From the NCBI GenBank assembly GCA_965261595.1, contig CBDHDG010000005.1, positions 128,001 through 192,000 of the forward strand: a stretch of 64,000 nucleotides of DNA, read 5' to 3'. The stretch is from a bacterium. GTDB lineage: Bacteria > UBA8248 > JACPRG01 > G963555815. This document shows positions 1-64,000 of the stretch, piece after piece. The translations under genes and the position numbers were made by a program. The notes under the pieces were generated by a model. It was not told the DNA's origin, searched no databases, and saw only the letters and a list, made by a program, of their open reading frames with translations. Numbering within the stretch: the first letter of the stretch is position 1; each line of letters opens with the position of its first letter.

Positions 1-332
1 CTTACAACAATCGGGGATTATTAGTTTCGAAAAGGCTATTCTTTCGAAGCAACGCTTGTAAGAATTTCTTTCTAATTCGCGCTACTTTATCCTAAGATCA
101 CAAGAAATGTCGTGATGGAATACAAGAAAATGAATTTCACCCAACGCGAAAACACAGGTCTCCGGTTGGGGTCCCAGGGTCAGTTCTCGACTTCATACAA
201 TTGTCAGCGCCGGGAGGATTGTCGGTATCCGTTGCCCCCGGCGCCTCGATTCATCACGTGATACCAGGCGCCCTCGTACATCATCCGGAGTGATCGGGCC
301 ATAGACACGGGCACTCATATGATTGTCTCTTG

Positions 333-473
333 TCAATACTGGACCCCAATTCCACGTCTTAGAGGCCGCGGAGAGCAGGGGAGTTTCGACGACTCGATCG
401 CCCGGGCGAATCGCGTCGCATTTTCTTCCTGGAACAGAATCGCCAGGACAGCGAACGTGTCCACCATGCTCAT
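333..473 (-). pseudogene. vapC: VapC PIN-domain toxin, frameshifted/truncated remnant
   Basis: MSMVDTFAVLAILFQEENATRFARAIE resembles a PIN N-terminus; ATGA overlap with the antitoxin stop; the LLSAAS motif continues in another frame and then homology ends. Confidence 0.7.
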
Positions 474-710
474 TTGGGCAAACCATGCTTGTCGTAAAGA
501 ATTCCTTCGGGCGTCCAGGTATCGAGCGTCGGCTGGGACGCGCAGCGCCGACCGATTTCCATCAACCACTCGGCAACGCCCGCGCGGTTCCGCCCTTGGA
601 ACTGGCGATCCAAACGTTTCTCCATCGCCTTGGTCTTGGTCTCGCCGGTCAAACGCACGAACTCCTCGGCCAAACGGCAGGTCGCTTCATTCTTGATGTT
701 CAGGCCGATT
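470..710 (-). pseudogene. vapB: VapB-type (Rv0623-like) antitoxin, start codon apparently lost
   Basis: GLNIKNEATCRLAEEFVRLTGETKT...LYDKHGLPK is the typical family pattern; ATC stands where ATG is expected. Confidence 0.7.
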
Positions 711-863
711 CCGATTCTACCATCTCCACGGCCGTTACGCCAAAACCCCGGGGCCGCGGCAAGGGGCGGCAAAAATCAACGATTAAGTCCTTTACCTTTT
801 CCGCCGAAATGTAAATGGATAAACTTTGGCATCCGTTCGTTCAGTTCGCGCGGAGAGGGCGCA

Positions 864-1349
864 ATGCCGTTTACGATCTTCATCAGTAATAGGCCGGGTG
901 ACATCGACGTCGTTCGGTTCATCGCGTCACAGCTTCAATTGGGCGGGCAAAGACCCCTCATTGCGCATGAGGACCGGCCCCTGAAAGCGGCCCGATCCCT
1001 TCCGAAAATAGTCCGCGAGCGGATTCTGGAGTCCGGGTGCGTCCTGGCGTTGATCTCGAATCAGGGGTCCCAATCGGACCTTGTTCGTCAGGAGGTCGAA
1101 TTCGCGTCCGACAAAAGGCCGATCATCCCCATCGTGCGAGGATCGGTTTCCGCGTCCGGATTGGATTTCCTGCGGGACGCGCAAATCATTCGCTTTTCAG
1201 CCCGGGAGCTCAATCCGTCTTTGGAAGGGCTGATTTCCTGGACGCCCCAAATATCCGTTAAAGGGCGGCCGACGGAAGCCCTCAGACAAATCGCCTTCCT
1301 CACCCTCGGCGCGTTGATGACCTGGCGCATGAGCGGACAACGGGGATGA
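864..1349 (+). CDS. TIR-domain protein with C-terminal hydrophobic helix
   Basis: FTIFIS box-1-like start, CVLALIS strand, SDLVRQEVEFA with conserved Glu, RPIIPIV; C-terminal IAFLTLGALMTW; GGAG upstream. Confidence 0.75.
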   Translation: MPFTIFISNRPGDIDVVRFIASQLQLGGQRPLIAHEDRPLKAARSLPKIVRERILESGCVLALISNQGSQSDLVRQEVEFASDKRPIIPIVRGSVSASGLDFLRDAQIIRFSARELNPSLEGLISWTPQISVKGRPTEALRQIAFLTLGALMTWRMSGQRG

Positions 1350-1619
1350 ACGGGGTTCCACCGCGACGGACCCACCCGAAAACCCGTCCTTTCGCGATTG
1401 GAAGAAGGGCGTTACACTAAGCGGCGGCGCTCACCCCGATTCCAATGGGACTTATATATTTGGGTTAATATTGGGCTTGACGGAGTTATCGGGCCGCCAT
1501 AACATGAAAGGCGACACGAGTAGTGTACAAGACGATTGCAAGCCGAGTGAAACGTGTTCCCTCTGGGAAACACGGCGCGTATTCACCCGTTCAGGGACAA
1601 TCTTCACCGCAAACCGACC

Positions 1620-2060
1620 ATGACCGATCCGGAAATGGAAATTCTACTCAATGATGAATCGAAGAGAATTAACGGCGACATTGTGTGGGGCGGAGACGAG
1701 GACCATTCTCCTGCCGTGCAGTTTTCGGTTGATATCGAATCAGACGACGAATTTCCTCTTGTTGCAAAAGGATGGCACAACCCAGCATCTCAAAAACTTA
1801 ATTACACGATTATTGTTCGACCGGTTGGAAGAATTTATGCACTCGACTTAGGGCAGGAGCATAGAGATTCCAAGGGAGACCGGCACAAACACTATTGGAC
1901 AGAATTGAGGCAAGCTCGGAATACGTACGTGCCAGAAGATATAACGGCCACATCTAATCAGGTAATTGATGCGTGGAATCAATTCTGCACGGAAGCGAAA
2001 CTCCAGCATGCAGGAAGCATGATCTATCCCGCCATTCCCCAGATGGTATTAGGGCTTTAG
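1620..2060 (+). CDS. Conserved hypothetical protein (DUF6978-like)
   Basis: Low-GC ORF with GRIYALDLG...HKHYW; lies directly upstream of a DUF1828-like gene; start uncertain (1554 or 1620). Confidence 0.65.
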   Translation: MTDPEMEILLNDESKRINGDIVWGGDEDHSPAVQFSVDIESDDEFPLVAKGWHNPASQKLNYTIIVRPVGRIYALDLGQEHRDSKGDRHKHYWTELRQARNTYVPEDITATSNQVIDAWNQFCTEAKLQHAGSMIYPAIPQMVLGL

Positions 2061-2062
2061 TA

Positions 2063-2829
2063 ATGGCGACTCCGTGTGAACAAATTGCCGCTAGCATGGG
2101 TGCACTTTTCGAATGCTCGCAGATCAACAGGTATACGCGCATCAGAACACCGTTTCTGTATCCAGACGGAGATGTGATTGACCTTTATTGGGATGAACAA
2201 GACGGAAACATTACCATAACCGACCTTGGGGGATCGCTTGGATGGCTTTCCATGCAAACCGCAAGCCCCAAAAGACTGCCAAACAAAGACGGCTCATTCA
2301 AGATATATGTACGAATCATGGCATTGAGCAATATCGGGGTATGCTGATGCTTCGAGTTAAGCCGGGAGATGATGTTGCGGACAAGGTTTCAAGACTTTCT
2401 CAAGCAGTAATTAGAGTGACCGATTTATGGTTTACTTTTAGGCATCGAGCGGTTCAGTCAATTACCGATGAAGTAGGGGAATTTTTGGGGGAGAAGTCGA
2501 TAAGATATGACCGAGGGGAACGGTTGCCTGGAAGATCGGGCAATATTTGGAAGGTAGATTTCCACACCCGGACAGCATCCAAGAGTTCACTTGTTAATGT
2601 GCTTTGCTCTGGAAGCAAGGCGGCCGCCCATAAGGTGACTGAGCATATCGTGACACTCTGGCACGACCTGAGCCACCTTAACCTGGGGGAAGAATCATTG
2701 CAGTTCGTTTCGCTCCTTGACGATACAGTAGATGTTTGGACGGATGAAGATATCAAATTGGTATCGGAACTCTCAGACTTATCTTATTGGAGCAGACCCG
2801 ACGAATTTGCGGAAAGATTAGTGGCCTGA
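2063..2829 (+). pseudogene. DUF1828/DUF1829-like protein, one frameshift near 2270
   Basis: IRTPFLYPDGDVIDLY...ITITDLG N-domain; C-domain GRSGNIWKVDF; the two frames join at the CCCCAAAAG run. Confidence 0.75.
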
Positions 2830-3030
2830 TTTCCTTCCTACATCTTGTGGTCAGTTAATGTGAAGGCGGGATCTACATATGGTGGCTCACTGTGTCAAGG
2901 GCATAATCACGAAAGAAATGAATGAGAAAGAACAGGATCGCCCCGAGCAAGACTTGGTATTCAGGCTAAAATTGCAAGCCAATCCGGCATTAACCCAAAT
3001 ATATAAGTCCCATTCCAATCAGGGCGGTTT

Positions 3031-4047
3031 ATGAAACTCGGCATCGACCTCGACGGCCGCATTCCCATTTCGGACATGGTGGAGATGTGCCAAGTCGCCG
3101 ACGCGGCGGGGTTCCACTCCGTCTGGGCGGACCAGCACCTGGGCTACCGGGACGCGGTCTCGACCTCCGTCGCCTTCCTCGGCGCGACGAAACACGTGCG
3201 GGTCGTCCCCACCGCCCTCAGCCCCTACGTCGCCCACCCCCTCTACTGGGCCATGGGCGTCGCCACCCTGGCCGAGTGCGCACCGGGCCGGATCGCGCTG
3301 TGCGCCGGGACGGGCAACCCGAACGTCATGGCCGAGATGGGTCTGTCGCCCAAGAAACCCCTCGCCTCCATGCGAGAGATGATCACCGCCACCCGGCGGC
3401 TCTGGGACGCCGGCCGGCAGCGCGTCGAGTTTCGCGGCGAGACGCTGAACCTTTACGGCGCTCACATCGATTTCGACCTCCCGGAGGCGAGAATTCCCAT
3501 CTACCTGGCGGCCGTGGGACCGAAGATGTATCGGCTCGCCGGGGAGGCGGCCGACGGCGTCGTCCTTTCCGCCGGGGTCTCCGCGCCTTACATTCAGTGG
3601 GTGCTGGAGCAGGTCGAAAAGGGCCGAAGGAAGCGGGACGGCGGCGGGGGGGGCGGCGCCGGGAACGGCTTCCTGGTCGCGGGGCTGATCGTGACCTCGA
3701 TCTTCGAGACGTATGAAGAGGCGCTTGCGGCCAGTCAGGCCGGTCTCGCCTACCTCCTCCGGAACCCGGCCCTCAAGGCGAGCCACGAAGTCAGCGGGGC
3801 GAAACTGGACCTGGACGCCATCAACGACGCCTTCGTTAAAGAGGACCGGGAGGCGATCCGGCGGCTCATCCCCGAGGAGGTCGTCCACGCGTACAGCGTC
3901 ACCGGAACGCCCGAGATGGCGGCGGACCGAATCACGGAGTTCATCGATGCGGGTCTCGAGGTCCCCGTCCTGGCCTTGCGCGGGACGGCGGAAGAGAGGA
4001 AAAAGGCCCTGCGGCTTTTGGCCGATGGGCTCGCATCCAACCCATAA
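3031..4047 (+). CDS. LLM-class (Mer-like) flavin/F420-dependent oxidoreductase
   Basis: AGFHSVWADQH, APGRIALCAGTG, IPIYLAAVGPKMYRLAGEAADGV. Confidence 0.9.
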   Translation: MKLGIDLDGRIPISDMVEMCQVADAAGFHSVWADQHLGYRDAVSTSVAFLGATKHVRVVPTALSPYVAHPLYWAMGVATLAECAPGRIALCAGTGNPNVMAEMGLSPKKPLASMREMITATRRLWDAGRQRVEFRGETLNLYGAHIDFDLPEARIPIYLAAVGPKMYRLAGEAADGVVLSAGVSAPYIQWVLEQVEKGRRKRDGGGGGGAGNGFLVAGLIVTSIFETYEEALAASQAGLAYLLRNPALKASHEVSGAKLDLDAINDAFVKEDREAIRRLIPEEVVHAYSVTGTPEMAADRITEFIDAGLEVPVLALRGTAEERKKALRLLADGLASNP

Positions 4048-4062
4048 GGGAGGGCGATTTTC

Positions 4063-4530
4063 ATGAGCGACGGGCACGAAAAATTCCTGGCGATGGCTAT
4101 CGAGGAGGCGCGCAAGGGACTACAGAAGGGAGAGCAGCCTTTCGGCTCGGTCATCGTCCGCAACGGGGAGGTCGTCGGCCGGGCCTACAACACCGTCAAC
4201 TCCTCCGGGGACCCGACGACCCACGCGGAAACGTCCGCCGTTCGCGACGCTTCAGCCAACCTGAAGGGTTCCGACTGGAAGGAGTGCACCCTCTACACCT
4301 CGTGCGACCCCTGCCCGATGTGCTGCGGGGCGACGCTGTTTTCCGGCATCGAGCGGCTGGTCATAGGCGCGCGCTCCGCGAAACTGGCGGAGATCCGGGG
4401 CCAATCCCCGAGGACCTACTCCGCCGAGAACCTCGCCGGGCAGATGCACATGAAGCTCGAGGTCATCCGGGGGGTTTTGCAAACCGAGGCCGAGGAGGTC
4501 CTGGCGAAATTCGACTGGTCCACATTGTAG
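4063..4530 (+). CDS. Zn-dependent nucleobase/nucleoside deaminase (CDA fold), copy 1
   Basis: PFGSVIV, DPTTHAE, PCPMC. Confidence 0.9.
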   Translation: MSDGHEKFLAMAIEEARKGLQKGEQPFGSVIVRNGEVVGRAYNTVNSSGDPTTHAETSAVRDASANLKGSDWKECTLYTSCDPCPMCCGATLFSGIERLVIGARSAKLAEIRGQSPRTYSAENLAGQMHMKLEVIRGVLQTEAEEVLAKFDWSTL

Positions 4531-4705
4531 GGTGCTGTCCGCGCTGGGAGGCGACGCTCTACAGATGGCCGTGAAAGACTTACGCGCGTCGTATCCGGGC
4601 GGGCATCTTGCCCGGCCCAAAGACTTAAGGACGCATGAGAAACATGACACCCCCTCGGATCTATCCGGTTCCAAGACATCGGGCAGCGAAGACAGGAGAA
4701 TCCCC

Positions 4706-5350
4706 ATGAGCGTCGACCACGAGAAGTTCATGGCCCTGGCCGTCGAGGAGTCGCGGGCCGGGCTCCGGGCGGGCGACCGGCCCTTCGGGTCCGTCGTCGT
4801 CCGGGACGGGGAGGTCGTCGGGCGCGCATACGCCAATCCCCGCTCGACCGGGGACCCGACGGCGCACGCGGAGGTGATGGCCATTCGCGACGCGGCGGCG
4901 AACCTGAAAAGCCTGTCCCTGAAGGGCTGCACCCTCTACACCTCGTGCGACCCCTGCCCGATGTGCTGCGGCGCCATACTCTTTTCCGGCATCGACACCC
5001 TCGTCGTAGGGGCCCGCTCCGCCGCCCTGGCGCGCATCTCCAATCGAACCCCGAGAACTTACACGGCCGAAGGCCTCAGCGAACAGATGAACATGACACT
5101 CGAGGTCATCCGGGGGATTTTGGAGACCGAGGCCAAGAAAGTCCTGGAAGAATTCGGCTGGTCCAAGGAGATAGGGTGCTGTCCGCGCAATTTATCAATG
5201 ATCGTGAAAGGCTTACGCGCGTCGTATCCGGGCGGGCAAGGGGTCAACCGACCCGCTGCCCGCCCTACCGGATATTGGAAGAGTCAGCCCGTACACGGCC
5301 CGGTAGGCCGGGCATCCTGCCCGGCGCCAACTCGCACCCCGATTCGGTAG
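4706..5350 (+). CDS. Zn-dependent deaminase, copy 2 (homology ends ~5172; ORF runs on through the repeats)
   Basis: PFGSVVV, DPTAHAE, PCPMC; AGGAG RBS; the TAG equivalent to the copy-1 stop is out of frame. Confidence 0.85.
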   Translation: MSVDHEKFMALAVEESRAGLRAGDRPFGSVVVRDGEVVGRAYANPRSTGDPTAHAEVMAIRDAAANLKSLSLKGCTLYTSCDPCPMCCGAILFSGIDTLVVGARSAALARISNRTPRTYTAEGLSEQMNMTLEVIRGILETEAKKVLEEFGWSKEIGCCPRNLSMIVKGLRASYPGGQGVNRPAARPTGYWKSQPVHGPVGRASCPAPTRTPIR

Positions 5351-5369
5351 GCCGGGCATCCTGCCCGGC
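5230..5369. repeat. Cluster of GTAG-type REP palindromes
   Basis: GTAG-GCCGGGCA-TCC-TGCCCGGC at 5303-5325 and 5347-5369; inverted GGGCGGGCA...TGCCCGCCCTAC at 5230-5268. Confidence 0.85.
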
Positions 5370-5457
5370 CCAAAGTGTAAGGGCGTATGAGAAACATGAC
5401 ACCCCTTCGGATCCACCCGGTTCCAAAACATCGACCACCGGAAACAGGAGAATCCCC

Positions 5458-5958
5458 ATGAGCGTCGACCACGAGAAGTTCATGGCCCTGGCCATCGAGG
5501 AATCCCGCGCCGCCGTCCGGAGCGGAGAGCGGCCCTTCGGGTCGGTCATCGTCCGGGACGGAGAGGTCGTGGGCCGGGGCCGCAACATCGTCAACTCCAC
5601 CGGAGACCCCACGGCCCACGCGGAGACCTCGGCCATCCGCGACGCGGCGGCCAACCTCAAGACCCCAAAATTGACCGGGTGCACCCTCTACACCTCGTGC
5701 CACCCCTGTCCCATGTGCGCCGGCGCCACGCTTTGGTCCGGGGCGGGGACCATCGTCATCGGCGCGAGCCCGGCCGCCCTCAAGCGCGAATCCGGAGCGA
5801 TTTACGACATGAACGATTACACCATCGAGCGCGTCGTCGAGCTGATCGGCCTGGACCTGGAGGTCGTCAACGGGGTGCTGGAAGAGGAAGCCGAGGCCGT
5901 CTTCCGGGAGTACAAGGACTGGGGCGACGCCTCGCCCAATGTCCTCCGGTCGGAATAG
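5458..5958 (+). CDS. Zn-dependent deaminase, copy 3
   Basis: PFGSVIV, DPTAHAE, PCPMC; AGGAG RBS. Confidence 0.9.
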   Translation: MSVDHEKFMALAIEESRAAVRSGERPFGSVIVRDGEVVGRGRNIVNSTGDPTAHAETSAIRDAAANLKTPKLTGCTLYTSCHPCPMCAGATLWSGAGTIVIGASPAALKRESGAIYDMNDYTIERVVELIGLDLEVVNGVLEEEAEAVFREYKDWGDASPNVLRSE

Positions 5959-6003
5959 CGCCTCGCCCTGCCTGTTTTGAAAACACCGCTTGTCCACCGG
6001 CCG

Positions 6004-6069
6004 GCAGGCCGGGCATCTTGCCCGGCGCCAACTCGCAACCCGATCGGTAGGCCGGGCATCCTGCCCGGC
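6004..6069. repeat. REP palindrome pair
   Basis: GCAGGCCGGGCATCTTGCCCGGC (6004-6026) and GTAGGCCGGGCATCCTGCCCGGC (6047-6069); spacer similar to that in 5303-5369. Confidence 0.85.
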
Positions 6070-6158
6070 CCAAAGACTTAAGGACGCATGAGAAACATGA
6101 CACCCACGCGGATCTATCCGGTTCCAAAACATCGGACAGCGAAGACAGGAGCATCCCC

Positions 6159-6656
6159 GTGAGCGGCGATCACGAAAAATTCATGGCCCTGGCCATTCAG
6201 GAAGCGGAGGACGGCGTGAAGGAGGGGCACCTGCCTTACGGGGGCGTCATCGTCAAGGACGGCGAGGTCCTCGGCCGGGGGAAAAGCGTCGGCATCTCCC
6301 TGAAGGATCCCACGTGCCACGCGGAGATGATGGCGATCCGGGAGGCGGCGAAGAAGATGCGCTCGGGGGACATGCGAGGCTGCGTCCTGTACGCCAACTG
6401 CGACCCCTGTCCCATGTGCGCCGGCGCCGCCATCTACTCCGGCGTCGGAACCGTCGTCATCGGCGCGGGACCCGAGGCCCTGCGGCGCTGCTCCAACGGG
6501 CGGTATGACCTGGGGGACTACACCATCGAACGGCTCGTCGGGCTGACGGGCATGAATGTGAAGGTCATCCGCGGGGTCCTGGAGGAAAGGGCCGAAGCCG
6601 TCTTCAAGGACTTCGGCGACTGGGACATCGCCGCGCCCCCCGATCCAACCGCGTGA
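6159..6656 (+). CDS. Zn-dependent deaminase, copy 4
   Basis: PYGGVIV, DPTCHAE, PCPMC; GTG start after AGGAG. Confidence 0.9.
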   Translation: MSGDHEKFMALAIQEAEDGVKEGHLPYGGVIVKDGEVLGRGKSVGISLKDPTCHAEMMAIREAAKKMRSGDMRGCVLYANCDPCPMCAGAAIYSGVGTVVIGAGPEALRRCSNGRYDLGDYTIERLVGLTGMNVKVIRGVLEERAEAVFKDFGDWDIAAPPDPTA

Positions 6657-6693
6657 TTTCCCCGTAGACTCTTCTCTTTGCGAAAACCTCGGG

Positions 6694-7370
6694 TCAGGAC
6701 GGCGGCGGTCCGGCCGGCGCGCCTTTTCGCCGAACCCAGATTTCAAAATCCGGGTCTTCGTCCGAAGCCCCCGGTCCGAGCCAGTCTCCGGGCGGAAGAG
6801 GGGCGTAGTCCCGGAAAACCCGGTCCCGCAACCGGGTCGATCCCTCTCCGGCGAGCCGTACAGGCTGAACCGTGCTCTTCCAGAAAAGCGACTTGCGGTT
6901 CACCACCAGAAAGCGGACGCGCGGCAGCCTCTCGACGATGCTCTCCTGCATCTCCGGCGTCAGCAAACCCCAGGTCGTGGCGTTATAGCGGGTGACGCTC
7001 GGCCTTCCCGTCCAGATGTAGATGCTCGACATTCCCGGCATGGTGAAAATCGGCTCGCCCGGCGCCGTGCGTCTCCGGAGATACCGGATCAGGGCCTCCA
7101 ATTTGGGGGCGATCTCCGATTGAAACCGGACCCCCGCGGCGGACGGCGCGGACAGGGGGATTCCCTTTTGGCGCTCCTTCGCCAGGGGAATCACCCCCAG
7201 GCCCAGGAACGGCAGCAGGAAGGCGAGCGTCGCCGCCGGGAACACCAGCTCGGCGATCGAGCGGGACACCGGAAGATTGAGAGGCCGCCGGTTTTTCTCG
7301 GGCAGCTTGCGTCGATCCAGCAGCGCATACGTAAGCGCGCCGGCCAGGAGGACGACGAGGGGCGTCGCAG
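6694..7370 (-). pseudogene. C-terminal part of a membrane protein (possibly GT-C-like), 5' end removed at the IS
   Basis: Two hydrophobic helices, then YLRRRTAPGEPIF...IYIWTGRP; the frame begins inside the IS end. Confidence 0.6.
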
Positions 7371-7436
7371 TCCCCCGCTCTAGGGTTTTGTTGGACACTC
7401 GATTGATCCATGATTCATGGAGAAAGGGGTGTCGCG

Positions 7437-7823
7437 ATGAACGAACAAAAGCAAGAGGGGGCTTTGGCGGAGGGCGCCCGCAGGGCGAACGGAGCCAAGG
7501 CCCCAGGGCATCGCAGTGAGCGGGGTCGGTTCTCCTGCCAGCGCAAGCGGGAGGCGGTCCTGCGTCTTTTGCGGGGCGAGAGCCTGGAGACGCTCTGCCG
7601 CGAGTTGGGCACGACAGCGGCTCGGCTTTCCGCCTGGCGCGAGGCGTTCCTTCGCGGGGGCGAGGCGGCGCTCAAAGCCCGCCCGGCGGATGAGCGGGAC
7701 GAGGAGAACGCCCGGCTCAAGGCCAAGGTGGGCGAACTCACGATGGAGGGCGAGGTCCTGCGGGAGAAGATCGACCGCCTGGAGGCCGGCCGCCCTTTAG
7801 CCGGCAGGAGGTGGAGGCGATGA
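7437..7823 (+). CDS. IS3 OrfA (HTH)
   Basis: KREAVLRLLRGES, LKAKVGEL coiled coil. Confidence 0.9.
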   Translation: MNEQKQEGALAEGARRANGAKAPGHRSERGRFSCQRKREAVLRLLRGESLETLCRELGTTAARLSAWREAFLRGGEAALKARPADERDEENARLKAKVGELTMEGEVLREKIDRLEAGRPLAGRRWRR

Positions 7824-8728
7824 GTCAGGCCCGCTTCACCTCCACGGGCAGAGCCTACGGCCTGAAGCGGGTGTGCGCCCTTTGGGGCTTGGCGCGCTCC
7901 ACGGTCTACGCGCAACGGCGGCGAGAGGCGGTCCCCGTTCATGAACGCCCCACGCCCAATAAGCGCGGCCCTGTGGGCCCGTGCACCGATGCGGAACTCC
8001 TCGGCCACATCCGGCAGGTCCTGGAGGACTCTCCCTTCCATGGCGAGGGCTGCCGCAAGGTGTGGGCGAGGCTGCGCTTCGCGGGCATCCGCACCAGCAA
8101 GGAGCGGGTGCGTCGCCTGATGCGGGAGGCGGGGCTTCAGGCCCCCCACCGGGTGGGCAAACCCCGAGGTCCCAAAGCCCACAACGGGACCATCCGCACC
8201 GAGCGGCCCGACCGAATGTGGGGCACGCACATGACGACGACGGTGACCACCGAGGAGGGGATGGCCTCGGTGTTCGTGGCGGTGGATCACTGCTCGGTGG
8301 ACTGCGTGGGGATCCATGCGGCCAAGAGCGGCAACCGCTTCGAGGCCCTGGAGCCGATCCGGCAGGGGGTCGCCGAGCGCTTCGCCGGCTTGGAGGCGGA
8401 CGTCGCCGAGGGGCTTAAAGTTCGTCACGACCACGGCCCCGCCTATCTGTCCGATGACTTTCAGCGGGAGATCGCCTACCTGGGCATGACCAGTTCGCCC
8501 AGCTTCGTGCGGGCGCCCGAGGGAAATGGCTACTGTGAGTGGTTCATCCGCATCTTGAAGGAGAATCTCCTGTGGGTGCGCTCTTTCGCCACCGTAGAGG
8601 AACTGCGGTGGGCGCTGCTTGAGTTCAAGAACCTGTACAACCATCATTGGATTCTCGAGGGCTACGGCTACCGAACGCCGGCCCAGGCAAGGCAGGAAAA
8701 ACTCGCTCAAGTTGCGGAGGCCGCATGA
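7811..8728 (+). CDS. IS3 OrfB DDE transposase (first Asp changed to His)
   Basis: WGTHMT here versus WGTDMT/WSTDMT in the other copies; RHDHG; PEGNGYCE. Confidence 0.9.
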   Translation: MEAMSQARFTSTGRAYGLKRVCALWGLARSTVYAQRRREAVPVHERPTPNKRGPVGPCTDAELLGHIRQVLEDSPFHGEGCRKVWARLRFAGIRTSKERVRRLMREAGLQAPHRVGKPRGPKAHNGTIRTERPDRMWGTHMTTTVTTEEGMASVFVAVDHCSVDCVGIHAAKSGNRFEALEPIRQGVAERFAGLEADVAEGLKVRHDHGPAYLSDDFQREIAYLGMTSSPSFVRAPEGNGYCEWFIRILKENLLWVRSFATVEELRWALLEFKNLYNHHWILEGYGYRTPAQARQEKLAQVAEAA

Positions 8729-8774
8729 GGTCGAATACCCTCACCCGAGTGTCCAATAACCCAGGGGCGGTCCA

Positions 8775-8905
8775 AGTTGAGTTAAACTCAGCCATCCAGA
8801 AAACCCCGCTCTTGAGAAGATTTTCCAAAATGGCCAAGTGACTAAAGCAAAAAGCCCAAAAATCACAACCAAGATCAGCAGTTCCTGCAGTCCAAGTCCA
8901 AACAT
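8775..8905 (-). pseudogene. Small membrane protein truncated by IS3
   Basis: MFGLGLQELLIL...FWKIFSRAGFSGWLSL; AAGGAG RBS; runs into the IS end. Confidence 0.7.
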
Positions 8906-8936
8906 GTTTTTCTCCTTCTCAACTGTACGATATCTA

Positions 8937-9719
8937 TCAAACGAAAACATCCCCACCGTTCACCAGCAGGGTCTGGCCCGTCATGAACGCGCTGGCGTCG
9001 GAGGCCAGGAAAACGACAGTCCCGACCAGGTCCTCGGGCTGTTGATGGCGCTTCAGGGAGCGTGTCCCGACGATCCGCGCCTCCATCTTATTCCACCACT
9101 CCGCCTTGTCCGGGTCCTCCGTCAGTCTCCGGTTCCCCTCGCTCATCGTGAAGCCGGGCGCGACGGCGTTCACCCGGATGTCGGACTCCCCCAGCTCGCG
9201 CGCCGCCGCGCGCGTCATCCCGATGACGGCGCCCTTGGAGGCCACATAGTGAAGGAAGCCGGGGACCCCCTTGTGCACCGTGTCCGAGGCGAAGTTGATG
9301 ATGGAGCCGCCGCCGGCTTTCCGCATGGCCGGCGCGGCGGCCTTCATCCCGAGGAACACGCCCCGGACGTTGACGGCCATCACCCGGTCCCACTCCTCGA
9401 TGGGGATGTCTTCGAGGGACTGGTCTCTCTTGAGGTTCGCGAAGAGCGCGGCGTTGTTCACCCAGACATCGATCCGGCCGAATTCCGCCGCGACGCCTTC
9501 CGCCAGGGCTTTGACGGCGGATTCCTCCGCGACGTCCGTCTCGAAGGCCCGGGCGTTCCCGCCCGCGGCCGCGATCTCCTCCGCCGCCGGGGCCGCGTCC
9601 TGAACGTCGGCCAGGGCCACGTCCGCCCCCGCCCGCGCCAGCCCCGCCGCAACGACCTTGCCGATCCCCTGGGCCGCCCCCGTGACGACGGCCACCCGGC
9701 CTTTCAGATCCGCCTCCAT
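8937..9719 (-). CDS. SDR-family oxidoreductase
   Basis: TGAAQGIG, VNNA, YVASK. Confidence 0.95.
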   Translation of the reverse strand: MEADLKGRVAVVTGAAQGIGKVVAAGLARAGADVALADVQDAAPAAEEIAAAGGNARAFETDVAEESAVKALAEGVAAEFGRIDVWVNNAALFANLKRDQSLEDIPIEEWDRVMAVNVRGVFLGMKAAAPAMRKAGGGSIINFASDTVHKGVPGFLHYVASKGAVIGMTRAAARELGESDIRVNAVAPGFTMSEGNRRLTEDPDKAEWWNKMEARIVGTRSLKRHQQPEDLVGTVVFLASDASAFMTGQTLLVNGGDVFV

Positions 9720-10032
9720 GTCTCGCCCACCTTTCTCGCGTTACGTCGAAGGTGTTTCCTGTTCAGCGACGGACCCGCGGCCGGCCGGTCCCGATAGGGC
9801 GGCCTCCGGCAATCCGAAACGAAATAAAGACGCATTCTAAGGAATGCGTGAGGCTAGTCCCGTGCGAACCGAGGGATCTCTCAAGCTTGGTTTTCCGCGC
9901 GGAAAAGACGGTGAGGGCGTCGACTTCCCGTTCCTTCCGGGTCTTCCCGCGAATGGGCCAGTCCTTCAGCCCGCCCAGGGGGTCCCCCGACCCGAGGGGT
10001 CATCCAACCCGAGGGGTCAACCGACCCGCGCC

Positions 10033-11478
10033 TCAACCCGCCCACCGCTTGAAATCCTCGGGACTCAGGTACTCTTCGAGGGGCGTCTCCTGGAAACGGG
10101 CGCGCATGAAGAGCGGCGGGACGCCTTCCTGCTCGATGGTCTTGTACTTCCAGGGGATGGTGGCGTCGGTGATCATCTTGGCCTTGACGACCGAGTCCCC
10201 CGGAATGAGCGAGCGCACGCCCGCGATGGGGTTGTTCCGGTGGGTCTTGGCCTCGGGCAGGATGTGGACCTGCTCCTTGGGGTTGCACCGGGTGGTGACG
10301 GCCCAGTCGATGGCGTCCATGTCGTAGATGTCCACGTCCTCGTCCACCAGCGTGAGGCTCTCCAGATACACCGAGAACCCGAACGCCGCCAGGGCCACCT
10401 GGATCTGCTGGCCCTCCCGGTCCGGGGTGTCCTTTTTGAGCTGGAGGATGCCGTGGTGCCAGTGGGCCGAGCCGCGCGTGAGCGCAGCGTCCACGACGAA
10501 CGTGGGCTCGATGGCCTTGACGTACTGGTAGAAGGCCACGTCGTTGGAGATGCGGATGTTGTAGTTCTCTTTCGTCCCGGGGACGATGTTGTAGCTCATG
10601 GGCTGGGCGCAGTGCGTGACGCCGGTGATCCGGAAGATGGGCTTCCGCTGGGGGATGCTCAGGTATTTCAAGAATTCCGGCCAGGGCCCCTCCCATTCCT
10701 CGTCGTAAGGCGGCTCGACGACGCCCTCGATGACGATGTTCGCCGACGCCGGGACCTCCAGGTCCACGGTCTTGCACTTGACCAGCTCGACGGGCTCGCC
10801 CTTCAGGACCCCCGCCAGGGCGAATTCCTCCCGGCCGAAGGGGAGTTTGGTCACCCCGGAAAGGTAGATCTCGGCGTCCATGCCGAAGATGAGCGCCACG
10901 GGGAAGGGCGCGTTCCGCTCCTTGGCCTTCCGGAAGTGCATCCCGATGTGGGCCTCGGGCCGGATGTTGATGACCGTGCGGTTGTCATCGAGGAGCATGT
11001 TCCGGTACACGCCCATGTTCCGCGTGCCGGTTTCCGGATCCTTGGTGATGACGGCGGCCTGGAAGTACTTCCCCCCGTCATCGAGCGACGCCTGGATGGA
11101 AGGGACAAAGCTCAGGGCGTCGAACCCTTCGGTGTGGACGACCTCCTGGCAGGGGCCGTCGGAGACCACGACGGGGTCCACCTGCTTTTCCATCGCGGCC
11201 AGGAAGGCGCGCTTGAACGCGATGTCCTCCTCCGGCATGCCCAGGAGCCGCTTGACCCGGGAGCGCTCGCTGAACAGCGTCCCCCCGACGGGCATCGTGT
11301 ATCCCTTGACGTTTTGAAACAGGACCGCCGGGGTGTACCGGAGCTGGTCCAGCTTCATGAAGATCCCGGCGACCTCGTGGACGCTGTCCACCTCGCGCTC
11401 GATAACGACGACCTCGCCCTCGTCGATCATCCGCTGAAAGGTCGCCCCGATGCCGACGGCTGTCTGGATTTGTGTCAT
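10033..11478 (-). CDS. UbiD-family (prFMN) decarboxylase
   Basis: NMGVYR, LVKCKTVDLEVPA, EGPWPEF, VDEDVDI. Confidence 0.92.
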   Translation of the reverse strand: MTQIQTAVGIGATFQRMIDEGEVVVIEREVDSVHEVAGIFMKLDQLRYTPAVLFQNVKGYTMPVGGTLFSERSRVKRLLGMPEEDIAFKRAFLAAMEKQVDPVVVSDGPCQEVVHTEGFDALSFVPSIQASLDDGGKYFQAAVITKDPETGTRNMGVYRNMLLDDNRTVINIRPEAHIGMHFRKAKERNAPFPVALIFGMDAEIYLSGVTKLPFGREEFALAGVLKGEPVELVKCKTVDLEVPASANIVIEGVVEPPYDEEWEGPWPEFLKYLSIPQRKPIFRITGVTHCAQPMSYNIVPGTKENYNIRISNDVAFYQYVKAIEPTFVVDAALTRGSAHWHHGILQLKKDTPDREGQQIQVALAAFGFSVYLESLTLVDEDVDIYDMDAIDWAVTTRCNPKEQVHILPEAKTHRNNPIAGVRSLIPGDSVVKAKMITDATIPWKYKTIEQEGVPPLFMRARFQETPLEEYLSPEDFKRWAG

Positions 11479-11942
11479 CCTCTTTCACTCCGAACACGGA
11501 AGAACAAGAAACCCTGCGGCCGGACGCGCTATCGTCCAATCCTTCCCTCCGCCCGCCGGGTGAAGGGTAATGACCGACAGGCCGAAAACACTTTCTACAC
11601 ACAAAACGGCACGACACCCTTGACAGGGTCTACCTTGTCCCGTGCATGTGATTGCTGTATCATAAAAGGTGCACTCTCAAGAGAGTCAACGGCGAAGGAG
11701 CGACCCTTCCCGCCAGGTGTCCCTCTCTTGCGGCGGCCCGGACCGGGGCCGCGGGCCGCAGGCGTCCGCCAAGGCCTTTGCTCACTTCCCGGCGAGGCGT
11801 TATGGCTCCTGAGAATCCACACATCAAGTCGCCCCTCCCATGGGAAGACGTGTTCACGAACGAGTTTCTATAAGGCATCAAGCTCCCCACCCAGTCCTCC
11901 CAGGGAGGGCGCAACAGGCCAAGCGTCCCGGAATGGAGTCGA

Positions 11943-12875
11943 ATGAATGAGATCCGGAAGGTCGCCGTCATCGGCGCGGGGACCATGGGTAACGGCATCG
12001 CCCTGTGGTTCGCCAAGGCCGGCTTGGGCGTGAGCTTTCGGGACGTGGATCATGAGTTTCTGGACCAGGCCCGGAAGACGCAGGATGAGACCTTGAAGGC
12101 CCTATCGGCCGCGGGCGCCGTGGCCGAGGGGGAAGAAGAAGCCATCCGGGGTCGCATCCGGGGGACGACGGACATGGCCGAGGCCCTGGAGGGAGTGGAT
12201 TTCGTTCTGGAGGCCGTCCCGGAAGCGCTCGAGCTCAAGCGTTCCGTCTTCGCTGAGCTGGAAATGGTGGCTCCGCCCGGGATTCCGCTGGCCTCCAATA
12301 CCTCGGGGATCAGCATCTCCCTCATCGCCGAGGGCGTCAAGGACCCCTCCCGCGTCGTCGGCATGCACTGGTGGAACCCGCCCCACGTGGTCCGGGTCAT
12401 CGAGGTCATCCGGGGTCGGGGGACGTCTGACGCCACCGTGGAGGCCACCCAAGCGCTGGTGGAGCAAATCGGCAAGAAGCCGGTCCTGGTCAAGAAGGAC
12501 GTGCCGGGATTCCTGGGGAACCGCATCCTGTACGCCCTGCTTCGGGAGGCCATGTACTGTTACGAACAGGGGGTGGCGGACGCGAAGGATATCGACCTCC
12601 TGGTGAGCGAGGCCTTCGCCTCGAAGCTCGCCTTCATGGGACCGATGGCCCTGTTGGACTTGGCGGGTCTCGACGTTTACCACAATGTGTCCCAGTACCT
12701 TCACGAGGGTCTTTGCGACGCAAAGGAGGTCAGCCGGACCATCGCGGAGAAGCTCGCTCGCAACGAGTTGGGTCTGAAAACGAAGAAAGGGTTTTACGAT
12801 TACTCTGACGTGGACATCCCAGAACTGATGCGGAAGAGGTCGGCCCAGATGGAGGCGCTCCTCAACCTCATGTGA
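11943..12875 (+). CDS. 3-hydroxyacyl-CoA dehydrogenase family protein, FHMPC 5-dehydrogenase-like
   Basis: GAGTMG, EAVPE, SNTS, GMHWWNPPH, KKDVPGF-NR-LYALLREA, GPMALLDLAGLD. Confidence 0.9.
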   Translation: MNEIRKVAVIGAGTMGNGIALWFAKAGLGVSFRDVDHEFLDQARKTQDETLKALSAAGAVAEGEEEAIRGRIRGTTDMAEALEGVDFVLEAVPEALELKRSVFAELEMVAPPGIPLASNTSGISISLIAEGVKDPSRVVGMHWWNPPHVVRVIEVIRGRGTSDATVEATQALVEQIGKKPVLVKKDVPGFLGNRILYALLREAMYCYEQGVADAKDIDLLVSEAFASKLAFMGPMALLDLAGLDVYHNVSQYLHEGLCDAKEVSRTIAEKLARNELGLKTKKGFYDYSDVDIPELMRKRSAQMEALLNLM

Positions 12876-12922
12876 GACGGGATATCCCCGGAATCAGGCG
12901 CGCAGAATGGCCGAACCTCAAA

Positions 12923-13774
12923 ATGGAACCGCAGACGGCTTTGATTAAAGAAGACCGGGCGACGGAATCCCACCGCGGAGAGGCCTCCTCCCGAAGCGGG
13001 ATCATCGAGCTGGAAGACGTCACCGTCACCTACGAGGCCCAACGAGGGAAGCCCTATACCGCGGTGGAGGACATCCATCTGCACGTCCACGAGAGGGAGT
13101 TCGTCTCGCTCATCGGCCCTTCCGGGTGCGGGAAGAGCACGCTGCTCAAGGTGATCACGGGCCTTCTGGACCCCTCGGAGGGGAAAGTGACCATCGAAGA
13201 AGGAAGCCCCCACGAGGCCAGGAGACGGCGGCTTTTCGGGATCGTCTTCCAGGAGCCCACCCTCCTGCCCTGGCGGGACGTCCGCCGGAACGCGGGGTTT
13301 CTGGTGGAGCTGGCGGGGGCCATGGGCTCGGATGCGAAGTTCGGCGACCCCGAGGATCTCCTGCGGATGGTGGGGCTGGAGGGTTTTCACCACAACTACC
13401 CCCGGGAGCTTTCGGGAGGGATGAAGCAGCGGGTGGCCATCGCCCGCGCCCTGTCCATCGACCCGTCCATCCTGATGATGGACGAGCCTTTCGGCGCCCT
13501 GGACGCCATGACCCGGGACAACATGAACGAGGAGCTGTTGCGCATCTGGCGGCAGACGCAAAAGACCGTCGTGTTCATCACCCACAGCATCCGGGAATCG
13601 GTCTATCTGTCGGACGCCGTCTACGTCATGGCGGGCAAGCCGGGCCGGGTGGTCGAACGGGTGAAGATCGACCTGCCGCGTCCACGACGCCTTGAGCAGC
13701 AGACGACGCCGGAGTTTCAGCGGCATCTCGACATGCTGCGGGAGCTTCTGGAGAGGGGGGAGGGGGCAAGGTGA
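12923..13774 (+). CDS. NitT/TauT-family ABC ATPase
   Basis: GPSGCGKST, LSGGMKQR, MMDEPFGALD. Confidence 0.95.
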   Translation: MEPQTALIKEDRATESHRGEASSRSGIIELEDVTVTYEAQRGKPYTAVEDIHLHVHEREFVSLIGPSGCGKSTLLKVITGLLDPSEGKVTIEEGSPHEARRRRLFGIVFQEPTLLPWRDVRRNAGFLVELAGAMGSDAKFGDPEDLLRMVGLEGFHHNYPRELSGGMKQRVAIARALSIDPSILMMDEPFGALDAMTRDNMNEELLRIWRQTQKTVVFITHSIRESVYLSDAVYVMAGKPGRVVERVKIDLPRPRRLEQQTTPEFQRHLDMLRELLERGEGAR

Positions 13775-14553
13775 ACCGGGGGAAAGACATCATTCGGCGG
13801 TTCTGGCCGACGGCCGTGACGGTGGTGGTCCTCATGGCGCTGTGGGAGGCGGCCATTCGCTTCTTTCAGGTGCCCGCCTGGTTCATTCCGACACCCTCGG
13901 CCATCTTCAAGGATCTGATCATCTACGAGGGGTTCTACGAGGATGCCTGGATCACCACACAGGAGATCCTCCTGGGGGTCGTCATCGGCGACATCCTGGC
14001 GGTGGGGATCGCCGTCGCGGTAGTCTCCTCCCGATTTGTGCAGCGGACCCTTTACCCCATCGTGATCTTCTTCCAGAACATTCCCAAGATCACCCTGGCG
14101 CCCATCATGCTCCTGTGGTTCGGGCTGGGACTGGGAACGAAGGTGGCGATCGTGATCCTGATCTCGTTCTTCCCGGTGATCATCAACACCATCTACGGCT
14201 TGCAATCCGTGGACCCCAACCTCATCGACCTGGCCCGATCGGTGGCGGTCTCCCGGTGGGTGATCCTCCGGAAGATCCAGATCCCCCACGCCCTCCCCTA
14301 CATGTTCGAGGGGTTCAAGATCGCCATGACGTTCGCGGTCATCGGGGCCTTCGTGGCCGAGTGGATCTCCGGGAGCAACGGGCTGGGGTACCAAATCCGG
14401 GTGGCCTCCTCCGACATGGAGTCCGCGACGCTGTTCGCCGCCGTGGCCGTGATCTCGGTCATCGGCGTGATCCTGTACTACCTGGTTTCGTTGGCGGGCC
14501 GAAGGCTATTCCCGTGGCACGAGGCGGCCCGGGAAAGCGGCCCGCTGGTCTGA
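13771..14553 (+). CDS. NitT/TauT-family ABC permease
   Basis: Six hydrophobic segments; IPKITLAP, AEWISGSNGLG. Confidence 0.95.
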   Translation: MNRGKDIIRRFWPTAVTVVVLMALWEAAIRFFQVPAWFIPTPSAIFKDLIIYEGFYEDAWITTQEILLGVVIGDILAVGIAVAVVSSRFVQRTLYPIVIFFQNIPKITLAPIMLLWFGLGLGTKVAIVILISFFPVIINTIYGLQSVDPNLIDLARSVAVSRWVILRKIQIPHALPYMFEGFKIAMTFAVIGAFVAEWISGSNGLGYQIRVASSDMESATLFAAVAVISVIGVILYYLVSLAGRRLFPWHEAARESGPLV

Positions 14554-14577
14554 CGGACGGTTCAAGGAGGGTGTGAC

Positions 14578-15576
14578 ATGAGCAACGGAAGGTGGATGCG
14601 GTTCGGATGGTCGGCCATGGCGGTGGCGGCCCTGCTGTTCCTGGCCGGCTCGGCGGCGGCCGAGAAGGTCAAAGTACGCCTGGACTGGGTGTTTCGCGGC
14701 AACCACGCCATGTTCCACGTGGCCAAGGACAAGGGCTACTTCAAACAGAACGGCATCGACCTGACCAAGATCGACCCGGGCAACGGGTCGGTGCGCACCA
14801 TGAAGTTCGTGGGCGGCGGCCAGTACTCCTTCGGCTTCGGGGACCTGCCGACGCTCGCCACAGCCAAGAGCAAGGGGGTTCCCGTGACCTCCCTGGTGGT
14901 GGTGAACCAGCTCAGCCCGATGTCCTTCGTGACGCTGGCCGATTCGGGAATCAAGAAACCCAAGGACATCGAAGGCCGGAAGATGGGTGTCTTTCCCGGA
15001 GGCTCGACGCGGATCTTCTACCTGGCCTTCACCAAGATGTTGGGGATCGACCGGAAGAAAGTCACGGAGGTGGCCGTCAGCTTCCCCTATGAGAGCTATC
15101 TCCTGACCCGGAAGGTGGACGCCATTACGGGCTACCTAGACGCCGAGATCCCCATCCTCAAGGCGAAGGCCAAGATCCACGTCATGCAGGGCGCCAAGTA
15201 CGGCTACAAGGGTTACGGCAGCGGCGTGCTGGCCCGGGACGACGTGATCAAGAACAATCCGGACCTGGTGCGGCGCTTCACCAAGGCCTACATCCAGGGA
15301 TTCGTCTCCGTGATCAAGAACCCCGACGAGGCGGTCGAGATCCTGGCCCGGTACCAGAAGAAGGCCCCCAAGAAGGTCTGGCGGGCCCAGCTCCAGGCCG
15401 ACATCGACTCCTCCTTCATGGACGAGATCACCAAGGCCCACGGCCTGGGGTGGCAGACCGGCGAGCGGTGGAAGGTGACCCAGCAGATCCTGGTGGACCA
15501 GGGCATCATCAAGAATCCGGTTTCGGTGGGGACCCTCTTCACCAACGACTTCCTGAAGGATTCGCCGAAGATGTAG
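14578..15576 (+). CDS. NMT1/THI5-like ABC substrate-binding protein
   Basis: Signal peptide; LDW...H..FHVAKDKGYF; IKKPKDIEG. Confidence 0.92.
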   Translation: MSNGRWMRFGWSAMAVAALLFLAGSAAAEKVKVRLDWVFRGNHAMFHVAKDKGYFKQNGIDLTKIDPGNGSVRTMKFVGGGQYSFGFGDLPTLATAKSKGVPVTSLVVVNQLSPMSFVTLADSGIKKPKDIEGRKMGVFPGGSTRIFYLAFTKMLGIDRKKVTEVAVSFPYESYLLTRKVDAITGYLDAEIPILKAKAKIHVMQGAKYGYKGYGSGVLARDDVIKNNPDLVRRFTKAYIQGFVSVIKNPDEAVEILARYQKKAPKKVWRAQLQADIDSSFMDEITKAHGLGWQTGERWKVTQQILVDQGIIKNPVSVGTLFTNDFLKDSPKM

Positions 15577-15724
15577 CGAGGCGCAGGCGGGGACTCCTCG
15601 TTCTCAGGTCGGCTCCGGCGGTTTGCGGACCTCCGGGCGCGGGGGGGGGGGGGGTCGACCGGGGATCTACGTCCCCGACAATCAGCGACTCCGCGGGCGG
15701 GTTCGCAGAATGGGTTTGTGTTCA

Positions 15725-17185
15725 ATGCCATATGAAGACCTGCGACACTTCATCCGCGACCTGGAGGAGTATAACCTCTTCCGATGGGTCGACGCGGAAG
15801 TGGATAAGGACTGGGAGATCAGCGCCGTCACCCGGACGTATTTCCGGCGGGTTCCCAAAGAGACGCGCGGCGCACTGGGCTTCCGCAACATCAAGGGATG
15901 GCCGGGCCACCGTCTGGTGGTGGGAACGGTCGGCGGTGGTGTGGAGGTCTATCACCGGGCCCTGGGAATCGAAGGGGGGGGCTTCGACGCCGTCAACCGC
16001 AAATGGCGCGAGGCCCTGACCCGCCCCATCCCCGCCGTGCTGACGGACGGGGACGCTCCCTGCCAGGAAGTCGTCAGGATGGGAGAGGAGGCCGACCTCC
16101 ATCGCTTCCCCATTCCCACCTGGACCCCGGAGAAGGACCCCGGCCCTTTCCTGACCTCGCCCTGCCTGGTGACGAAGGACCGGGGGACGGGGGTGGTGAA
16201 CGTGGGCGTTTACCGGTTGGAGGTCAAGGGACCTCGAAAGACCGGGGTCTTGTGGGACCTTCCGAGCCAGCACGGAGCGGTCCATTTCGCCGCGTATGAA
16301 GCGGCGAGCGAGCCCATGCCCATGGCCGTCGTTCTGGGCGTGGAGCCGACGATCCTGATGGGCGCTGTGGCGAAGGCCCCCATGGGGTTTGACGAGTTCG
16401 CCATCGCGGGGGGGCTGCGGGGCGCTGCGGTGGAGCTGGTCAAGTGCAAGACCGTTGACCTGGAGGTTCCGGCCCGGGCCGAGATCATCCTCGAGGGTCA
16501 TGTCCCTCCCCACGTTCGGGAGCGGGAAGGTCCTTTCGGCGAGTACACCGGCTACATGGGCGGACCCTACGAGATGGCGGTGTTCGAGATCGACTGCATC
16601 ACGCACCGGAAGGATGCCCTCCACCAGGCGTTTTTCAGTCAGATGCCTCCGAGCGAATCGAGCCTGATCCGGGCCATCCCGGAGGAGGCGCACATCTACA
16701 AGCACTTGGCGCAGGACTTGCGGATTCCGGGCATCGTAGACGTCCACCTGCCCGAGGCCGGGGGAAGCTATTCGATCTGCTGGGTCCGGATGAAGCAGGC
16801 CTACCCCGGTCAGGCGCAGCAGGTCCTATCGGCCGCCTGGACGCACCACCCCGCCTTCGCCAAGTGGATCATCGTAACCGATGAGGACGTGGACATCCGC
16901 GACCCCTTCCAGCGGGAGTGGGCGCTGGCCTGGCGGGTTCAGCCCCATCGGGACCTCTTCACCATCCCAAATACCGCCCCCGTTCTGCTCGATCCCTCCG
17001 CGGGTCACCATGGAGAGGGCCTCTGGGAGAAGCGGGGCTCGAAGATCCTCATCGACGCCACCAAGCCCTGGCCCGATTTTCCCGATGTCTCCCTGCCACC
17101 CCAGAAATACTTGGACCGTGTGGCCGAAGAGTGGGAGAGGTACGGTCTCACCGACGCCTCCGAGCCCGCAGGAGAAAGCCCATGA
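15725..17185 (+). CDS. UbiD-family decarboxylase
   Basis: PYEDLRHFI, NVGVYR, EGPFGEYTGY, VTDEDVDI, KILIDATKP. Confidence 0.93.
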   Translation: MPYEDLRHFIRDLEEYNLFRWVDAEVDKDWEISAVTRTYFRRVPKETRGALGFRNIKGWPGHRLVVGTVGGGVEVYHRALGIEGGGFDAVNRKWREALTRPIPAVLTDGDAPCQEVVRMGEEADLHRFPIPTWTPEKDPGPFLTSPCLVTKDRGTGVVNVGVYRLEVKGPRKTGVLWDLPSQHGAVHFAAYEAASEPMPMAVVLGVEPTILMGAVAKAPMGFDEFAIAGGLRGAAVELVKCKTVDLEVPARAEIILEGHVPPHVREREGPFGEYTGYMGGPYEMAVFEIDCITHRKDALHQAFFSQMPPSESSLIRAIPEEAHIYKHLAQDLRIPGIVDVHLPEAGGSYSICWVRMKQAYPGQAQQVLSAAWTHHPAFAKWIIVTDEDVDIRDPFQREWALAWRVQPHRDLFTIPNTAPVLLDPSAGHHGEGLWEKRGSKILIDATKPWPDFPDVSLPPQKYLDRVAEEWERYGLTDASEPAGESP

Positions 17186-18180
17186 TTTCAGAAACCACGC
17201 TCATCAAAGGCGGACGGTTCATCGTCGAGACGTGCATGCACGTCGAATCGGGCGAGAAGGTCGTCATCCTCTACGACGAGGACCATGAGCGTCACGCCAA
17301 GGTGCTCTCGGGGCTCTGTTTCGCCCTCGGCGCCTTTCCCGCCCTGATCGACATGACGCCCTACGTCACCGCCGGCCAGGCCGACACCGGCTACCCCATG
17401 ACACCGCCCGATCACATCGCCCGGGCCATCGTGGACGCCGAGGTGACCCTCATTTACACGAACCTGGAATGGGCGAACCGCTTCGCTCACGTGCCCTGCG
17501 TCAAAGAGACAGTGGACGCCGACCACCGAATCGCGTCCATCGAAGAAGGGATGGACCGGTGGGTCCTCACCGATGAGGACCTCGCCACCGTCGCCAAACG
17601 GTGCGGCGACCTGGGAGCGCTCGCCAAAGGGGCCAAAAACATCCGGGTCACCTCCCCCGCGGGCACGGACATCCGCGTCTCCATCGAAGGCCGTCCGGCC
17701 CTGGTTCTCCCCCCCATCAAACAGAACGGGATCATGATGTCCCCCATCCCGCTCTGGACCGAAGTGGCCTGGGCGTGCGTCGAGGACAAAACCGAGGGAC
17801 GCATCGTGGTGGACGGCATTCAATTGGGGATCGGAATGCCGGGAACGCTCCCCCGCCCCATTGAATGGATCGTCAAGGACGGCCGGGCGGTCGAGATCAA
17901 CGGGGGGGCCGAGGCCGAGGCCCTCAAGAAGACCATCGCCGGGGTGAAGAACGTGGAGATCATCGGCGAAATCGGCGTGGGCATCAGCGACAAACCGCCC
18001 TTCGGCGGACCCTCGGAAAAGGGGAAGCTGGGCACCGCCCACTTCGCCCTCGGGGACAACTGTCATGCCTACCCGGGGGGGCGAAACGACTGCCGGCTCC
18101 ACCTCGATGGGTCGGTGCGCAACTGCACCTTCAGGGTGGACGATACGGTGGTCGTGGAGAACGGCGAATGGAAGCTCTAG
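17182..18180 (+). CDS. Peptidase M29-fold metalloprotein (aminopeptidase T / NicX-like)
   Basis: GEKVVI, VTSPAGTD, EGRIVVDG, IGEIGVG, GTAHFALGDN, LHLDG. Confidence 0.85.
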   Translation: MISETTLIKGGRFIVETCMHVESGEKVVILYDEDHERHAKVLSGLCFALGAFPALIDMTPYVTAGQADTGYPMTPPDHIARAIVDAEVTLIYTNLEWANRFAHVPCVKETVDADHRIASIEEGMDRWVLTDEDLATVAKRCGDLGALAKGAKNIRVTSPAGTDIRVSIEGRPALVLPPIKQNGIMMSPIPLWTEVAWACVEDKTEGRIVVDGIQLGIGMPGTLPRPIEWIVKDGRAVEINGGAEAEALKKTIAGVKNVEIIGEIGVGISDKPPFGGPSEKGKLGTAHFALGDNCHAYPGGRNDCRLHLDGSVRNCTFRVDDTVVVENGEWKL

Positions 18181-18227
18181 GCCTGTCTGGCCCAAAGTAT
18201 CGCTCCCGGCCTGAACGAGGTTAGAGA

Positions 18228-19145
18228 ATGGCGGTGAAACCCTTTGAATATCACTCGCCGGAGTCGGTCGAGGAGGCCCTGGGCCTTCTGGAGCGGTACG
18301 GAGAGGACGCGAAGCTTTACGCGGGGGGAACCTCTCTGCTCTTCCTGATGAAAGAGGGCCTGTTCTCGGCCGAGCAGGTCGTCAACCTCAAGCGCGTCTC
18401 CGGCCTGGATCGAATCGAGCTGGAATCGGAGATCGGCGGGAGCCGCGTCCACATCGGGGCGATGGCGACCCACCGGGCGCTCGAGTTCTCGGACTTGCTC
18501 AAGGACAAAATTCCCGTCATCCCGGAAATGGAATCCGATCTGGCGAATGTCCGGGTGCGGAACGTCGGGACACTGGGCGGGAGCCTGGCCTTCGCCGAGC
18601 CCCAGTCCGATCCCCCTTCCCTCCTCATGGCCCTGGGCGCGGAAGTGAGCGTTGCCGGGCCGCAAGGGGAGCGAGTCCTAGACCTGGATTCGCTCTACGT
18701 CGACTATTACGAAACCGCCCTCGACCCGCTGGAGATGATCACCCGAATCTCCATTCCCGTTCCGGCGGGGGAGGTGGGCTGCTCGTACCGGAAGTTCTGT
18801 CAGCGAACGGCTTCGGACAAGCCGACGGTCTGCGCGGCGGTCCGCCTCGCGCTGAAGGCCGGCGTCGTGGATGAGGTGAGCATCGTCCTCGGGGCCGTCG
18901 CCCCGACGCCCGTCCGGGCGAAGCGGGCCGAGGAATGCGTCCGGGGAGTCCGTCCGGAAAACGGGGGCTTTTCGGCCGAGCTGCTGGAAACGGCCGCCCA
19001 AGCGGCGGGGGAAGAGATCAATCCCCAAACCGACATCTACGGCTCGGATTGGTACAAGCGCGACGTCGCCCGGGCCCTGTTGAAACAAGGCCTGGCCGAG
19101 GCCATGGCCATGGCGGCCCGGCCCTCGGAGAAGGAAAGCCCATGA
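18228..19145 (+). CDS. Mo hydroxylase FAD subunit (CoxM/XdhB-like)
   Basis: FEYHSP, AGGTSL, VRNVGTLGG. Confidence 0.93.
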   Translation: MAVKPFEYHSPESVEEALGLLERYGEDAKLYAGGTSLLFLMKEGLFSAEQVVNLKRVSGLDRIELESEIGGSRVHIGAMATHRALEFSDLLKDKIPVIPEMESDLANVRVRNVGTLGGSLAFAEPQSDPPSLLMALGAEVSVAGPQGERVLDLDSLYVDYYETALDPLEMITRISIPVPAGEVGCSYRKFCQRTASDKPTVCAAVRLALKAGVVDEVSIVLGAVAPTPVRAKRAEECVRGVRPENGGFSAELLETAAQAAGEEINPQTDIYGSDWYKRDVARALLKQGLAEAMAMAARPSEKESP

Positions 19146-19708
19146 AGCCGGCCAAACGGATCCTCCGCCTGAGGGTGAACGGCGCGGACGTGGAGGCCGC
19201 GGCCGAGCCCCGGACGCTGCTCCTGGACCTGCTGCGCGATGGCCTGGACCTGACCGGTCTGAAGAAGTCCTGCGACATTCAGGTATGCGGCTCCTGCACG
19301 GTCCTGGTGAACGGGCGGGCGGTCAGCGCCTGCACAACCCTGGCGCTCGACGCCGAAGGCGCCGAAGTGACGACCATCGAGGGACTCGCCGAGAACGGCC
19401 GTCTCGACATCCTCCAGCGGGCCTTCATCGAATACGGCGCCATCCAGTGCGGCTATTGCATCCCGGGAATGATCATGATGGCCCGCGCCCTGTTGAGCGA
19501 GAACCCGAACCCCACCGAAGATGAGGTCCGACTCTACATGGCGGGAAACCTCTGCCGGTGCACCGGGTACAAGAAGATCGTCGAAGCCATCCTGGCCGCT
19601 TCCCGGGGCGAGGTCCGCTTCGACACACCCAACCTCGTCTTCACCCCCCGGGCGGACGAGGAGGAGGCGGAAGACCTCTCCCTCGGCACGTTCCGGTTGA
19701 GCGAGTAG
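19142..19708 (+). CDS. Mo hydroxylase 2Fe-2S subunit (CoxS-like)
   Basis: CDIQVCGSC...C, QCGYCIPG, NLCRCTGY. Confidence 0.95.
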   Translation: MKPAKRILRLRVNGADVEAAAEPRTLLLDLLRDGLDLTGLKKSCDIQVCGSCTVLVNGRAVSACTTLALDAEGAEVTTIEGLAENGRLDILQRAFIEYGAIQCGYCIPGMIMMARALLSENPNPTEDEVRLYMAGNLCRCTGYKKIVEAILAASRGEVRFDTPNLVFTPRADEEEAEDLSLGTFRLSE

Positions 19709-19754
19709 TCCCCCGCGTCTTTGATCGACACGCAATTTTCGTAGAGGTGACCAC

Positions 19755-22052
19755 ATGGCCGACACGCTGAGCGTTGTGGGAAAACGGCTGCCCAAGGTGG
19801 ACGCGCTGCCTAAGGCCACGGGCGAGATGCACTACCTGGCGGACCTCAAGCTGCCGGGGATGCTTTACGGCGCGATCCTCAGAAGCCCTTTCCCCCACGC
19901 CCGAATCCTGAACATCGACACCGCTCCGGCGCAAAGCCTCCCCGGCGTGCGCGCCGTCCTCACGTGCGCAGATACGCCCCAAAAACGCTTCTCATTCGTG
20001 GAATACCTGGCCGACAAATACATCCTCGCCAAGGACAAGGTCCACTACGTGGGCGACGAGGTGGCGGCGGTGGCGGCGGTGGACGAGGAAACGGCGCGGG
20101 CGGCGGCCGATCTCATCCGGGTCGAGTACGAAGAGCTTCCGGCCCTGTACGACGTGGACGAGGCCATGCAGCCCGGAGCCCCCGTCATTCATGAACACAA
20201 AGACTCGAACATCGCCTTCGAGCTGCACCGCAAGTACGGCGATCCGGACCGGGGTTTCGCAGAGTCAGATCACGTGTTCGAAGACCGTTTCGAGACCCAG
20301 CGCGTGGCGCACGCGCCGATGGAGACTCGGGGGTGCGTGGCGCGGTTCGACCTTGCGGGCCGGTTGACGGTTTGGGCTCCGAGCCAGGCCCCCCACACCC
20401 TGAGGAACGAGATTGCGAAGTCCCTCCGCATCCCTCCCTCCCGCGTGCGCGTCTGCAAGCTCCCCACCGGGGGCGCCTTCGGGAACCGGCTGGTCATGGA
20501 CATGACCCCTCCGGTGGCGGCCATCCTCTCGGCCAAGACCGGGCGGGCGGTCAAAATCGTCAACACCCGGCAAGAGGAATTCGAGACCAGCAAAACCCGC
20601 TATCGCTACATCATCGACCTCAAAACAGGCGTCAAGAAAGACGGCCGGGTCCACGCCCGGGCCGCCCGGGTCATCGCCGACAACGGCGCGTACAACGACA
20701 AGGCCCCCGCCATCCTGAGCTTCACGGGCTCGATGTTCTGCCTGATCTACGACGTGGAGCACCTCCAGTACGACGCCTGCGCCGTCTACACGAATCGGCA
20801 ATACGGAACGGGGTTTCGGGGATTCGGCAACCCCCAAATCACCTTCGCCCACGAGCACCAACTCGACCTCATCGCCGAGCGCCTGGGAATGGATCCCCTC
20901 GCGTTGCGCCTGAAAAACGCGAACCGCCCCGGAAAAACCCGGGCCGTCGGGGCCGAGATAAAGGTCATGGACATGACCGAATGCCTGGAGCGGGCGACCG
21001 CCGCGGCCGGCTGGGCCGAGAAGCGGAAGACGTACGGCAAGCGCGAGCCCGGCGGGCCGTGGCGGGGGATCGGGGTCGCCACGATGATCCACACGGCCGG
21101 CGGCAACCGGTTCTATGGCTACAACGCGGCGTCTTCGGTGGTGAAAGTGTCCGAGGACGGGATGGTGACCCTCGTCACCCCGGCCTGCGACGTGGGCCAG
21201 GGCGCGCAGACCGTCGTGGCGCAGATTTGCGCCGAGGAGATGGGCGTCTCCCTGGACGACGTGGTGATCATCACCGACGACACCGACCTGACCCCCTATG
21301 ACCTCGGCTCGTGGGGGAGCCGGACGACGTGGGTGGTGGGCCAGGCCGCTCAGGCCGCGGCCCGGGAGGCCAAAGGGCAGATCCTGGAAACCGTGGCGGA
21401 GGCCCTCGAGGTCTCGCCCGAAGATTTGGAATCCCGCGACGGCTGGGTCGGCGTTCCGGGTGCCCCCGAGCGGGGGATGTCCTTCGCCGCCGCCGTCGAT
21501 CTGTGCTTCAAGAAAAGGGGAAGCCCGATCCAGGCGGAGGGGAAATTCATCGACGAAGCCGCACCCGAATTCAAGGACTGGGAGACCCAGAGCCCGAACT
21601 ATTCTTCGGCGGCCCACGTGGTCGAGGTCGAGGTGAGCCCGGAGACGGGCCAGGTCCGCGTCCTGGACTTCAAGGCCGCCCACGGCATCGGCCGGGCCAT
21701 CAACCCCATGGCCGCCGAAGGACAGATCGAAGGGAGCGTCGCACAGGGCGTGGGCTTCGTGCTGATGGAAGAATTGCTCCTGGACGGAGGCAAGACCATC
21801 AACCCCAGCTTCGCCGACTACAAGATCCCCAGCTTCCTGGACTTGCCGCGCGTGGAAGCCATCCTGGTCGAAAACCCCGACCCGGACGGCCCGTTCGGGG
21901 CCTCGGGCATCGGCGAGCCGGGTTTGGTTCCCACGGCCGCGGCCGTGGCCAATGCCATCGCCCACGCGACGGGCTGCCATTTCAGAACCTTGCCCGTCAC
22001 CGCCGAAAAAATCCTGAAAGCCTTGAAAGACCGGGACGCGGCCGAACCGTAA
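19755..22052 (+). CDS. Xanthine dehydrogenase-family molybdopterin subunit
   Basis: LRSPFPHA, GGAFG, FRGFG, GPFGASGIGE. Confidence 0.95.
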   Translation: MADTLSVVGKRLPKVDALPKATGEMHYLADLKLPGMLYGAILRSPFPHARILNIDTAPAQSLPGVRAVLTCADTPQKRFSFVEYLADKYILAKDKVHYVGDEVAAVAAVDEETARAAADLIRVEYEELPALYDVDEAMQPGAPVIHEHKDSNIAFELHRKYGDPDRGFAESDHVFEDRFETQRVAHAPMETRGCVARFDLAGRLTVWAPSQAPHTLRNEIAKSLRIPPSRVRVCKLPTGGAFGNRLVMDMTPPVAAILSAKTGRAVKIVNTRQEEFETSKTRYRYIIDLKTGVKKDGRVHARAARVIADNGAYNDKAPAILSFTGSMFCLIYDVEHLQYDACAVYTNRQYGTGFRGFGNPQITFAHEHQLDLIAERLGMDPLALRLKNANRPGKTRAVGAEIKVMDMTECLERATAAAGWAEKRKTYGKREPGGPWRGIGVATMIHTAGGNRFYGYNAASSVVKVSEDGMVTLVTPACDVGQGAQTVVAQICAEEMGVSLDDVVIITDDTDLTPYDLGSWGSRTTWVVGQAAQAAAREAKGQILETVAEALEVSPEDLESRDGWVGVPGAPERGMSFAAAVDLCFKKRGSPIQAEGKFIDEAAPEFKDWETQSPNYSSAAHVVEVEVSPETGQVRVLDFKAAHGIGRAINPMAAEGQIEGSVAQGVGFVLMEELLLDGGKTINPSFADYKIPSFLDLPRVEAILVENPDPDGPFGASGIGEPGLVPTAAAVANAIAHATGCHFRTLPVTAEKILKALKDRDAAEP

Positions 22053-22162
22053 GGGCGGCAAGCGCCGTCCATGCACCCCATCCGGACCCGGGAAACACCG
22101 GTTGCGGCGGAGAACCATCATTTCCAGGAATCCCGGGAGAAATTTACCGAGGAGACAGCCTG

Positions 22163-23170
22163 ATGTCAGACCGGCTTCAGTTCGGCGTCAACATCAACAC
22201 CCGCGTACCGATCATCTACCCCGATTTCTATACGGCCCAAGACATGTACGAGATGGCCGAAGAGGTCGAGAGCCTGGGGTTCGACTCGGTTTGGTGCGGG
22301 GACAACTTCTTCGAGAAGGCGCGCGTCGAGTCGACCACCACCCTCGGCGCGTGCGCGTCGCGCACAAAGCGCGTCAAGCTCAGCACGGCCTCCTTCATCC
22401 TGACGACCCGGAACACGGCGTGGATGGCCCTGACCTGGGCGAGCCTGGACCAGCTCTCGGGCGGGCGGATGATCATGACCGTCTGCGTGGGCGGCGGAAG
22501 CCCCGAGGCCGGAGGCACCCAAGCACATGAGCAATACACCGTTGTGGGCGTGCCTTACAAAAAGCGCGGCTTCTACATGGAGGAGCAGATCAAGCTCCTT
22601 CGCCGGCTCTGGCTCGAGTCGAACGTCGTCAACGAAAGCGACATGCCCTTCCACACCTACAGCGGAATCTCCGTGGACGTGCGGCCCGTCCAGAAGCCGA
22701 TCCCCATCTGGATCTCCAACAACCCCCAAATCTTTCCCGTCAAGCCGCACGTCAAGGAGCGGATGATGCGGCGGGTGGGGGAGCTGGCGGACGGCTGGCA
22801 GACCTGCACGGCAACCCCCGCCGAGTACGAAGAGCTCTTCGGGATAGTGAAGGGTTACGCCAAGGACGCCGGACGGCGCCCCGAGGACATCGTGGGGGGC
22901 TATCAGTTGACGTGCAGTCTCCGCCCCAATCCAGACCAGGCCCGGAAAGAGGCGCTCGAATTCCTCAACAAGTACTACGTCACGGAATTCACCGACCTTT
23001 CCCAATCCATGTGGAACCGGGACCCCTTCGGGACGCCGGACGATGTCATCCGCAATATCGAGGGCCTCGCGGAGAAAGGGTGCCGGCACTACTGCGTCCG
23101 GTTTGCCACGTACGACCAGTTCGCGCAAATGCGTCTCTTCTCGGAAAAGGTTCTCCCGCGCTTTCAATAA
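22163..23170 (+). CDS. LLM-class flavin-dependent oxidoreductase
   Basis: GFDSVWCGD, SLDQLSGGR, PVQKPIPIW, VGELADGW. Confidence 0.9.
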   Translation: MSDRLQFGVNINTRVPIIYPDFYTAQDMYEMAEEVESLGFDSVWCGDNFFEKARVESTTTLGACASRTKRVKLSTASFILTTRNTAWMALTWASLDQLSGGRMIMTVCVGGGSPEAGGTQAHEQYTVVGVPYKKRGFYMEEQIKLLRRLWLESNVVNESDMPFHTYSGISVDVRPVQKPIPIWISNNPQIFPVKPHVKERMMRRVGELADGWQTCTATPAEYEELFGIVKGYAKDAGRRPEDIVGGYQLTCSLRPNPDQARKEALEFLNKYYVTEFTDLSQSMWNRDPFGTPDDVIRNIEGLAEKGCRHYCVRFATYDQFAQMRLFSEKVLPRFQ

Positions 23171-23201
23171 GCGCGCATGCGCGAAGGAGGGAGATCCTGT
23201 C

Positions 23202-23720
23202 ATGAGTGGAGCCTTCGACCGCACGACGCTCATCCTCGCCGCCGTCGCCGCCGCGCTTGTCGTTTATCACTACGAGAGGACGGGTCAAATTCCCTGGGTT
23301 TCAGCCAGCCAGGCGGGCCGGATTCTTGTCAGCATCCTGCCGAAAATCGTTTGCGGCTTTCTGATCGGCACGTTGCTTCTGGAAGCGCTGCCCGAGGCGT
23401 TGGTGCGGAATTGGCTTTCGGACCGTTCCGGCTGGAAGGGGATCGCCATCGGCTGGGCCGCGGGGAGCCTGATGCCCATAGGCGCGCCCTTCGTGATGCT
23501 GCCCATGATGGCGGGCCTGCTCAAAGAGGGTGCGGGCATGGGCCCCGTCGTGACGCTTCTGACGGCAACGGCCCTCCTTGGACCATCGCGCATCTTCGTC
23601 TACGAGATTCCGATTATGGGGGGCGGCTTCTTCCTGGTGCGCTTCGCGTCGGTGTTTTGGGTGCCGCCGGTCACGGGCGTTATCGCCCACTTCGTGGCGA
23701 CCCGGTTCCCGGCCGGTTGA
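23202..23720 (+). CDS. Small predicted permease
   Basis: Hydrophobic; WLSDRSGWKGI, GAGMGPVVTLL. Confidence 0.75.
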   Translation: MSGAFDRTTLILAAVAAALVVYHYERTGQIPWVSASQAGRILVSILPKIVCGFLIGTLLLEALPEALVRNWLSDRSGWKGIAIGWAAGSLMPIGAPFVMLPMMAGLLKEGAGMGPVVTLLTATALLGPSRIFVYEIPIMGGGFFLVRFASVFWVPPVTGVIAHFVATRFPAG

Positions 23721-24069
23721 ACGCCGGTCCGAGACGCGCTCCGTCAAGCTGAACGTGGATTTTGCGAACAGCGCTTCAACAGGATCGCATATTCGTAATC
23801 CATAGAATCTTCGGCAAAGCTTTCCCCCCTTTTTCCATGACGATTTTCCAAATCAAAACACTCGCCGGAAGCAGGCTCAGACCAGGAACGCGCAGGGGGC
23901 GGGAAGACTCGATCACGCGTCGGAGCCGCCTCCGGCGAGACTCACACCGGATCGATTTGTTCTCTGTCAATGGGTGGCTTCTATGTGGCAAAAGAAGACA
24001 TCTGATTTTCAAGAAGATTCTTGGGAACCATTCCCACATCAGGTGGAGAGTTCTTTCGGAGGGAAGAGA

Positions 24070-24230
24070 ATGAATCGCATCAGGAAGGGCGTATTGGCGC
24101 TTGCGTTAATGGTGGGATTGATCGGATGGAGCGGCCCTGGATGGACGGCCGATCCGGGGGTCACGGATACCGAGGTGGTCCTCGGCGCATGGTTCCCGCT
24201 GACGGGTTTTCTGTCCTTCACCGGGACATC
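24070..24230 (+). pseudogene. N-terminal stub of a branched-chain amino acid-type ABC substrate-binding protein
   Basis: Signal peptide plus PGVTDTEVVLGAWFPLTG, then abuts the hepT remnant. Confidence 0.65.
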
Positions 24231-24235
24231 CGAGC

Positions 24236-24428
24236 GGATATCGGGATTGCGCTCGCGCAATTCTCGGGACAACATGGAGGCTGCTTCGCCGATGATCTGT
24301 AGGTGGTGGACCACCCAGACTTAAACAAGTTTTTCCCCGAGAAACGTTTCTTTTCCCTTGGCCGCGTACTCTTCGATGTTGGCGATGGCTTCCTGAATGT
24401 CGAGAAGGCGTTGCTGGTCATCCCGCAT
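24236..24428 (-). pseudogene. hepT: HEPN (DUF86) toxin, internal stop and truncated
   Basis: MRDDQQRLLDIQEAI...LV*VWVVHHLQIIGEAA...NPDI; ends before the RxxxxH motif. Confidence 0.8.
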
Positions 24429-24429
24429 C

Positions 24430-24723
24430 GGGGTCCTAAGGGGACGGCTTCTTTCATGACGCGCTCGCGGACGCGCGGCCTGAGACCCCAGTCGCTCACC
24501 AGGTTGACCTTGCAGCCCAGGAGGTCTTCCAGCTCCTGCGCGAGATCCACATGCCCAAACAGGCTCATGTCCGGCCCCGGGTGGATGAGGAGATCGATGT
24601 CGCTCTCGGGACCGAAGTCGCCGCGCGCCACCGAGCCGAATACGCGCACATTGCTGGCGCCGCGTCCCTCAACGGTTTCCAGAATTTTTGCCCTCTTCTC
24701 CTTCAAGATTTTTCAAGATTCAT
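24430..24723 (-). pseudogene. mntA: Minimal nucleotidyltransferase antitoxin, frameshifted near the start
   Basis: VFGSVARG...SDIDLL, ELEDLLG, EAVPL. Confidence 0.8.
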
Positions 24724-24869
24724 CCTGGACCCCCGCATTCTTACATCAGCTTCCTCACCCCAAGAGCGCGCAATGGGAAGGCCTACCGCCGAGACCTCTT
24801 CCCTCGGCTCCTGTTAGCACTCGAGAGAAAAACAGTCACGGGATTCTCCCGCAACCCTTTGAAATCAAA

Positions 24870-24919
24870 TGGTGGAGCTGAGGAGGATCGAGCCCATAGC
24901 CTCATGACCGCCGGTCAAA
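24870..24919 (-). other. Degenerate 3' half of tRNA-Ala (att-like remnant)
   Basis: Minus strand reads TTTGACCGGCGGTCATGAGGCTATGGGCTCGATCCTCCTCAGCTCCACCA (decayed GGC anticodon arm, T arm, CCA). Confidence 0.75.
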
Positions 24920-24947
24920 TCAGAAAGCCTTGAATCATCGGCCCGAT

Positions 24948-25883
24948 TCATTTTGGCGGCACTGCTCCGGTTGTTTCAACGATGAGGCCATAGTGCTCAG
25001 GACGGCGGTGGGCGGCGAAATCAAATGTGGTCTCTCTGAGGTACCGGCCGGCTTCCAGATCGCATTTCGCCACGATTAATTCATCCTCCAGTGTCAGACT
25101 CTGGGCGACGATTTCGCCGGTGGGCGAGATGATGACGCTGCGACCCATCATATCGACCCCCTCCTCTCGGCCGGCCTTGGCGACACCGACCACCCACGCG
25201 CCGTTCTGGTAGGCCCCCGCCTGCATGGAGAGGTGGTTGTGAAAGGCGCGCAGATGCGGCGGCTCAAACAGCAGCCCGTTCAGCGTGGGGGTGTTATAGC
25301 CGATGAGGACCAGTTCGACCCCTTGCAGCCCCAGGACGCGAAAGGCTTCGGGCCAGCGGCGATCGTTGCAAATCAGAATTCCGATCAATCCGCCCATGGC
25401 CTTCCAAACCTTGAAACCGAGGTTTCCCACATCGAAGTAGCGCTTTTCGAGGTGCTGAAACATGCGTTTGGGGTCCTCTTCCGCGTGGCCCGGAAGATGG
25501 ATCTTGCGGTACTTGCCGATGACGTGGCCCGACGGGTCCACGAGGATGGCGGTATTGTAACGGTGGAATTTCCCGTTTTCCTCGGTCAGTTCCGCGAACC
25601 CCAGATGAAAACCGATCTGAAGCCGCGCCGCTTCCTCGAAAAGCGGACGGGTTTCTTCGTTGGGCATCTCACGCTCATAAAAACCGTTCAGTTCTTCCTC
25701 ATTCTCGATGTGCCAGCGCGGGAAAAAGCTCGTCAGCGCGAGTTCGGGATAGACGACAAGCCCGCACCCCCGCTCCTTGGCCTCCCGCAAGAGGGCAAGC
25801 ATCCGCTGGACTACGGACCCGCGTGGCTCGTTCCGCGCGATCGGTCCAAGTTGTGCGCCGCCCACCGTCAGAATTCTCGACAT
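24948..25883 (-). CDS. N-carbamoyl-D-amino acid hydrolase (nitrilase superfamily)
   Basis: AQLGPI, YPELALTSFFPRW, YRKIHLPGH, ICNDRRWPE, GYNTP. Confidence 0.93.
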   Translation of the reverse strand: MSRILTVGGAQLGPIARNEPRGSVVQRMLALLREAKERGCGLVVYPELALTSFFPRWHIENEEELNGFYEREMPNEETRPLFEEAARLQIGFHLGFAELTEENGKFHRYNTAILVDPSGHVIGKYRKIHLPGHAEEDPKRMFQHLEKRYFDVGNLGFKVWKAMGGLIGILICNDRRWPEAFRVLGLQGVELVLIGYNTPTLNGLLFEPPHLRAFHNHLSMQAGAYQNGAWVVGVAKAGREEGVDMMGRSVIISPTGEIVAQSLTLEDELIVAKCDLEAGRYLRETTFDFAAHRRPEHYGLIVETTGAVPPK

Positions 25884-26072
25884 GGACCTCCCTCCGTGAT
25901 TCGTGAACGATCTATGATTCCGGCACTTTGGCACGTTTCGCGGATAAACCCAAGAAGAGCAAACGCGAAATAAGGCGATTCGATTGGGTCTTTTATTGAA
26001 CATCAGTCCCCCGCTCTAGGGTTTTGTTGGACACTCGATTGATCCATGATTCATGGAGAAAGGGGTGTCGCG

Positions 26073-26459
26073 ATGAACGAACAAAAGCAAGAGGGGGCTT
26101 TGGCGGAGGGCGCCCGCAGGGCGAACGGAGCCAAGGCCCCAGGGCATCGCAGTGAGCGGGGTCGGTTCTCCTGCCAGCGCAAGCGGGAGGCGGTCCTGCG
26201 TCTTTTGCGGGGCGAGAGCCTGGAGACGCTCTGCCGCGAGTTGGGCACGACAGCGGCTCGGCTTTCCGCCTGGCGCGAGGCGTTCCTTCGCGGGGGCGAG
26301 GCGGCGCTCAAAGCCCGCCCGGCGGATGAGCGGGACGAGGAGAACGCCCGGCTCAAGGCCAAGGTGGGCGAACTCACGATGGAGGGCGAGGTCCTGCGGG
26401 AGAAGATCGACCGCCTGGAGGCCGGCCGCCCTTTAGCCGGCAGGAGGTGGAGGCGATGA
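26073..26459 (+). CDS. IS3 OrfA
   Basis: Same protein as copy 1. Confidence 0.9.
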   Translation: MNEQKQEGALAEGARRANGAKAPGHRSERGRFSCQRKREAVLRLLRGESLETLCRELGTTAARLSAWREAFLRGGEAALKARPADERDEENARLKAKVGELTMEGEVLREKIDRLEAGRPLAGRRWRR

Positions 26460-27364
26460 GTCAGGCCCGCTTCACCTCCACGGGCAGAGCCTACGGCCTG
26501 AAGCGGGTGTGCGCCCTTTGGGGCTTGGCGCGCTCCACGGTCTACGCGCAACGGCGGCGAGAGGCGGTCCCCGTTCATGAACGCCCCACGCCCAATAAGC
26601 GCGGCCCTGTGGGCCCGTGCACCGATGCGGAACTCCTCGGCCACATCCGGCAGGTCCTGGAGGACTCTCCCTTCCATGGCGAGGGCTACCGCAAGGTGTG
26701 GGCGAGGCTGCGCTTCGCGGGCATCCGCACCAGCAAGGAGCGGGTGCGTCGCCTGATGCGGGAGGCGGGGCTTCAGGCCCCCCACCGGGTGGGCAAACCC
26801 CGAGGTCCCAAGGCCCACAACGGGACCATCCGCACCGAGCGGCCCGACCGAATGTGGGGCACGGACATGACGACGACGGTGACCACCGAGGAGGGGATGG
26901 CCTCGGTGTTCGTGGCGGTGGATCACTGCTCGGTGGACTGCGTGGGGATCCATGCGGCCAAGAGCGGCAACCGCTTCGAGGCCCTGGAGCCGATCCGGCA
27001 GGGGGTCGCCGAGCGCTTCGCCGGCTTGGAGGCGGACGTCGCCGAGGGGCTTAAAGTTCGTCACGACCACGGCCCCGCCTATCTGTCCGATGACTTTCAG
27101 CGGGAGATCGCCTACCTGGGCATGACCAGTTCGCCCAGCTTCGTGCGGGCGCCCGAGGGAAATGGCTACTGTGAGTGGTTCATCCGCATCTTGAAGGAGA
27201 ATCTCCTGTGGGTGCGCTCTTTCGCCACCGTAGAGGAACTGCGGTGGGCGCTGCTTGAGTTCAAGAACCTGTACAACCATCATTGGATTCTCGAGGGCTA
27301 CGGCTACCGAACGCCGGCCCAGGCAAGGCAGGAAAAACTCGCTCAAGTTGCGGAGGCCGCATGA
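26447..27364 (+). CDS. IS3 OrfB DDE transposase
   Basis: WGTD, HDHG, NGYCE. Confidence 0.92.
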   Translation: MEAMSQARFTSTGRAYGLKRVCALWGLARSTVYAQRRREAVPVHERPTPNKRGPVGPCTDAELLGHIRQVLEDSPFHGEGYRKVWARLRFAGIRTSKERVRRLMREAGLQAPHRVGKPRGPKAHNGTIRTERPDRMWGTDMTTTVTTEEGMASVFVAVDHCSVDCVGIHAAKSGNRFEALEPIRQGVAERFAGLEADVAEGLKVRHDHGPAYLSDDFQREIAYLGMTSSPSFVRAPEGNGYCEWFIRILKENLLWVRSFATVEELRWALLEFKNLYNHHWILEGYGYRTPAQARQEKLAQVAEAA

Positions 27365-27607
27365 GGTCGAATACCCTCACCCGAGTGTCCAATAACCCAG
27401 GGGCGGTCCATCAGCATCCAGCCGGGTTCGCCTACGCTTTGCAGGGGTTTCCTCGCGGGAATTTGAATGAGAGGCCTGGCCCCGTCCTCATTGGATGGTT
27501 CCGGATGGGTTCAAAAAAGGGAGGGTGAATCAGTGGTAAACTGGGGATTCCGATGTCATTTGCGGATTGCGGGATTGCGAAACTGGAGTCATTTGGGAAA
27601 TCCCGGT

Positions 27608-28576
27608 TTGAGCCAGCTCATCACACTGGATGAGATCAGACAAAGCCGTGAGAACCTACCCGCCTTCATCCGGCGGACGCCCATCCTCCCCATCGGAAGG
27701 GGCCCCGCCGAGACCGGCCGCGAGGGTCTCTTCGTCAAGGCCGAAAATCTCCAGGTCACCGGCGCCTATAAGCCCCGCGCCGCCTTCAGCATCCTGAACG
27801 CCGTTTCGCCGAAAGCGCGGACGGCCGGGGTGGTGATGAGCTCATCGGGGAACTTCGCTCAGGCGTTCGCCTATGCCGGGGCTTCCATGGGCGTGCCGAT
27901 CGTGGTCGTCATGCCGGAGGGGACAAGCCCGTACAAGATCGATGCCGCGCGGGGCTACGGGGCCGAAGTCTGTTTTTGCCGGGAAACCCTCGACCGCCAA
28001 CCCACGGTGGAGCGCGTCGCCCGTGAACGGGGGATGACGGCCGTCGACACGTGGGAGCACCCCATGACGGTGGCCGGACACGGCACCCTGGGGCTGGAAA
28101 TCCTCGAGGACCTTCCGGACGTGGAGCAGATCCTGGTCCCCGTCGGCAGCGCGGGCCTGGCCGCGGGAATTGCCACCGCCGTGAAGGAGTCGCGCCCCGA
28201 GGTGAAGGTCATCGGCGTTCAGCCAGAGCGGGCCAACGCGGCGTATGTTTCCCTCCAGCGAGGCAAGCCGGTGACGATCGACGATTGGGACAGCATCGCC
28301 GACGGCCTCGCGCCGAGGCGTCCGGGCGACCTTCCTTTCCGCCACATCCGGAAGTATCTGGACGGAATGGTGTTGATCGCCGAGGCGGACATCGCCTCCG
28401 CGTTCCGGACGCTGCTCTTCCGGGGAAAGATCCTGGCCGAGCCAGCCGGCGCCGTCGCCCCGGCGGCCTTTCTGACGGACAAGGTGGACACCGCCCGCAA
28501 GACCATCGCCCTCGTCACAGGCGGCAACCTGACCGAAGCGGTGATGCGGAAGATGCTGGAGATGCCGGCGGAATGA
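27608..28576 (+). CDS. PLP-dependent threonine/serine dehydratase family protein
   Basis: KAENLQVTGAYKPR, SSGNFAQ, GHGTLGLEI, AEPAGA; start uncertain. Confidence 0.9.
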   Translation: MSQLITLDEIRQSRENLPAFIRRTPILPIGRGPAETGREGLFVKAENLQVTGAYKPRAAFSILNAVSPKARTAGVVMSSSGNFAQAFAYAGASMGVPIVVVMPEGTSPYKIDAARGYGAEVCFCRETLDRQPTVERVARERGMTAVDTWEHPMTVAGHGTLGLEILEDLPDVEQILVPVGSAGLAAGIATAVKESRPEVKVIGVQPERANAAYVSLQRGKPVTIDDWDSIADGLAPRRPGDLPFRHIRKYLDGMVLIAEADIASAFRTLLFRGKILAEPAGAVAPAAFLTDKVDTARKTIALVTGGNLTEAVMRKMLEMPAE

Positions 28577-28604
28577 AGATCGGGAACAGGAAGGAGAAGG
28601 ATCG

Positions 28605-28715
28605 CGGACACCCGAATTATCTTCGAGAGATGATGGGACGCGCGGACATCCATGTGACGATGCGCTACGCGCATTGGTCACCGGCCCATAAGGCGGCCGC
28701 GGTGCGGAAGTTTGG
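28605..28715 (+). pseudogene. Tyrosine integrase C-terminal remnant
   Basis: LREMMGRADIHVTMRYAH, a degenerate LGH..I..T.RYAH, next to an att site. Confidence 0.7.
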
Positions 28716-28797
28716 AAACTTATGGAAACTTCGCCGAAATCGGAAGGTGATGGGAAAAAACCGGCGACTGGAACTGATTGATACGCAACAAGTCATT

Positions 28798-28820
28798 TGG
28801 TGGAGCTGAGGGGGATCGAA
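28798..28820 (-). other. tRNA-Ala 3' end duplication (att site)
   Basis: Minus strand TTCGATCCCCCTCAGCTCCACCA; matches the 24870 remnant. Confidence 0.85.
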
Positions 28821-28907
28821 TATATCGTTTAACTTATTGAATATATACAACTTAGATAATTCCAGACGGTCATGTTACCACTATTTTTCCCACGCAAATG
28901 ATGGGGT

Positions 28908-29213
28908 CTAAAGCCCGAGTGCCGTCCTTCGCCGCCATCGGAGATAAGAACAGGCGAGTGGACAGGCGGAAACCGACCGTTCCAGATGCACGGCCAATTC
29001 GGCAACCTCCCCTTGCCCAGCCCGTCCGATTCCGCCGGGAGTATCGCGGATCAAGTCGTACAGTTTCCGATCTTCCTCCGGGGTCCAATTGGGAGCCGAG
29101 AGGCGTGGCGCAAGGGGGTCGCCCCGTTTCTTCCATAGCGCCCAATGAGTATGGCAAAGCCCACGCGCGGCCATCTTCTGCTCACATCCGGGGATCGTAC
29201 AAGTGCTAGTCAT
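28908..29213 (-). CDS. Small phage-type protein with Cys/His zinc motif and Myb-like segment
   Basis: CTIPGC...RGLCHTH; WTPEEDRKL. Confidence 0.6.
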   Translation of the reverse strand: MTSTCTIPGCEQKMAARGLCHTHWALWKKRGDPLAPRLSAPNWTPEEDRKLYDLIRDTPGGIGRAGQGEVAELAVHLERSVSACPLACSYLRWRRRTALGL

Positions 29214-29230
29214 CGTTCACCCCCACCGCC

Positions 29231-29580
29231 TCAAGCGCGGTCGCCATTGGAACGCCCGCTTGCGCGAGCTTGGCGACCACGGTTTCCCGCGAACACCATG
29301 TCCAAAGCATAGGAATCGAATTTGAGTTCAACCGGCGTTTCCAGCTTCATTGTCAATTCATGTTCGAGCAACTTTGCGAGCGGCAACACCGCTCCCAAAT
29401 GCCACCGTCTCACGGCCTCGTGTTGTGATGTTCCATCGCTATCGACAAACAGGCTCGGAGGGGTTCTGCATGCGGCCAGGACCGCCTCGAATGCGTCCTT
29501 ACGGATCGTAGCCATTGATTCGGGCGGCATCGGCCCCAGGCGTGACGCCTGCCAGTCCCTTTGAGGTGCGGAAGCCTTTC
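29231..29580 (-). pseudogene. Phage portal-like protein C-terminal fragment
   Basis: VLAACRTPPSLF...VLPLAKLLEHELTMKL pattern; frameshifted ends. Confidence 0.55.
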
Positions 29581-30518
29581 CTTCGCCCCGCCGCCGAAGC
29601 CTCCGAAGGCCCCGAAGCCGACGAAATTCTCGAAACCGAAGAGGCCACCCAAGTCGAAGCCCATCGCTGAAAGGGGAAGAGGTGTGGGGCATTGATGCCT
29701 TCTCAGACCCGAACGCGACCGCCAAGGAAATGGGGGGAAAGGTCTGGAAATCGATCGATGGGCTGTTCGAAAAGCATGTGAAACTGCCGGATTATGTTTC
29801 AATGGGGAATCTCCCGAAGGGAACGCTCGCAATCGTCACGAACGCGGACGAAGCGGAGATGATCATCCCTCCCGGATACCGTCTGCGGATTCGTGAGGTC
29901 CGCCGTATGGTAAAATCGGACGCTTCGGGATGAGGGAGCGATAAGACGATCCAAAAACTCGTCCTCGGGGACCTGAAAAGGATGGCGAAATAGGGGAAAG
30001 CGCATGGTCAAGGAAAGCGAAGTGGAGTTACCCCGTTTCAGTGGACAGTTTAGGGCTGTCGTCCCCCGCCCTGAGGTGGGCGACAGCCGGTGGACGTAAA
30101 GTCTTCTCGCCGGCTCCATTTTGGGGGATGGAGGTGAAAAGGCACAATGCTCCCCTTTCCGCTTTATGCACACCATGTAAGGTCTGCATGTTGCCTCCGA
30201 TCAAGAGGAGCCCGAAAATTCGGACCGCGTACTCGGTTCCCCTGCCTGCCGACCATCAGGCCCTAGAAGTGTCGATCAGTCCACTTCCAGCCGCTGCCCT
30301 TACGGGCGACCGCAGCGCGGCCCATGCAAAGCACCGGGATGCAAGGGGTTGCGCAGAACGTGTCTACGCAGGCCGGATTTGCCAGCAGAGCCCGGAATTT
30401 TCGTGCCCGCCTTGCTGTCAGCGGGCGCTCCCGAATATTTTGTCCATCGCCTCCGGTGTCGGCGGGTTTTCTCGCCTGGCGCGTCACGTCTGGAGCATCC
30501 CCAGACCGGGAAAGAAGT

Positions 30519-31196
30519 TCATGCCTTCTGTATCCCAAATTTTGTCGCAAGAATGTGAGCGTGTGATTTGTCGGCCAGCAGAGCCCGCTTGATTGCGGCC
30601 AACCGCCGTTTCAGTTTCCGGGTTTCCCTTCGTGCGGTTTCCAAGAGATCATACGTTTCCGCCGATTTCTTTTTCTCGCGCATGAGCGACAGTTCGATCT
30701 CGTTTTGCTTGTCCTGGCTGGCGGCACGATCCACCGGGCCGGCAGAGGCAAGTTGCTCCCTTGTTTCCTTAAGCTCCTTCCTCATCTGAGCCGTTTCGAC
30801 TTCAGCGCGTTCGGCCCGGACGCGATCCGTTTCTACCTCGATTTCCACAACCTCTTTCCTGGATGGTTCTTCCGGTTCGGGATCGCGTTTCTTTGGAGAC
30901 TTCGGAGGAAGAGATTTGAGGGCCGAATCGATGGTTTCAAAAGCGCAGAGACTGCGTTTTTCGATAGTCGCAATCTGTAAGTAAACCTGAGCCGTTCTTG
31001 ATTTGACCTGTTCCCCCACGGGCCAATCTATCCATTGGCCGTGTGCCAATTGTGCCTTGATTTCAGTCAGGGCAACCCCAGCGGTCCATGCCCATGCAAC
31101 CGTCATCCGGCCCAGTTTTTGGACCTCCGTATAGCTGACCCGGAATTCCGTTTCCAGGTCGGCGAGGCTCTTTCCTGTTGGCTGTACACCGTTCAT
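30519..31196 (-). CDS. Phage/satellite protein (DUF3102-like N-domain, coiled coil)
   Basis: AGVALTEIKAQLAHGQW...RTAQVYLQIA; stop/start overlap with alpA. Confidence 0.7.
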   Translation of the reverse strand: MNGVQPTGKSLADLETEFRVSYTEVQKLGRMTVAWAWTAGVALTEIKAQLAHGQWIDWPVGEQVKSRTAQVYLQIATIEKRSLCAFETIDSALKSLPPKSPKKRDPEPEEPSRKEVVEIEVETDRVRAERAEVETAQMRKELKETREQLASAGPVDRAASQDKQNEIELSLMREKKKSAETYDLLETARRETRKLKRRLAAIKRALLADKSHAHILATKFGIQKA

Positions 31197-31402
31197 TTGC
31201 CGCGTCCCAGTTCTCCGGTCGCACGGGGTCGGCTGTCGATGTAGTCGCGTATTTCGGATTCTCGCCAGCGCACGGCCCTGCTGGAAATCCGGATCGGCAA
31301 TGGAAATTTTGGCGGTTTCGATCTGATTAGTCTGTAAATTGAGGATCGGGAAAGTTTGGTGAGCGTTTCGACTTCGGGTCGCGTCAACAATCGATATTTC
31401 AT
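31193..31402 (-). CDS. alpA: AlpA-family phage regulator
   Basis: LLTRPEV..LTKLSRSSIYRLI...FPLPIRISSRAVRWRESEI. Confidence 0.9.
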   Translation of the reverse strand: MKYRLLTRPEVETLTKLSRSSIYRLIRSKPPKFPLPIRISSRAVRWRESEIRDYIDSRPRATGELGRGK

Positions 31403-31561
31403 CACATCCTCCAGGAAAACATTTGATTCGCTACTTCCTGAAAGATGCAACTTTTTCCCAGATGCTTCAAAACCTAACGAAAGGGGGGTGCGTTTTAGGG
31501 TGTTGGAGTTGACCCGGTTTGGTGGACACCTGATGATTTGGGGGTAAAGGAGGTGTTCACG

Positions 31562-31876
31562 ATGCCACAGACTCACCCACGCTATCCAATGGAGTTCCGC
31601 TGCCAGATGGTAGAGTTGGTCCGGGCGGGACGCACGCCCGAGGCGCTGGCGCACGAGTTCGAGCCCTCGGCGCAGACGATCCGCACCTGGGCCCATCAAG
31701 CCGACGTTGACGAGGGGCGTCGCAAAGACGGGCTCACGAGCGATGAGCGGGAGGAGTTGCGCCGACTTCGCCGCGAGAACCGACAGCTCCGCCAGGAGCG
31801 GGAGATCTTAGCAAAAGCCGCGGCCTGGTTTGCTCGGGAGACCGATTCGATCCCGTCCGGATCTACGGGTTCGTGA
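31562..31876 (+). CDS. IS3 OrfA
   Basis: EELRRLRRENRQLRQEREILAKAAAWFA. Confidence 0.9.
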   Translation: MPQTHPRYPMEFRCQMVELVRAGRTPEALAHEFEPSAQTIRTWAHQADVDEGRRKDGLTSDEREELRRLRRENRQLRQEREILAKAAAWFARETDSIPSGSTGS

Positions 31877-32721
31877 GGGCGAACCAGGCCATGTATCGGA
31901 CCGCCACCATGTGCCGGGTGCTGGGCGTCTCCTCCAGCGGCTACTACGCGTGGCGCAGGCGCGCGCCGTGTGCCCGCTCGTGTGCCGATCGGGCGCTCAC
32001 CAAACGCATTCAGGCGATCCACGAGCGTTCTCGGGGGACTTACGGCGTGCCGCGCGTCCATGCCGAGCTGGAGGCTGAGGGAGTGCGTGTGGGCCGCAAG
32101 CGCGTCGCCAGGCTGATACGTGGGGCGGGACTTGCGGGCGTCAGTCGGCGCAAGGGAGCGCGCACGACGCAGCGCCGGCAGGAGGCGCGGCCGGCCCCTG
32201 ATCTGGTGGACCGCAACTTCACGGCCGAGGCCCCCGACCGGCTGTGGGTGGCCGACATCACCTACGTTCCGACATGGGCGGGGTTTTTGTATCTGGCCGT
32301 GGCGCTCGATGCGTTCAGCCGGCGCATCGTGGGGTGGTCGATGGCCACACACCTGCGGGCCGAGTTGGTGCTCGACGCGCTCGACATGGCGCTGTATAAG
32401 CGCCGTCCCCGGGCCGTCATCCACCACTCCGACCAGGGCACGCAGTACACCTCGGTCGCCTTTGGGCAGCGCTGCCGGCAGGCGGGCGTGCGTCCCTCCA
32501 TGGGTTCGGTCGGGGACTGCTACGACAACGCGCTGTGTGAGAGCTTTTTCGCCACGCTGGAGTGCGAGCTCCTCGCTCGCCACAGTTTCCGCACCCGGGC
32601 CGAGGCGCGCATGGAGGTGTTCGGGTTCATCGAGGGCTTCTACAACCCGCATCGTCGGCACTCCTCCATCGACAACCTGTCACCCGTTAACTACGAAAGG
32701 AGACAACAACGCACACCCTGA
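31873..32721 (+). CDS. IS3 OrfB DDE transposase
   Basis: WVADITY, HHSDQGTQY, DNALCESFF. Confidence 0.95.
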   Translation: MRANQAMYRTATMCRVLGVSSSGYYAWRRRAPCARSCADRALTKRIQAIHERSRGTYGVPRVHAELEAEGVRVGRKRVARLIRGAGLAGVSRRKGARTTQRRQEARPAPDLVDRNFTAEAPDRLWVADITYVPTWAGFLYLAVALDAFSRRIVGWSMATHLRAELVLDALDMALYKRRPRAVIHHSDQGTQYTSVAFGQRCRQAGVRPSMGSVGDCYDNALCESFFATLECELLARHSFRTRAEARMEVFGFIEGFYNPHRRHSSIDNLSPVNYERRQQRTP

Positions 32722-33820
32722 AAACCCAAGTGCTTAACTCTCCACGAAACCGGGGTAAGTCGACTTAGCCATCCTGCGGTTCTCCTGTGTCATCAAAGTA
32801 CCCCATTTTACTACAGATTCAGGGTCTCTTTGCAGAACCCTCTGCTCAATCGAGGGGCAACGGCCGTCCTAAAGCCGCAATCCCTTGAAAACCCAGCTCT
32901 ACCGGCACACTCAGGGGAGTTCGGCACAGACTGATCCCCCGTCTCCACCACGTCACTAAGCTTCCGGGCCATCTGCTCCGTCATCCGGTATCTGGTACGG
33001 GAGGCGGTAACCACAACCGTCGAATTCGTTCAAGGATTGCCCTGAACAGTTGACGCGGCACGGCCACCTCGGCCATCTGGAAGGTGGTGTGCCGGGCGTG
33101 GGTGACCACCTTGGCCCCAATCTTAATCAGCTTCTCGCGTAACGTCGTCAGCGACCAGTGCTTCACCGCTCTGGGCAACGCCAGCCGCCGCAGGAAGTTT
33201 GCCAGGTTGTACGCCAAGGCAAATAGTTGCAAGCGAACCTGGTTCTCTTCAAAGCCGTGGCAGGACAGGCGCGTCCAGTTCAGGGCGTACTTGCCCTCCT
33301 TGATCCACTGCTCCGCCGTCCCACGCTGGTTGTAGAACCTCACGACGTTCTCTTCCCGCCAGTGCAGGTTGGTCACGATGAAGCTGACTCTTGGAAACAA
33401 CTCGCCCTGGTGCCACTCGACCGCCACCACCACCCGGCGAGGCTTCTCCCAACTAGCCGCCTGATAGGAGACGCTGTGGTAGAAGATAATGGGCCTTTTG
33501 GGCGGTCGGCCAACCGGCCGGGTCAGAAGGTATTCGATGTCCCTGTACAAGATGGCGTTGGCCGGAAGCCGAATCGCATAGGAGTAGCCCTCCGCCTCAA
33601 GGTATCGGTACACCTCCGGCTTGGCAAATGCCGCGTCGCCTCGAAAAAACCGACAGACCTTCGCATCCCGGTAGCGAGCTACCACCGGCTCCAATACAGA
33701 CCACCAGTCATCAGCGCTGTGGACCTTGCCGTTGCGCAACAGCGCCCGCTCCAGATCGCCAAACTGGTTGAAGCTGGACCGCCCCTGGGTTATTGGACAC
33801 TCGGGTGAGGGTATTCGACC

Positions 33821-34738
33821 TCATGCGGCCTCCGCAACTTGAGCGAGTTTTTCCTGCCTTGCCTGGGCCGGCGTTCGGTAGCCGTAGCCCTCGAGAATCC
33901 AATGATGGTTGTACAGGTTTTTGAACTCAAGCAGCGCCCACCGCAGTTCCTCTACGGTGGCGAAAGAGCGCACCCACAGGAGATTCTCCTTCAAGATGCG
34001 GATAAACCACTCACAGTAGCCATTTCCCTCGGGCGCCCGCACGAAGCTGGGCGAACTGGTCATGCCCAGGTAGGCGATCTCCCGCTGAAAGTCATCGGAC
34101 AGATAGGCGGGGCCGTGGTCGTGACGAACTTTAAGCCCCTCGGCGACGTCCGCCTCCAAGCCGGCGAAGCGCTCGGCGACCCCCTGCCGGATCGGCTCCA
34201 GGGCCTCGAAGCGGTTGCCGCTCTTGGCCGCATGGATCCCCACGCAGTCCACCGAGCAGTGATCCACCGCCACGAACACCGAGGCCACCCCCTCCTCGGT
34301 GGTCACCGTCGTCGTCATGTCCGTGCTCCACATTCGGTCGGGCCGCTCGGTGCGGATGGTCCCGTTGTGGGCCTTGGGACCTCGGGGTTTGCCCACCCGG
34401 TGGGGGGCCTGAAGCCCCGCCTCCCGCATCAGGCGACGCACCCGCTCCTTGCTGGTGCGGATGCCCGCGAAGCGCAGCCTCGCCCACACCTTGCGGTAGC
34501 CCTCGCCATGGAAGGGAGAGTCCTCCAGGACCTGCCGGATGTGGCCGAGGAGTTCCGCATCGGTGCACGGGCCCACAGGGCCGCGCTTATTGGGCGTGGG
34601 GCGTTCATGAACGGGGACCGCCTCTCGCCGCCGTTGCGCGTAGACCGTGGAGCGCGCCAAGCCCCAAAGGGCGCACACCCGCTTCAGGCCGTAGGCTCTG
34701 CCCGTGGAGGTGAAGCGGGCCTGACTCATCGCCTCCAC
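33821..34738 (-). CDS. IS3 OrfB DDE transposase
   Basis: WSTD, HDHG, NGYCE. Confidence 0.92.
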   Translation of the reverse strand: MEAMSQARFTSTGRAYGLKRVCALWGLARSTVYAQRRREAVPVHERPTPNKRGPVGPCTDAELLGHIRQVLEDSPFHGEGYRKVWARLRFAGIRTSKERVRRLMREAGLQAPHRVGKPRGPKAHNGTIRTERPDRMWSTDMTTTVTTEEGVASVFVAVDHCSVDCVGIHAAKSGNRFEALEPIRQGVAERFAGLEADVAEGLKVRHDHGPAYLSDDFQREIAYLGMTSSPSFVRAPEGNGYCEWFIRILKENLLWVRSFATVEELRWALLEFKNLYNHHWILEGYGYRTPAQARQEKLAQVAEAA

Positions 34739-35112
34739 CTCCTGCCGGCTAAAGGGCGGCCGGCCTCCAGGCGGTCGATCTTCTCCCGCAGGACCTCGCC
34801 CTCCATCGTGAGTTCGCCCACCTTGGCCTTGAGCCGGACGTTCTCCTCGGCCCGCTCATCCGCCGGGCGGGCTTTGAGCGCCGCCTCGCCCCCGCGAAGG
34901 AACGCCTCGCGCCAGGCGGAAAGCCGAGCCGCTGTCGTGCCCAACTCGCGGCAGAGCGTCTCCAGGCTCTCGCCCCGCAAAAGACGCAGGACCGCCTCCC
35001 GCTTGCGCTGGCAGGAGAACCGACTCCGCTCACTGCGATGCCCTGGGGCCTTGGCTCCGTTCGCCCTGCGGGCGCCCTCCGCCAAAGCCCCCTCTTGCTT
35101 TTGTTCGTTCAT
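34726..35112 (-). CDS. IS3 OrfA
   Basis: Near-identical to the other copies. Confidence 0.9.
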   Translation of the reverse strand: MNEQKQEGALAEGARRANGAKAPGHRSERSRFSCQRKREAVLRLLRGESLETLCRELGTTAARLSAWREAFLRGGEAALKARPADERAEENVRLKAKVGELTMEGEVLREKIDRLEAGRPLAGRRWRR

Positions 35113-35519
35113 CGCGACACCCCTTTCTCCATGAATCATGGATCAATCGAGTGTCCAACAAAACCCTAGAGCGGGGGAAAGCAAAACAGTGGGTGATAGC
35201 AGGTGCAGCCGAAGTGGCCGTTGTAGGAAGAGCCTTCCTGCTCACCGTGGGTCGGGCTGACCGAACTGTCCATGTCCAGGATCAGCTTGCGAATCGGCTT
35301 GCGTTTGCGGACACGATCCACCAACACACCGGGCAGACCGCTCAGCGCCTTGAGGGGTTAAGGGGCCGGGTGAGGGTCTGCGTCTCGAATCGGCTCATCT
35401 GGCTGGTGGAGGCAGCGGTGTGATACTTCGCTCGCCCCCCAACCACCTGACGCATGGCGGGATCGACACAGAGCCGCTCGGCATCATTGGTGTCTTTATA
35501 TCCTGCCAGGCGGCTGTAG

Positions 35520-36128
35520 CCCAGATATCCCATATGGATCATAACTTTTGTCGGACCGGAGGACATTTTCTGGAGTAAAATCAATGCATGAGCCTCCCCG
35601 AGCCATCCTCTCGCGGGGTAATCCAATGGGTGAAGCGAAAAAGTGGGCGTTGAAGGTCCGTTTTGAGCGTCGGCTGAGGCTTGAGTTTCACGGAACCAGA
35701 ATGACTTCGGATGCGGGATTGCTGGCCTGCCGAGAGGGATCAAGCACTGGTCGTTACGCGGCCTTCAGCTTAAGCTCCTCAAAATGGGCGGCCGGCTCGT
35801 GCGGTACGCCCGCCACATCACCTTCCAGTTGGCCGAGGTCGGTGTATCCAGGAAGACATTTGCCCTTATCTTGGAGAGAATCAAGCGATGATGCCCGGTG
35901 CCTGTCTAGCGACCCTAAGCGGAGTCCACACAAGGGCAAAATGACGAAGACTCCAAACCTGGTGGTCAAGCCCGTTTACACGCCGGCGCTGACATGGTTT
36001 TCCAATGGCGGATACCGCTCCGATCAGGGTTTCAGGCGCCCGAAATGGTGTTGACAGCCCCGGTAAAGAGGGCTCTAATTGAGTTAAAGAGCAACGGGTG
36101 GTCAATACAAGAGTTGTCTTGATTTAAA
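35520..36128 (+). mobile_element. Internally deleted IS1380 derivative
   Basis: End CCCAGATATCCCATATGG; N-terminal MGEAKK...SDAGLLACRE joined directly to C-terminal KHWSL...FQLAEV. Confidence 0.85.
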
Positions 36129-37825
36129 CCGGGATTTCCCAGATGACCACTCTTAGCCATCCTGTGGTCCTCCTGTGTCATCAAAGTACCCCATTTTACT
36201 ACAGATTCAGGGTCTCTTTGCAGAACCCTCTGCTCAATCGAGGGGCAACGGCCGTCCTAAAGCCGCAATCCCTTGAAAACCCAGCTCTACCGGCACACTC
36301 AGGGGAGTTCGGCACAGACTGATCCCCCGTCTCCACCACGTCACTAAGCTTCCGGGCCATCTGCTCCGTCATCCGGTATCTGGTACGGGAGGCGGTAACC
36401 ACAACCGTCGAATTCGTTCAAGGATTGCCCTGAACAGTTGACGCGGCACGGCCACCTCGGCCATCTGGAAGGTGGTGTACCGGGCGTGGGTGACCACCTT
36501 GGCCCCAATCTTAATCAGCTTCTCGCGTAACGTCGTCAGCGACCAGTGCTTCACCGCTCTGGGCAACGCCAGCCGCCGCAGGAAGTTTGCCAGGTTGTAC
36601 GCCAAGGCAAATAGTTGCAAGCGAACCTGGTTCTCTTCAAAGCCGTGGCAGGACAGGCGCGTCCAGTTCAGGGCGTACTTGCCCTCCTTGATCCACTGCT
36701 CCGCCGTCCCACGCTGGTTGTAGAACCTCACGACGTTCTCTTCCCGCCAGTGCAGGTTGGTCACGATGAAGCTGACTCTTGGAAACAACTCGCCCTGGTG
36801 CCACTCGACCGCCACCACCACCCGGCGAGGCTTCTCCCAACTAGCCGCCTGATAGGGGAGACGCTGTGGTAGAAGATAATGGGCCTTTTGGGCGGTCGGC
36901 CAACCGGCCGGGTCAGAAGGTATTCGATGTCCCTGTACAAGATGGCGTTGGCCGGAAGCCGAATCGCATAGGAGTAGCCCTCCGCCTCAAGGTATCGGTA
37001 CACCTCCGGCTTGGCAAATGCCGCGTCGCCTCGAAAAAACCGACAGACCTTCGCATCCCGGTAGCGAGCTACCACCGGCTCCAATACAGACCGCCAGTCA
37101 TCAGCGCTGTGGACCTTGCCGTTGCGCAACAGCGCCCGCTCCAGATCGCCAAACTGGTTGAAGCAAAACAGTGGGTGATAGCAGGTGCAGCCGAAGTGGC
37201 CGTTGTAGGAAGAGCCTTCCTGCTCACCGTGGGTCGGGCTGACCGAACTGTCCATGTCCAGGATCAGCTTGCGAATCGGCTTGCGTTTGCGGACACGATC
37301 CACCAACACACCGGGCAGACCGCTCAGCGCCTTGAGGGGTTAAGGGGCCGGGTGAGGGTCTGCGTCTCGAATCGGCTCATCTGGCTGGTGGAGGCAGCGG
37401 TGTGATACTTCGCTCGCCCCCCAACCACCTGACGCATGGCGGGATCGACACAGAGCCGCTCGGCATCATTGGTGTCTTTATATCCTGCCAGGCGGCTGTA
37501 GACCGACTGGCGCACCAAAGCGGTGAGGCTGTGCCGGGTGTTCCCGCCCGTCCGTGAATCGGACAGAAACCCCTCGGCCGCCTTCGTCAGCCCCAACACC
37601 TCATCCAGTTCACGATAGGCAAGCAAACCGGCGTCACTCGTAACCTTTGCTCCGTGAAACTCCAGCCTGAGCCGACCGTCGAATTGGAGCCTCAACGGCC
37701 TCTTTTTCGCTTCACCCATCGGGTCCCCTCGCAAGATGATGGCAGGGAGAGGCCAACACCTTGATTTTACACGAGAAAACGGCCTTCGGGGCGTTAAAAA
37801 TTATCATCCATATGGGAAATGCGGG
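36129..37825 (-). mobile_element. IS1380-family element, frameshifted transposase (36369-37719)
   Basis: Ends CCGGGATTTCCCAGATG / CATATGGGAAATGCGGG; LDMDSS motif; two frameshifts. Confidence 0.92.
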
Positions 37826-38744
37826 TGTAGACCGACTGGCGCACCAAAGCGGTGAGGCTGTGCCGGGTGTTCCCGCCCGTCCGTGAATCGGACAGAAACC
37901 CCTCGGCCGCCTTCGTCAGCCCCAACACCTCATCCAGTTCACGATAGGCAAGCAAACCGGCGTCACTCGTAACCTTTGCTCCGTGAAACTCCAGCCTGAG
38001 CCGACCGTCGAATTGGAGCCTCAACGGCCTCTTTTTCGCTTCACCCATTGGGTCCCCTCGCAAGATGATGGCAGGGAGAGGCCAACACCTTGATTTTACA
38101 CGAGAAAACGGCCTTCGGGGCGTTAAAAATTATCATCCATATGGGAAATGCGGGCTTAGTTTATGTTATTACAATTTCCGTTTTCCCCACGTTTATCTCC
38201 ACATGAAAAGCAGGAATATACGGGAATTTCACCAAACCTCGCCTATGAGACCCTTGTTTTTCCGGGGCCACCACGACCCTTCGGTAAAGATTTTCGCGCG
38301 CCTGAGCGTCGCATTCAAATCCTCACGGCATGTTGGCGATTCATCCAGGCCCGCGAGGCACGCATGACCCGCAATGGTGCTCCGCGGAGGACGCTTCGGT
38401 GCCCGCCGAAACGGGGTAGTAACTCCAGGGCAAAAGTTACCGCGCCCGGCTACCAGCGGCAATTACGTAGTCCGCGGTCGTCGCTATGTCGGCGTCGCCC
38501 GCCCGACAGGCGCCGTGTCTTTTCCGCCGTGGACCGACGGTTCCGCGCACCACTGATGACGCATCGCTGATGCCCTTCCGGCCAGCGTCCGCCATCGCGT
38601 GAACTGGCGGAAACGTCCGTAAATACAGGGCCTTCCGGCTCGACCCGTCCCGCCCAGGCGCACGGCTTCCTTGGATAAACGCCGCCGCGGCCGCTTCCTA
38701 TACTGACCACCGGTCGCGCGGCCCAACTCAGGGAGCCGCGACCC

Positions 38745-39935
38745 ATGACCGACCCAAACAGATCCACCTTCGCCCGCCGCGTCCACGCCGCCAGGCCCCG
38801 TAACAAGCCCTACGATGTCTGGGACGACGTGATCACCGGCCTCGCGCTGCGCGTCGGCACGACCGGCTATCGCTCGTTCTTTCTACGCCGCAGCGTGCGC
38901 GGGCACAAACGCTACGCCACCATCGGCAACGCCGACAAGATGACCGTACCCGAGGTCCGGCGGGAGGCCCGCAAGCTGATCGCCGCCTTCATCGACACGT
39001 TGAAGACGAACGACGGCCCCAGGACGCCCGGCCGACCGATGGACGCCTTCGCCGACGAGTTCCTCGAACGCTACGCCCGCCACTGGAAGCCCAAAACCCT
39101 GGAGTCCAGTGCCCTCTGCATACGCAAGTACATTCTCCCCGCCTTCGGCCACCTCACCGTGGACGCCATCACCGTCGAGCACGTCAAGGACTGGTTCGCC
39201 TCCATGGCCGACCGGCCCGGCATGGCCAACCGCTCCATGCCGGTCCTGTCCGTCATGATGCGCATGGCCGAGCTTTGGGGCTACCGGCCGCACAACTCCA
39301 ATCCCTGCAAGAACACGAAGCGCTACCGGATGCAGGCCAGGGAACGGTTCCTTACGGCCGAGGAGATGGCCCGGCTCAACGCGGTGCTCACCCGCGATGA
39401 GTTCTATTGTCCCCAGGTCGTCGCCATCATCCGCCTGCTCATGCTGACCGGCTGCCGCCTGGGCGAGATCGTCTCGCTCGAATGGGGCTGGATCAAGGGC
39501 AAGCGGATCCATCTCCCCGATTCCAAGTCAGGGCCACGTACGGTCTGGCTGTCCAGCGCCGCCCGCGCGGTGATCGACGCCATACCGCACTACAGCGAAG
39601 ATTGCCCGTTCCTCTTTCCCGCCCGTCCCCCCACGAGCCACATCGAGAACTTTGCCAACCAATGGCATCGCATCCGCAAGGAGGCCGGTCTGGAAGGGCT
39701 GCGGATTCACGACCTCCGCCACAACTGGGCTTCGGTCGCGGCCATGAACGGCGTGGATATGGTCACCATCGCCAAGCTCTTGGGCCATGCCCTGGTCGAG
39801 ACCACGGAGCGTTACGCCCACCTTTCCGACCAGTCGGTATCGGACGCCGCCAACCGGATGTCGAACCGCATTCAGGCCGCCCTGGCCGGAAGGGGCGCGG
39901 AGGGTAAGGGAGGGTCCGATCATGCCCACGGTTGA
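38745..39935 (+). CDS. Tyrosine recombinase/integrase with arm-binding domain
   Basis: TGCRLGEI, IHDLRH, LLGH, TERYAH. Confidence 0.95.
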   Translation: MTDPNRSTFARRVHAARPRNKPYDVWDDVITGLALRVGTTGYRSFFLRRSVRGHKRYATIGNADKMTVPEVRREARKLIAAFIDTLKTNDGPRTPGRPMDAFADEFLERYARHWKPKTLESSALCIRKYILPAFGHLTVDAITVEHVKDWFASMADRPGMANRSMPVLSVMMRMAELWGYRPHNSNPCKNTKRYRMQARERFLTAEEMARLNAVLTRDEFYCPQVVAIIRLLMLTGCRLGEIVSLEWGWIKGKRIHLPDSKSGPRTVWLSSAARAVIDAIPHYSEDCPFLFPARPPTSHIENFANQWHRIRKEAGLEGLRIHDLRHNWASVAAMNGVDMVTIAKLLGHALVETTERYAHLSDQSVSDAANRMSNRIQAALAGRGAEGKGGSDHAHG

Positions 39936-41101
39936 CCTCACCCCGCGCCTGGCCCGCGAGAGCAGGCCCGGCGACAAGGACACGTTCCTGTTCGACAGGA
40001 CGCTCCCCGGCTTCGGCCTTCGCATCCACCCCTCGGGGCGTAAGGTCTGGATCGTCCAGGCCCGCATCGAGGGACGGAGCCGGCGCATCGTCATCGCCCG
40101 CCATGGCGAGATGGAGTTATCGGAAGCCCGCCGACGCGCCCGAGACATGCGCGGGCGAGAACCCCGCCGAGGACATCCGCAGGGAGAAGGAGACGCCGAC
40201 GCTCGGGGAGTTCGCGGACGAATACCTGCGCCGCTGCGATCCGCTTTGGAAGCCTTCCGGGCGCAAGACCGTGCGAATCTATCCCAAGGCCCGCATCCTG
40301 CCCGCATTCGGTAGGATGCCCATCGACCGGATCGGCCCCGAGGACGTGGCCGCGTGGTTTGACGCGGCGAGCAAGGACAGGCCGGGCGCGGCCAACCGGG
40401 CGTTCGAGATACTCCGCGCAATGATGTTCCGGGCCGAGGAATGGGGCTGGCGCGAGCGCGACAGCAATCCCTGTCTCGGCATCGTCAAGAACCCGAGGAA
40501 CCATGTCGCCCGGTTCCTCGACACGGACGAGTTGGCGCGGCTGGGCCGCGCGCTCGACGCCCGCGAATCGGAATGGCCCGAGGCCGTCGCGGCGATCCGG
40601 CTGCTGGCCCTGACCGGATGCAGGCGGGGCGAGGTGCTCAATCTCAGATGGCGCGACATCGGTAACGACGCCATCAACCTGCCCGACTCCAAGACTGGTC
40701 CGCGCGCGGTGCCGCTCGGCGAAACCACACGGGCGCTGATCGACGCGCTGCCCGGACCGCGCGATGCGGAAGCATGCCTGTTTCCGCGACATGCCGACGG
40801 CCGGGGTCTCTGGATTCTCGCGAACTGCTGGCGCACGGTCTGCGCCGACGCGAAGCTCGGCAGGCCGCGTCTGCATGACTTGCGGCATACCGCCGCCAGT
40901 CACGCCGTCATGTCCGGCGAAAACCTTCCGCTCGTGGGAAAATTGCTCGGGCATCGGCGGCACCAGACCACGGCGGGCTATGCCCACCTGGCGGATGCGC
41001 ACCTTATCGAAGCGGCGGAAAGGGTCGGAAACGTGATTGCAGAGGCGATGGCCTGTATGTACAAAGGAGGCGATGTAGTTACAGTTACAATATTGGCGTG
41101 A
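39922..41101 (+). pseudogene. Second tandem tyrosine integrase, frameshift/deletion near 40150
   Basis: Arm domain PGFGLRIHPSGRK in one frame; TGCRRGE, HDLRH, LLGH, GYAH in another. Confidence 0.9.
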
Positions 41102-41104
41102 GGA

Positions 41105-41503
41105 CTACGCATCCGAAGCGCGTGTAACCCTAAACATCCGGTACATCATGCTCCGCAGATCGTCCTCCCAATCAATTTCGGCGGCTTTCAACGCCATAAT
41201 GAAGTCCACTTGTTCCTTGCTATGCGGCGGGCGGCGTAATATCTCGCGTAGGGTCTGCGGATCAAAAAATCTATGAAGATAATCGTAAGGATTCTTTCCG
41301 CTTGCTATCTGCTCAACCATTATCTTCGCCCACTGCCTTCTTCCCTGTCGCGTGTGGCTGTCCTCGATATCGAAAAAATCTTTCTCTGAAGGAGTTACAT
41401 TCCTAGCGAACACATTGTTAATTTCGCGAAGAAGGCCATTTAACAATCTGAAATGCTTGCGAATTATGCCGGATAGCTGCACCTTTTCGCCGTGAAGGGT
41501 CAA
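41105..41503 (-). CDS. Low-GC hypothetical protein fragment
   Basis: AT-rich ORF whose frame extends upstream past a TAG, so probably a remnant. Confidence 0.45.
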   Translation of the reverse strand: MTLHGEKVQLSGIIRKHFRLLNGLLREINNVFARNVTPSEKDFFDIEDSHTRQGRRQWAKIMVEQIASGKNPYDYLHRFFDPQTLREILRRPPHSKEQVDFIMALKAAEIDWEDDLRSMMYRMFRVTRASDA

Positions 41504-41935
41504 GACAAAGTTTCGAGACCTGTCATTCCATTTTCCAGACTATATCAAATTATCAATATAATACATCATGGAGCCCGTGCTGTCTTGTTGTTCAAAACCA
41601 TAAGAAATTTCTCACTGTGGAATAATTACTCATCCATGCAAAAGATTATTTCTAAAGAAAATGTCTCACATCTATCTGAACCTATACAATCCTGGCGTCA
41701 AGCAATTCCGGCGACGTTGTAATGGACCCGTTTTGCGGGTGCGCCACAACGCTTGAGGCGGCTCACACGGAAGGCCGTCGCTGGATAGGCATCGACATAG
41801 CCATTCACGCGATAAAGCGCGTGGCGCGGGTCCGGCTGGGCGACAGATGCGGCCTGGTTGAAGGCCGGGATTACGTGGTCGATGGTGTTCCCCGGGATCG
41901 GGAAGGCGCGAAGGATCTATGGGAGCGGGATAAAT

Positions 41936-43378
41936 GAGCCTGTCCCATTCATAGTTGAAGGTTGAGAAAAAGAGGTGGCGGTTCACTCCTGCCGACTCGG
42001 TTAGAATCGGGTTGGCAAACATTCAAAGAGGAGGAACCGCCATGAGTGAAGCTTACCAGATCGTCGAGAAGAAAGAGACCCAAAGGTTGGCCGCCTTTGT
42101 GGCGGAGCATGGGCAGGCGTTTTTTCCTCTGGTGTCGCTGGTGGAGCAGTCCCAACTGGCGGTGGAGGACCTGATGGACGTCATGGGCCGGGCGGGCCTG
42201 GAGGCCGTGCTTTTGCTGTCGGCCAAGGGCTTGACGGGCGCGCCGCATCCAGGCAAGCGGGGTGGCGAGGTCCGCCGGCACGGCAGCCAGGGGGGCCGGG
42301 TGACCCTGAAGGGGCGCAAGCTGAAGGTGAGAAAGCCGCGGCTTCGCCGCCGGGGCCAGGGTCGGGGCGGGGAGGTGGAGGTGCTGGCGTATGCGGCCAT
42401 GCAGGCCGACCCCGGGCTGGGGGAGCGGATGCTGGATTTGCTGATGCGAGGGGTCTCGACGCGGAACTACGCGGCCGTTCTTCCCGAGCTGGCCGAGACG
42501 GTGAGGGTGTCGAAGTCGGCCGTGAGCCGGGAGAGCATCGAGGCGGCCGAGGTGGAGCTGCGGCGTCTTTGTGAGCGGCGTTTTGACGACATCGACCTCC
42601 TCATCCTCTACCTGGACGGTCTGCGCTTCGGCGCGCATCACGTCATCGTGGCCGTTGGGGTGGACACACGGGGCCAAAAGCACGTTCTGGGCCTGAGGTC
42701 GGGCGCCACCGAGAACGCCACGGTCGTGACGGCGCTTCTTGAGGAGTTGGTGGAGCGCGGCGTGCGGCCCGGGCGGCGTCGGCTTTTCGTCATCGACGGC
42801 TCGAGGGCGCTTCGTGCGGCGATTGACCGGGTGTACGGGGACGACAATCCGGTGTAGCGGTGCCGCAACCACAAGGTGAAGAACGTGATGGACCACCTGC
42901 CCGAGGAGTTGAAGGACCCGGTGAAGGCGACGATGAAGGCGGCCTGGCGGCTGGCGCCGAAGGAGGGGATTGCCCGTCTGCGCAAGCAGGCCCGGTGGCT
43001 TCAGATCGAGCATCCGGACGCGGCCGCCAGCCTTTTGGAGGGTCTGGAGGAGATCTTCACCGTCAACCGCTTGGCTCTTCCGCCCGGCCTTCGGCGCTGC
43101 CTGGTGAGCACGAACCTGATCGAGAGTCCCTGTTCGGGGGTGCGGATGCGCACCCGGCGCGTCGGCCGCTGGCGGGACGGGGCGATGGTGAAAAGGTGGG
43201 CCGCTTCCGCTTTCCTCGCCACCGAGAAGAACTTCCGTCGCCTGGACGGCTACCGGGACCTGTGGATCCTGAAGGCCGTTCTGGACGAGCCCCGCTTTGA
43301 CACCCGAGAGGAGGTCGCATAAGGTGAACCACACACGGACCGCCGCCTCAAACCTTCAACTGAATTCGGGACACCCTC
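41936..43378 (+). mobile_element. IS256-family element, copy 1 (1443 bp)
   Basis: IR GAGCCTGTCCC..AGTTGAAGGTT; 8-bp TSD GGATAAAT. Confidence 0.95.
42042..43322 (+). pseudogene. IS256 transposase with in-frame TAG (42855-42857)
   Basis: GVSTR, YLDG, IDG, PV*RCRNHK, STNLIES. Confidence 0.92.
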
Positions 43379-43940
43379 GGATAAATATCACTTTCAGAAA
43401 TGGGCGGTCGAGGAAGTCGATGGATTCGTGACCACGAAGCGGACGGCGGACGGCGGGATCGACGATCGCCTGTACTTCGCCATCCCCAAAGAGAAAGACC
43501 TGCAAAGCATGGCCCTTGAGGTGAAGGGCGGAAAGAATGTGTCTATCCGCGATCTTCGTGCCCTTCATGGCGTCCTGGACAATGACGAGGGGCTCATGGC
43601 GGGTTTGATCATCATGGACCCTCTAGGGCCGACGAAGGACCGGAACTTTCATTCTGACATGGCGAAGGCCGGAGACCTTGAAGTCGATGGGGTAAAATAC
43701 AGCCGGATGCAGATGCTGACAGTCGATGAAATTCTGGAAGGAAAGCGATTTCACACGCCGGGCGTTGTGGGGCGTGGTCTTTCACAACCGACCTTACCAG
43801 GAACGTTAAGCCCATAACTTATGATTCCTTTTGGCAAACTCCCGACCTGACATCGTCATCTCAAGACTCCTGTCTAAAATCCGACGTGGAAAAGACACTC
43901 CCTCTCTTTGAGGCTTCTTTCTCTTGGCTACGAGTGAGAT

Positions 43941-44125
43941 TCAATTGTCGCACGCAAGCCTCCGAGCACCTTTTCCGCCGTGATGGCCAGGTCGCGGATG
44001 CGCACGCCGCCGCCGTCGTAGACCGCACCCGCGATGGACGCCGCGGTCGGCACCAGCACCGCCTCCGAGAACCTCTTTGCGCCAAATGGGCCTGTGGGCT
44101 CCGGTTCCTCGACGAAATTCTGGAG
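43941..44125 (-). pseudogene. C-terminal remnant of a Mo-hydroxylase large subunit
   Basis: VEEPEPTGPFGAKRFSEAVLVPTAASIAGAVYDGGGVRIRDLAITAEKVL. Confidence 0.75.
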
Positions 44126-44265
44126 GATGGGCGCGCCGTCCTATCGGCGCCCCTTCGCTCATTCGGCTCGATCCGCCGGACAAAATGGGATGCGATCCCG
44201 ATATTCACCTCAAGTCACAAGCAAAACGCTCCAACACTCCGTCGAACGGTCAGGGAGTTCCATTC

Positions 44266-45276
44266 CTATTTCAGAAACTTATCCGTGTAGGTATCCTCGA
44301 TGCGGACCTTCTTGGGGTCCTTTCCGAACGAGCTCAATACAGTGTCCCGCGTCCGCACCATCTTCTCCCGGGTCATATGCCCGATGCCGTGTTTCTTGGC
44401 TGCCGGGGTAAGGACCAGGTGGTCACGGAGAATATCCACGGTTTCGCGGGAGAGCTTCGGGTTCAGGTGTGGTTGCGCCTTGAGGAGGATCTTGGTCGAC
44501 TCGTCGGGGTGGTCGAAGGTGTAATAATAGGCCTTGACCACGGCCTGGACGAATCCCCGGAGGCTTTTCGGGTTCGCGGCAGCGAACTCGTCCTTCACCA
44601 CAATCCCGTTGCTGTAGATGTCCACGCCGTAATTCGCATAGACGATCTTGTTGTACCCTCCGAGCTTCTTGGTCACCATGTTCATGACCGGGTCGAGGGT
44701 GATGAAGTTCGTGGCGCCGTCCACCTTTTTCGCCAACAAAACGGCCGTCTTCTGGGCGGGGGCGACGGTCAGCCATTTGACCGCGCACGGGTTGATGCCC
44801 GCCTTTTTTGCGAAGACCGGAAACAGCTTCTTGTTGATGTCCCCGGCTGCGGCCGCGATGGTCTTCCCGACCAAGTCCTTGGGCGTGGTCAGGCCGCTCT
44901 TTTTCAGGGTGTAGATGAGGTACGGCGCCTTTTCGTACATCACGGCGACGAGCTTGTTCATGGCCCCTTCGGTCCGGCCGAGGATGGTGGCCCCCGTGTC
45001 CCCAAAGACGATGTCGGCCTGTCCCGACGTCACGCGCTTGATGCTGTCGCTTGCCCCATAGCCGCGGGTCATCGTCACGTTGAGGCCCCGGTCCTTGTAA
45101 TACCCTTTCTCGAGAGCGACGAAAAAGGGCGTGTGCGCGCCGTAAAAGGCCCAATCCGCCGCGAATTTCAGTTTCGTCTTCTCCGCTCCCGATACGAGGC
45201 CCGCAGGCACCAACAGGATGGAGAAGACCAGGGAAGAAATGATCCCCAAGCCACGTCTGGAGCCTGTCCCATTCAT
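44266..45276 (-). CDS. NMT1/THI5-like ABC substrate-binding protein; native start (46721) separated by IS256
   Basis: ADWAFYGAHTPFFVALEKGYY; AAGGAG and ATG CGA AAG GGC AGA CGT lie beyond the IS. Confidence 0.88.
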   Translation of the reverse strand: MNGTGSRRGLGIISSLVFSILLVPAGLVSGAEKTKLKFAADWAFYGAHTPFFVALEKGYYKDRGLNVTMTRGYGASDSIKRVTSGQADIVFGDTGATILGRTEGAMNKLVAVMYEKAPYLIYTLKKSGLTTPKDLVGKTIAAAAGDINKKLFPVFAKKAGINPCAVKWLTVAPAQKTAVLLAKKVDGATNFITLDPVMNMVTKKLGGYNKIVYANYGVDIYSNGIVVKDEFAAANPKSLRGFVQAVVKAYYYTFDHPDESTKILLKAQPHLNPKLSRETVDILRDHLVLTPAAKKHGIGHMTREKMVRTRDTVLSSFGKDPKKVRIEDTYTDKFLK

Positions 45277-46702
45277 AGTTGCAGGTTGAGAAAAAGAGGT
45301 GGCGGTTCACTCCTGCCGACTCGGTTAGAATCGGGTTGGCAAACATTCAAAGAGGAGGAACCGCCATGAGTGAAGCTTACCAGATCATCGAGAAGAAAGA
45401 GACCCAAAGGTTGGCCGCCTTTGTGGCGGAGCACGGGCAGGCGTTTTTTCCTCTGGTGTCGCTGGTGGAGCAGTCCCAACTGGCGGTGGAGGACCTGATG
45501 GACGTCATGGGCCGGGCGGGCCTGGAGGCCGTGCTTTTGCTGTCGGCCAAGGGCTTGACGGGCGCGCCGCATCCAGGCAAGCGGGGTGGCGAGGTCCGCC
45601 GGCACGGCAGCCAGGGGGGCCGGGTGACCCTGAAGGGGCGCAAGCTGAAGGTGAGAAAGCCGCGGCTTCGCCGCCGGGGCCAGGGTCGGGGCGGGGAGGT
45701 GGAGGTGCCGGCGTATGCGGCCATGCAGGCCGACCCCGGGCTGGGGGAGCGGATGCTGGATTTGCTGATGCGAGGGGTCTCGACGCGGAACTACGCGGCC
45801 GTTCTTCCCGAGCTGGCCGAGACGGTGGGGGTGTCGAAGTCGGCCGTGAGCCGGGAGAGCATCGAGGCGGCCGAGGCGGAGCTGCGGCGTCTTTGTGAGC
45901 GGCGTTTTGACGACATCGACCTCCTCATCCTCTACCTGGACGGTCTGCGCTTCGGCGCGCATCACGTCATCGTGGCCGTTGGGGTGGACACACGGGGCCA
46001 AAAGCACGTTCTGGGCCTGAGGTCGGGCGCCACCGAGAACGCCACGGTCGTGACGGCGCTTCTTGAGGAGTTGGTGGAGCGCGGCGTGCGGCCCGGGCGG
46101 CGTCGGCTTTTCGTCATCGACGGCTCGAGGGCGCTTCGTGCGGCGATTGACCGGGTGTACGGGGACGACAATCCGGTGTAGCGGTGCCGCAACCACAAGG
46201 TGAAGAACGTGATGGACCACCTGCCCGAGGAGTTGAAGGACCCGGTGAAGGCGACGATGAAGGCGGCCTGGCGGCTGGCGCCGAAGGAGGGGATTGCCCG
46301 TCTGCGCAAGCAGGCCCGGTGGCTTCAGATCGAGCATCCGGACGCGGCCGCCAGCCTTTTGGAGGGTCTGGAGGAGATCTTCACCGTCAACCGCTTGGCT
46401 CTTCCGCCCGGCCTTCGGCGCTGCCTGGTGAGCACGAACCTGATCGAGAGTCCCTGTTCGGGGGTGCGGATGCGCACCCGGCGCGTCGGCCGCTGGCGGG
46501 ACGGGGCGATGGTGAAAAGGTGGGCCGCTTCCGCCTTCCTCGCCACCGAGAAGAACTTCCGTCGCCTGGACGGCTACCGGGACCTGTGGATCCTGAAGGC
46601 CGTTCTGGACGAGCCCCGCTTTGACACCCGAGAGGAGGTCGCATAAGGTGAACCACACACGGACCGCCGCCTCAAACCTTCAACTGAATTCGGGACACCC
46701 TC
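45260..46702 (+). mobile_element. IS256-family element, copy 2
   Basis: 8-bp TSD CACGTCTG; near-identical to copy 1. Confidence 0.95.
45366..46646 (+). pseudogene. IS256 transposase with in-frame TAG (46179-46181)
   Basis: Same nonsense codon as copy 1. Confidence 0.92.
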
Positions 46703-46814
46703 CACGTCTGCCCTTTCGCATTGTTGTTCTCCTTTTGCTCAAGGTTTGAGGGGTCACAATTTTCACCGATCGCTTCCGAAAGGTTGAGAATTCATCATTT
46801 GAGTCTCTAGACTC

Positions 46815-47120
46815 TTTATCCTGAATCTTGTGTCTCTCCGCTCCGTTGCACTTCCCAGGGCTGTACCGCGACTCACCCTCAGGCTCAGGGCCGTAGATCT
46901 TGACCCACTGAGCGTAGTCGATATCAGCCCCAAAGGTTTCTTCAACAGCCTGAAGATGGGAGCGGTGACCATCGGTTGTCAGTTGAACACGGTTCGCTAA
47001 CCGAGCCACCAAATCGCCAAAGAAGATTTTTGCGTGTTTCAGGGTCCGATAACCGGCCATCCACGAGGGAACGAGTTTGGTATCCGCACAAATAGCGGTC
47101 CAGGTCCAAACATCTCCGTT
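46815..47120 (-). pseudogene. IS1-family transposase fragment
   Basis: DVWTWTAICADTKLVPSW..G.R, RVQLTTDG, DIDYAQ..KIY, RYSP. Confidence 0.8.
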
Positions 47121-47176
47121 CCTTGATGTCTTTCAGTCCATTTAGAGAAAAGGCATACCCTTCATGCTTGTTTTAA

Positions 47177-48844
47177 CCGGAATTTCCCATATCAACTTGC
47201 TTGGGTGGTTTCCGGTCCCCTTTCCCGATGAAAACCAGTTGATCCCCTTCCGATGGGTTTGTCAAGAGCCTTCCAACCCTCCGCAACAAGGTGCTGACGG
47301 CCATCGACTGCCCCAAAAGGCGGACCCTCGCCCTTCGGTCCCCTTTGTTCGCGGTTCAACCCGTTAACCAATCACCTCATGCTGCCGGGAACCCTCTGCA
47401 CAAGGTTAGACCGGCACCGGCCGTAATCGGTTGATTCGGTCCAGGATGATGGCGAACTCTTCCCTGGACACCGCTACTTCGGCCAATTGAAAGATGATCT
47501 GCCGGGCGTGCCGCACAATCCTCCCGCCCATTTTGATGAGCTTGACCTGGAGGCTTCGGAGCGACCAGTGCTTGAGCCCCCTGGGCAAGGCTAGCCTGCG
47601 CAGGAAATTGCCCAGGTTGTACGCCAGGACGAAGAGAAGGAGCCGCACCTGGTTGCACACGAACCGGTGACAGGAAAGGCGTGTCCAGTTCAGGGCGTAC
47701 TTGCCTTCCTTGATCCATTGCTCGGCTGTGCCTCGCTGGTTGTAGAAGTGCACGACCCCCTCGGGTCGAGCCGTCAGGTTCGTGACAATGAATCCGACGC
47801 GAGGGAAGAGTTCGCCTGAGTGCCATTCCACCTTCGCCACGACCCGCCGGGAACGGTCCCAGCTTCCAGCCTGATACCGGAAGTCGTAATAGAAGATGAT
47901 GGGTCTCTTGGGCGGGCGACCGACCGGGCGGGTGAGGAGGAAGTCGATCTCTCGCTGCACCACGTCGTTGGCGGGAAGGCGGATGGCGTAAAGGAAGCTG
48001 TGCGCTTCCAGGCACTCATAGACCTCCGGGCGCGCAAAGGCGGCATCGGCTCGGCAGTAACGGCGAACACCCGCCCGCTCATACCGGGCCGCGATGGGCG
48101 AAAGCAACTCGCGCCAGCCATCGGCGCTGTGCACGTTGCCGGGGCGCAACATCGCCCCTTCGCAGTCCCCGAACTGGTTAAAGCAAAAAAGAGGGTGATA
48201 ACAGGTGCAACGAAAGTGGCCGTTGTAGGCCGTACCTTCCTGCTCCCCATGGACGGGGCTTTCCGAGCTGTCCATGTCCAGGATGATTCGCTGATGGGGT
48301 GAGTGTGCCATGGCCCGGTCCACCCACTCCCGGTTCAGCTCGCTCCGGCCCCTTGAGATTCTCCTCCTTGGTGAGAACCTCGGTCTCGAACCGGCTCAGG
48401 GTGTTGGCGCCCGCCGCCTGCTTCTCAAGCGCTCGGCGGCCGACCACGGCTTGCATCGCGGGGTCCTGGGCCAACCGCTCGGCATCGTTGGTGTCTTCAT
48501 ACCCTGCCAAGCGGCTATAGACCGACTGGCGCAATAGCGGCGCCAACTCATGCTGGATGTTCCGGCCATGACGGATCTCTTGCAATTGCACTGGCGCTCT
48601 CACCGTCAAACCCAGCGCATCATCCAGCTCCCGGCAGGCCAGCAATCCCGCATCCGAAGTGATTCTGGTTCCGTGAAACTCAAGCCTCAGCCGACGGTCA
48701 AAACGGATCTTCAAAGCCCCCTTCTTCGCTTCACCCATTGGGTCCCCTCGCAAGATGATGGCAGGGAGAGGCCAACACCTTGATCTTACACGAGAAAACG
48801 GCATTCGGTCCGACAAAACTTATGATCCATATGGGAAATGCGGG
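47177..48844 (-). mobile_element. IS1380-family element (variant), transposase 47406-48738 with frameshift near 48348
   Basis: Ends CCGGAATTTCCCATATC / CATATGGGAAATGCGGG; IS1380 motifs. Confidence 0.92.
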
Positions 48845-48965
48845 TTATAAGGGGTTTTCGGACCTGAGGGTTCCGTTTTGTGATTGCGGGTGGATCGGCG
48901 GCTTAATGAAGCCGAGGCCCATCCGCTTCCGAGTGAGGGGGGGAGGAGGGGGGGAGAGCTGACCG

Positions 48966-49413
48966 ATGCCGTTCGTGAGCCGGTTGTTCGTCAAGACCAG
49001 TCTCGTGTTTTTTGTCCTGACCTTTGTGTCGGGCGGGATGCTGTTGACATACCAATCGTTCGGGAAGATGGACGTCCCCTGGGGGTTCATCGTCGCCCAC
49101 ACGCACGCGGGCACGGTGGGCTGGCTGGTCATGATGGTCAATGGGGGTCGCTTACTGGATGTTCCCCCTGGACAAGAAGCGGTTCGAAGGCGGGCGGGGG
49201 AGATACCAGGAGGGCCTGGCCTTGGCCAGCTATTGGCTGGTGTGCGGCGGACTGGTCATCCGCATCGTGGTCGAACCCCTGACCGCGAGGGGGGCCGGCG
49301 GAGTGTTGGGCGGAATCTTGGCCCTTTCCGGAATCGCCCAGAGCGTGGGGGCGCTCATCTTCGTGTGGGAGATCTGGTCTCGCGTCCGGGGAATCGGAAA
49401 GGAGGCGCCATGA
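48966..49413 (+). pseudogene. Four-TM membrane protein (heme-copper oxidase subunit I-like HxH motif), frameshift at ~49140
   Basis: HTHAGTVGWL..MGVAYWMFP split across two frames. Confidence 0.7.
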
Positions 49414-49671
49414 GTCAGGGGGCCTGAAAAAACCGGCGCCCGCAAAAACGGGGAAGCGGGTGCTTTTGGGAAAATCCCCCCCTAAAATTTGTTCTTCGAG
49501 TTGGGACCGGGTAGAATGAGAGGAGCGCGGAGTGGGGCGTGTCGGTTTCCGAAGGGGGCTCCTCCGGGCTGAGCGGTTCGATTTTCGGCTCCCCCCCCCA
49601 TCGTTTGAAGGCCTCTTGCCATGATCGCTTCCCGAGAAGAGGGCGGGCGCGAGCCTTCATCAGAGATACGC

Positions 49672-50454
49672 ATGGGTCTCAATCCCTTTGGCCTGATCCG
49701 GCGGCTGGGCGCGGCCGGCATCTCCGTCCTCCAAGAAATGGGGCGGATGTTCATCTTTCTCTTCGATGTCTTGCGGGGGTTCTTCCTCCCCCCGTTCCGT
49801 CCCCGCCTCGTTCTCAAGCAACTCCACTTCATCGGCGTCCGGTCCATTGGGATCATTACGCTGACGGCCCTGTTCACCGGGATGGTCATCGGCCTTCAGG
49901 GCTATTACACCCTTCGCCAGTTCGGGTCCGAGGGGCTTTTGGGCGCGGCCGTCGCGTTGAGTCTGATTCGGGAGCTGGGCCCGGTCCTTTCCGCCCTGAT
50001 GGTGACGGCCAGGGCGGGTTCGGCCATGACGGCCGAGATTGGCATCATGACCATCACTGAGCAGATCGACGCCTTGTTCTCCATGGCGGTGAACCCGATC
50101 CGGTATCTTGTTGTGCCGAAAGTTCTGGCGGCCCTGATTGCCGTTCCGCTGCTTTGCGCGATTTTCAACGTGGTGGGGATCGGCGGCGGGTATCTCGTCG
50201 GCGTCAAGCTCCTGGGGGTCAGCGAGGGGGCTTTTTTCGGGCAAATGGAGTCGAGCGTAGTCTGGAAAGACGTCTACAGCGGAATTCTGAAATCCATCAG
50301 CTTCGGGTTGTTGCTCACGTGGATTGCGTGTTATAAAGGCTACACAGCGGGACATGGTGCGGAGGGCGTCAGCCGGGCGACGACGGAATCAGTGGTGATG
50401 GCCTCCGTGTCGATATTGATCTGGGATTACTTCATGACCTCGATCCTGTTGTGA
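49672..50454 (+). CDS. mlaE: MlaE-family ABC permease
   Basis: LIRELGPVL, RAGSAMTAEIG, EQIDAL, GAEGVSRATT; start uncertain (49621 or 49672). Confidence 0.95.
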   Translation: MGLNPFGLIRRLGAAGISVLQEMGRMFIFLFDVLRGFFLPPFRPRLVLKQLHFIGVRSIGIITLTALFTGMVIGLQGYYTLRQFGSEGLLGAAVALSLIRELGPVLSALMVTARAGSAMTAEIGIMTITEQIDALFSMAVNPIRYLVVPKVLAALIAVPLLCAIFNVVGIGGGYLVGVKLLGVSEGAFFGQMESSVVWKDVYSGILKSISFGLLLTWIACYKGYTAGHGAEGVSRATTESVVMASVSILIWDYFMTSILL

Positions 50455-50470
50455 GATAAGGGACGATTGG

Positions 50471-50926
50471 GTGAAACAGGCTGGCGTGGAAACGCTCGTG
50501 GGCGTATTTGTTCTGGCGGGGATGGCTTCTTTGGCCTATCTCGCGATCTCGCTGGGCGGCCTGGAAATTTTCCAAGGAAATAATTACCGTGTCATGGCGT
50601 TGTTCGGCTCCGCCAGCGGCCTGACAAGCGGGGATTCCATCGAGATCGCCGGGGTGGAGATCGGCAAGGTGGGACGGATCTCCCTGAGTGACGACGACCA
50701 GGCGCGCGTGGAGATGAAAATCCGCGGAGGCGTCAAACTCACCGAAGACGTGATTGCTTCCGTCCGGACGAAGGGGCTCATCGGCGACCGCTACATCAAG
50801 CTGGAGCAAGGCGGATCGGAGCGCTATATTAAGGCTGGTGGTCGGATCCGGGAGACGACTCCCCCCTTGGACATCGAAGAGTTGATTGGCCAATTCATCT
50901 TCGGTAAAATCGACAAAAAGAAATAA
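50471..50926 (+). CDS. mlaD: MCE-domain protein MlaD
   Basis: FGSASGL, IAGVEIGKV, TKGLIGDRYI, IEELIGQF. Confidence 0.95.
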   Translation: MKQAGVETLVGVFVLAGMASLAYLAISLGGLEIFQGNNYRVMALFGSASGLTSGDSIEIAGVEIGKVGRISLSDDDQARVEMKIRGGVKLTEDVIASVRTKGLIGDRYIKLEQGGSERYIKAGGRIRETTPPLDIEELIGQFIFGKIDKKK

Positions 50927-51060
50927 AAAGTGAGAATCGGCATTCGGTGCGCCGGGGAATGAAATTTGCTTCAAAAGATGAAGGTGATTCTGTTCATGGC
51001 GGAGGACGCCCGGGCAATCAGGTCCCTGAACCCGAATTCCGACCCCTTTGGAGGCGAACG

Positions 51061-52491
51061 ATGAGTCCGGCACCTTCTGAGTTGGCCCGGCGGGCGTCGA
51101 AGGGTGTTCTTGCGGCCCTGTGCGCATTGAGCTTGTTGTGGGTCGGTGTCCCGCGGGCGGGCGCCCAGAAGCCGTCTTCCGGTGACGCGGGGTCCTCGAA
51201 GAGGACGCTGACGCTGGACCAGTGCATTCAAATCGCCCTGAAAAACAACCCCGAGATCAAAGAGCGCCGGGCGGGCGTGGCCGGCGCGCGGGCGCGGAAA
51301 TCTCAGGCCGACGCCGCGCGTTATCCGCAAATCGACGGCTTTGCCCTGCTCGGTCCATCGCCCCGGGCTCGAGGGAACCAGATTGACTCGCCGGACGATC
51401 AAGACAATCTCATCATCACCGGCGTTTTCGCCCGGGGAATCTTCAGCCTCGTTCAGCCCATCTTTACATTCGGCGAAATCAGCGGGTTGCGTAGCGCGGC
51501 CACCTCGAACATCAAGGTGGAGGCCGCGAAGGTCGACCAGAAGGCGGGCGAGGTCATCACGAAGGTTAAGGAGTACTATTACGGCTATTTGCTCGCCCGC
51601 GATTTGCTGAGCCTGGTGAAAGATGTCAAAGGTGAATTTGACGGCGCCAAGAAAAAAGTCCGCAAAGCGCTCGACGAGGACGCGGAATGGGCCGATGAAA
51701 TCGACCTCTACAAGCTGGAGGCCTTCTCTTCCACGGTTGATGGCGCGATGGCCCAAGCCCTGAAGTCCGTGCGATTGGCCATGGGCGCATTGAAGTTTTC
51801 CATGGGGTTGCCGGGTGATCGGCAAATCGCCCTGGCGGATTCTCACATCGTCCCGGACGTCAGCCGCGTGAGAAAGCTGCCTTTTTACCAGGAGCGGTCT
51901 TTGAAACTCCGTCCGGAGGTTCGTCAAATCCGCGAAGGCCTGAAGGCCCTTGGATCCCTGGTGCAAGTGGAACGGAGCAAGTATTTCCCCAAGCTGTTCA
52001 TTGGCGCCGTGCTGGATGTGGCCGAGGCGACCAACCGGGATGATCTCAATAACCCCTTTGTGATCGATCCCTTGAACCATGATACCGGCGGTGTGGCGGT
52101 GGGGTTCAAATGGCACTTCGATTTCGGCATTACGGCCGGACGGGTTTCCCAGGCTCGGGCGGAAGTCCAGAAGGTTATGCACAAGCGGACCTTCGCGCTC
52201 CAAGGGATTCCGTTGGAAGTCCGAAAAGCGCACGAGGAGCTTTTGGAAGCCGAGAAAAACATCAAGTCCACAGGGAATTCATACAAGTTCGCCAAGAAAT
52301 GGCTGGTCGCTTCGATCGCAAACTTTGACCTGGGCATCGGGGAGGCGGAGGAAATCTTCAAGGCCCTGGAACAATTTGCCAAGATCCGTGCGGAAAATTA
52401 TAAGCAAATCTATGCCTACAATATGGCCATTGCGAACCTCGATAGATCCAGCGGTCTGGCCATGAGATATCTCAATAAAATCAGCCAATGA
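51061..52491 (+). CDS. TolC-family outer membrane protein
   Basis: Signal peptide; LTLDQCIQIALKNNPEI; duplicated OEP repeats; start uncertain. Confidence 0.88.
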   Translation: MSPAPSELARRASKGVLAALCALSLLWVGVPRAGAQKPSSGDAGSSKRTLTLDQCIQIALKNNPEIKERRAGVAGARARKSQADAARYPQIDGFALLGPSPRARGNQIDSPDDQDNLIITGVFARGIFSLVQPIFTFGEISGLRSAATSNIKVEAAKVDQKAGEVITKVKEYYYGYLLARDLLSLVKDVKGEFDGAKKKVRKALDEDAEWADEIDLYKLEAFSSTVDGAMAQALKSVRLAMGALKFSMGLPGDRQIALADSHIVPDVSRVRKLPFYQERSLKLRPEVRQIREGLKALGSLVQVERSKYFPKLFIGAVLDVAEATNRDDLNNPFVIDPLNHDTGGVAVGFKWHFDFGITAGRVSQARAEVQKVMHKRTFALQGIPLEVRKAHEELLEAEKNIKSTGNSYKFAKKWLVASIANFDLGIGEAEEIFKALEQFAKIRAENYKQIYAYNMAIANLDRSSGLAMRYLNKISQ

Positions 52492-52567
52492 GGAGTCCCG
52501 CCCGCTGGAATATCTTTTGGTGGGGGGCTCTTCTGCATTCATATTGGTTTCATAGGAGGATCCCGCG

Positions 52568-53227
52568 TTGAATGGTCGCGTGAGATGCATCGGCGGGACG
52601 GCGGCCCTTGTGGGTTTCTTGCTCGCCGCGTGGGTTTTCACGGGGGGAGGGGCTCGCGCTCTGGCCGGTGAACCCCGGGAAGAGTTGAAAAGTTCCATCT
52701 CTCGGGTGTTGGAGGTGCTGAGGGATCCGGCTCTGAAGGGGAAGGAGCACCGGGAAGCCCGAAGGAAAAAGCTGCGCTCGATCATTCATGTCAGATTCGA
52801 TTTCGCTGAAATGGGGAAGCGGTCTCTCGCAAGGCAATGGTGGAAAAGGAGCCCGGAGGAAAAGAAGGAATTCGTCGACCTCTTCTCGCACCTTCTGGAA
52901 GACTCTTACGTGTCCAAGATCGAGGCCTATTCGAACGAGAAGATTGTTTATCCGAAGAAGCGCAAGGAAGAGCATTACGCCGAGGTCAATAGCAAGATCG
53001 TCCCGAAAAGCGGCCGGGATATCGCTATTGATTACCGGCTTCACAAGACGCCGGAAGGTTGGCTCGTCTACGACGTTATTATCGAAGGCGTGAGCCTGGT
53101 GGCGAATTACCGCAGGCAGTTCAAGCGCCTGATCCGGAGAAGCTCGTACGAGGAACTGCTTGCCCGCATGAAGACCAAGCGGGGAGGGTTCGAAGTCAAC
53201 ACCGACGGGAAGGGCAAAAAGTTATAG
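52568..53227 (+). CDS. mlaC: MlaC/Ttg2D phospholipid-binding protein
   Basis: FDFAEMGKRSL, IDYRL, WLVYDVIIEGVSLVANYRRQF. Confidence 0.95.
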   Translation: MNGRVRCIGGTAALVGFLLAAWVFTGGGARALAGEPREELKSSISRVLEVLRDPALKGKEHREARRKKLRSIIHVRFDFAEMGKRSLARQWWKRSPEEKKEFVDLFSHLLEDSYVSKIEAYSNEKIVYPKKRKEEHYAEVNSKIVPKSGRDIAIDYRLHKTPEGWLVYDVIIEGVSLVANYRRQFKRLIRRSSYEELLARMKTKRGGFEVNTDGKGKKL

Positions 53228-53576
53228 ATGTAGCGTCTCGGACATCTCTTTTTGTCTCGAGACCCGAGCCTTCCTTCCCGCCCGGGCGGTGACGCCGGGG
53301 TTTTTAGACGGGCCGGGCGCGGCGAAAGGTCGGCTTTGTTCTCGACGGGCTTGCTCACCCGCGGCTCCAATCACACTGATCTCCTGATTTTCATGCCTAC
53401 CCCTTGTGTCCGGCCGGTTTCAATCAGGCGCAAGCCCTTGAGCGCAATCAATGGTCCAATGAAGTCTTGATCCCATCGCGGACGATCCACCTTCCGTCCC
53501 CGGGAAGGCGATCAACCCGGATGGAAAGCGGACGCCGTTCGGATCCATCACCCGGGAGAGGATGTTGGGACCGCCG

Positions 53577-54005
53577 ATGAGTTTGGTTCGCATGACAGGC
53601 AGGCTGATCAAAGGCCGGGGGGAGGGGGCGGGATTCACACAGATTCCCTGGGTCAAGGAAGCCTTTACGCGGATTCTGGGTTTCGAGCCTTATCCGGGGA
53701 CGGTCAACCTTCGGGTGGATCTCTCCTCCGAGGCGAAGGACGCCCTGCGAATCATCCGAAAGTCGGAAGGGATTTTGATGCCGCCTCCGGAAGGGTCGGG
53801 ATTCTGCGCCGCCCGGTGTTTCCGGGGAAGGTTGGGGGCCGCGTGTTCCGCGGGCTTGGTCATCCCGGACGTGGAGGGTTACTACGAGGATGTATTGGAG
53901 CTCGTGGCGCCCGTGAACGTCCGGGAGGCCTTGGGGGTTTCCGAAGGGGAAACGATCGAGGTGGAGATCGATCTGGACTCCGGCCCGGAAAGCGGGGGGA
54001 CCTGA
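53577..54005 (+). CDS. CTP-dependent (archaeal-type) riboflavin kinase
   Basis: GRGEGAGF, LGFEPYPGTVN, LELVAPVNVREALG. Confidence 0.85.
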   Translation: MSLVRMTGRLIKGRGEGAGFTQIPWVKEAFTRILGFEPYPGTVNLRVDLSSEAKDALRIIRKSEGILMPPPEGSGFCAARCFRGRLGAACSAGLVIPDVEGYYEDVLELVAPVNVREALGVSEGETIEVEIDLDSGPESGGT

Positions 54006-54280
54006 TGTCCGCGCCTCGGGTCCGTCCCGGATTCTGGCAAATCTGGAGACAAGGCCGGCTGGCGGTCCGGCTGTTGAAAGACGATCGGGTCCCCGCCTGG
54101 CCGAAGGCCATCTTGGCGCTGGGGATGGTCTATCTGCTGTCGCCCATCGACTTGATTCCGGATTTCTCCCTGCCCGGCTTGGGTTACGTGGACGACCTGT
54201 TTCTCCTCCTGCTGGCCCTGCGGGGGTTTATCGCGGTTTGTCCGAACCCTGTGGTGCGGGAGCACTTGCGGGGGATCTAG
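54005..54280 (+). CDS. YkvA/DUF1232 membrane protein
   Basis: YLLSPIDLIPD...GLGYVDD. Confidence 0.9.
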   Translation: MSAPRVRPGFWQIWRQGRLAVRLLKDDRVPAWPKAILALGMVYLLSPIDLIPDFSLPGLGYVDDLFLLLLALRGFIAVCPNPVVREHLRGI

Positions 54281-54586
54281 CCTCAATCCGGCGGCGCCTC
54301 TTTCCAGGATGTCCCGTTTCACAAGCCGACCCCCCCGCTTCTCTCCGGGGTCGCGTGAATCGCCGCAAAGCCCGTCCATTTCAGCGGCGGCGCGTTGCGC
54401 CCGCCTTTCTCGCTTTATCCGTTTTGGGCCGTATCGGTGTGCTTTGCGAATGGGTCTCGTTGCCGGAGATCCAACGTCCCGGCGCGCCGATGCCTCCGCG
54501 CGGCCATGATAGAGGTATCTCTTCCGGCCGGCCGGGTTTCATTCACGTCTGAACCGGCCGGGAAGGGGAAGCTCCTCTTCTCGTCG

Positions 54587-55126
54587 TCAATTGGGTTCGA
54601 CGGAGGCCTCCAGCGCGAAAGGTCCATGGGGCGACGTGAAGGGGATGATGAAGCTGAATCCGGCCGAGACGTGACTCAGGGTGTGTCCGTCGCCGGAGAC
54701 GACTGTGGGGAGACCCGCCTCCATGCTCACGCCGTGTTCGGACATCCGCCGCCGGGCGTCGCCGCAGATCATGTTTGTGAACTCGCCGATTGTGTCTTCG
54801 ACCTCTTTGTCGATTTCAGTCTTTTTGTCTCCGAACAGAGCCTCCGTGAGACCCAAGGCGCATTCCCGGCTGAAGCTCAAGGCCAGGGAGCCGCGCCCTT
54901 CACCGGCGAAACCAATGACGCCGCTGACAGCGAAATCCATAATGCCGACGACATCGGATCGCTCCTGGTCGGATCGCTTGATGCTGGGTGTGCCCGGCGT
55001 GGTTTCCAGGCCGGCCATCGAGCTCATGACCGATTTGGTTCCCTGGACGATGGCCTGGGCCATAATGGCGTAAAAGCTTTTGGCCTTCCCTTTTGTTGCA
55101 GTCGCTCCGTTCTCTGGCGGGGGCAT
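54587..55126 (-). CDS. cheX: Chemotaxis phosphatase CheX
   Basis: VSGVIGFAG, DTIGEFTNMICG, LPTVVSG. Confidence 0.92.
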   Translation of the reverse strand: MPPPENGATATKGKAKSFYAIMAQAIVQGTKSVMSSMAGLETTPGTPSIKRSDQERSDVVGIMDFAVSGVIGFAGEGRGSLALSFSRECALGLTEALFGDKKTEIDKEVEDTIGEFTNMICGDARRRMSEHGVSMEAGLPTVVSGDGHTLSHVSAGFSFIIPFTSPHGPFALEASVEPN

Positions 55127-55254
55127 TCGAATTCCCTCCTCCTATTCTTGAGGGTGACGTTGTGCAAGCCGCGGGGCGCCCGTTCCCGCCGAAACGGGAA
55201 ATTGACGCTCGGCGCGGGATCGGAAGTGAGCTCCCGCTGCCGCGTTGTCAGCCT

Positions 55255-55647
55255 CTAGTTCAGGTTTTTGAAAATGGCAGTCATCTTCTCTTCAAGGACA
55301 TCCGGGGTGAATGGTTTCACCACGTAGTTGTTGGCCCCGGCCGAGATAGCCATGACGACGTTTTCCTTGAGGGCCTCGGCCGTGACCATGAGGAGGGGGG
55401 TGTTTTTGATTGACTCCTCCGCGCGAATGTTTTTCAAAAGGTCAAGACCATTCATGACGGGCATGTTCCAGTCGGAGACGACAAAATCAATCCCCCCGTC
55501 CTGGACGGCCTTGAAGGCCTCGGCGCCGTTCTCCGCCTCGACGATGTTTTCAAACCCAAGCTGGCGGAGAATACCCCGGACAATCCGCCTCATGGTTGAG
55601 AAATCGTCAACAACGAGGATCCGCATGTTTTTGTCCATCTCACTCAT
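55255..55647 (-). CDS. cheY: Chemotaxis response regulator CheY
   Basis: [30 protein letters not shown]. Confidence 0.96.
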
Positions 55648-56185
55648 GTCCCTTTCCTAAACCGGTGCCGTGTGTGTTCAAGTTCGCCGACTCCATCGTG
55701 GCTTGTCCTTTCTAAGAGCTTCGGCGCTCGCCGGCGCGAGCGACCACGGGGGAGAACGAACTGCCTCGCCCCTATTTTGATTCGCGTCCCGGGGTGTTCC
55801 GGAAACGATGCGGGGCCGTCTCGTCTTGCGGCAATCAGACGGCTTTGTCTTCGGCGGCCCTTGCCGGTTTCATGTCCTCCCCCCTGTGGTTCGGATCACG
55901 CCCACAGCTTCAATATCGGTGAACGCGGCGTTGGACTTGAACGAAACGCATGCCGCCGGGGGGCGGCCCCAAATGAGCGGATCATCCGAACCTCGTCGGC
56001 CGATTTTCCGGACCCAATCCGTTGCCTGGGGATCGGCGGCGATTCGCGGTCCGCCGGCAAGGCCCTGGATTCCGATCGGGTTATTTGCAATCTTCGGCGA
56101 TGGCTTCCGTGATCTCCTTCAGGACGAGGGCCAACTTTTCATCCAGCGGATTGGCGCCGCGATCGTGGACGGACTCCGCAGCCGT

Positions 56186-56410
56186 CTAAGGTGATGCGTT
56201 GCCCCACCGGCCCGATGGGCCGCCCGCCGGTTGCGCCGCCGCCGTCGGGGCGTTTTGACTTCCCCCGGCGTTCGCCTCTTCTTCCGTCATGATGGCTTCT
56301 TTGATTTCCTGAAGCAGGAGATCGTCGGTCATCAGGCTGGATTCGCCGGCGTCTTGGATCTCCTCCGGCGGATTTTTTACTGACATGTCATCGCATTCCG
56401 TTTGGGACAT
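56186..56410 (-). CDS. Small acidic hypothetical protein
   Basis: ORF with biased composition (DDLLLQEIKEAIM) upstream of cheY. Confidence 0.35.
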   Translation of the reverse strand: MSQTECDDMSVKNPPEEIQDAGESSLMTDDLLLQEIKEAIMTEEEANAGGSQNAPTAAAQPAGGPSGRWGNASP

Positions 56411-57334
56411 TCCTGTGTCCACTCCCTGGTGTCCACCATAACCGGTGTGCATCCCATCGATCCCGGCCGAGCGTCTTCGATAGACCTTCAGGTCGTCTGT
56501 CTCGAAGCTCCCCGTTTCTTCCGGTGTCCTTCACGCAAGGCGGCCACGGAAGGGTGATTCCCGAAGAACCCTATAGGCCCATACGTCGCGGCGGCCCCTC
56601 CCCGCAGATGGGGGGCCATATCCATTTTCGTCAAGACCACAATGGTGATGAGCGCGATGAGCGAAAATTTCCCGGGAAAATCCTCATCCCGGCCGCCCAG
56701 TCCCTCTCAATAAGCCCGATGTGGTCTACACGGGGCATGGACCCTCTTGGGTCCGAGCCGCAAGGGCGTGATGGAGGGAGACGGCCCCGCGGATCATCCC
56801 TTACACTACGCATCGGCAAATTCCAGATAAGCATGAACTGCAATGGGTGTGCCGGAAGAGTCTCATCGAGCCGGAAAATGTGTGGGCCGGCCGGTCAGAA
56901 GCGCGATGGACCTGTAACAGATTGGAATCAAATAGGTTGGAACGATTTCCACCGCGTATGGATATGTTATGTCAACGGAAATCCCCGGGCGAGTTGTTTG
57001 AAGATGAATCCGGGTCTTGCGGGAAATCAGTCGGTTTTCCGACAGGATCCGCCTTCGCGCGAGTGATTTCATCCGGTGGATAAGCATCTTTCCATGGAGG
57101 GGGATTTCTTGCCGTTCATCCATCAAGATTCGGGACGGCCGGAGAGCGCCCCCTCGCGAAGGGCAAACGGGCGCGGCCGAAAGGGTCGACTTACAAGGTT
57201 GAAACCGAGTGCCGCTTCGCGTGCGCGAAAAAGAGATTTTTAGCAACCCGGGATGATTTCCCGTCATATAATGAGTGAAAAGACATGTGTTGTTAGCGTG
57301 TCGTCGGGGAAAGGGTTCCCCAGCGGGGTCGGTG

Positions 57335-57808
57335 ATGGGACGTCAAGAGGCCGAAGAGTTCTTTGCGCGGGCCTGGGAAAATCACCGCAAAGGGGACGTG
57401 GACCGCGCCATCGCGCTCTACGAAGAGTCCATCCGGGCATTCCCGACCGCCGAGGCCTACACCTTTCTGGGCTGGGCTTACAGCCATCAAGGGGATCTGG
57501 ATCGGGCCATTGAAGAGTGTCGCCGGGCCATCGAGACGGACCCGGATTATGGCAACCCCTATAACGACATCGGCGCGTACCTGGTCCAGAAGGGGAAGCA
57601 TGAGGACGCCATCCCCTGGCTTGAGAAGGCGATGCGCGCGGGGCGCTACGAGAGTTATCACTATCCCCACATGAATCTGGGGCGCGTCTATTTACATCAG
57701 AAAAATTACGTGAAGGCGATGGCGGAGTTCGAGAAGGCCCTGAAATTCGAGCCGGCGTATACGCTCGCGAAGGTTCAACTGGCCAAGTTGCGGGCGATGT
57801 TCAATTGA
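57335..57808 (+). CDS. TPR protein
   Basis: AEAYTFLGW, GNPYNDIG, PHMNLGRVY repeats. Confidence 0.9.
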   Translation: MGRQEAEEFFARAWENHRKGDVDRAIALYEESIRAFPTAEAYTFLGWAYSHQGDLDRAIEECRRAIETDPDYGNPYNDIGAYLVQKGKHEDAIPWLEKAMRAGRYESYHYPHMNLGRVYLHQKNYVKAMAEFEKALKFEPAYTLAKVQLAKLRAMFN

Positions 57809-58024
57809 GATCCCGGGAGTCAACGTCGAACTTTTGAAAAAATCCATCAGAACGGAAACGAGGCCCGTTCATGGCGGCGGTCCTTTGGGTTTCCCCGATC
57901 ACGGATCGCTTGCCCTTTGTATTGGTGAGGAATCCAGGCTACCCCCCCCCCCCCCAACCCTGAAGCCCCCGATGAGCGGACACAATGAGAGAAGGGCTTC
58001 CTCTTCTCCTGTGCGAAGCGCCGG

Positions 58025-59290
58025 CTAAGGAATTTCAGCGCGCGCGAAGGGGGCCTTCGCCGCGTCGAGATGCCTCTTGACGATGACGGCCTCCACCGTA
58101 CGCCGGCCGTCGCCGATCTCCAACGGCTGACCGGCCGCCAGGTCCGCGCGCAGATACGCCAAGCCGATGGCCCGGCGGCCGCTTTCCTCGGACGGATTCG
58201 CGCCATCAAATTGCCAATAGGGGATCATCGTCCCGCTGGTGACATGGCCCGCCGGCGCGCCCCCGCCCGACGGCGAGACCTCATGGCCCTGCCGGGCGAT
58301 TCCCCTTCCGGTGACCCTGAAGGGGAAGATCCGTTTGGGCAGCGTCCAGGACCCGGGCGGGCCGTCCATCTCTCCCTTGCGCCTCGCTTCCAGCTCCCGG
58401 TGCTGGGCTTGCAGAGCCTCCCGCCCGACGAAGTCGCCCTTTTCCTCCGAAAAGCTCACGGCGAAGCGTGAGAGGGGAACGGCGAAGATGGGGATGTCCC
58501 GGCCGTCGGGTCCTGGACCGAACTCGTGGCCGTAGAGCGGATAGCCCGCCTCCAGGCGCAATGAATCCCGGGCGCCCAGCCCCACGGGCGAGATCCCCAG
58601 AGGACCTCCCGCCGAAATCAGCCTCTCCCAAAGCCCGACAGCGAACTCCGCCGGCGTGAAAAGCTCGAATGAATGGGGCTCCCCGGTGTATCCCGTCCGG
58701 GAGAGGATGAGAGGCTGGGCCTCAATCTTTACGGATGTGAAGGAATTTCGCTTCGCTTCCAGGAGGGACCGGATGGCGCTTCTTGCCGGGTCGGGCAGCA
58801 TGGCTTCCAGGATGGCCGGAGATTCCGGACCCTGAAGAGAAGTCATGAAGAGGTCCGCGGTGATGTCCTTGAGCTCGGCCTTCGGGAATCGCTCCAGATG
58901 TTGGGACAGCACGCCGTAATCCTTGCCCGTGTTCGAGGCGTTGACGACCAGGAGGTAATCGCCTTCGCCCCGTTGATAGAGATAAGCGTCGTCCACCGCC
59001 GCGCCCGCCTCGTCGGGGATGATGGTGTACTGGGCGAGGCCGGGCGTCAGGGCGGAGGCGTCGTTGGTCAGCGTGTGTTGGAGGAAGGGGAGGGCTCCCT
59101 CGCCGCTCACCCGGAACCTCCCCATGTGGGAGATGTCGAACAAGCCCGCCCCCTTCCGCGTGGCCAGGTGCTCCGCGAGGATGCCCGGGGCGTAGTTCAC
59201 CGGCATGTCCCATCCGCCGAAAGGGACCATCCTGGCCCCGTTCTCGCGGTGCCAGCCGTTCAAAAGGGTTTTTTTCATTGCTTCGGTCAT
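58025..59290 (-). CDS. gcvT: Glycine cleavage aminomethyltransferase T
   Basis: FGGWDMP, LFDISHMG, SRTGYTGE, GLGARDSLRLEAG. Confidence 0.93.
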   Translation of the reverse strand: MTEAMKKTLLNGWHRENGARMVPFGGWDMPVNYAPGILAEHLATRKGAGLFDISHMGRFRVSGEGALPFLQHTLTNDASALTPGLAQYTIIPDEAGAAVDDAYLYQRGEGDYLLVVNASNTGKDYGVLSQHLERFPKAELKDITADLFMTSLQGPESPAILEAMLPDPARSAIRSLLEAKRNSFTSVKIEAQPLILSRTGYTGEPHSFELFTPAEFAVGLWERLISAGGPLGISPVGLGARDSLRLEAGYPLYGHEFGPGPDGRDIPIFAVPLSRFAVSFSEEKGDFVGREALQAQHRELEARRKGEMDGPPGSWTLPKRIFPFRVTGRGIARQGHEVSPSGGGAPAGHVTSGTMIPYWQFDGANPSEESGRRAIGLAYLRADLAAGQPLEIGDGRRTVEAVIVKRHLDAAKAPFARAEIP

Positions 59291-59313
59291 GGTCTTTCTT
59301 CCGGATTGGCGGG

Positions 59314-60150
59314 TTATGGGGCGGTCGGCGTTTCGAGGGGAAGCTCTTCGTGGTCCCCCCACTCCTTCCAGGATCCGACGTAGTTCCGGACGTTCGGATA
59401 GCCGATGAGCCGTAACGCCAGGTAGGCATGGGCCGACCGGTAACCTCCCTGGCAGTAGGGGATGATGAGCTTCTCCGAGGTCACGCCCTGTCCCTCGTAC
59501 ATCGTTTTCAGCTCCGCCGCGGGTTTGTAGCAACCCTCCCCGTCCAGGTTCTTCGTCCATTCAATGTGGACGGCGCCCGGAATGGCCCCGCCCCGCTTGG
59601 CGCGGACGAGCTTTCCGGTGTATTCGTCGTCCGAGCGGGTGTCGAGGATGCAGACATCAGGATCCCCCAGCCGCGCCAGGATGTCGTCCGCGCTGGCCAG
59701 CCGGTCCGCGATCGGATGGTCGCCGACGAATTTCGTCGATTTCGTGTCCACGGGGTCCGTGCTCAGCGGAAGGCCCGCCGCCTTCCAGGCGCCGATTCCC
59801 CCGTCCAGGACGTGGACGTCTTCGTGTCCGAAGTATTCCAGGAACCAGAATCCGCGGCTCGACTTGAACCCGGAGTTTTCCTCGTAAAAGACGATGGTCT
59901 TATCGTCATCCACGCCCCGGCTCGCCATCAGGTAGGAGATCATCCACATGAACGCCGCGAGCGGATCGGGCCGCGTATCGTTCAGGCTGATCCCGAACAG
60001 GTCGAAGTGAACCGCCCCCGGGAGGTGTCCGCGGACGTAATCCGCCGTCGGCCGGACGTCGATAACCAGGAGCCTGTCCTCTCCGAGACGCTCGTTCAAC
60101 GGACGGGGGGCGAAAAGGAGGTTCGGATTTGCGTAATGGCGATCATTCAT
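59314..60150 (-). CDS. Two-domain sulfurtransferase (rhodanese)
   Basis: GHLPGAV, YCQGGYRS, YVGSWKEW. Confidence 0.93.
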   Translation of the reverse strand: MNDRHYANPNLLFAPRPLNERLGEDRLLVIDVRPTADYVRGHLPGAVHFDLFGISLNDTRPDPLAAFMWMISYLMASRGVDDDKTIVFYEENSGFKSSRGFWFLEYFGHEDVHVLDGGIGAWKAAGLPLSTDPVDTKSTKFVGDHPIADRLASADDILARLGDPDVCILDTRSDDEYTGKLVRAKRGGAIPGAVHIEWTKNLDGEGCYKPAAELKTMYEGQGVTSEKLIIPYCQGGYRSAHAYLALRLIGYPNVRNYVGSWKEWGDHEELPLETPTAP

Positions 60151-60272
60151 GGCCGGTTGATTCCGTTCGCGAGGCGGCCCCCCGACGCGATTCTGCCGGG
60201 ACGGCCCCGTTTCCTGGGTGGAGTCCGGAGCGGACCGCACCTGAAGGGGCGCCCCTCGATAGGTGGGGATCT

Positions 60273-60629
60273 CTATTCGTATTCCGTCTGGGTCTCCGTC
60301 AAATGAAGGTAATCTTCCCTCACCGGGCTGAAGATATCCAGGTTGAGGGCGGGCTCGTCTCCCAGGATATCGGCGAAGTGAATGACATCGGGAGGGATGA
60401 CGCAGAGGCTTCCCGGTCCCATCTCGTGGACCTCTTCCCCCACGGTGAAGCGGACCCGGCCCTTCAGGATGTATGCGAGCTGCTCGAAGGGATGGCTGTG
60501 CGGCCGCCTCTCCATGCCCGGCTGAAGCTCGTTGAGAACCATCAGCGTTTGGGCCGACCGAAAACCCTTGCGGCGCACCCCGGGACGGACTTCTTCCCAG
60601 GGGAGATTGTCCCAGTGGTATGTGTTCAT
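60273..60629 (-). CDS. Cupin-domain protein
   Basis: PHSHPFEQ, IPPDVIH, DIFSPVREDY. Confidence 0.9.
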   Translation of the reverse strand: MNTYHWDNLPWEEVRPGVRRKGFRSAQTLMVLNELQPGMERRPHSHPFEQLAYILKGRVRFTVGEEVHEMGPGSLCVIPPDVIHFADILGDEPALNLDIFSPVREDYLHLTETQTEYE

Positions 60630-61226
60630 GTGTCTGTCCGGAATTCTTTCGTGGGTGGTGTTTCTCAGGCCCTCGTTTGAACCGATGGATGATTCGGTTT
60701 ACCGGGCGGATCGGGATTCAGTATGCGCCCGCCTCGACCGAGTCACCGTCCGCCTCGACGGGAATGGATGCCTGAGACGGAAGGACGAATCGAACTCAAA
60801 ATCCCCATAGATTACCGCCCGGGCCGGGGCTTGACAACCCAATATTGGGAACATGAGGCGGGTCTGCCGGTTTAATTTCCGTTACAAGCGCTCGAATGAC
60901 GGAAAAAGTCTTGACGTGCTCAGAATTGCGGATAAGTAAGTGTTTGTCTTCAGTCTGACCCCGGTGCATGGGTGACTTCCCGTCTGCCCTCCAGCCCATG
61001 CGGTGGGGTTTTTTTGCCTGAAATCCGCGAAAATCCTTCCGGTTTCATCCGCCGGCGAAGCCGTCGGCCGGGTCATGCCCTCTATCATCCCGACGGGGTT
61101 GGGTCCCGGTCTCGACCCGGGCGCGGGCGGACGCCTGTTTCCGGCGGGCCGGTGGTTGAAATCCCGCGTCGTCGGCGGTAGGCTGGCGCTGTCCTGAGCA
61201 TTTCGCCAAGAAAATCCGGAGGAACC

Positions 61227-63503
61227 ATGTCCGAGTACACGGTCATCGGCAAGCCGCTGCCCCAGGTGAACAGCCGGGAGAAGGTGTCGGGCGAGGCCCT
61301 TTACGTTCACGACATCGAGCGGCCCCGGATGCTCCACGCCAAGGTTCTGAGAAGCCCTCACCCCCATGCCCGGATCAAGCGAATCGACCTTTCCCGCGCC
61401 CGCTCGCTCAAGGGCGTCAAGGCGGCCGTCGCCTTCGGCGACACGCCCGGTCTCGCGTGGGGTCCGATTTACAAGGAGCACTACATTTTCGCCAAAGACC
61501 GGGTTCGCTACGTGGGCGAAGAGGTGGCGGCGATCGCCGCCGCGGACGAGGACACGGCGACGGAGGCCCTGTCCCTCATCGACGTGGAGTACGAGCCCCT
61601 GCCCGTCGTTTTCGACACCGAGGAGGCCCTGGCGGAGGGCGCCCCGCTGATCCACGAAGATCGGCCGGGCAACCTGGCGCGGCACATCCATATCGAGCGG
61701 GGAGACGTGGAGCGGGGCTTCGGGGAATCGGCGGCCGTTCACGAGGCGGTCTACGATAGCCCCCATCAGTTCCAGGCTTATATCGAGCCCATGGGCGCGG
61801 TGGCCGAGGTGGACGGCGGCGGACGGCTCATCGTCCACGCGGCGACGCAAAGCATCTACTTCACGCGCGAGATCCTGTCCGAGGCCGTGGGGATTCCCCC
61901 TTCCAAGATCCGGGTGCTCCAACCGTTTATCGGAGGGGCCTTCGGCGGAAAGCTGAGCGAGGACCACGTCGCCCACATTGCGGCCTTTCTGGCGCTGGAG
62001 ACCCGGCGGCCCGTCCGGCTCATGAACAACCGGCTGGAGGAGTTTCAGGCCTCCCGGCCCCGCATGCCCGCCCGGGTATATCTCAAAATGGGCGTCCGCA
62101 AGGACGGGACCCTCGCTGCCAAAGAGACCCGAATCTACGGCAACAACGGGGCGTATAGCTGTCTCAGTCTGGAGGTCCTGCTCGTGACGGCGAACCGGAT
62201 GGACTCCCTCTATCGCCAGGAGAACCTCCGGACCGACGCCTACCTGGCTTACACCAACCTGATCCCCACCGGCGCCTTTCGGGGTTTTGGAAACCCCCAG
62301 ATGGCGTTCCCCCTGGAAAGCCACATGGACGTCCTGGCCGAGCAACTGGGGATGGACCCGGTGGAGCTCCGCCTGCGCAACACCATCCGCGCCGGCGAGA
62401 CGAGCATCCATGGCTGGCGCATCGGAAGCTGCGGGGTGGAGGAGTGCATCGAGAAGGCGACCGCCCGGATCGGATGGACCGGGAGGCGGAAAGAAGGACC
62501 CGGCGCGGGAAAGATCCGGCGGGGGATCGGCGTGGCCTGCGGCATCCACGTAAGCGCCAACCGCCAGTTGGGAGATTGGGACGGCTCTTCGGTCGCCCTC
62601 AAGATCAACGAAGACGGCAAGGCCACCCTCATCTCCGGCGAGGGCGACATGGGACAGGGCTCCCACACGATGATGACCCAAATCGTGGCCGAAGAACTGG
62701 GCATGACACCCGGGGACGTGACGATCTCGGCCCCGGACACCGACTCCACCCCCTTCTGTTTCGGAGGGTTTGCCAGCCGGTTGACGATGCTGGCCGGAAA
62801 CGCCGTGCGTCAGGCGGCGCGGGAGGCCCGGACCCAGTTGGTCGAAGTCGCCGCGGGCCAACTGGAGGCGGACCCGGGGGACCTGACCCTGGCCGGGGGG
62901 TTCATCTCGGTCCGGGGAGCGCCCGACCGAAGGGTCGGCCTGGCCGACGCCGCCAAGGGCGCGATCTTCCGCCGCGGCGGCGAGGGAATCTTCGCTCAAA
63001 CCACCTGGGACCCGCCGATGACGGAAATGGCCGACAAGGTCACGTATATGGGAAACGTCGCCCCGGCCTACTCCTTCGTGTGCATGACGGCCGAAGTCGA
63101 GGTGGATGTCGAGACCGGGCAGGTGAAGCTTGCGCGGGTGGTCGCCGCCGATGACGTCGGCAAGGCCCTCAACCCCCTGACGGTGGAGGGGCAGATCCAC
63201 GGCGAAGTGGTCCAGGGGGCGGCGCTGGCGCTCCTCGAGCACGTTGTCCACGAGGGTGGCGCCATGGCCAACGGAAACTTCGCCGACTACGGCGTCCCGA
63301 CGGCCGAATCCATTCCGACGGTGGAAAGCCTCCTGATCGAGCCCATCGACCCCAACGGGCCTTTCGGGGCGAAGGGGTGTTCGGAGACGGCGTTGGTCCC
63401 GGTGGGGGCGGCCATCGCCAACGCCATCTATCACGCCGTGGGCGTCCGGGTGACGAAGCTCCCCGTCCGACCCGCCGACCTGCTCGCGTTGATGGCGGAG
63501 TAG
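61227..63503 (+). CDS. Xanthine dehydrogenase-family molybdopterin subunit
   Basis: LRSPHPHA, GGAFGGK, AFRGFG, GPFGAKGCSE. Confidence 0.95.
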   Translation: MSEYTVIGKPLPQVNSREKVSGEALYVHDIERPRMLHAKVLRSPHPHARIKRIDLSRARSLKGVKAAVAFGDTPGLAWGPIYKEHYIFAKDRVRYVGEEVAAIAAADEDTATEALSLIDVEYEPLPVVFDTEEALAEGAPLIHEDRPGNLARHIHIERGDVERGFGESAAVHEAVYDSPHQFQAYIEPMGAVAEVDGGGRLIVHAATQSIYFTREILSEAVGIPPSKIRVLQPFIGGAFGGKLSEDHVAHIAAFLALETRRPVRLMNNRLEEFQASRPRMPARVYLKMGVRKDGTLAAKETRIYGNNGAYSCLSLEVLLVTANRMDSLYRQENLRTDAYLAYTNLIPTGAFRGFGNPQMAFPLESHMDVLAEQLGMDPVELRLRNTIRAGETSIHGWRIGSCGVEECIEKATARIGWTGRRKEGPGAGKIRRGIGVACGIHVSANRQLGDWDGSSVALKINEDGKATLISGEGDMGQGSHTMMTQIVAEELGMTPGDVTISAPDTDSTPFCFGGFASRLTMLAGNAVRQAAREARTQLVEVAAGQLEADPGDLTLAGGFISVRGAPDRRVGLADAAKGAIFRRGGEGIFAQTTWDPPMTEMADKVTYMGNVAPAYSFVCMTAEVEVDVETGQVKLARVVAADDVGKALNPLTVEGQIHGEVVQGAALALLEHVVHEGGAMANGNFADYGVPTAESIPTVESLLIEPIDPNGPFGAKGCSETALVPVGAAIANAIYHAVGVRVTKLPVRPADLLALMAE

Positions 63504-63629
63504 GGCCGGGGAGGGCTCGCGGCGGCGGAATCCCGCGGATGGAGAACCCGGACGCGGACTGGATGGACCGGAAGAGGGCGTGCGGCCCTCGAGGGGTCCA
63601 GTCCCTTCTTTCATGAGGATTCGAATCAA

Positions 63630-64000
63630 ATGGGTGAGATCATTTCCGCGTATGCGGCCTCCCACGCGCCCCAAATCCTTGTTCGGCCGAAGAACGAGCG
63701 GAAGGAGTGGGTCGAGGAGGTCCATGCGGGCTACAACCGGATGCGGGACGAGCTGAAGGCCCTGCGGCCGGACGCCTTGATTGTCATCAGCAACGACCAC
63801 ATGGAGTCATTTTTTGCCGAGGGCTACCCGACGTTCGCGATTTTTGCCGGCGAGACCGTTTTCGGGACGTTCGGCGAGCGGTACGATCGGGATTACAAGG
63901 TTCACGCCCCCCTGGCGGACGCCCTGTTCGAGCACTGCATAGAGGCCGATTTCGATCCGACCCTCTGTAAGCGGGGATCGATGGGCCACGGCTTCGTCGT
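63630..64000 (+). CDS. Class III (LigB-type) extradiol dioxygenase, partial
   Basis: MGEIISAYAASHAP, RPDALIVISNDH, GHG; runs off the window end. Confidence 0.85.
   Translation, partial: MGEIISAYAASHAPQILVRPKNERKEWVEEVHAGYNRMRDELKALRPDALIVISNDHMESFFAEGYPTFAIFAGETVFGTFGERYDRDYKVHAPLADALFEHCIEADFDPTLCKRGSMGHGFV

Follow-up and report, generated by a model that had tools for sequence, protein, structure and literature searches.

A transposase-less insertion cassette, probably of IS1595-like origin, with the candidate anti-phage pair PDC-M24 as cargo

The segment at 1447–3011 of the window (the whole stretch of bacterial DNA analysed here, 64,000 nucleotides) has terminal inverted repeats, a target site duplication (TSD) with a matching empty site, and passenger genes without a transposase. 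This is the composition of a mobile insertion cassette (MIC). The cassette in the window is the product of a real and recent transposition, and the insertion itself is demonstrated. Regarding its nature, it is quite likely that the cassette is a non-autonomous MIC from an IS1595-like insertion sequence (IS), that it was moved in trans, and that it carries the candidate anti-phage pair PDC-M24. The features of the segment are as follows.

1439–1446, no strand: left TSD copy, 8 bp, ATTCCAAT; present as a single copy at the empty sites G000:C7 and G001:C88
1447–3011: mobile cassette, 1,565 bp, 47.1% G+C against 62–64% in the contigs (genome 63%)
1447–1469, plus strand: left terminal inverted repeat, 23 bp, GGGACTTATATATTTGGGTTAAT; 23/23 match to the right repeat
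1470–1519, plus strand: 'type-A' subterminal region, common to three other family ends, with 77–85% identity among the four
1477–1505, plus strand: promoter-like site TTGACG-17-TAACAT, directed into the cargo; both hexamers kept in all four ends
1504–1623, plus strand: 39-codon open frame, starting in a conserved MKGDT stretch; its TGA overlaps the ATG of cargo gene 1 (ATGA)
1620–2060, plus strand: cargo gene 1, PDC-M24A, DUF6978-like, 146 aa (PADLOC PDLC04533, E 3.6e-50, profile 2–146 of 151)
2063–2829, plus strand: cargo gene 2, PDC-M24B, N-terminal DUF1828; split into the frames 2063–2347 and 2242–2829
2270–2273, plus strand: A4 run at the frame break; A5 in other public runs, giving an intact gene
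2837–2922, minus strand: leftover of one end of another IS1595-type element, with the tip CGTGATTATGCCCTTGACACAG reading from about 2911
2989–3011, minus strand: right terminal inverted repeat, 23 bp, exact reverse complement of GGGACTTATATATTTGGGTTAAT
3012–3019, no strand: right TSD copy, 8 bp, ATTCCAAT, 11 bp before the monooxygenase ATG (3031)

At up to three mismatches, the 64-kb window contains the 23-mer only at the two repeat positions, and 100 shuffles yielded no match. The cassette contains two genes on the same strand, with 2 bp between the stop of one and the start of the other, and a transposase domain is absent from it. The low-GC segment with its perfect repeat and 8-bp duplication, and the two tightly coupled genes without a transposase, had both been described in the first-pass annotation, and the coordinates and sequences were reproduced exactly. 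The leftover end at 2837–2922 matches the ends of a 1,751-bp IS1595 element at C7:638723 and has further copies elsewhere in the host genome (G000) and in G003; a partner repeat for it was not found within the cassette. A 10-bp direct repeat, ATTGCAAGCC, at 1535 and 2971 was rejected as a signal because, by our own estimate, a 1.5-kb stretch should contain about one by chance.

A search of the host genome with the 23-mer had been suggested as a way to find cassettes with other cargo. It gave 11 copies, nine of them exact, and the reversed control gave none. The 11 repeat ends form four complete pairs (E1–E4, the window cassette being E1) and three solo ends. All four complete elements have a perfect 8-bp TSD of their own (ATTCCAAT, TTTCAAAA, ATTTTATT and AAAGGGAA), and the cargo differs among all of them. 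The mean G+C content of the target octamers is 11%, against 63% for the genome. The repeats are identical at 22–23 of 23 bases among the family, whereas the adjoining ~50 bp are just 77–85% identical, and this difference suggests selection on the ends. No complete element was nested inside E1–E4, where the repeat-plus-TSD test was passed by the outer pairs only. Leftover ends of other IS1595 elements are present within E1 and E3. The target duplications of nested IS3-type copies are ambiguous.

The empty-site allele was looked for in relatives, as had been proposed, and was found both in a duplicate locus and in a genome of the same genus. On contig C7 of the same assembly the flanks occur again, at 99.85% and 99.95% identity to the window, and enclose a single ATTCCAAT. 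The sister species G001 also has the site with one ATTCCAAT (contig C88). A contig of another public run has the 23-bp repeat next to a flank whose counterpart in the host genome, at C4:378216, carries no insertion. Together with the four TSD-flanked elements, the empty sites bear out the claim of a recent insertion. It is extremely unlikely that the difference between filled and empty sites is an artefact of assembly or strain mixing, or reflects a precise deletion instead of an insertion. The assembly is rated 5.57% contaminated, and the two 99.9%-identical copies of the region could belong to two strains and not to a duplication. However, the filled junctions and the empty joint are both seen in contigs of independent public runs, the four elements have four different perfect TSDs, and the site is empty in the sister species. 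Strain mixing would affect only the status of the copies as alleles or paralogues, not the fact of insertion.

Between the end of the right repeat (3011) and the ATG of the next gene lie 19 bp; that gene encodes a luciferase-like monooxygenase (Pfam Bac_luciferase, E 4.4e-52) and is followed by four deaminase paralogues. The distance of 19 bp to the operon start was thus given correctly in the first-pass annotation. The cassette inserted into the AT-rich octamer ATTCCAAT in the leader of the monooxygenase-deaminase operon and duplicated the octamer.

In the proposed mechanism, the cassette keeps just the two 23-bp ends of an IS1595-like IS. A DDE transposase made elsewhere would bind these ends and excise or copy the cassette, which would amount to mobilisation in trans. 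The expected autonomous partner with matching ends was not found in the host genome, 50 genomes of the phylum, and the genome, metagenome and viral collections. The search of the host genome at up to five changes gave no further match, the search of the 50 other genomes of the phylum at up to three mismatches gave none, and the exact 23-mer had no match in genome_contigs or metagenome_contigs. A 17-mer of the repeat matched once at each of seven loci in viral_contigs, none extending to the 23-mer, and once at each of 30 loci in metagenome_contigs, the best at 21/23; both sets were attributed to chance. No transposase is present at L138 and L142, the most repeat-like of the metagenome loci.

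The host genome has 54 matches to PF12762 (DDE_Tnp_IS1595), none of them within E1–E4. At least six resident IS1595 elements carry a transposase together with cargo, and the passengers of resident elements are a type II R-M pair, a GmrSD/HNH protein, PDC-S42 and a PIN protein. The resident elements have 8-bp TSDs at AT-rich sites. When the cassette repeat was compared with IS1595 ends only, the resident end GGTGATTATATACTTGACAGG (C7:539156) agreed at 12 of 16 tip bases in register without gaps and at 13 of 23 overall. Because the best resident end shares just 13 of the 23 bases, the assignment to IS1595 rests on resemblance and not on a cognate transposase. The kinship with IS1595 proposed earlier is supported, if indirectly, by the 8-bp TSDs at AT-rich sites, the related ends, and the passenger genes in resident elements.

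Two other origins were weighed against this reading. The ISL3, IS256, IS6 and IS66 families also make 8-bp duplications, so the TSD is not specific to IS1595, and no transposase was linked to the cassette ends in the collections searched. Even so, an origin from one of these families, with IS1595-like ends arising by chance, is quite improbable. The 12 matching tip bases come from an element of this genome that was verified as IS1595, the target preference and the TSD length equal those of the resident IS1595 elements, and E1 and E3 contain leftover ends of other IS1595 elements. It is also rather unlikely, to a lesser degree, that the cassette family is moved by resident non-cognate IS1595 elements, with no lost or unassembled cognate transposase. 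Candidates for such movers are a 2,620-bp element at C7:539156–541775 and a 2,101-bp element at C6:703409–705509. Both have open transposases with Zn-ribbon and DDE_Tnp_IS1595 domains and 8-bp TSDs at AT-rich sites, the core TTATATAnTTG is common to their tips and the cassette (12/16 and 11/16 in register), and a closer candidate was not found in the assembly. But the match is limited to 13 of the 23 repeat bases, and the near-identity of the repeats amid drifting neighbour DNA points to a transposase that reads exactly that sequence. Moreover, at 96.7% completeness the assembly could lack a plasmid or phage copy of the cognate element, and the absence of a cognate transposase is unproven for this reason.

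This kind of element is already known. MICs and transporter ISs are treated in the part of PMC3129680 available to us, which cites work of 2004 and 2009, and R-M units of like form were described in 2010. In that part of PMC3129680, MIC231, from IS231 of Bacillus cereus (De Palmenaer et al. 2004), is named as an MIC example. The cassette resembles the MICs outlined there in its IS terminal repeats, TSD, lack of a transposase, passengers, modular cargo and presumed trans activation. It differs from MIC231 in having IS1595-like ends and not those of IS231 (IS4-family), and from MICs in that a cognate autonomous IS was not found in the host genome and that the cargo is a candidate defence pair. 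The 'transporter ISs' are introduced in the same part as IS1595-family ISs with passenger genes (Siguier, Gagnevin and Chandler 2009). They share the 8-bp TSD, a related end sequence and passenger genes with the cassette; unlike them, the cassette lacks a transposase, and no resident element matches its 23-bp repeat at more than 13 of 23 bases. The accessible portion of PMC2853133 (Furuta, Abe and Kobayashi 2010) describes R-M units flanked by inverted repeats, with an 8-bp TSD and an empty site in a relative, and its authors consider that these units might have transposed in trans. Defence genes between repeats, the 8-bp TSD, the empty site and the lack of a linked transposase are common to these units and the cassette. 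However, the cassette cargo is not R-M, and its repeats recur 11 times with varied cargo, whereas the Xanthomonas repeats are unique to the unit in the portion seen.

The cargo pair matches the PADLOC PDC-M24 A and B profiles, the two genes being adjacent and on the same strand with full-length profile cover. Judged from these matches, the pair is a candidate anti-phage system, PDC-M24, which agrees with its earlier description as an uncharacterised and putatively defensive module. PDCs as a class are untested candidates according to the available part of bioRxiv 10.1101/2024.01.29.577857, and PDC-M24 by name was not found in the literature searched. The domain names proposed for the two genes held in part: DUF1828 was recovered in the second gene, DUF1829 had no Pfam match there at E values up to 0.1, and the match of M24A to Pfam DUF6978 (E 8.2e-05, 23.4 bits) lies under the Pfam cut-off of 29.6 bits.

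A fold search of both proteins, which had been recommended, was informative for M24B and not for M24A. The small protein M24A is rich in beta structure and has conserved His and Asp residues; of its 103 homologues, the best one apart from itself is 52% identical. Its model (pLDDT 81.3) had no solved relative, as the best Foldseek E value was 0.037 and the best Z score of the structural aligner, 5.4, was under the noise level; in the ESM Atlas, DUF6978 clusters only were found. M24B matches PADLOC PDLC04540 (256 positions) in two parts, the N part at profile positions 1–75 (1.4e-32) and the C part at 69–254 (1.2e-71). In its model (pLDDT 86.6), residues 1–128 have a fold like those of type III secretion chaperones and YbjN (Spa15, Z 10.2; 3cxj, Z 10.5). 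Residues ~129–255 have a PD-(D/E)xK nuclease fold, with BstEII (Z 10.8), Can2 (Z 10.7), AF1548 (Z 10.4) and Cdn1 as matches. The structural matches 7bdv, 9u49, 9ibq and 1y88 gave Z 10.3–10.8 and rmsd 3.0–3.8 Å over 114–126 residues, and Foldseek gave E values from 1.8e-04 to 8.9e-04 for eight chains. The predicted C-domain thus has the core alpha-beta fold of PD-(D/E)xK nucleases, in line with the nuclease-like appearance noted earlier for this domain. All of 41 M24B sequences share E137, D166, H168, R170, D202 and D221, almost all have E194, and at position 186 they carry K or R; a canonical (D/E)xK motif and an invariant Lys are absent from these sequences. A search of the M24B profile against Protein Data Bank sequences gave only a designed mini-protein at E about 0.7.

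The modelled fold of residues ~129–255 is shared with the nuclease domains of Can2/Card1/Cdn1 and of restriction enzymes. In contrast to Can2/Card1/Cdn1, M24B has no CARF domain and has an N-domain like the type III secretion chaperones and YbjN; in contrast to both groups, it has neither the canonical (D/E)xK motif nor a sequence-level match to solved chains. Judging from fold and gene order, M24B would most likely be the effector, with its nuclease-fold domain held or steered by the chaperone-like, protein-binding N-terminal domain. M24A, whose gene immediately precedes that of M24B in 73 of 80 related loci, would most likely be its partner, sensing the trigger or keeping the nuclease in check. 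These models give a first structural guess for PDC-M24, namely chaperone-like and restriction-endonuclease-like domains plus a partner without a recognisable fold.

M24B is broken in the assembly by the loss of one base in the A-run, and intact alleles are present in other public runs. The extra A is found behind 2269 in runs X15 and X16 and is absent in X1 and X4. The intact allele P0104 encodes 255 aa and reads ...SPKKTAKQ... at this point. Because M24B is frameshifted, the module is probably inactive in the host genome, where the pair differs in this respect from PDC-M24 of PADLOC-DB 2.0.0; intact alleles circulate in related populations. Programmed frameshifting at the A-run was rejected, as inspection by eye showed no recognised slippery heptamer and the A5 allele is intact. 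Contigs of run X16 cover both cargo genes, which is not proof of transcription; the RNA runs X17–X20, which have small shares, do not enter the results.

Co-localisation with defence genes had been proposed as a further check. Among the six nearest ORFs, PADLOC matches at E ≤ 1e-10 were found in 11 of 19 loci examined out of 398 related ones, and type I R-M parts in eight of the 19, as raw counts without a control set. M24B was absent from the six other genomes of the family with the query used and is patchy in the class, as is expected for acquired DNA. The same M24 pair is found in another lineage (L047) on an independent cassette of 1,435 bp, whose repeats are different and which has an 8-bp TSD. 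Repeats with an 8-bp TSD occur in just two of 73 related loci, one of which was inspected; L081 has a 30/30 repeat and a palindromic 8-mer. The passengers include PDC-M24 and PDC-S42 in the host genome, and PDC-M24 and PDC-S45 in the cassette family of the other lineage.

The cargo might instead be a selfish addiction (toxin-antitoxin) module that stabilises the cassette, or might serve in conflicts between mobile elements, and not be a dedicated anti-phage system. We consider this rather unlikely. The module is small and tightly coupled with a nuclease fold in its second gene, it occurs on transposase-less cassettes at least twice, and M24B is already broken in the host genome. In addition, small cassettes that insert into AT-rich defence loci could account for part of the 'guilt by embedding' evidence behind PDCs. 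On the other hand, type I R-M parts adjoin the pair in eight of 19 loci, and the cassette structure was found in only two of 73 related loci. The two readings also overlap, because many proven defence systems are built likewise. Under the favoured reading as a candidate anti-phage pair, the window holds a clean, datable case of a defence candidate moving on a cassette that has no transposase and no other cargo, with filled and empty sites in one genome and both intact and broken M24B alleles in public runs. As a natural minimal construct, the cassette lends itself to tests of PDC-M24, which would apparently be the first. The genome itself is laden with ISs, and at least six of its IS1595 elements as well as four cassettes bear cargo that is in large part defence-like. 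Since no mobility gene flags such tiny mobile units, embedding-based defence inference should consider them.

The members of this small cassette family have common ends, some of them with a common promoter-bearing subterminal module that faces the cargo, and the cargo varies. Integron gene cassettes are likewise small promoter-fed units with varying cargo, and are moved by an integrase at attC/attI. The likeness extends to one common end module with expression signals; the difference is a putative DDE-type transposition with inverted repeats and a TSD, and no integrase at attC/attI. We regard as doubtful, and clearly unlikely as a whole, the wider proposal that the 23-bp-repeat cassettes are an orphan yet active cargo-swapping shuttle with one end as an expression adaptor, and that IS1595-type vehicles are general for defence genes. 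If it were true, it could explain PADLOC candidates 'embedded' in other defence loci and would partly confound guilt by embedding. As an adaptor, the promoter and a short leader frame would pass transcription, and perhaps ribosomes, to the foreign gene behind. The promoter-like site is the sole consensus match in 1300–3100, which is not above chance given a shuffle mean of 2.3. It is doubtful whether the 39-codon frame is translated, since its ATG shares bases with the -10 hexamer. The related ends (E3, E4 and the C3 solo end) have a conserved peptide of 23–28 aa in place of this frame.

The cassette under study (E1) occupies 1447-3011 of the window, and its features were mapped as follows.

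1439-1446 and 3012-3019, 8-bp direct repeat ATTCCAAT on both flanks of E1
1447-1469, + strand, left inverted repeat GGGACTTATATATTTGGGTTAAT, 23 bases
1620-2060, + strand, cargo gene 1 (M24A)
2063-2829, + strand, cargo gene 2 (M24B)
2989-3011, - strand, right inverted repeat, exact reverse complement of GGGACTTATATATTTGGGTTAAT

The 23-mer was found at only these two sites in the window with up to three mismatches allowed, and matches occurred in 0 of 100 shuffles. The G+C content of E1 (1,565 bp) is 47.1%, against 62-64% across the seven contigs of the source assembly (G000, GCA_965261595.1). The cargo genes occupy most of the element with 2 bp between stop and start, and domain searches found no transposase domain in either. 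Past the right repeat, 19 bp separate E1 from a luciferase-like monooxygenase gene starting at ATG 3031. This layout, with perfect repeats and duplication, low G+C, two coupled genes, no transposase and the 19-bp gap, had been described in the first-pass annotation and was confirmed at the same positions.

The window corresponds to C5:128001-192000 of the assembly (6.17 Mb, 7 contigs), which is rated 96.7% complete and 5.57% contaminated. The assembly contains 11 copies of the 23-mer (9 exact, 2 with one change), against 0 of the reversed control word, and no further copy at up to five changes. Eight of the copies form inverted pairs bounding four elements; the remaining three are solo ends.

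Elements bounded by the 23-bp repeat in G000
E1, C5:129447-131011, 1,565 bp, 8-bp duplication ATTCCAAT
E2, C4:595167-598434, 3,268 bp, 8-bp duplication TTTCAAAA
E3, C4:806085-810405, 4,321 bp, 8-bp duplication ATTTTATT
E4, C5:701049-704693, 3,645 bp, 8-bp duplication AAAGGGAA

Perfect 8-bp direct repeats flank all four pairs, and the mean G+C of seven end-adjoining octamers is 11%. The flanks of E1 are duplicated on contig C7. In a DNA search with 1-5000 as the query, window 160-1446 matched C7:496149-494863 with 2 mismatches, and the right flank, window 3009-7369, matched C7:494874-490513 with 1 mismatch and 1 gap. On C7 both blocks meet over one single ATTCCAAT, which is the empty site, and the same unoccupied junction is present in a genome of the same genus (G001) at 92-95% identity. 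E1 is thus very probably a product of transposition. The copies on C5 and C7 could be paralogues from a segmental duplication or two co-assembled strains, given the contamination rating. Under either explanation the insertion is recent, because occupied and unoccupied sites are both present and their flanks hardly differ. The predicted recent insertion and empty site were therefore both borne out. The second copy extends further, with window 160-22000 corresponding to C7:476291-496149 at 99.8-99.95% identity, and the main differences between the two copies are their IS content and the cassette, which C7 lacks.

The stretch or part of it was present in 20 of 24 public sequencing runs (11 studies), 15 of which have at least half of the sampled words. 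The comparison used contigs from four runs, not reads, so that depths are only rough. Filled E1 junctions were present in these contigs, and those of runs X4 and X15 also showed the empty form, a joint of 1438 to 3012. Some contigs link the 23-bp repeat to other flanks, one of which is G000 C4:378216. Since this site is free of the repeat in G000, the insertion sites vary between populations. X4 and X15 also have loose ends at 1475, where the repeat and 6 bases are followed by GAATTATATCGCAAAG, a sequence absent from G000; the variant could represent a further nested end of IS1595 type or another member of the family.

The search with the 23-mer recovered the anticipated cassettes with other cargo but no autonomous partner in G000. 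E2 encodes proteins of 374 aa (lipoprotein-like) and 104 aa, both without a Pfam family. E3 carries an HSDR_N protein and an N6-adenine methylase in an ORF run split by an IS, together with a 153-aa ORF faintly matching a type I specificity subunit. The cargo of E4 is a ClpP-like protein plus a small lipoprotein. The 23-bp repeats agree at 22-23 of 23 positions, while identity over the adjoining ~50 bp falls to 77-85%, even where ends have the type-A subterminal sequence in common (left end of E1, right ends of E3 and E4, and the C3 solo end). Conserved repeats with diverged adjoining DNA fit selection by a transposase reading exactly these 23 bases. The type-A module contains TTGAC(N)-17-T(A/G)ACAT oriented toward the cargo. 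This promoter-like site is the sole consensus match in 1300-3100, a count not above the shuffle mean of 2.3, and its weight as a putative promoter derives from conservation alone. In the E3, E4 and C3 ends (element positions 58-144), a conserved short frame, ...E(C/Y)LGRIA(S/P)GMFGKRLTY..., separates the promoter-like site from the cargo. Its copies differ synonymously, and in E3 its stop is 3 nt ahead of the first cargo ATG. In E1 the type-A homology stops at about 1519, and a 39-codon frame runs from ATG 1504 to an ATGA overlap with the M24A start. Translation of this frame is doubtful because its ATG overlaps the -10 hexamer.

An IS3-family IS of ~1,405 bp (window 7370-8774; HTH_Tnp_1 orfA and rve-domain orfB) has 178 full-length copies in G000 at at least 98.9% identity, about 4% of the genome. 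E2, E3 and E4 each contain one nested copy (expected 0.26, Poisson P 0.0024). E2 (C4:596777-598350) and E4 (C5:702486-704079) are 96% identical over 1,594 bp including the IS. They have in common ~170 bp of non-IS sequence directly beside the nested copies, and their outer cargo differs, which suggests either that the two elements share a module or that the IS3 element prefers this target.

No transposase was found between matching ends in G000, nor with matching ends in the 6 other genomes of the order, and the 50 other genomes of the phylum had no matching ends at up to three mismatches. The exact 23-mer was absent from genome and metagenome contig collections; 17-mer matches in viral and metagenome contigs were single and were dismissed as chance. 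None of the 54 IS1595 DDE-domain matches in G000 lies inside E1-E4 or is part of the solo ends. Among 34 IS1595-family loci examined by script, 19 have flanking repeats and an 8-bp duplication, mostly at AT-rich sites, one of these calls (C7:1274780) being doubtful as its repeat falls in IS3-family transposase sequence. Two resident IS1595 ends match the cassette tip in register, GGTGATTATATACTTGACAGG (C7:539156-541775) at 12 of 16 positions and CGTGATTATATACTTGACAAAG (C6:703409-705509) at 11 of 16. In six resident elements of 1.8-3.3 kb, an open transposase gene encoding Zn-ribbon and DDE domains is followed by passenger genes.

Passenger-carrying IS1595 elements in G000
C7:539156-541775
C7:78878-82144
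C6:1524829-1527638
C6:353820-356739
C6:703409-705509
C5:10860-12674

The passengers are a PIN protein with an unknown protein, a type II pair of methylase and restriction enzyme (3.3e-14 for the latter), a GmrSD_N/HNH protein, the PADLOC candidate PDC-S42 (1.1e-40) and, in two elements, unknown ORFs. Isolated ends left over from further IS1595-type elements are present as well, one in E1 (2837-2922) and one in E3. E1 was filed as an IS1595-like mobile insertion cassette, and descent from IS1595 is the somewhat favoured origin. The proposed family assignment is supported indirectly by the 8-bp duplications and the similar resident ends and passengers, but the cognate transposase was not found in the collections searched. 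The partner enzyme is either missing from the assembly or a resident non-cognate one.

PMC3129680, citing De Palmenaer 2004 and Siguier 2009, treats both mobile insertion cassettes and IS1595 elements with passengers as established kinds. In 2010, PMC2853133 described R-M genes flanked by inverted repeats, for which both an 8-bp duplication and an empty site were seen, and its authors suggested possible transposition in trans. Since all these forms have been published, the kind to which E1 belongs is already known; E1 is unusually well documented. Its cargo is a catalogued candidate in a known kind of carrier, with a candidate function only.

Gene 1 matched PADLOC PDC-M24A (3.6e-50, profile 2-146 of 151), and gene 2, which is split, matched PDC-M24B with both its parts, at profile positions 1-75 (1.4e-32) and 69-254 of 256 (1.2e-71). 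The break in gene 2 is a one-base loss in the A-run 2270-2273. An extra A behind 2269 is present in runs X15 and X16, and absent in X4 and X1, probably the source of the assembly. An intact 255-aa M24B (P0104) was found in a protein collection. Because intact alleles exist, the frameshift is a polymorphism or a long-read homopolymer error and not a family property. Of 403 candidate stretches in a species-genome collection, 398 were confirmed to encode M24B relatives, and these span many phyla; in 73 of the 80 best loci the gene just upstream is M24A. Seven of 51 genomes of the phylum, G000 included, matched M24B; the 6 other genomes of its own family gave no match.

In bioRxiv 10.1101/2024.01.29.577857 the PDCs are 145 untested candidates, predicted on the ground that relatives are embedded within loci for BREX, DISARM or type I R-M. 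A literature search found no occurrence of the name 'PDC-M24'. Neighbourhoods were sampled, without a control set, from the first 19 of the 80 loci with at least 14 kb, six further loci being left out. At least one PADLOC match at E<=1e-10 occurred among the six nearest ORFs of at least 120 aa in 11 of these 19 uncontrolled loci (16 of 114 neighbouring proteins), and type I R-M parts were near the pair in 8. Some co-localisation with defence genes was seen in this sample. A defence function of the pair is plausible, with the balance about even. In a genome of another lineage (G051), the same pair lies in an independent 1,435-bp transposase-less cassette (L047 6404-7838) with the repeat GGTATTGTTCGGTTCTTGCGTTGCTGA, unlike that of E1 and matching at 26 of 27 positions, and the duplication CGAGCCAG. 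In L127 (~1501 onward), where a contig ends, a third copy of this repeat stands in front of a PDC-S45-like (serine-protease-like) gene. Two of 73 loci passed the repeat-plus-duplication test.

The M24B model (41 sequences, pLDDT 86.6, pTM 0.54) has two domains. In this prediction residues 1-128 resemble type III secretion chaperones as well as proteins of the YbjN family (Spa15, 1ry9: Z 10.2, 109 aligned, rmsd 2.7 A; 3cxj: Z 10.5, 116 aligned, rmsd 2.8 A). Residues 129-255 resemble PD-(D/E)xK nucleases, among them BstEII (9ibq: Z 10.8, 126 aligned, rmsd 3.1 A), Can2 (7bdv: Z 10.7, 119 aligned, rmsd 3.1 A) and AF1548 (1y88: Z 10.4, 114 aligned, rmsd 3.8 A). All 8 Foldseek chains at E<=0.001 are nucleases of this fold or proteins containing it. 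The nuclease-like C-domain noticed at first pass thus holds as a predicted fold, and the 41 sequences have neither an invariant lysine nor the canonical (D/E)xK. Their invariants include E137, D166, H168, R170, D202 and D221, with E194 nearly invariant. D166 ... K/R186 ... E194 is reminiscent of the Cfr10I-type variant, with the acid supplied by a helix. The M24A model (pLDDT 81.3) is rich in beta structure and carries the conserved motifs DEDH, LDLG-x-x-H and HKH; no solved relative was found (Foldseek best E 0.037, wide structure search best Z 5.4). From fold and gene order only, we infer a working model in which M24B would be a nuclease effector, its chaperone-like domain would bind M24A or a phage protein, and M24A would either act as the sensor of the trigger or keep the nuclease in check.

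The E1 duplication ends 11 bp upstream of the monooxygenase ATG, and the insertion displaces the former upstream sequence by 1.57 kb. Read-through from the cassette is possible because its genes and the operon share one strand and no + strand terminator-like site was found in 1300-3100; silencing of the operon is also a possible outcome. The operon copy on C7 is untouched by the insertion. Upstream of the cassette, a TIR-domain ORF (window 630-1349; Pfam TIR_2 at E 2.4e-09) stops 90 bp short of it and had no PADLOC match. Downstream, window 3031-6656 holds the luciferase-like monooxygenase gene and then four tandem paralogous deaminases (dCMP_cyt_deam_1/MafB19-like; cytidine/deoxycytidylate), and the stretches between the four deaminase genes also repeat.
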